DNA from: Negaprion brevirostris | Lineage: Eukaryota | Assembly: GCA_030324005.1 (NCBI GenBank) | Contig: JARDVH010000140.1 | Span: 24,312,175 to 24,376,174 of the forward strand | Length of the DNA stretch: 64,000 nt | Direction: 5' to 3' | In this document: positions 1 to 64,000 of the stretch, piece after piece | Numbering within the stretch: position 1 is the stretch's first letter | How the letters are laid out: each line of letters begins with the position of its first letter | The notes under the pieces: model-generated | Told to the model about the DNA's origin: nothing | Databases searched by the model: none | The model's input: only the letters and a program-made list of their open reading frames with translations | Translations under genes and position numbers: made by a program

Positions 1-1480
1 ATAACCTCGCTATTTTTAAACTCATTCCTCGAGCAATGAAGAACAAAATTCCATTTGCCTTCTTAATTACCTGCTGCACCTGCAAATCAACATTTTGTGA
101 TTCATGCACAAGGACACCCAGGTCCCTTTGCACAGCAGCACACTGCAATTTTTTTACCATTTAAATAATAGTCCATTTTGCTGTTATTCCTACCAAAGTG
201 GATGACCTCACATTTACCAACATTGTACTCCATCTGCCAGATCCTTGCCCACTCACTGAGACCATCTATATCCCTTTACAGACTTTCAGCATCCTCTGCA
301 CATTTTGCCCCTACCGCTCATCTTAGTGTCATCTGTGAATTTTGACGTACTACACTTGGTCCCCCACTCCAAATCATCTGTATAAATCGTAAACTGCTGT
401 CCAACACTGATCCCTGAGGCACACCACCCATCACCGATCGCCAACCAGAAAAACGCCCATTTACTCCCACTCTTTGCTTTCTTTAAGTTAACCAATCCTC
501 TATCCATGCTGACACATTACCCATGACACTGTGCACCTTTATCTTGTGCAGCTGTCTTTGGTGTAGCACCTTATCAAATGCCTTCTGGAAATCCAGATAC
601 ACCTACCACATCCACAGGTGCCCCATTGTCCACTGCGCACATAATGTTCTCAAAGGATTCCACCAAATTAGTCAGACATGACCAGCATGGACCCATGTTG
701 CATCGTCCCAATGGGACAACTGATACCCAGATGTCCCGTTATTCCTTCCTTGATGATAGATTCAAGCGTTCACCCTACCACAGAAATTAAGCTAACTGGT
801 CTATAGTTTCCCACCTTTTGTCTATCTCCTTTTTTAAACAGTGGCATCATATTTGCTATTTTCCAATCTGCGGGAACTACCCCAGAATCCAGCGAATTTT
901 GGTAAATTATCACTGGTGCATTTGCTATTTTCGCCACCAATTCTTTTAGCACCCTGGAATGCATTCCATCAGGGCCAGGAGACTTGTCTACTTTTAGCCC
1001 CATTAACACGACCAATACTACCTCTTCAATGATAGTTTCTAGGTTCTCGCCTGCCATGGCCTTCTTGTCATAAATTTTTGTCATGTTATTTGTGTCTTCC
1101 ACTGTGAAGACTGACAGAAAATACCTGTTCAATGCCTCAGTCATTTCCTCATTTCCAGTTATCACATTCCCCTTCTCATCCTCGAAAGGACCAATGTTTA
1201 CTTTAGCCACTCTCTTTCATTTTATATATTTGTAGTAGCTTCTGCTGTTCTTATATTCTGAGCTAGTTTACTCTGATAATCCATCTTACTTGTCTTTACA
1301 GCTTTTATCGTGGCTTTCTGTTGACATTTAAAGATTTCCCAATCCTCTAATTTCCCATTAATCTTTGCCACTTTGTATGCATTTTCTTTCAATTTGATAC
1401 CTTCCTTTGTTTCCTTAGATATCCATGGCTGATCATTTTTTTTCTACGGTCCTTATCACTGACATGTACTTTTGCTGAGC
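1..1480 (-). mobile_element. CR1-clade LINE ORF2 fragment (degenerate)
   Basis: KSPGPDGMHSRVLKE, VPADWKIAN, GNYRPVSL and KFTDDTK reverse-transcriptase motifs in broken frames. Confidence 0.9.
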
Positions 1481-2586
1481 ACTTTGAAAGCAATTTTAAT
1501 CTTCTAATTATATATATGTCTCTTTAAATTCTCATTGCTCTTCATATCTTGCATTATTTCATACCTTGTACATTTCACATTGTAGACAAGATACTGAATT
1601 ATCTAACCCTAATGATCGCAGCTTCTTAATCAGATGGTTTATAAAAAATCTGAATCCAGTCTTCTGTTTTAAATGTTTAATGCCAGTATTTACAAGTAGT
1701 ATCTTCTGGTATGGCAAACAGGCCATTGAGCTTTTCTCCATTTATGTCTACTGGCTAACCTTGGGCATGCAGTTGATTTAGCATTATTTGTTGCATGTCA
1801 ACAAGGGTTGGGATCAATAGTACTTATAACCATACTAAGAGACACAGAATTTTAAATTATAATTTGTGATGGGGAAAAGTTATTTTATTGTTTAGACTCT
1901 GCTCAAAAGACATACTGCAAACTATGGTACTTTAAACAGAAGACATTAGCTTCCAGCTATCTGCCTCACCAAGCCAATGAAGTGAGAGATACTTGGATCT
2001 TAATAGGCAGCTAACGTAAAGAGCAGAGGCAGATATAACTGTTTCCTACAAGCATTTTTAAATTATATATTTCACAATAATTACATGTGGTGTGGGAAGT
2101 TAAAAATATTGTGCTGAGAATGCCTCAACTGTGGGCAGACTTGCCACATATCTACATTTGCATATCATACAATCTGTTTTGGTTTGCCACAGAAATTCAC
2201 CTTCAGATGCCACAGAACTCTGCAGGCCCTTTTTAAGATTATGGTTCATTCCACACTATTACCTGATATCAAGACGTTATCTATACTCAATAACCTTAAG
2301 TGGTTCTTCTCCAATGGAACTGCTTCATTTCTAATTGGAATTCTATAAGCAACTTCAGAAAGGGTAAATAGCCCAGACTAAATTCTTCAAAAAAGGTGCT
2401 ATAAACCATAACCTCATGGTGAAGCATAAACTTAGCTAAATTTCAAAATCAAAATACTTGATAATGCCATTCTCAATCACTTTGGTGACTGCCAATACAT
2501 TTACTAGTAAATGGGTTAATAAATGATTTGTCTCAAGTTAAACCTTCCAATTTGACACAAAAGTTAATGTTAAAAATAGATCATAC

Positions 2587-36116
<33,530 letters not shown>

Positions 36117-37239
36117 GTTTGTAGATCCTGAGGAAAAAGACAGACTTCATTTCTTTAATTATCTACAAATCCATGTGAAAAATTATAATGTCGAGATGGA
36201 TTAAGGCGAGTTTCTAATTTTGTCAAGTTGTTATAAATGAGGTAGTTCCTAATTAAAATGATTTGGCCTATATCCATTCAACATCCATACATTTGATTGC
36301 CTAAAGGTTTAAAAATAACTTCTGTAAATACATTACACGGAGGAATAAAATGATTGCTGCATGAGATGCAATGTGCATTGATGGAAGTGTAGTCTTTAGA
36401 CCTGACTTTTATTCCAAACCAGTGGCAACATAAAGAACGATGTGAATTAAACTGGTTCAGATTAAATGTCAACATAGTGACATCCAGTTCATTTCATCCA
36501 AATCAGGTTGGCAATCCACCACATGCAAACTGTAACTGCAGATCTAAGGGTCTGCAAAATTTATAATTACAGCAAAAAAAATTCTTGACACATTAAGTTT
36601 CTTCCTAGACAAATGCAGAGTATAGTAGAAGTTCTGATTTTCTTTTTACAGAGCCATGAATATGTAACAAATGCTTTAATAATTTTCTTAACACCTATAT
36701 TTGCAACTGCTAACACTTGAAATATGTTTTAAAATATTCTTTTCATGTTTTTGAATGTGCAAATTGAAGTTTTGAATAATATTTTAGAAAAAAAGGTAAT
36801 CAGCATTTTATATGTAACACTCAGATTTCAAGTTACTACATCCAGTTCAGTTGCTTGTATTTTGACATGAGCCAAAAGGTTTGACTTCCAAAATAGAATG
36901 GGAGTTCTTAAACTCCTCTGACAGTAGTGCAAAATTCCAATGTGCTGCACTGTCCCTAAAGCTGGGGAAAATATCACACCCAAAACAATTCGAAGAAACA
37001 GGTGCAGTTCTTTTGGCGCCTGGACAACAGATCCCTATCCACCAATGTGTCCAAAAAAGGTGAACTGGTCATTCATATGACTGCTATTTGTTTTAACATT
37101 TTTGAGCAGAATGGCTGATCCATTTGTTTACATAACATACACTCCAAAGAATTGTTTTTATATATGACATTTCAATATTGTGCAGGGATATCTAAAGCTA
37201 ACAGATAGCAGCTAGATTATTTTGCCCAGCGCCCCCAAA

Positions 37240-37535
37240 AGCAGCACTGCTGCCTCACAGCACCAGAGACCCAGGTTCAATCCTGGCTTGGGTCATTGTC
37301 AGTGTGGATGTTGCACATTCTCTCCATGTCTGCTATGGTTTCCTCCCAGTGCTCCATTTTCTCCCACAGTCCAAAGATGTATGGATTAGGTAGACTGGCA
37401 ATGCTAAACTGTCCTTAGTGTCAGGGGGATGAGCTGGCGTAAACATGTGGGGTTACAGGGATAGGGCCTGGGTGGGATTGTGGTCGGTGCAGACTCTGAT
37501 GGGCCAAATGGCCTCTTTCTGCACTGCAGGATTCA
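37240..37535 (+). mobile_element. HE1-like SINE
   Basis: agcactgctgcctcacagcaccagagacccaggttcaatcc head, V-domain, gggccaaatggcctctttctgcactg tail. Confidence 0.85.
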
Positions 37536-37984
37536 ATACTGAGTATGTGCATCAAAACCCAAGCTGTGCTTACTGAAATGTTAATTCTGCTTCTTTCTTT
37601 ACAAACACTGCCTGAATATTTCCAGCATTTTCTGTTATTTCAGATTTCTAACATCTGCAGTATTGTTTTATTAACTCACACTGAGGGGAAAATTTCTTTC
37701 CATTTTCCACCAAGTAAAACATTCATGCCAAAAATTCCCACTGCTATCACCTTTACATGGTTGCAAGTTTTTGCATGCCATGCATCAGAGTGATTTAAAA
37801 CCACAAACTCACTAAGAGCCCAGTGTAACCGAGAGCTGAAAATTTTCAGTATGCTAGAGGCACTGGAGGAGCAATTGTCTTGTGTTGTTATTCTATATCT
37901 TGCTAACATTCAGAAGATACAGTAAAATTTTCAGCCATATCAGGGGAAGGTTTTATAATGTAAGGACTTGGTTCAATTTTACTT

Positions 37985-38190
37985 AGAATCCCGACATTGT
38001 AGAGAGACCATTCAGCCTATCGAGTTTGCACCAACATTTACCCAGGTTTACCTCGTAACCCCACACATTTACCCCACTAATCCCCCTAATCTTGGGGGAT
38101 TTAGCATTAGCAATTTAGCATGGCCAATCCATTTAATCTGCACAATTTGGGGCTGCGGATGGAAACAGGGAACACCCGGAGGAAAGAATG
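37985..38190 (-). mobile_element. HE1-like SINE fragment
   Basis: aatttagcatggccaatcc...ggaaac...acccggagga. Confidence 0.7.
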
Positions 38191-38369
38191 TGCAAGTGAT
38201 GCAAGGAAAAAGAGAACAAAAGGGGGTGGGGGTTAAGGACTAAACAGCTGCACCTCTCTCTCTAGCTCCCCCAGAGTTGGCAGTGAGATCCTGGAGCTGC
38301 TCGAGACCCTTTCTGCAGGAACTCCTACAATGCAAACCAACTAGGCCGCAACCCAAGCTCAGCTAAAAG

Positions 38370-38700
38370 ATGGGCCACGCTCGCCCTCCATCCACTTCAA
38401 CCCACCCGCCCCGCGGACCCAACTCACAGAATAAAGGGCGATCGGCCCACTCAAACCCACCGGCGTCGTGAGAAGCCCAGCAGCTGTTTATTCCCTCATC
38501 CGCCACTAGGCCTCAGGCTCCACTCACTCCGCCCTCCCGCGAGCGAAACCGCAAAGCACGGCACCCGGATGTCCATGGGCGGGACTTCTGGCGGCACAAG
38601 CGCACCTTCCCATTGGCCCACTGTTCCTGATTGACAGCCGTTCCATCCGATCAGAATGCGGCAGCCTCGGCCCCGCCAAGTCACACCAGTGCCGAGGGAA
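38370..38700 (-). promoter_or_regulatory. CpG-rich promoter and probable non-coding first exon of PRPF8
   Basis: The clearest CpG-dense island in an AT-rich window. GC boxes at 38405, 38577 and 38671; ETS-type CCGGATGT at 38565-38572; CCAAT on the minus strand at 38612-38616. Minus-strand donors GGA|GTGAGT (intron starts 38527) and TCT|GTGAGT (38427) could splice to the acceptor at 36128. Confidence 0.8.
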
Positions 38701-38894
38701 AACACATCACATTTCTACAAAAAAATCAAGTATTTTTTACAAGTGAAGTTCACATTAGATCTGCCAGCGTCTGTAAAGCTTAAAAAAAGACAAGCCACTG
38801 ATTCACAGTTAGAGATTCTTTGCCAACATTTGGTGATAAGCAATTCAGCTAAATTTCGTGCATTTTTATGTCTGCTGAAGGAAATTGGCATTTT

Positions 38895-39160
38895 CATAGA
38901 ATCCTTACAGTGCAGAAAGAGGTCATTTGGCCCACCAAGTCTGCACCAACTTGTCAACAGAGCATCTTATCCAGTCCTGGCCTATTCCTGTAACCCCATA
39001 CATCTACACCCTAATCCCCCGAACCTACACATCTTGGGACACTAAGGGGCAATTTAGCATGGCCAATCCACCTAACCTGCGCATCTTTGGACTGTGGGAG
39101 GAAACCAGAGCACCTGGAGGAAACACAGGGAGATTGTGCAAGATCCACACACACTGTCAC
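38895..39160 (-). mobile_element. HE1-like SINE
   Basis: gggcaatttagcatggccaatccacctaacctgcgcatctttggactgtgggaggaaacc. Confidence 0.85.
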
Positions 39161-39899
39161 CTGTGAGAAACACAGCTCACAGTTAAACAATTTAGTCAAG
39201 TCAAGTTCTGAAGGAGCAAGATTTTATTTGACATTCTTNNNNNNNNNNNNNNNNNNNNNNNNNNNNNNNNNNNNNNNNNNNNNNNNNNNNNNNNNNNNNN
39301 NNNNNNNNNNNNNNNNNNNNNNNNNNNNNNNNNNNNNNNNNNNNNNNNNNNNNNNNNNNNNNNNNNNNNNNNNNNNNNNNNNNNNNNNNNNNNNNNNNNN
39401 NNNNNNNNNNNNNNNNNNNNNNNNNNNNNNNNNNNNNNNNNNNNNNNNNNNNNNNNNNNNNNNNNNNNNNNNNNNNNNNNNNNNNNNNNNNNNNNNNNNN
39501 NNNNNNNNNNNNNNNNNNNNNNNNNNNNNNNNNNNNNNNNNNNNNNNNNNNNNNNNNNNNNNNNNNNNNNNNNNNNNNNNNNNNNNNNNNNNNNNNNNNN
39601 NNNNNNNNNNNNNNNNNNNNNNNNNNNNNNNNNNNNNNNNNNNNNNNNNNNNNNNNNNNNNNNNNNNNNNNNNNNNNNNNNNNNNNNNNNNNNNNNNNNN
39701 NNNNNNNNNNNNNNNNNNNNNNNNNNNNNNNNNNNNNNNNNNNNNNNNNNNNNNNNNNNNNNNNNNNNNNNNNNNNNNNNNNNNNNNNNNNNNNNNNNNN
39801 NNNNNNNNNNNNNNNNNNNNNNNNNNNNNNNNNNNNNNNNNNNNNNNNNNNNNNNGAAAACAAATAATGCTGGGAATGCTAATTGCTCATGGAGATAAT

Positions 39900-40186
39900 T
39901 GGTAGTACAGTGGTTAGCACTGCTGCCTCACAAAATCTGGAACCCGGGTTCAATTCCAGCCTCAGGTCACTGTCTGTGTATTCTCCCTGGGTCTGTGTGG
40001 GTTTCCTCTGGGTCCTCTGGTTTCCTCCATAGTCCAAAGGTACGTGGATTAGGTGAATTGGCCATGCTAAATTGCCCATTAGTGTTAGGCTGGTGTAAAT
40101 ACATGGGGATAAGCCTGGGTGGGATTATGGTCAGTGCAGATGCAATGGGCCAAATGGCCTAGTTCTGCACTGTAGGGATTCTATGA
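39900..40186 (+). mobile_element. HE1-like SINE
   Basis: cagtggttagcactgctgcctcac...gggttcaattcc head through gattctatga tail. Confidence 0.85.
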
Positions 40187-41325
40187 TGAATTTTGAAAAA
40201 TCAAAACTACATTTCCACAATGAAGTAGTGAGAATGGCAGAAGCATAAAAATAGATAGTGGGAGATGTAACAAACTTTACACAGGTGGAGAACAAGGTGC
40301 CTTTTGTACTTGGTGTTTCACTAGCTTGCTGGAGAAATGTAGAGGGTCATCTGACTTGGAAGAAGTTGATGGCTGGAATGGGTGCTAAAATTGAAAACAA
40401 AAATCCATTTGCCAATGTAGATATATAGACATGTTCAAAAATATATAATGTAAGTAAAAAATGTGTAAATATGATGAATGAATGATGTAATATCTTTATC
40501 AAAACTTATAGCTCTCAGTTCCATTATTTTCATCTTACATTTTAGTAATTAAGCATAATGCAGACTTGAACCTATTGAATCAAGGAATTTCCTTAAGATG
40601 ATTTATTGTCATCATGTACATATCTACAAACACGTTATTAATGTTGCCTGAAACCACTGCCAAGACTAAACTAAACTGTTCAGTTTGCCAACTGTTATCT
40701 GATAACGGGAGTTACATTGTTAGAAGAAACAAATATCTAGGTTTATTAAATATTCAATTCAAGTTTATTTGAACTTCCAGGAAAATGCAATCGATTAAGT
40801 GGGTAGTCCTGTGTGGTATTGCTTTAACATTAAAATTATGGTACTTTGATCTGGTGCAAATCCAGAAAGAGTCTTGCTTAGAAGAACCTGATGATACTTA
40901 TGGAGAATCTGGGGACTTGCAGCACATTTGTTATGTTTAACTGCTCATCTGGTTGAGTCTCTCCTCTCACACAGAGCAAAATTCCCTTCAGCATGCATCA
41001 TTTCTGATCTCCTTTAAAAACAGCGACTGTTGCAAGACTTCAGGTTAAAGGACTCATTGCAATGAACCACTTTGGGCACAAAGTGTCTGAATTAAGATTC
41101 TTTTTGAAGGGGTCACTCAGACAGATTTACACAGTGCTTCCAACAACAAAAAAAAGAGTTACAAATACCCTCCCGAGAGGAGGGCATCTTTTTTTCCAGC
41201 ATGTATCATCTCATAGCAACAAAGGAAATTGATCACAGTTTACTGAGAATCCTGTTGAATATCTCATGACTACCTAAATAACAGGTGTTATTGTGAAGAT
41301 CCTGCAAGACCTCAGTCACTGCTGA

Positions 41326-41613
41326 ATGGGGAATAGTTGCTCGTGTACCCACACTACCGTAACTCAAATTCACTTCTTGCAAGGTGATGGCTCTCCACCC
41401 TCGCAAAGAGAATATAAAGACCAGATACAGGTGGAAGTGAAAGCAGGGAGCAAACATGAAGTGGCAGAAGTAAAAGAACAATATGAAAAATGGAACATGC
41501 TCGCTGGAGAAGTCAAAGCACTACTCGACATTCGTCCAAGAGAAGGCAATGTGGAGGAGCTAATGTATCAACTGAATGAAACCTTTAAAGCTGACAGCCT
41601 GGTCATGACATCG
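41326..41613 (+). CDS. Putative first coding exon of the calpain (MGNSCSC...SLVMTS, 96 aa)
   Basis: ATG in tgaATGG context, 288-nt open frame with protein-like composition, donor TCG|GTAATC in phase 0 matching the next exon. Possible upstream acceptor at 41283-41284. No homology evidence. Confidence 0.65.
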
Positions 41614-44600
41614 GTAATCAGATTTATGTGTTATATATATTGCATACTGCCAAGCACTTTGATAAGCATGGGTCTGCTGCTTTTGTCAATTTACTTATAA
41701 TTTGTGCCCGAAATATTTTACTGAAATCTTCATTAGTAGCTCATTATTTTAATTGCATTGTACAATTTAGATGAAAAGAATCTTAAATGTACGTTTTAAA
41801 AAAAATTGAAGTTTGAGACTGGAATCTAAAATTCCTTGCCATTATAGTGTTAAGTGGGCTGCACCTTCCAGACTCTTTAATATTTACAAATCTGTAATGA
41901 GATTGGACTGCAGTATTTGCTTTGGTCCCATGTTGTGTTAGGAGCATCTATTTAATACTCAGAACATCTTCGTACTATCTTTAGAAAGTGAAATGTAATT
42001 GTACATTAATGTTCAGACTCAAAGGAATTCTGATGGAGATGGTGCTATTTTTACAATATGCTATCTTTGTCATACATCTGAATTTCAGAATCTTGTGAAA
42101 GAATACTTTTATGCCTTTGATTATAATATATAATTAAACAAGTGTTTATCTAACATTCCAGGCCCCACTTTATCTGTGCACTGATATTTGTGGGAAGTAG
42201 TACTGTCGTATTCAAAGTATTAAAATAAGGCTGTTGCTTAGTAACTAGTTTGATATTTTTCATTACGTCTGTTTGTTTAGCTTGTGAAAATGCTACATTT
42301 TTAATCCTTTCTGTCAGACCAATAGGGATGTTGATTGTTGCTTGGCAAATTAAGGGACCAAATGTGAATGACAATTTTGTATACAATTAAAAGGAGTCAA
42401 GACTGTGGTAACAAAAAAGATGATGTGATTAATGGGCATTTTAGACTCTGTCCAATTAAGTATTTTATGTAATTAGGTGGGGGGAACTGTGTAAACATAT
42501 CTTTCATCAGTCATACTGCAATTTACAAATAATTGTCATTTCATGCATGTTTGACTTTTAATATGCTGGATATCAGTATTAGTATTCATTTTGGATCAAT
42601 TCTGCTGCTGAATTCCTTTTTAATTAGATTTTTCTTCCTGCACTACAGAGTTCAAGACAAAAGTTTGACCATCTAATTCTATATTTTACTCTAAAACCGC
42701 CACCAACAGTAGTAGATGTCACACTGCAGACAACATAATCCCACTAAATATAGAAACGTAAGAAATAGGTGCAGGAGTAAGCCATTTGGTCCTTCAAGCC
42801 TGCACCACCATTCAATATGATCATGGCTGATCATGCACTTTGGGTATCCCACTCCTGCTTTTTCTCCATACCCCTTGATCCCTTTAGCCGCAAGGGCCAT
42901 GTCTGGTGCCTTCTTGAACATATCTAATGCATAATAACTTCATAGTTATACTCTACATCTGTGGGAATGGTAGCGTGTGCTCAAAATCTAGAAAGCAGGA
43001 CTTGCACTGGCAAGTTTCTGCTTTTTCCTCTGGGATTTTGCAGATTGGGGCTTGATGGGGATGATTGGTATGGTCTTACACCGAATATTCAAGCACAGAT
43101 GCTGCTTTTTGAGTTAAGAGAGAGCAGCGTCTCTCTCTTCTCGCCTTCGAAGTTGGAGACTGGAATCAGCCAGAAGATAAATTTCTTTCTTGGAAATTCT
43201 GCTGTCTGAGAGCTGCTGTTTTGAAAATTGCTGTCTGACCTCTATTAAAAAGCTGAAAATCCAGCATCATGTGAGCATACTTATTTTTGTGCTAACTAAT
43301 TCTTAAGAAGAGTGTATGTCCTGTGACCAAGATATCATCCAGGCACACTACTACCTGCGGTAACTCTTGGAGTATGTAAATCATGCCATTAATATTCAAA
43401 TCCATCCCACCGGCAAAACAGTGCCAGTAACTCTGAACACGGCATGAAACTGATCACGAACCCAATTTCTGGCCTTGCATGCAATCCTATCAGTTCACTG
43501 TGCTGATCGACTGGCACAGCAAGCTGGTAAGATTGTAGCCAAAATCGGCGTGAGTGGAGCCAATTTGGTTTAAACCTCCCCCTGCACCTTCCCTATTGGG
43601 CAAGCCTCCAATCGCCTAATAGGGGAGCTTGTGTTCAATGTGGCTCATGGGGAGATCTATTGATGATCTTCCGTGGTCCTCTTAACAAACTCCCAACATC
43701 TTATCAACCCCAGCTCTCCACATATCCTGCCACTGGCTCGAGCAGAAAATCCAACCCCATCTTTCAGGTTAATAGCCTTTCAATTGCACAGCATTTCCTG
43801 CTTTTTGTTCTTATTTCAGATTTTCAGCAGCCACAATATTTTACTTTTGGTATAGTTGGAGGAGGAATGCTGTTTGAATACGTGATCTGTTAGGTCATTA
43901 ATATTACCAGCAGCCATTCCTAGCTTGTAATAGTTACATGATACATATTATTTTTAATACACAGAAAAAGATATTATTCCATTGTAACTGTCAGACCGAT
44001 TTTATTTTTATTCAGAACTATCAGAAAATTATAGAAGAGCTTGAGCTGACTGGTAAACTCTGGGAAGACCCCGAATTTCTCCCTGAACCTTCATCATTAA
44101 CTTATGAGGACATAGCCCCAGAAGGAATCAAATGGATGCGCACCTTGGTAACTGTGCAATGATTTCATACCGATCAGCCTTAGATATAGCTAGCTCCACT
44201 TGAAACAAACAACTATCCTAAACTATTCTGGAAGTTTAAGTATCTATCGAGGATAAAATGATTGGGAATATATGCTACAGCATGAAAGGTAGATATTGTG
44301 AAAAAATGTAAGGATAGAAATTTGCTTTGGATAAACATGTGCAGGTTAGGTGGATTGGCCATGCTAAATTGCCCCTTACTGTTGGGGGACTAGCTAGAGT
44401 AAATGCATCGGGTTGTGGAGGTGGGGTTTGGGTGGGATTGTGGTTGCTGCAGATCGATGGGTCGAATGGCCTCCTTCTGCACTGTTGGGATTCTATGATT
44501 CTATAGATTCTATGATAATAGAGCAAAACAAGCAGTTATTATACAACAGCTCCCACATCCACTATATATATAGTTCCTTTAATAGTGGAAAATATCAGGA

Positions 44601-47600
44601 GGTGAGGACTAAAATCAGGAGACCCATTGCAGATTAAAAATTATTGCCCATGACTAATTTTGACTCTGTACTCTCTTACAAATGATTTAAAGCATTATTT
44701 CCCATGGACAATTTCAATGAGAAACAAGCAGCTCCAGCACAGCAAGCAGCACTTGCTGTAGTTTTACTTTAGTTTCTTAAAGCTGTCAGGGATAAGTGAC
44801 AGATTGTAACATAATCCAATAAGAGGAAAACCGAAAATGCTGGAACTTCACATTGAGTCAGCCAATCTGCAAAAGAGAAAAGTTAGGTTAGCATTTCAGG
44901 TGTGTTAATGAGAGTATATTTCAAGAAACATTTCCTTAAATCAAGATTCATTGATGTATAAAGCTATCTGCCTAAAATCTTAAGGCTACCATCCCTTCTC
45001 CACAGATGATGGCTGATCTATGACCATTTCCAGCATTTTCTCTTCAAATTCACATATATTTACTTAATAGCTGTACTTTCAATGAATTTCCTTAAAATCT
45101 GAGCTGATCTGTTTGTTTTTTTTTGTAAGCTAGAAGTTTAAGTATCACTATGTAGAGACATAGTGAGTAACTTGACCTGATAAATTATTGCAAAGGGAGC
45201 CTTGTCGTAGATTCTGCTTGCCATGATGTTAGAATTTTCAATGCTTATGTAACAAAATGCTGTCATGAGGAATTTTGTATTGAGGATGGTGTGCAAATTG
45301 AATAAACAATTAAAGAGGAAAGAATTTACAGGGCTTATGGGAAAAGAGCAAGGGAATGGCATGAAATAGGTAGTTCCACCAAAGAATTGGAACAGCTGTG
45401 ATGGGCCGAATGGCCTCTTTTGTGCAGTTTTGCTACATGATTCCATGAAATGCAAGTCGTTGATTAGAGTTGAAATGGTGAACAGGAGAAGAATACTCCA
45501 CTTTGTAAATTATTTATTTCTTTGTTCTTAGGATCTGCATGAAAATGCTTTCTTTGTAACAGATGGGGTTAGCAAAAGTGACATTATCCAGGGAGAGTTG
45601 GGAGACTGCTGGTTCTGGGCCTCTGTGGCTACAATAGCCAATTCCAGAAGACTGATTGAGTGGGTTATTCCAACTGGTGAGAATTTATATTTTTAAAATT
45701 GAGATTTCAGGCTACCATACTAAAGTTTTCTGTTCACAATGTTTAAAACAAAATATAGAGAAGCTTAAGCTTTGCAGATCTGTAGAGACATAGTGAGTAA
45801 CTTGACCTGATAAATTATTGCAAAGGGAGCCTTGTCGTATGATTCTGCTTGCCATGATGTTAGAATTTTCAATGCTTATGTAACAAAATGCTGTAATATT
45901 TTCCCACTTACGTCTCACCCAGGGTACACTGCACTTATATGCAGTGTCACTGACTTCTGATAATGGAACAAATCAAATTTAATTTTCAATGCATGGGATC
46001 TAGGATTCTTACCAACATTTTGGAGATCACATCCCATGATTCCATCCACATTAACCATGCATATCTATAAACTTTGGGGACTTTTAAAAACAGTCGCCCT
46101 TCGGGATGCAGCTAGAGGCTTTTAGATAGTCTTTGGAATTGAATAAACTTCACATTCAAGTCAACCTTGACATTTAGCTTATGATGTCTCCTGGGCTAGG
46201 TTTCAGCCTTGTATTTCAACTCAAAAAACTATTACATTTTCCAATTGAGGTTCAAATATGAATCTTATAACACTCCTTTATCTCTGCAGTATTTTTAATT
46301 AAAATTTTAATTCATTTTAAAGCCTGTTTTAAAATAGCACATATAGGAAATTAATAGTGAAACACCAAGGGTTGAATGTTTTGGACTCTTTAGAACATCG
46401 GGGAGGCAGGGGGGCTGGCAGAATTGAAGCAGAAGATGTTGGAAGAAGAGACTGATGTTTTCTTGCCATTGTGATATTTTGTTGGAAAAGAAGAAAGTTT
46501 GAATAGTCACCGTGCGGCCAATTGAACCACTTAAGCGCAAACTGGCAGCCTTCCCAGAGGCTCTGGAGGGGTAGGGTGGGGGCCTTTCTTTTTGGGCAAT
46601 CTAGGGCTTACAAAAGGGCTCCCAGGGCAATGACTAACCTGACAGCAACAGCATTGCCAATACTTCACAACCTATTCCCCCATCCCCAATCACATGGGCC
46701 TGACTGCCTGGTTCAGCTTCCTCCCGTACAGCCTTAACACTCTTAAGAGTGCCTGACAATTGAGGCATCCTTTTCCTGTATTGTTGCCTCCATCTGATTG
46801 GTCCAACAGCTCCTGAGGTGGGTTGCCATCCTTAATTAGTTGGTGGCCCAGTCAACGTCTGTTCATTGGCTGTCTCTGGCAAAATGTCAGCATGGGTCCT
46901 GCCGCCTGTTGAAGTGTGATTGTTTCTCACTTTCAGCTTTGGCAATGGGACTTGCTGGCAATCAGCAATCTGGTGATATTGCCTTGAAAAGATGGTGGTG
47001 GATGTTCTTCTTGAATTGCTGTTGTGTTAATGTTGTTAATGGGGAATCCCAGTGTTTGATTCAGCAACAATGAAATAATGGCAAAGTTGCTTAGAAAGGA
47101 ACTAGACGTTGATGGTGTTCCCTTTACATGCATATCTTTGTCTTCCTCTGGGACAGGTGACTTGGAGCTAGGAAATGCTGTTGAACTAAACTTGCAATGT
47201 TGCTGCAAAGCATTTTGTAATGAATGCAAAACAGTGGTAGAGAAAGTTTTGGTAGCAGCACCAATCAAGAATACTGTATTCACCTGGACTTTGTTAGTTG
47301 CTGCTTTTGGTTTATACCATTGGTAGGATTTTGCGGTCCTACCCGCTGCAAGACCAAAAATGTTTATCTGAGGTTAACAGATCTTTCAATAGTTTGTCAA
47401 ATTGTCTGTCCTGCCCCCAGTGATTTCTGTGGTGGGGTGGAGGGGGGGTGGTTTGTAATGGAGATGTGAGTGATCCGCCTGGCTATGATGGTGCATGATT
47501 TCAAGATTGATCGCCCACTGTTCCACATGGATTCCCAGCATTCTAATGTTAGACTTGTACTTAATCTATCCCATTAGCAATGAAGTGGAACCACACTGTG

Positions 47601-50600
47601 CAATGGAGGGTGGCAATTTAAGGATGTCAAAATTCAGGAAATGCATCCAACACAGCTAGCAGAGGGAAGAAAATGAATAGTTGTAATAAAAGATGTCCTC
47701 AGAATTGGTGACAGATCAGATTAAGTGATAGGTCTAGAGAAATGTGGATGATATTTACTTTTACCTCTAATCAGTGCATTTCTAATTTTTCTTTCAAGTG
47801 TTCACCTGCAGTTTATTTATTGATGACACAATTCGTCATTATTGCAATTTTGGTTCTGTTATAATGAGGACCTTTAGATCTCTTTCTCTGTCTCTTTCCA
47901 GTCAATTATCTCCTGTTCTTTCCTTTTCTGAAGAGATTGATTCATGATGGAGTTGTTCCACAAGCATGCTTCAGTAGCTTGATTAGCGGAACATCATTCA
48001 TGTGTTGTTCTTGATAGTGAGTATTGAAAAAATATCTACTGGACCTTCACTCAGTGCTCACACTTAAATTTCCAACAAGGATCACTAGGGCAATTAAGAA
48101 TGGGAAGGTTGGCTAACCTTTACCCCTCCCTAAGCCAGAAATTGTAACGGCACCATCCACATGAAATTAATTAACTTGAGACCAAGCGACTGGGAGAACC
48201 ATGTAGATAGAAGGGTTGTCTTAACCTTTACCTCTTTGAACCCAGATATAGCTATGCAATGGGTACTTATCAATAAATTAACAAGCAGAAACCAGCATGC
48301 ATTCCAATATTTATATGTAGACAGCTTTCATTAAGGATAAAAATTAGATAAATGTTTTTCCGAAAAGGCCGCAGCAAAGCTGGTTTGAGATGTTTATCAA
48401 GTACAGAATCACCCCCAGAGTTCAAGGAGAAAACCAAACAAGGAAGAGTTCTTGATGCTGGAAAAGGTAGTTACTAAAGCGTTGCTTTAGTGCATTCAGG
48501 AATCACTGGTACCAAAATGAAAAGTGCTGGTTTGGATTGGTGCCAGCAATGTAACAAAATATCATCATCCCATTTCACTGAGTTTATACCCAATAAAATA
48601 TTCATACTGTTGAATTCATGGCAACAGCAGATAACATGATTACCTGTGAATTATATCATGCTGTTTAAATAGGCCAAATGAAATAAGAAAAATGCTGATT
48701 AGGAATTCTGTCAACAAGCGTTTCAAATCACAACTTATGCATAAATCTCTCACTCGCGGATGTGCAGTAGACTAACATTCAATTTGTCTTTTGAACACAA
48801 ATATGAGTGCATGCAATTTATTAATCATTAACACCATGGTAACCATATGGAACCACTGTAGGAGGCCATTCTGCCCATCACACCTATGTCAGCTTGCAGA
48901 AAAAGCAATCTGCTCAGTCCCTTTCCTCTGCTCTTTCCCCAAACCTTCATTTTTGAAATATTTATCTGCCTCCCTTGTAAAATCTTGCATGGATTCTGCC
49001 TCTATTGCTGTTTCTGATGGGGCATTCTGTACCCCCAAATCCCTCTTTCTAAAATATAAACATCAATCAATTCTTCTATTCAGCCTTCACTCGTTTGGTA
49101 ATCTTAATTTGAAGTGCCGACTCACTGACAAGTGGGAATGCTTTGTTTCAAATTTACTTCATCGGCCACTTCCTAATTTTGATCATCGTAATCAAATCTT
49201 ATCTAACTCTGTTCTGGAGAAAAATGCTTGAGTTTCTCTAGTCTCTTCCCATAAATAATTCTCCCACAGGATATCTTCTGTACCATTTCCAATGTCTTGA
49301 CATCCTTCCCAAAACAAGGTACCTAAAACTAAACATCATAATCCTACTAAGTACAAGCTTAGTATTCTCTCTTTTTTTTTAACCCTTTGCCCTTGTTTAA
49401 GATTACTCTATGACTTACCATAATTCCCTTTACAACTTATATTCAATATATCATTTGAAGTGAGCTGCTTTGAAGATACAGATTGTCTGAGAATAAACAT
49501 ATCTTATATTTGTGGCATGTATATGGTGGCACAGTGGTTAGCATTGCTTCCTCACAGCGCCAGGGAGTTGAGTTCAATTCCAGCCTTAGGTAGCTGTCTG
49601 TGTGGAGTGTGTAAATTCTCCTCATGTCTGCGTGGGTTTCCTCCAGGTGGTCCAGTTTCCTCCCAAAGCCTAAAGATGTGCAGGTTAGGTTGATTGGCCA
49701 TGGGTTACGAGGATAGGGCCTGTGTGGGATTGTTATCAATGCGGACTCAATGGGCCGAATGGCCTCTGCACTATCGANNNNNNNNNNCGAGTATTCTTCT
49801 GAGATGCTAGGCTTCATTTCTGGAGATGCAGGCAGAGAGTGGGTGGTTGATTTTTCTGGAGCATTATGACTCTGATAACAGGACAATATGAGGGTCCTGA
49901 CCCTGTTATGATCAGGTGAGGAGTGAACTGGCTCCCTCTATTCAACCTCCTTGGTTTGTCACAATAAAGGTTTAGGTTTCTTTTTAATGAAGATATGCCT
50001 TTTCCAAATCAAAATGTATTTATATATTTATGCAGTAAGCAATGAGGAGCAAATCCAACGAGGCTTGTTTGGGTCAAAGAAAGAATGAGTTTAATAATCA
50101 CTAAACCGTTATTTTGGACCGAATCTTACAGCTCATTAAAGAGATTTTGTGCACATGAGAATCACATGAGCCTTTGGCGTGTTCCCTCTGATTCGCCCAT
50201 TCCGCACCAACTTAATCCCTGCAATCAATAGAAGCTCTATATAAATGGCTCCCCCCCACTCGTTCCGGAACAACTGCAGGGGATGGCAGCCAAGAAGTCT
50301 GCACTTCACTTTTAGGATGGAGGCCTCACCAGGATGCTGGATGGATTGGAGCAAAGGCGGCCACTCGAGCTGGCCTCTGAGGAGGAAGAGTGTATCTAAA
50401 CTGCTGTGAAGTGAGGGCAGCAGATAGATGTGAAAATCCCAAGACACACTGTGATTTGCCCAAGTCTCAAGCGAGTAATCAATGATCCCTCCATCTCCCC
50501 TGTAATGCACTGATGCCATCTCCCTTCTCTTGCAGGCTTACCAGCTGAACAGTCTAGCTCACCCTCACTCCCCCTGGACCCACTAGACAAGCAGCTATGA

Positions 50601-53600
50601 GGGGGACTTCTCCTGCCCCACCATTGAAAACGCGTCACCACTATCACCCACACCTCGTACCAGCGCAGATACTCGCACTTCTATGGGATCACTAAGTAAA
50701 CAAGCTTCTGGGCCACACACTGGTGAGGACCTCACAGTTGAAGATCCACAGCAGTTGGAGGCAGGGATGTCCCAGGAAATTGGCACACAGAAGAGTGTCA
50801 GAGCTCAGGACTCTGCTGAGCCTCTGGCTAATGACATGTCCCTGGGCCCTGTTGCCCCACAGCTGCTGGAGTGCAGAGGCATCAGGAAGGGATGACAGCA
50901 TCCCTCCTCCGACTGCAAGGCCAACTGGAGGAGTCCCATTGTCTTCTGTCAGGCGAATTGGTGCCATCACTGCATCACACCAAGACCAACACTGTCAGGG
51001 TGGCGTCTGTAGTGGAGACCTTGGCATAGCATGACCACTCGATGAGCAGGAGATGTCCACATCACGACTCAGCTCATGACCCTGTCTGAGGGCATGAGCT
51101 CCATGATGCAGGGCTTTGACTGCATGGTGCAGGCACTGGTGGGAATCGACAAGTGTCAGTGCCCGAAGACGGTGGAGTTCTGGCTCTCACTCCAGCTGCC
51201 CTCCTCTATTCCATGGAGGAGCACAGGGAGCCGCCCCAGGACCCCAAACAGAAAAGGATTCAAGAAGGCAGCTCACCGCCACCTTCTCAAGGGCATCTAG
51301 GGATGGGCAATAAATGCTGGCCAGCCAGTGATGCCCATGTGCCATGAATGAACAAAAAAAAAGGATTGGCAGGAATACCGCCCGGGCCACTCCTGCCAAG
51401 GGACCCTAGGCATCTCCAGCCCATCTGACATTCTCCCTTCCCTGTGAGCAACACATTTCCAGCCCCTGAAACTGAGGACAGCAAATATCCATGCTGCCCG
51501 AAAGCGGGCCTGGACTCTCCAGTTCCCGGCTCACTCCCCACGGGTCACCCACCAAGGTCATCTCAGGCAGTCCTTGCCATGTGTGGAAGTCAGCAGGCCA
51601 CTTCAACCTTAACTGTGGATCCTGAGGATACACCTAGATGTAGCGTGAGGATGAGGAAAATTAAGAAACTGTAGGTACTAAGTAGGCACAGGTAAATATG
51701 GGCACTAGTGTAGATGGGTCACCATTGTATTGAATGCTTGTCATTCAAATTCACTTTGTTCACCCACATAGCTTCCACCCCTGCCTGTTCTTGTCACCAA
51801 GCTTGGGGAAGCACTGTGCTCACCTGCTGCCTTGTCCCCGTGGAGTGTGAGAATGGCAGTGCATTGTCCCTCCCACACTGACAGGAAGGTTGCAGTAGTG
51901 GGGCACAGCTGCTGGTAGCCCCTCCCCATCCCCGAGTCCATCCCTCAATCCCCATCTGTAAAAGGGTGAGCCCCCTTTACTCCCCCACCAAAGCTCAACC
52001 CCTTTTATATCTGGCATGGGCACTGGTGAGGCCGCAGCTGGAGTACTGTGTGCAGTTTTGGTTGCCGCACTTACGCAAGGATATTTTGGCCTTGNNNNNN
52101 NNNNNNNNNNNNNNNNNNNNNNNNNNNNNNNNNNNNNNNNNNNNNNNNNNNNNNNNNNNNNNNNNNNNNNNNNNNNNNNNNNNNNNNNNNNNNNTATTGA
52201 ATGGCGGGGCAGGCTCGAAGGGCTCGATGGCCTACTCCTGCTCCTATTTCTTATGTTCTTATGTTCTTATGATCACATGGCCTTAGTCCTGTTATGCAGT
52301 TGAAGTACTGTTGCAGAGGTAAAAGGAATTATTAGGAGCAATTAGGAGTAAATTGCTAAAGGAAATTTTTCAGATAGTAAGGGGAGTGTCTAACAAATAT
52401 ATCCTAATGCTCACAGGCCAGTATATTACTGGGAAAACTCCTTACTATGGAATCTTTCGTTTCCGATTCTGGCAATTTGGAAAATGGGTGGAAATTCTGG
52501 TGGATGATTATTTGCCAACAAGAGATGGACAACTTATTTATGCCAGATCAGAAGCTGACAATGAATTCTGGCCGTCGCTTTTTGAAAAGGCCTTTGCAAA
52601 GTAAGTGTAATCAATTCCTTGTCAGATTTATGTTTCACTGTTACATAACATGCCTGTACCAAACACACTGTGGTGTGGCGATATGAACAGCTGATATTCT
52701 GCTGAACAGGATCCTCTATTTATACTAATACCTGGAGAAAATGTTCAACAATTTCACTGTTTGATTAATATTGTGTTTGATATATCATATATCCATATCT
52801 ATTTTCCTGTCATCTAGTTGGATTCCTATATCCATGCTTACAGTAGAAATTTCCCATGTAAATGCACCATTCTGCAATTAAGAGTTCCTATCACTAAGGC
52901 AGCACTGAGCTGAGGGGTGAGGTTCTATGTATCATAAAAGGAAGTCCTGCTTACAGCAACATCATAGAATTGTAGAATGGTTACAGCACAGAAGGAGGCC
53001 ATTCAGCCACTCATGGCTATGCTAGCTAATAGCACGAGGAACTCAGCTAGTTGCAGTCCTCTGTCTTTTCTCTGAAATCTTGCAATTTCTTTCTCTCCAG
53101 GTTCAATTTCCTTTTGAAAGCCATTACTGGATGTGCCTTCATCACACTCTAAGTCCCAACCACTCCCTGTGTAAAATGATTTTTCCTCATTCCATCTTTG
53201 ATTCTTTTGCCATTCACCTTAATGAATCAATGTCCTCTGGTTCTCAAACCTGTTGCCAATGTGAAGAGGTTTTCCCTGTCTACTCTGTCTATATCCCTCA
53301 TGATTTTGAAAATTTCTATAAAATCTCCCCCCAACTTCTGTTTTCTCTGGAGACCAATTCAATTTCTCCAATCTATCTTTAAAATTTAAAGTGCTGCTTA
53401 CTTGGCATGTGACCAAGATATCTGGGCGATAACAATTTGGAAACAAGGGCCCATGAGTTAGTTATCGGGGTGAGTAGACTGTGAGTGTAGCTCTGCTCTC
53501 AAACAAGGTTATAGATTTTAGTTTTAGAATAAGCTAAGCGCAGGACACATCTCTTTCAAGCAGGATTCAGTTGAAATTCTGTGCATTGGCTACAAAGAAT

Positions 53601-56600
53601 TAAAACCTCTTGTTAATTGTAAGACTCTTGGCAATGAGTTGGACTTCTAGGAAAAGCCAAGCAGGGAGAGAGAGTTTTAGATGCAAAACTCCAAAGTTAA
53701 GGAATATTAAAACTAGAAAGGTTTTGACCTGAAATGGCTCTGCTCAAGAAGCTAGTGATGCCACTGTGAGCTGGAAGTCTCCAAATATGGGACCTTGGAG
53801 GAGATTAAATGGGGCAACCTTTCTAGTAGAAAGCCCAAGAAATCTCAGTTTTCACTTGAAACTTTGAAACAGTACTGAGACCAGGTTTAATCTTCCAATT
53901 TCTGATAAGTGTCTGACTTGTGTTTTTGAGGTGTAAGTCAAATGAGTGCAGAAGGAAAGTTGAGCTGGGGGAGTTCTCCAGTCGTATCAGATGGCCAGTC
54001 GAAATCTTGTTGGCCTACAGAAAAGAGTGTTGGCCAAAAATTGGTTTGATGACCCATTTACTGGCCCCCTGCCATTAACCTGTCTCTTCAGCAGGAAATA
54101 CACAAGGTGGGCTTTGATGCTGGCAATGACCAGCCTGGACCTGGTGTGCTGGACCCTGAGGGTCCAGGGAGCAACACCAGCTCGCCAGCCAGCAAATGCA
54201 AGAGGCGTTCATCCCTCCACCACTGAAATAACAACACAATGCAGATATGAGGGTGACCCAAATCAAACTCCCTCAACCCCCTTTCACCCTCAGAACCCCA
54301 CTCAGTCTCTTCCCCCCCAGACCCTCATTCAGGGCCCTTTCAGGCCATGCACCATGGCAGTGTCAATAATGCACTGCCCCTTGGCACCCTGGTAATACAC
54401 CTGCCAGGCCAGGCTGCAAAGGAAGAGTCCCTCAAGCCTACCAGAGCTGGTTGGCTGGGGGCAAGGTGTTGATTTCATTCCTCTCCCCTGAGATTGGGAG
54501 ACATGGTTGGATGGCCCTTTCTAGCCCTGGCAGACCTGAAGATCAGCCCCGGCATGATGATTTCAGGTAGCTCTGTGATTAATAACTACATTCCTGCCTG
54601 TCAACTGTGAAACTTTGAAGTGATCTAGTCAATTTAATGTCCATGCCCCCTCAACAGCTGGAAGACTCTTAAATTACAGCAGACTTCATTCTGCAGCAGA
54701 GACTTCTCTTTCTCTCTGTCAGAAGCTGAGCTGAGACCCCTTTGAAATCTTCTGACAGAGAGATGTCAATTTCACTGTGGATGGGTGGGGGGGGGGGGTT
54801 TCCTTCTCCGCAGCTGTTCACTCAACTCCAATGTATTCCCACTGCTTTTATTTGAAATCTCTGAGCCTTCCTAGAAAGCTGAGACCTTTGAAAACTTTTG
54901 ATCTCTTTCAATTTCATAGCACATACTATGAAATAGGCTTTAATTCATAGCTTAATGGATTTCTACTCAGCCTTCAGTCATCTTATTTACCTTTCCCTTC
55001 ACACTTGAATGCATCTCAAGTACCCCCATTGTTCCTAACCACAATGTTTCCAAGACAAACCTGATTGATAGCTGTGGTTTCTTCAAAGGGAATAAATGGT
55101 TTCACTTCCTATTTTGAAGACAAATATCTGTGTTAGCAACATTGTCATTTGTATTCACATTCTTTGATTTTTTTGTGTTGTAAAATTATTGAATTTTGTG
55201 TTGTAAAATTATTTGAATTTTCAAAAGAAAAAGAATATAAAGAAAAATGGTGCAAGTCTTTGCTTTAATTTAGATTAAATAGTATAAAATGAAAGCAGAA
55301 AATGGTGGGAGAACACTGAATAAGTCTGTTCGCATCTGTGGAGAAAAAAAACAGTTAATGTTTTGTGTCCATGTGACTTCTTTCAAGCTGAAGAATTCAG
55401 ATCTTACGGATGGAATCTCTACAGTGCAGAAGGAGGCAATTCAGACCATTGAGCCTGCACCAACAACAATCCCACACATGCCCTAATCCTGTAACGCCAT
55501 GCATTTACCCTGCTACTCCCCGTCATCAGTAAGGGTCAATTCAGCATAGCCAATCAACCTAACTCAGACATCTTTGGACTGTGGGAGGAAAGCAGGGCAG
55601 CCAGGGGAAACCCACACAGATATAGGGAGAATGTGCAAGCTCCATACAGACATCACCTAAGGCTGGAATCGAACCGGGTCCCTGGCGCTGTGAAGCAGCC
55701 ACCATGCCACTCTGTTTCTCTCTCCACAGATGCTCCTGGACCCCCTGAGAGTTCTTCCAACATTTTCTGTCTTTTAATTTCAGATTTCCAGCATCCACAG
55801 TATGTTGCTTTTAACACGTGATTTTATTTTGCCTCTCCATTGTCTTCTCAACCATCAAATCAGTATTCAACGATTGTCCTGTGCAGTTATTTGCCTACTT
55901 CTTTTGCATCATCATTGGATTTTACCTGCAGGTTGCACGGGTCATATAAGGCGATTGAAGGAGGGTGGACACTGGATGCTCTGACAGACCTCACTGGCGG
56001 TGTTGGTGAGATCTACAGGTTTTCAGAATTTGCAGATAGGTACGAGGAACTGTACAACCATCTTGCTGCTGCTTCTCGGAAGAATGCTTTGATGGCCTGT
56101 GGAACAGGAAAGGTTAGACCGGTGATATTCTGTAGAAGACTCATACGAAACGTTAACTCGGTTTCTCTCTCCACAGATGTTGTCAGATCTGCTGAGATTT
56201 TCCAGCATTTTCTGTTAAAGCAAGTTGAAGTTGATCTTCTTCCTAATATTGCTAATTACTTTTTGGAGAGGACCTAATGCTGGCCACAATAAGAGTGGAC
56301 AGGTTTACAAAGGGATGTAAAATAAGCAACACGGAATTGGTTGCTTATTAAACATCTTGCTAGATTATCCATTCCATTGATGTTAGGTGCATTGACTATG
56401 CTAAATTCGCCCTCAATGTACCTGAACAGGTGCCGGAGTATGGTGAGTACTTATTCACGGTAAGTTCATTGCAGTGTTATTGTAAGCCTACTTGTAACAC
56501 TATAATTAAACTTCAATATACAATGAGAGTGCTGTGAAGAGGCACATTTTTGCTCAGCCAGAATCTAATCTACTGGAACTAAGCAATAATAACATAAAAT

Positions 56601-59600
56601 TATTGCATTCATCTTTTTATTTAATCCCAACATCAACATTTCCGGCAAGAATTTGTGTTCTAATAATGCATTTCCAAATGCTGCTTGTAATTTAACAAGT
56701 ACTTCTTGCTGGCAAGGACCCAGCTTGCCATCGTGCTTATTGACAAAGTGTGGGACTCTTCATCGAGATTTTTCCCTTGTGTTTGCTTGGCCTGGGCTGC
56801 CACTGGACAAAGCTCTCTACTGACAGATTAAACCTGAAATATTGGTGCATAATGTAACTGTCAAGGCCAAAGCTAAGTATTTGAGCATAACTCCATGAAC
56901 AATAGCTGAACTGTTGTCATATTTTTTGCAGCACTTTTGACTTACGACTTTCTCCACCTAAATTTTATTCAGGAAGATGAAGGATATGAAAAGCAAGATG
57001 GTTTAGTAGCTGGCCATGCCTATAGTGTTACTGCAGTAAGAAAGGTAAACTGTCAGAACAAAAAAACTGCCATTGTTTCTTATTGCAGAATTAAGTTCCA
57101 CTCCTTTTTATATTCCCCACTCATTAGCCTGTTTCAAGGAATGTGTCACTTTCTTTGACAATGTAATTCTGCATATTTTTGTAAAATAAGTACGCAATAG
57201 ATCATTATATATTGCTCATGGTAAGTCCTTTCATCCTATGAGTTGTCTATCTCTCAGTCGGTGACTGAGTTTCTGTGACACTTCCTGTGTGAGAATGAGA
57301 ATTTTCTCACGGTATCGTTGTGTAATGTCCTGTGGATTCATTTGTCTCTGTCTTCTTCTCCCATCAATGCCTCTCTCTATTCACTTGTATTTCTCCTTCT
57401 CTGCGCCCTGATATTTGACACTATTGATTTTTGTCTGTCTTGAACCTAAGGTATCTCTCCTTTCTTGTCCGTTTCAGCTAATCTCTTTGTCTTTTCATAT
57501 GGGGCGGCACGGTGGCACAGTGGTTAGCACTGCTGCCACACAGCGCCAGGGACCCAGGTTCAATTCTGGTTTCGGTTCATTGCACATTCTTCCGGCGTCT
57601 GCATGGGTTTCCTCCAGGTGCTCTGGTTTCCTCCCACCATCCAAAGATATGCAGGTTAGGTTGATTGGCTATGCTAAATTGACCCTGGTGTCGAGGGATA
57701 AATATGTTCAGTTTCAGGAATATGGCTGCAGGTGGGATTGTGGTCGGTACAGACTTGGTGGGCCGAATGGCCTCCTTCTGTACTGTAGAATCTATGATTC
57801 TAATTTTTATCCCCACTGATATGAGTTGATCTCTTTTCTCTTTCTGTTGTTTGTTTCTTTGTTACCACCTGGCACTCTCTTTCTATGCCCCATTTTCTCT
57901 ACTTATACACAATATTTCAACGTAGTCCCAATTTTAAAATTTTTGTTCCCATCCCCCTACTCAAAATATTTCTTTTTCTCCTTGGCTTGACTTCATTCTA
58001 CCTGCAAAATCTCAGTGTTACCCAGGGGATGTGGAGATGGGGAAGGCCACACACAATACACCCACTCTAATGGGACTCAACCAATTAGAGTCTGACGTCA
58101 CTCCAAATTGTCTGCTGATTCCAAGCCTATCAGCAAATGCAGAGCTATCAGGCTCTGCTTGGTCTCCCAGAACTGTGGCTGGCACACCCTCCCCCCCTCC
58201 CCCGTTGGTCGGGGCCCTGTGCTTAGACACAGTGTGTTTCATTGTAATTCTGCCTCTAGGTGCTGGGCAGGGAGGGATGACGGAGAACAATATTTAGATG
58301 GAGTTGTGGAGCCAAAGGGAAAGACACAGGGGGGCGATTTTACCAAAGAATGAGTGTGAAAACAAGAGAGAATTATGCCCATTTTTGGGCGAGCTCCCAG
58401 ACACTTTCTTATGTCATTTAGAAAGAAAAATGAGACAAAGTGTGATTCTCACCAGTAGGGGGAGTGGATGGAGTCTACTTATGCTGGGAACTCTGCTGCA
58501 GACTGCTAAAGGGTCCTTTTGCTCATATGCCCTGCTCTCCCAGTGTATTGTGTGCAAGAGTACATAATGCATTGGGAATCCGTCTCGGCTGTGCACCTCT
58601 CCAGACATTACACCCCACCCCTATGTTTGCCCCACCCCAATCACGGCCCCCTGATCACCCCCCCAATTTCACGCCCCCGCATTGCTCCCCACTTGATAAA
58701 GCACCTGGTCACTTCCTCAGGACTCCTTGCAATGCTTCTTAATGAGTAAGTTACCTTTTGAGATGTAGTCGCTCGTGTCAGGTTGGCACGTGGAAGACAA
58801 TTGCCCAACAATTTGCTTTTATATGACAATATACTGCAGCACGTTGCAGGGTCATAAACAATTGAGATGACGATCTCAGATCTGTCCTCAGGCCAACAGA
58901 TCTGAAGTATCAGCCAATGCTAATAATTGATGGCTGACACATTGAACATACCAATTGCCAAAGAGGCTTTGTATAACCTTGCACGCAATGGTGTTTGCCA
59001 CTCACATTTCCCTGAATTCAGTACATCAAGGACAAAAAAGCCCTCGGTTATTTGAGCCTGACGACGTGGAAATCCAATGCCCAAAGCTTTGCAATAGTTT
59101 GGGTGAAGTATGCATTAGTGATCTCTCTGTTAGTTGGCATGTGACACTCACGTGTAGTCTGACTTGTATGACTTAGCCTCTCCTTCCCAAAGGCAGTGGC
59201 AAGACCCTGACCTGGGTTTGGTTATACTGACTTGAGAAACTTATTTGATGATGGATCGCTAATAGAAGATGCTCCCTCGAGTTATAAAGCATTGGAACTT
59301 GTTACTTTTAGGTGACATCTGGTTTTGATTGTTTTTGATGTGTCCTCAATCCTTTTATCTTTACAACCCATGAATCACCCAATTTTACTGGTTTAGTTTA
59401 TAACAGTTTATCACACTATATTAAAAACAATCTGATCTGGTTATATGGGTGAGGCCCAAGCATCAGCTGGAATGGCATCTACATGTGTGTCTGTGCCTTT
59501 CTCCACCTTTCTCTTGTCTCACAGCAGAATGAAGGGTTACCTGCTCATCTTTCAGTCTTAACACAATAAAGGCAACTACAATCACAGTCTATCAAAACAT

Positions 59601-61559
59601 AAAGCAACTTCTAAATATCAAAACAAGCCAGCCAGCCTAGCTTTACAGAGATTGGGTGCCCATTTTAAAGGATGCCCCGATCTCAGTGCTGAGAAATAGG
59701 AAACCCTTCCCCTCACAATACACCTGGTGAAGCCCGCTGACAAGGAGAGCACCCCTAATGCCTCAGCATAGAGGTGCATCCTCCCCCATCACTGGAAGAA
59801 CAGATCGTCCCTCCTACACCGTGCAGGCATGAGGGTGACCTGACTCCCCCTCCTCCCAGGCAGAACCCTCACTTCTCCCCGCCCCCCACAAGACAGACAC
59901 TCTAAGGTGGGGACTCACCTCCTCAAACCACCCTCAATCTCCCTTCAGGCACCGCCCCTTGGCAGTGCCAATCTTGCATTGCCCTCTGGCATCCTGGCAG
60001 TGATGCTCTGATGTGATGCGTCTGAGGGGAGTGCATAGAGATAAATCCTGCACCCATGTGCTCCTCTGCTGCTGCCAGGCTGCACAGGGAGGGTTTCCAA
60101 AAGATCTGGTAATTCGGTGGACTTGAATTAGGATGAAGGGGTTGAATTTTGGGGACTCTTCGCAGGATGGTGGTCTAGCGGCTGCACTTGTCCCTGTTGC
60201 CCTGGCAAAGGTGGTAACTTCTAGAATGGTGATTTCATTAATGTGAAGGATTTTCAGTAATGTCTTTGTCCTTTAAAACATTGGGAGTGTCCTGGTCACT
60301 TTGATATCCATGCCCCATGTATAGCTGGATACTTTCAAAATCACTGCAGCACTCCATTTCACACTAGGGATTGGCTTAGGTGTTAAATAACCTCTTAAAA
60401 GTATCTGATAGAAAAGTCAGTTTTACCGGTAGATCCCCTTGTTTTCTCTCATGAGGCTCAGATGCCTGGAAATTTCTTTGAATAACAGCATGAACTAAGT
60501 TTCACTGGGCAGTTCCCCTTTTAACATTGAAAGGGTATTATCGAGTGTCTGGGTCCTTTGATGTATTTTGATTGACAGGTTGGATCACTTACCCGCTAGC
60601 CAGGAGCTTTTTTAAATTTTTCTTTCCCTTCATGGTTGAATGTTTCTCATGTGCTTTGAAAATATTTTGGTTAGAAAGAGGAACCGAAATACCATAATTG
60701 ATCCAAATATGTGCGTGTTAGATTGATTGGCCAAGCTAAATTGACCCTTAGTATCAGCAGGATTAGCAGGGTAAATATGTGGGGTTATAGGAATAGAGTG
60801 TGGGTGGGATTGCTGTTGGTGCAGGCTCAATGGGACGAATGGCCTTCTTTGGGGGGGGGTGTGGAGAGGGAGNNNNNNNNNNNNNNNNNNNNNNNNNNNN
60901 NNNNNNNNNNNNNNNNNNNNNNNNNGGTTATTTAAATAATTTATGCAGCTGTGCACCAATTTCTGGCACAGAGCTGATGGCTCTTGAAATCTGGCTGCCA
61001 GACGGAGGCCTAGGCATCCAGCGGGTAGCCCACGAAACGGCTTCTGCCTGAGTATCCCAGCCTGCTGTGCTACAAAATCAGTGCAGTGGGCTGGGAGAAT
61101 TGTCCTGGGCTGTTTATAAACATTGGAGTTGGGAACTACGTTGGCAGCAGGCCATCGGGATTAGACTATAAGATACAGGAGCAGAATTAGACCACTTGGC
61201 CCATTGAGTCTGCTCCGCGATTCCCAGTTAGAGTGAACAAAACTGAAGAATCCTGGCCATAGTGTTTTCTGTGATGTTTCTCTCGGCCAGAATATATGTT
61301 AATAACCTTCAAGGAACACTTTTTAAAATTTCTACAGCTAAATTCTTGACTTTGTCTTTTTTGTTGTACAGCTTTGAATCCTCTCCAGCTCCCATTGATG
61401 TTGATATAAAGGATCTGAATTCTGGAGATACTGACTGTACTTCTTAAAACTTTGTTTTCTATAGCTGACCACTCCAAAAGGCAGAGTCCCCCTTGTTCGG
61501 ATTCTGAATCCATGGGGATCGGGGCACAACATGGAATGGACAGGTGACTGGAGCGATGA
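41326..61559 (+). CDS. Calpain-family (peptidase C2, CysPc) cysteine protease, 5' part; 7 exons, continues beyond window
   Basis: In-phase GT-AG exons give WEDPEF, QGELGDCWF (catalytic Cys), [58 protein letters not shown] (His) and NPWG...EWTGDWSD (Asn). No stops or frameshifts. The paralog cannot be assigned by eye. Confidence 0.93.
42750..42925 (-). mobile_element. CR1 3' tail
   Basis: aagaaataggtgcaggagtaagccatt...ccccttgatccctttag. Confidence 0.75.
44016..44147 (+). CDS. Calpain exon (NYQKIIEEL...LWEDPEF...IKWMRTL)
   Basis: 132 nt, ttcag/GTAACT, start of the CysPc domain. Confidence 0.9.
44335..44515 (+). mobile_element. HE1-like SINE 3' part
   Basis: gtgcaggttaggtggattggccatgctaaattgcccc...(gattctat)n. 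Confidence 0.8.
45151..45263 (+). repeat. Direct repeat copy 1 (113 bp)
   Basis: Identical to 45781-45894 except for one 1-bp indel. Confidence 0.95.
45532..45676 (+). CDS. Calpain exon with catalytic Cys (DLHENAFF...IIQGELGDCWFWAS...VIPT)
   Basis: 145 nt, cttag/GTGAGA; read by hand, absent from the ORF track. Confidence 0.93.
45781..45894 (+). repeat. Direct repeat copy 2 (114 bp)
   Basis: tgtagagacatagtgagtaacttgacctg...gtaacaaaatgctgt. Confidence 0.95.
49524..49772 (+). mobile_element. HE1-like SINE
   Basis: tggtggcacagtggttagcattgcttcctcacagcgccaggga head. Confidence 0.85.
50115..51960 (+). mobile_element. GC-rich decayed transposon remnant, possibly the Myb/SANT-like region of a Harbinger element
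   Basis: Abrupt GC-rich block with many short shifting ORFs; weak resemblance near 50290-50360 to Harbinger Myb-like N-termini; family call tentative. Confidence 0.4.
51975..52272 (+). mobile_element. CR1 fragment spanning a gap
   Basis: [25 protein letters not shown] motif and (ttcttatg)n tail. Confidence 0.85.
52417..52600 (+). CDS. Calpain exon ([21 protein letters not shown]...EKAFAK)
   Basis: 184 nt, cacag/GTAAGT, phase 1 to 2. Confidence 0.93.
52960..53375 (-). mobile_element. CR1/L2-type LINE 3' fragment
   Basis: Tail acagcacagaaggaggccattcagcc and decayed C-terminal coding region. Confidence 0.7.
55410..55710 (-). mobile_element. HE1-like SINE nested in a Penelope-like palindrome (55289-55812)
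   Basis: ggaatcgaaccgggtccctggcgctgtgaagcagc head in reverse; flanked by inverted arms. Confidence 0.8.
55932..56112 (+). CDS. Calpain exon (LHGSYKAIEGG...ALMACGTGK)
   Basis: 181 nt, tgcag/GTTAGA, phase 2 to 0. Confidence 0.92.
56973..57044 (+). CDS. Calpain exon with catalytic His ([24 protein letters not shown])
   Basis: 72 nt, ttcag/GTAAAC. Confidence 0.93.
57503..57800 (+). mobile_element. HE1-like SINE, near full length
   Basis: ggcggcacggtggcacagtggttagcactgctgccacacagcgccagggacccaggttcaattc (Pol III A/B boxes) through atctatgattc. Confidence 0.9.
61465..61559 (+). CDS. Calpain exon with catalytic Asn (LTTPKGRVPLVRILNPWGSGHNMEWTGDWSD)
   Basis: 95 nt, tatag/GTAAGT; read by hand. Confidence 0.92.
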
Positions 61560-62633
61560 GTAAGTGTTAGCCTTGCAGCAATTGTATTGAGCTAAAGGAT
61601 GAGAAAGCTCATCAAGACTCTCTCTCAAAATTACTCGTTTCAAATTGGCAAATCCAGACACTTCCTCTTAAGCACTCACTTAACAATAAGCAATGTTGAA
61701 GCGATTAGTCATGGAATTGCCTGAGTTTAAACCAAGACCAGGATATCAGGATAATGCATTAAACTAATGTGCATTTAGCAGCGTTGCCTAACAATGCCAA
61801 GAATGATGAACTATGCACGTACCACCCACCCTGAGCCTGCGTGTGCACGAGAAGTCTGTGGTTTGTCGGGACTTGGAGTTCCTGACCTCCAATTTAAGTT
61901 TGGGTTTCGTAAAATGTGCTTCAACCACCCATATCAAAATGATTCTCACCTTCGAGATTCTAACAGAAACTGCTGTACCTCTGTGTTGTACCATCAGTCA
62001 ATTGCCTCTGCTGCCTCCTTGGCAATTGACATGTCGGTGGGAGACAGCGGGAGCAGAGAAAGTTTCCAGGGTCTCACCAATGGTGCATTGTCCAGATTAG
62101 CCATTGCACCTACGTGTCAGTAATGTAATGACTGAAGACCAATGCCTGGTTTTTGACGAGCAGGGACATTCAGGGGTGGGTATAAAGTCACCATCCAATT
62201 AAGGACACTGGGTGCACCCCTGGAAGCTGAAGGAACAGTATGAGCTTCTTCAGCAATGACAAAGTAACAGCTCCACTCTCAGAAGTGGGAGCTGCTGATG
62301 TAGGAAGAGAGGGAGAACGACAGGCTGCCTCAAAATGGGGAAAAGCCTCTGGAGAAGTTTTTAAATGGCAAAATTGCTTAGAAACCACAACTAGTAGATG
62401 GTCATCATGAATGTGAGGATGGTGGCAGGTGAGGTGAGGAAGGGGGGGTGCAGGGGCTGGGCTGGAAGTGGAGGTGGGGGCACATTCAACAAGGCAGTCA
62501 GTGGCGGGCAGTACTAGGATGGGAGACAGGGTTGGGAAAATCAAGAGTTTATCTGCTTCCAGTTCCATCGCCATGGCCTTTCGAAAATTTGGCCCATTTT
62601 TAATATTTCAGTCTTCCCTCTGATCACTAAACT

Positions 62634-62860
62634 AAAAGCAAAAAACTATGAATGCTGGAAGTCTGAAATAAATACAGAGAATGCTGGAAAAACTCAGCAG
62701 GTCTGGCAGCATCTGGAGAGAGAGAAGCTGAGTTAACGTTTCAAAATTGTATGACTTTTCAACTCCCTGGGTGAGTCATTTGGACCAAAACATGTTAACT
62801 CAGTTTCTGTCTCCACACAGGCTGCCAGACCTGCTGAGGTATAGCCAGAATTTTCTGTTT
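62634..62860. repeat. Palindromic Penelope-like terminus pair
   Basis: ctcagcaggtctggcagc...gagttaacgtt inverted to gttaactcag...gctgccagacctgctgag. Confidence 0.75.
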
Positions 62861-63439
62861 CTACCTCTGACCACTAGATGGCTGTATCCACCTTAACATT
62901 GCCTGTGTCATGGAACAGGCGGGTAGCACATCAGCTGCACCTTATGAATCTAGTTCGATTCTTTTAAAAGCATGGAAAACCCATCATTGTGAGCAATGGG
63001 AACCAATCTGTGCAACCAGGGAAATATCTGTCCATTAACATACTTCCCTTTTAAAAAAAACTTTTCTGAACTGAACTCAACATTCAAATAAACACAAAAT
63101 TGCACCTGGATGTAATTCTATTATTGTGCAATTAAACACTGGCCCTGACTTTCCTCCTCACCTGCCTGGCCTGGGTGTTGGTCTCAGATGGAATGTATAT
63201 CTGGGTGCAGGACACCTCCCACTTTATTGAAATGCTCTTCTGGCGTCGAAATCCTTGGACAATGCATTGGCAATTTAACTTCAAAGCCTCCATTCCTTCT
63301 TCCTTTATGGTAAACCTGGAAACTCTCACGTTCCAAATGGTCCCGTCAAGAGCCTTCTAGTCATGTATCTTCCTTCTGGTTGACAGTCTTGCACTTTTAC
63401 TGCTGAAACGGAGTAATCTTTGTTAAATTTGGGCATCTT

Positions 63440-63650
63440 GAGTCCAAAGATGTGCGACTTAGGTGGATTGACCAGGGTAAATCGCCCCTTTGTGTTCCAA
63501 GATATATTGGTTAGATGGGTTAGCCATGGTAAATGTGTAGCGTTAGGGAGATAGGGTGGGGGAGAGATAAGATACTCTATCGGAGAGTTGATGCAAACTC
63601 ATTGGGCCGAATGGTCTCCTGTGCTGTTGGGATTCTATGGTTCTATGACT
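63440..63650 (+). mobile_element. HE1-like SINE 3' part
   Basis: gtccaaagatgtgcgacttaggtggattg...gggccgaatggtctcctgtgctg; a similar fragment lies at 60710-60850. Confidence 0.75.
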
Positions 63651-64000
63651 TTTGTAAATTGACTTGAGATTTATGATCACTATATAAAAACATAATGATG
63701 AGACTTTGTGTACCCGAATACCATAGCTGCGCTTGTGCACACTTGCACTGAGCTTATGCGAACATTCATAAGTCATAAATTATGGCTTATTCCACCTGTA
63801 ATAATACTGTGCCCACTCTTGAACTGCAAGAAGCGACACTAGCCCTCCCAGCTTATTCACACACATCATATTATTTCTGTTTTAAACATTGCATTTTAAA
63901 GAGAAAAAGAAGGCTGGCATTCATGTAATGCTGTTCACAACCTTAGGCTGTCTGAAAATTCTTTGCAGCCAATGAAATGCTTTTCTCCAAGTATTCCATA

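Follow-up and report, generated by a model that had tools for sequence, protein, structure and literature searches.

The gene described here is best explained as an unnumbered, non-classical calpain with an N-terminal tether, the CysPc protease core and one CBSW domain, but no penta-EF-hand (PEF) domain, and its first coding exon is predicted to encode an acyl anchor: judged from sequence comparison, this calpain of non-teleost fishes would be myristoylated, probably S-acylated as well and independent of the small subunit, a reading to which we assign a probability of roughly two in three. The exon lies at positions 41326–41613 on the forward strand of a 64-kb window from Negaprion brevirostris (the window being the whole 64,000-nucleotide stretch of DNA that was analysed); its translation is 96 residues long and begins MGNSCSCTHTTVTQIH, with MGNSCSC at the N-terminus.

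Seven exons on the forward strand of the window, all AG/GT-bounded and phase-compatible, give 365 codons with 0 stops and an intact Cys/His/Asn triad. Exon 1 is followed by exon 2 (44016–44147), in which the CysPc domain starts (WEDPEF); exon 3 (45532–45676), with the catalytic Cys in QGELGDCW (codon 45607–45609); exon 4 (52417–52600), part of CysPc and matched by Pfam Peptidase_C2 with an E value of 4e-22; exon 5 (55932–56112), also CysPc; exon 6 (56973–57044), with the catalytic His in GHAY (codon 57015–57017); and exon 7 (61465–61559), with the catalytic Asn in NPW (codon 61507–61509). The initial annotation had described a 96-codon exon starting MGNSCSC with a phase-0 donor fitting the first CysPc exon, and had taken it as the first coding exon of a catalytic calpain; the first description is confirmed and the second supported, with the donor GT at 41614 in phase 0, exon 2 preceded by an AG acceptor and read in frame, and a junction that, by tblastn and ortholog proteins, appears to be the same as in the annotated orthologs. 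Peptidase_C2 matches the calpain exons both in the window and in the orthologs, showing the CysPc domain to be present. None of the remaining 3' exons was found within the 64-kb window: the C-terminal half of the shark gene lies outside it, and the absence of the PEF domain and the linker loop discussed below are taken from the orthologs.

An upstream in-frame start, which had been named as an observation that would overturn the assignment, is excluded within the exon by in-frame stops 5' of the ATG (TGA at 41323, immediately adjacent; 41275; 41230). Since these stops precede the ATG, a possible non-coding upstream exon, joined at a candidate splice acceptor ending at 41199, could not extend the frame. 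This acceptor and a putative 5' UTR, identified by sequence scan, occupy 41180–41325 (forward strand) and contain two upstream ORFs, with ATGs at 41201 (22 codons) and 41266 (3 codons); the context of the main ATG is weak, with T at -3, and this T and the two short upstream ORFs (41201–41277) might keep the yield of the MG form low. Very high-copy interspersed repeats at 38900–39200, 39800–40340 and 44316–44600 flank exons 1 and 2 (contig depth 10^5–10^6), and a 617-base N gap at 39239–39855 could conceal a non-coding exon; an Rfam scan of the window returned 0 matches. The head-to-head neighbour of the calpain is PRPF8 on the minus strand, with PRO8NT matched by its 5' exons in 3 of the 4 ORFs scanned and a start codon that, placed by a sequence motif, presumably lies near 36130. 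A CpG-rich island at ~38200–38900 (GC 0.64 and CpG o/e 0.86 at 38401–38700) lies between the two genes and could be a candidate shared or bidirectional promoter.

The MGxxxS/Cys motif is weak evidence on its own, as it is not rare: 13 of the 1577 ATG starts in the window (open for at least 10 codons) read MGxxx[ST], and 5 of the 1577 also have a Cys at positions 3–8. The evidence for an anchor is therefore the conservation of residues 1–16 against a diverged linker, which exceeds chance. Exon 1 comprises an anchor segment (codons 1–16, 41326–41373, forward strand) with the predicted myristoylation site (Gly2, Ser6), Cys5, Cys7 and a conserved HTTVTQIH block, then a variable linker (residues 17–55), a conserved short helix (W56–P71) and a second predicted helix before the phase-0 donor, both helices being of low confidence in the orthologs. 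Compared with the shark, residues 1–16 are identical at 16/16 positions in bamboo shark, 14/16 in skate, 15/16 in sturgeon, 14/16 in paddlefish and 15/16 in bichir; over residues 17–55 the corresponding values are 21/39, 9/39, 3/39, 2/39 and 3/39, and over residues 56–73 they are 15/18, 15/18, 9/18, 7/18 and 5/18. Conservation of Gly2, Cys5, Ser6 and Cys7 in other species, proposed as a check in the initial annotation, was found in all 8 other-species models that begin with MG, in which HTTVTQIH is likewise invariant (9 MG-type vertebrate starts counting the window), while 5 of the 13 other-species models reaching exon 1 have no MG start; these 13 are one chosen model per species, those of elephant shark, coelacanth and lungfish stopping short of exon 1. 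With exon 1 alone as query, the sole Pfam match was YkuI_C, below the cutoff, and the ESM Atlas gave no usable match; the profile library gave 3 matches, one of which, P0127, was rejected as a chance similarity to an unrelated repeat protein.

MGNSCS, with the start taken from the sequence, satisfies the myristoylation signature M1GXXX[ACGST] (PMC9018777), and position 7 is a Cys and not the Lys that is preferred, in a non-obligatory manner, in myristoylated N-termini (PMC10381334). Following removal of Met1, N-myristoyltransferase would be expected to modify Gly2. Myristate alone is described as binding membranes weakly, with a palmitate or a basic patch needed in addition (PMC13143043), and residues 1–20 have a net charge of 0 and no basic patch; for these reasons the second anchor is assigned to Cys5 and/or Cys7, to which a DHHC enzyme would add it. 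An analogous arrangement is reported for the N-terminus of FRS2-alpha, where a myristoylated Gly2 and two palmitoylated Cys residues are both needed for full membrane binding, although FRS2-alpha is an unrelated adaptor with its Cys residues at positions 4 and 5 instead of 5 and 7 (PMC13143043). The protein would then be trapped reversibly on Golgi or plasma-membrane surfaces. In constructs of G-alpha-o, Cys5 of MGNTC was poorly palmitoylated, whereas MGSLCSR bound Golgi membranes (PMC9018777), and because of this difference Cys7 or the sequence context may matter, and the Golgi would be as likely a destination as the plasma membrane. The earlier wording of a "constitutively" membrane-anchored calpain is consequently overstated: S-acylation is reversible, and Cys5 was a poor site in the MGNTC construct (PMC9018777).

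The same constructs bear on an alternative that we consider rather unlikely, namely that the protein is only myristoylated and binds membranes weakly and transiently, with Cys5, Cys7 and HTTVTQIH forming a partner-binding motif (such as a beta-strand ligand or a site for a myristoyl-cargo carrier) or serving metal or disulfide chemistry. MGNTC-GFP was mainly cytosolic with residual palmitate only (PMC9018777), residues 9–16 are invariant though dispensable for acylation, and 7 of the 19 invertebrate MG starts described below have no nearby Cys, all of which would fit such a protein; on the other hand, both Cys residues are invariant in 9/9 MG-type vertebrate starts including the window, a second, basic signal is absent, and MGSLCSR, which also carries Cys5, bound Golgi membranes well (PMC9018777).

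Orthologs were collected by word-based searches. Exon 1 as query led to the calpains of bamboo shark, Heptranchias and thorny skate (3 of 27 candidates), and over ~260 columns the core is 90–91% identical to that of Heptranchias. The skate protein matched 337 proteins, and among the best 120 of these were 10 vertebrate rows with 54–100% identity, from sharks, rays, sturgeons, paddlefish, bichir, lungfish and coelacanth, followed by invertebrate calpains with 37–44%. Across all 46 matches of a search for shorter proteins we found 11 fragments with 62–86% identity (reedfish, elephant shark, rays, sharks and coelacanth) and two named tetrapod rows with 42–44%. Bird "CAN13" and frog "calpain-2-like" fragments were rejected as tetrapod orthologs given their identity of 42–44% and their grouping with classical calpains. 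No teleost or tetrapod ortholog was thus present among the best 120 of the 337 full-length matches or among all 46 shorter-protein matches, and gar, bowfin and lampreys were also without a match in this word-based search; loss of the PEF-less calpain in teleosts and tetrapods is likely.

Full-length orthologs have 575–642 residues, and in five full-length or near-full orthologs Pfam identified Peptidase_C2 and one Calpain_III domain only. The proteins end 11–21 residues past CBSW in 17/17 rows, and no EF-hand Pfam match, as a C-terminal penta-EF-hand would give, was obtained in the orthologs; C2, MIT, a second CBSW and zinc-finger/SOH domains were likewise absent from the five orthologs, which are therefore not of the Tra/CAPN5, PalB/CAPN7, CAPN10 or SOL/CAPN15 type. 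CysPc followed by a single C2L/CBSW domain is the architecture of the bilaterian "Truncated" calpains, and the databases carry the orthologs under the automatic name "calpain-A-like". A Cys lies within the last five residues of P0130, P0010, P0184, P0011 and P0128 (sturgeon, paddlefish, bichir, lungfish and Narcine), in none of them as a CaaX box; in these orthologs it is a possible second S-acylation site.

The best invertebrate matches lack PEF as well, and they resemble the vertebrate group in the segment between CysPc and CBSW. GPDF follows the last CysPc strand in 0/86 other rows but in 17/17 PEF-less rows from vertebrates and 24/24 from invertebrates, and the aligned calpain-1/2 chains do not have it; a relaxed Dx[DN]x[DN]G motif after GPDF, which forms a loop between strands in the model, is found in 16/17, 21/24 and 0/86 rows, respectively. 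The 24 invertebrate rows were grouped by rank, by the lack of an EF-hand Pfam match and by inspection. All the rows are related, so that these counts are not independent events. Included in the 86 "other" rows are six that lack both PEF and the linker; four of these six entered the tree and were placed among arthropod CalpA/B. The linker reads, for example, GPDFDGDGGAD in P0004 (residues 406–417), a family signature that matches the Dx[DN]xDG loop. Starts of the form MGxxx[ACGST] occur in 19/24 invertebrate PEF-less rows versus 4/86 others, 12 of the 19 with a Cys at positions 3–8 and 7 without. The PEF-containing arthropod calpain P0110, from the ostracod Cyprideis, also begins MGxxxS with a Cys at position 7, which suggests that calpains acquired acylation motifs repeatedly.

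In all three trees the vertebrate group formed a single clade (99–100) with the window protein among the sharks. In the two trees that also included distant outgroups and two or three fragments of classical vertebrate calpains, this clade fell outside the classical branch (80/81 in one, 94 in the other). Its position relative to the invertebrate group is less clear: the tie is unsupported in one tree, and the two are not joined in the best CysPc tree with outgroups. In AU tests, a clade of the vertebrate group with the invertebrate group (p 0.061) and one with the frog calpain-2-like row (p 0.088) were not rejected, while clades with the CAPN13 rows (p 0.002) and with the three classical vertebrate rows together (p 0.011) were. 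We base the probable orthology with the invertebrate group on domain architecture, the linker signature, the N-terminus and the ranking by score, and not on the tree. The lineage is probably as old as the bilaterians and would survive in cartilaginous fishes, bichirs, sturgeons, lungfish and coelacanth. The anchor is probably old and common to the invertebrate PEF-less calpains and not specific to sharks, and the initial annotation overlooked the PEF-less, probably ancient nature of the family.

These data also weigh on the proposal, in our view unlikely, that the gene branched off within vertebrates from a classical (or CAPN5/CAPN10-type) calpain, lost its C-terminal domain and gained an anchor independently of the invertebrate PEF-less calpains. 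The long stem branch of the vertebrate group (0.59–0.9) and the AU value of 0.088 with the frog fragment are compatible with such an origin, the trees took in no vertebrate CAPN5, 6, 7 or 10 row, and CAPN10 has been weakly grouped with the Truncated family (PMC5650170); against it stand the two rejected clades (p 0.011 and p 0.002), bit scores of 439 to a hemichordate protein versus 339 to calpain-1/2 structures (obtained from different databases) and the common GPDF linker, seen in neither the 86 other rows nor the calpain-1/2 chains. In classical CAPN1/2/3/8/9/11/12/13/14/17 the CysPc and CBSW folds and the triad are as in the shark family, with ~33–40% identity (PMC4043111, a vertebrate survey that, in its accessible text, covers classical calpains only), while the calpains of the shark family differ in having no PEF, no PEF-mediated small-subunit dimer of the kind described for classical calpains (PMC7001764, PMC3315469), the GPDF linker and the acylation motif.

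The structure of the family was modelled using AlphaFold2 for the skate (38-row alignment) and sterlet (41 rows) proteins. Both models exhibit a confident CysPc-CBSW body, for which m-calpain is the closest structure (TM 0.72). In the extension the pLDDT is 24–36 in the skate and sturgeon models, with one or two short helices of low confidence only, and the helical N-terminal segment expected from the initial annotation did not materialise: a folded helical domain was rejected, pLDDT remaining below 50 over residues 1–90 (skate) and 1–110 (sturgeon). The W56 helix ranks among the top four hydrophobic-moment windows in sturgeon and bichir, not in shark or skate. We regard the extension as a flexible, mostly disordered tether in which the tip and a single short helix are conserved, and the 80–110 residues of this tether would keep the protease close to the membrane. 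The core acidic motifs, which we take to be the Ca2+ ligands in calpain-1, are conserved in the shark calpain, and Ca2+-dependent proteolysis is predicted. Without a PEF domain, the protein would be unable to dimerise with the small subunit. Activation would come from Ca2+ binding at the two core sites, perhaps assisted by the candidate Dx[DN]xDG loop between CysPc and CBSW, and the activated protease would clip membrane-proximal substrates. As a candidate calcium loop, the linker motif might substitute for the absent EF-hands. The Ca2+-binding Dx[DN]xDG loop is described as a linear motif in a loop combined with a later acidic ligand, in a text whose accessible part does not contain the word "calpain" (PMC3123361).

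Not every gene model carries the MG start. Of the five without an MG start, those of Heptranchias, Narcine and Pristiophorus diverge from the family near residue 19–20, and those of Hemitrygon and Scyliorhinus begin at inner Met codons; all five may be annotation errors or genuine alternative starts. In skates and sterlet there are also shorter X2 isoforms, which begin inside CysPc and so lack the MG start, and many shark and ray models of the calpain are split into halves. Separate models of ~195 residues named "calpain clp-1-like" (P0142, P0143, P0145, P0187 and P0191) in sharks and rays represent the C-terminal third of the same gene, reflecting split annotation, an internal promoter or decay. 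A set of alternative N-termini that includes the MG form, with an internal acceptor near codon 19–20 or leaky scanning to downstream Met codons yielding a soluble major isoform in at least some sharks and rays and the gene perhaps decaying in some lineages, would accord with the shared divergence at ~residue 19–20, the X2 isoforms, the split models and the weak Kozak context, but is quite unlikely in view of the strong constraint on residues 1–16, the core identity of 90–91% to Heptranchias over ~260 columns, codon 19 in the window being CAA (hence no CAG acceptor there) and the lack of any pyrimidine-rich YAG acceptor inside the coding exon by sequence scan.

The proposed reversible acyl anchor on a PEF-less calpain has precedents in its separate parts: the proteins are already in databases as "calpain-A-like", acylated calpains occur elsewhere and the Truncated architecture is known. 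As a precedent, the initial annotation had cited trypanosome CAP5.5, which we take to be a dually acylated calpain-like protein without a complete triad. The general parallel stands, yet the calpain of Plasmodium falciparum is closer and has been tested: it has the catalytic residues, is myristoylated at Gly2 and palmitoylated at Cys3 and Cys22, with palmitoylation dependent on myristoylation, where the shark gene offers the motif only; unlike in the shark protein, its N-terminal domain is very long and contains a nuclear/nucleolar signal (PMC2746569). The same paper, in its accessible part, names Drosophila Sol as the sole other calpain with a putative myristoylation signal. Human CAPN5 is a non-classical vertebrate calpain that is S-acylated (Cys4, Cys512 and likely Cys507) and membrane-associated, again compared with a Cys motif only here, although it differs from the orthologs in making its first membrane contact via a C-terminal C2 domain, and no myristoylation is described in the accessible text; CAPN6 is S-acylated too (bioRxiv 10.1101/2022.01.25.477766). 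The initial annotation knew of no N-myristoylated vertebrate calpain, and none turned up in our literature search, which found no paper on the shark gene or on a myristoylated animal calpain, most subscription journals being outside its scope; "myristoyl" does not occur in the accessible text of PMC10762896, PMC13413365 or PMC3315469.

The nearest relatives by architecture are the Truncated calpains, a bilaterian family proposed with weak support in a study that leaves open how its members act and are regulated (Hastings et al. 2017, PMC5650170). Its member AplTRUNC1 has CysPc and one C2L/CBSW domain without PEF, as in the shark orthologs, and the family is represented in molluscs, a chelicerate, an echinoderm and amphioxus. 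Our invertebrate matches span these taxa too, and the Aplysia protein among them (P0031) may be the published XP_005105403.1; in contrast to our findings, the accessible text gives no vertebrate member (the vertebrates named are human, Xenopus and zebrafish) and does not mention myristoylation (PMC5650170).

Taken one step further, the shark gene could represent an ancestral extra calpain of jawed vertebrates beyond CAPN1–17, belonging to a subfamily of bilaterian age in which a myristoyl and palmitoyl anchor and a Dx[DN]xDG loop replace PEF and the small subunit, and lost twice, in teleosts and in tetrapods; we put this forward tentatively, at somewhat less than even odds. Because no human ortholog is evident, the medical relevance of the finding is limited. 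How calpains gain access to membranes and to enough cellular Ca2+ is a long-standing question, and the gene supplies a vertebrate example carrying two candidate devices for it, an acyl anchor and a calcium loop. If true, the reading as an ancestral extra calpain would explain how the uncharacterised Truncated calpains are targeted and activated, and the known set of vertebrate calpains would gain a branch so far missing from it, one that was lost twice independently.

Follow-up and report, generated by a model that had tools for sequence, protein, structure and literature searches.

The closest described relatives of the gene reported here are the calpains of the 'bilaterian Truncated' family outlined by Hastings et al. 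2017 (PMC5650170), in which the protein XP_005105403.1 is named AplTRUNC1. In the accessible text of that paper, members of the family come only from mollusc, horseshoe crab, sea urchin and amphioxus, the family is loosely tied to CAPN10 (bootstrap 36), vertebrates are sampled from human, frog, zebrafish and Fugu (CAPN17 only), and the words myristoyl, palmit, acyl, linker and shark are absent from the main text. As far as their accessible portions go, PMC4043111 covers PEF-bearing calpains only, PMC4631099 dates calpain-10 back to early metazoans and notes one amphioxus protein whose nearest sequences are those of annelids and oyster, and PMC13664112 and PMC11387712 describe no such vertebrate gene. 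A literature search without most subscription journals found no paper naming a vertebrate Truncated member. The family itself is known, and its vertebrate member is apparently unnamed so far.

The window analyzed in this study is a 64,000-nt stretch of a 46-Mb scaffold of Negaprion brevirostris (C140:24312175-24376174). With good confidence, it is considered likely that its calpain gene is intact and single-copy, that it encodes a 589-aa protein (N-terminal arm, protease core and one CBSW domain) representing the Truncated family in vertebrates, and that it was inherited vertically, being retained in cartilaginous fish, non-teleost ray-finned fish, coelacanth and lungfish but apparently lost on two or more occasions. 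CAPN10 would then be a rapidly evolving relative within the same wider clade, and the product is likely a Ca2+-activated protease. An earlier note on this DNA had proposed a calpain lineage not recognized before, either old or separately acquired. Because trees place the orthologs with invertebrate Truncated calpains (AplTRUNC1) and CAPN10, and AU tests reject their union with classical calpains or CAPN5/6, the gene is neither a wholly unknown lineage nor a transfer, but an apparently unnamed vertebrate member of a family outlined in invertebrates.

Gene structure and reading frame

Seven exons of the gene lie at 41326-61559 of the window, with AG/GT at all junctions and an intact Cys/His/Asn triad. 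Sevengill shark and skate orthologs were matched to 120 kb past the window, and three further exons carrying the CBSW domain were found there, with a stop shortly after the CBSW end. Exons 8-9 (residues about 355-408) were not found between exons 7 and 10, an interval with three N-runs, and were located on another scaffold by genome search. The features are as follows.

41326..41613, + strand: exon 1, with the start codon and an N-terminal arm of 96 aa that is predicted to be mostly disordered
41326..41346, + strand: MGxxCSC start, a putative Gly2 myristoylation-type motif with Ser at 6; Cys5 and Cys7 likely palmitoylation sites
44016..44147, + strand: exon 2, beginning of the protease core
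45532..45676, + strand: exon 3, carrying Ca-site Asp157 and the catalytic Cys166 (codon 45607-45609); followed by a phase-1 intron
52417..52600, + strand: exon 4, Ca-site Glu238; no intron before FWQ
55932..56112, + strand: exon 5
56973..57044, + strand: exon 6, catalytic His325 (codon 57015-57017)
61465..61559, + strand: exon 7, catalytic Asn349 (codon 61507-61509), Trp351, Ca-site Glu358 and Asp365
61560..64000, + strand: intron 7, continuing past the window end
C193:117742416-117742750, - strand: exons 8-9, end of the core, Asp388/Glu390 and most of the DxDxDGxxD loop
71272-71400 (window numbering continued), + strand: exon 10, part of CBSW
75294-75427 (window numbering continued), + strand: exon 11, part of CBSW
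76262-76507 (window numbering continued), + strand: exon 12, part of CBSW and stop

The exon places and intron phases given in the earlier note (0, 0, 1, 2, 0, 0 and 2 after exons 1-7) hold, as does its description of an intact CysPc domain, whose triad motifs start at 45589, 57012 and 61507. A CysPc domain with this triad places the protein in the calpain superfamily (C2), and Pfam detects Peptidase_C2 on the ortholog P0005 (E 7e-104). The note had also suggested splicing the exons and extending them past the window, which yielded a CBSW domain followed by a stop, with neither PEF nor C2. The twelve exons join into 589 aa with no internal stop, and all 11 introns are GT-AG. Only Peptidase_C2 and Calpain_III were detected by Pfam in 10/10 clade proteins scanned. 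Modelled by AlphaFold (pLDDT 73, pTM 0.74), the skate ortholog shows a calpain core and CBSW fold, matches 3bow among solved structures (Foldseek, E 4.7e-48), and has residues 1-88 at pLDDT <50, a low-confidence N-terminal arm; exon 1 is identical to the skate ortholog P0006 at 50/90 positions.

The best protein matches of the window are from sharks and rays. Exon 4 matches orthologs at 77-93% identity with E down to 5e-31 and, judged by this similarity, the match is beyond chance. In one sequencing run (X1), a single 261-nt contig covers exactly 52417-52600, with 2 differences, and its flanks do not align beside exon 4, the pattern expected of a spliced transcript. This gives a weak hint of exon 4 transcription, since the run is RNA by the tool's guess only and the contig is single, at depth 3.6. 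Four runs were aligned, giving about 7,900 matches in which repeats dominate, and the 15 of them that were inspected include no exon-exon joint.

Placement among calpains

Trees were built with FastTree (177 rows) and with IQ-TREE under LG+C20 (57 rows and 30 rows), keeping the columns of the core-CBSW linker. The 177-row tree started from 283 proteins, of which 19 were removed as short or internally duplicated and the other 264 thinned to 169; the paralog rebuilds C99, C115 and C128 and the first rebuild of C163 entered this run only. For display, Tra served as the root of the IQ-TREE trees, and the SOL-type core of this genome was the FastTree outgroup. Tree labels are database names, and CAPN1, 11, 13, 14, 17, CAPN7, AplAty and 'Truncated L' are absent under confirmed names.

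In the 57-row tree the vertebrate orthologs form a group with 100/100 support, which joins 15 invertebrate PEF-less calpains and 5 CAPN10 proteins with 99/99. This wider clade recurs in the 30-row tree (100/99) and in the 177-row tree (99), apart from the classical calpains and Tra. AU tests, all from a 30-row subset of the 57 rows, reject union of the orthologs with the vertebrate classical calpains (p 0.0005), with Tra (p 0.00085) and with all classical calpains (p 0.0012), and do not reject union with CAPN10 (p 0.074). In the 57-row tree the stem of the vertebrate group is long (0.84), no sister tie to amphioxus or tunicate members is demonstrated, and the branching within the group broadly follows the species. 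Two members of the clade are found in amphioxus. CAPN10 forms its own 100/100 clade that includes shark members; the window protein is outside it, and the shark CAPN10 is a separate gene on C163.

One member of the wider clade, P0058, is XP_005105403.1, that is AplTRUNC1. The window protein thus lies in a clade with AplTRUNC1 and protostome and deuterostome relatives, with CAPN10 also inside. These results bear out the earlier note in that the protein is from an old lineage and nests in no named vertebrate clade sampled. However, the tree proposed there also groups it with a known invertebrate family and CAPN10, and so the lineage is not an unrecognized one. The further suggestion of separate acquisition found no support, and vertical inheritance fits.

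Intron positions were compared with paralogs of Negaprion brevirostris, not human genes, by a purpose-built spliced aligner. Run on the window gene as a control, the aligner recovered the introns lying between the acceptor of exon 2 and the donor of exon 7, with one donor 3 codons off and exon 1 mis-spliced. The rebuilds of C185, C182, C25a, C115, C99 and C128 were partly wrong, having exons outside the fetched DNA or in gaps, and only well-matching junctions were counted. According to the earlier note, classical calpains carry introns in QGxLG|DCW and before FWQ, and both are missing here. The classical-type paralogs agree, with a phase-1 intron in QGxLG|DCW in 3/5 (C25b, C99 and C182, the other two not being covered there) and a phase-0 intron before FW in 5/5, and the window gene has neither. 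The phase-0 intron before VIP, given in the note for CAPN5/6/10, is present in all three CAPN5/6-type paralogs and in CAPN10, whereas the window gene lacks it and has a phase-1 intron four codons further on, of which the paralogs showed no equivalent. The intron after the His motif, which the note had contrasted with CAPN5, is absent from two well-rebuilt CAPN5/6-type genes; however, all four classical paralogs rebuilt there have it at the same codon, so it is not peculiar to this gene. Altogether, 7/11 introns of the window gene match ancient calpain positions common to classical calpains (one within a codon). Among the paralogs, only CAPN10, and none of the classical or CAPN5/6 types, has an intron corresponding to the phase-1 one that interrupts the core-CBSW linker here; the linkers differ in length by 4 residues, so the shared position is tentative.

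Orthologs with 60-93% identity were found in sharks, rays, chimaera, bichir, sturgeon, paddlefish, coelacanth and lungfish. The window protein is 84% identical to that of sevengill shark, 75% to skate, 71% to coelacanth, 68% to lungfish and 60% to sturgeon, compared to 42-43% for amphioxus and brachiopod proteins and 32-37% for CAPN3/5/8/9/12. Bee CalpA/B reach 40%, so Blast alone does not separate calpain families. No teleost- or tetrapod-named protein is among the best 120 of 3235 matches (8000 candidates scored); the scope of this absence is annotated proteins rather than genome searches, with gar, bowfin, lamprey and hagfish outside the sample. The next matches among the same 120, at about 40%, are PEF-less calpains of amphioxus, a bryozoan, annelids, a brachiopod, molluscs, a hemichordate, spiders, a centipede and a sea star, and further down they are mixed with insect and oyster CalpA/B. 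The sole amphibian match from the window search groups with classical calpains in the 57-row tree.

Several of the orthologs are labelled 'calpain-A-like' in the databases. Insect CalpA/B are the source of this label, and RefSeq already holds ortholog models under it. For these vertebrate genes the label is misleading.

The gene is flanked by PRPF8 and by a TLC-domain gene, which we take to be TLCD2. In the ESM Atlas this downstream gene is assigned only to the TLC domain, and the window calpain only to generic calpain clusters. In the accessible portions of gene lists for rat and human, Prpf8 and Tlcd2 adjoin each other with no calpain between them (PMC4501283, PMC5876250), a pattern consistent with loss in place provided that the TLC gene is indeed TLCD2. 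The nearest Beach-domain match on C140 is at 1.99 Mb, far from the calpain locus, and synteny is thus supported as far as the TLC gene. The lineage was apparently lost at least twice, in the teleost line and in the tetrapod line. The idea that the gene was kept in cartilaginous fish and lost in mammals therefore stands as to cartilaginous fish and the absence among mammal proteins, but it was too narrow: bichir, sturgeon, paddlefish, coelacanth and lungfish also kept the gene, which teleosts and all tetrapods have apparently lost. This adds one calpain to the count for the jawed-vertebrate ancestor and two lineage losses to the record.

Alternative readings of the locus

An early vertebrate duplication of a Truncated-type gene could have made the window gene a slow-evolving sister of CAPN10, with CAPN10 then doubling its CBSW domain and losing Ca2+ ligands. 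Membership in the same 99/99 clade, the AU value for the pair and a phase-1 linker intron that the classical and CAPN5/6 paralogs lack would all agree with this. However, the position of that intron is not secure given the unequal linkers, the free trees never join the pair, and CAPN10 leans to the second amphioxus protein (84/63 in the 30-row tree, SH 93 in another), a position left open in the 57-row tree. Identity to shark CAPN10 is only 28%, compared to 41% for AplTRUNC1, and CAPN10 has the phase-0 VIP intron instead of the phase-1 intron, has no intron in GEFW or after the His motif, and is without the linker loop (0/12), the acylation-type start (0/11) and three Ca ligands. A sister relationship is rated unlikely on this evidence. 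It is compatible with most of the preferred explanation, from which it differs in timing and naming.

Much less probable still is a descent from a vertebrate classical calpain that lost its PEF domain, or from CAPN5/6 that lost C2, with remodelled introns. The seven intron positions common with classical calpains, including the one after the His motif, would suit a classical origin, as would solved-structure matches that are best to calpain-1/2, with no Truncated structure among the 19 PDB matches. This reading is largely refuted by the AU rejections (p 0.0005, 0.00085 and 0.0012) and by linker and N-terminal signatures common with invertebrate Truncated proteins, and it is regarded as highly improbable. 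Horizontal acquisition from an invertebrate, or contamination, is more remote than any other reading, since the orthologs span both gnathostome lines and branch broadly by species, the gene keeps ancient intron positions, and its neighbours on the 46-Mb scaffold are those of a vertebrate; in its favor, the best non-ortholog matches among the best 120 of 3235 are invertebrate.

The completeness of the gene is a separate matter, because with exons 8-9 on another scaffold the full frame in Negaprion brevirostris rests on a cross-scaffold join. If the two exons had truly moved to another chromosome, the gene would be broken in this species; their absence from the locus would follow, and the introns there have no unique sequence in common with the C193 piece, whose 8.8 kb exceed the 935-N gap at the locus. 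However, the phases of exons 8-9 (2, 2, 1) fit exons 7 and 10 exactly, their identity to P0005 (24/26 and 25/29) is like that of the neighbouring exons (29/31 and 37/41), they are single copy in the genome, and no exon has a stop. The piece lies in a 50-kb stretch with 22 N-runs, and the locus interval has its own three N-runs. A broken gene is judged very unlikely, and the placement on C193 is probably an assembly error involving a misplaced contig.

Motifs, proposed mode of action and comparison with known calpains

Two motifs, nearly absent from other calpains, are offered here for testing: the MG/Cys acylation-type start and the Dx[DN]xDGxxD loop of the linker. The consensus for myristoylation and palmitoylation underlies the reading of MGxxCSC. 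An MG start with Cys at 3-8 is found in 5/8 vertebrate and 17/30 invertebrate clade members, compared to 1/121 other calpains and 0/11 CAPN10; two RefSeq ortholog models (P0004 and P0005) do not start with MG. Dx[DN]xDG occurs in the core-CBSW linker of 7/8 vertebrate and 22/30 invertebrate members, compared to 0/12 CAPN10 and 1/134 others, and with a further acidic residue following two more positions the counts are 7/8 and 18/30, with none in CAPN10 or others. Related sequences contribute to all of these counts, and the occurrences should not be read as independent of one another. The exact loop motif is missing from the paddlefish and the main amphioxus member. In the skate ortholog model the motif forms a loop between strands 397-404 and 419-427 (pLDDT 70-77).

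The loop resembles the integrin-type Dx[DN]xDG 'calcium blade' loops (PMC3123361), which also lie between strands with an acid following two more positions; unlike those, the calpain loop is outside any propeller, and its Ca2+ binding is putative. Calpains are not mentioned in the accessible text of PMC3123361 (0 occurrences), and such motifs are described there as mostly extracellular, which makes a cytosolic linker loop less likely and more interesting. In calpain-1, six Asp/Glu make up the pair of core Ca2+ sites (PMC4057710 Table 3, as accessible). The window protein keeps all six along with the triad, as do nearly all clade members, with Lys in place of Arg104; CAPN10 has replaced three of the six.

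These features suggest a Ca2+-activated cysteine protease that likely makes limited cuts. N-myristoyl and S-palmitoyl groups would probably tie the enzyme to the inner face of the membrane, judging from the residues at its start. Ca2+ binding at the two core sites would very likely align the triad and switch the enzyme on. Dimerization with a small subunit through PEF is established for classical calpains. As the enzyme has no PEF, no such dimer is expected, and it very probably acts without a small subunit. By analogy with calcium blades, the DxDxDGxxD loop may be a third Ca2+ site that couples the core and CBSW in place of PEF and tunes activation, although this is slightly more doubtful than not. 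A bolder proposal, put forward only tentatively, is that the gene represents a further vertebrate calpain family beyond CAPN1-17 with the ancestral design from which CAPN10 arose, in which a lipid anchor replaces C2 and an integrin-type Ca2+ linker loop replaces PEF, conserved from molluscs and arthropods to lungfish. If true, this would be a mode of regulation not described for calpains. Acylated calpains have been reported in Plasmodium (PMC2746569, accessible portion), and CAPN5 has been reported to be S-acylated (bioRxiv 10.1101/2022.01.25.477766, accessible portion).

When compared with the described families, the window gene shares with the classical calpains (CAPN1/2/3/8/9/11/12/13/14/17) and insect CalpA/B the core and CBSW fold, the triad, the core Ca sites and 7 intron positions. 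However, classical calpains have PEF and the QGxLG, FW and GGCRN introns, none of which is present here, and the AU test rejects their union. Like Tra (CAPN5/6), the window gene has no PEF and no intron inside the QG-CW or FRF-W segments, but Tra has a C-terminal C2 that the window protein does not, differs in intron phase at VIP, and is separated by the AU test (p 0.00085). The zinc fingers and SOL domain of SOL (CAPN15) and the MIT and two CBSW domains of PalB (CAPN7) were not found on the orthologs by Pfam; the trees contain no PalB.

CAPN10 ('Atypical V') is nearer, as it also has no PEF or C2, falls in the same wider clade and has a phase-1 intron in the linker region. It differs in having two tandem CBSW domains, seen in the shark CAPN10 as two matches to the single CBSW of the window protein, in having neither the loop nor the acylation start, in missing three core Ca ligands, and in its intron set; both genes are present in this genome (C163 and C140). 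The closest likeness is to AplTRUNC1 and the bilaterian Truncated calpains, which have the core and one CBSW with nothing after, as in the window gene. AplTRUNC1 is 41% identical to the skate ortholog, and the linker loop and MG(C) start are common to both groups. The link of CAPN10 to the Truncated calpains also becomes firmer, with support of 99/99 here compared to the bootstrap of 36 in the accessible text of PMC5650170.

Surroundings of the window calpain

Window about 2500-35600, minus strand: PRPF8 (translated exons)
Window 45151-45266 and 45781-45897: direct repeat, two copies
C140:24396106-24431400, minus strand: TLC-domain gene (beyond the window)

Translation of the window DNA gave numerous exons with open frames for the minus-strand neighbour, PRPF8, which lies head to head with the calpain. 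Beyond the calpain, the end of a TLC-domain gene, probably TLCD2, is about 7.4 kb from the calpain stop. Within the calpain, the exon that codes the catalytic Cys is flanked on both sides by the copies of a near-perfect 116-nt direct repeat, which are 630 nt apart and differ by one extra base and one mismatch. This repeat may be a real duplication or an assembly slip.

Divergent invertebrate members of the Truncated clade

The cricket proteins P0246 and P0272 (Anabrus, Gryllus) are divergent members of the Truncated clade, and both are without the Dx[DN]xDG loop motif. In some trees, these two and the second amphioxus protein, P0150, lean toward CAPN10.

Other calpain genes and a weak calpain-like match in the N. 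brevirostris assembly, and shark calpains with RefSeq labels

C97:100.18-100.22 Mb: Tra-type (CAPN5/6-like) gene
C193:128.93-129.06 Mb: Tra-type gene, catalytic Cys kept
C185:4.88-4.91 Mb: Tra-type gene
C163 about 25152400: CAPN10, stop codon in first CBSW exon
C132:122496377-122496517: weak resemblance to calpains, lying within an open frame of 621 aa
P0216 cluster; C182:3.69 Mb; C25:7.47 Mb: 'calpain-12'-labelled and divergent classical-type shark calpains

Three Tra-type genes are present, and the one on C193 retains the catalytic Cys; mammalian CAPN6 is without it. The CAPN10 stop codon, which replaces a His of the white shark protein, may be a sequencing error or a true break. Sharks also have additional divergent classical-type calpain genes. 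CAPN12, 13 and 17 were not found in sharks according to PMC4043111; however, some shark calpains carry the RefSeq label 'calpain-12'.
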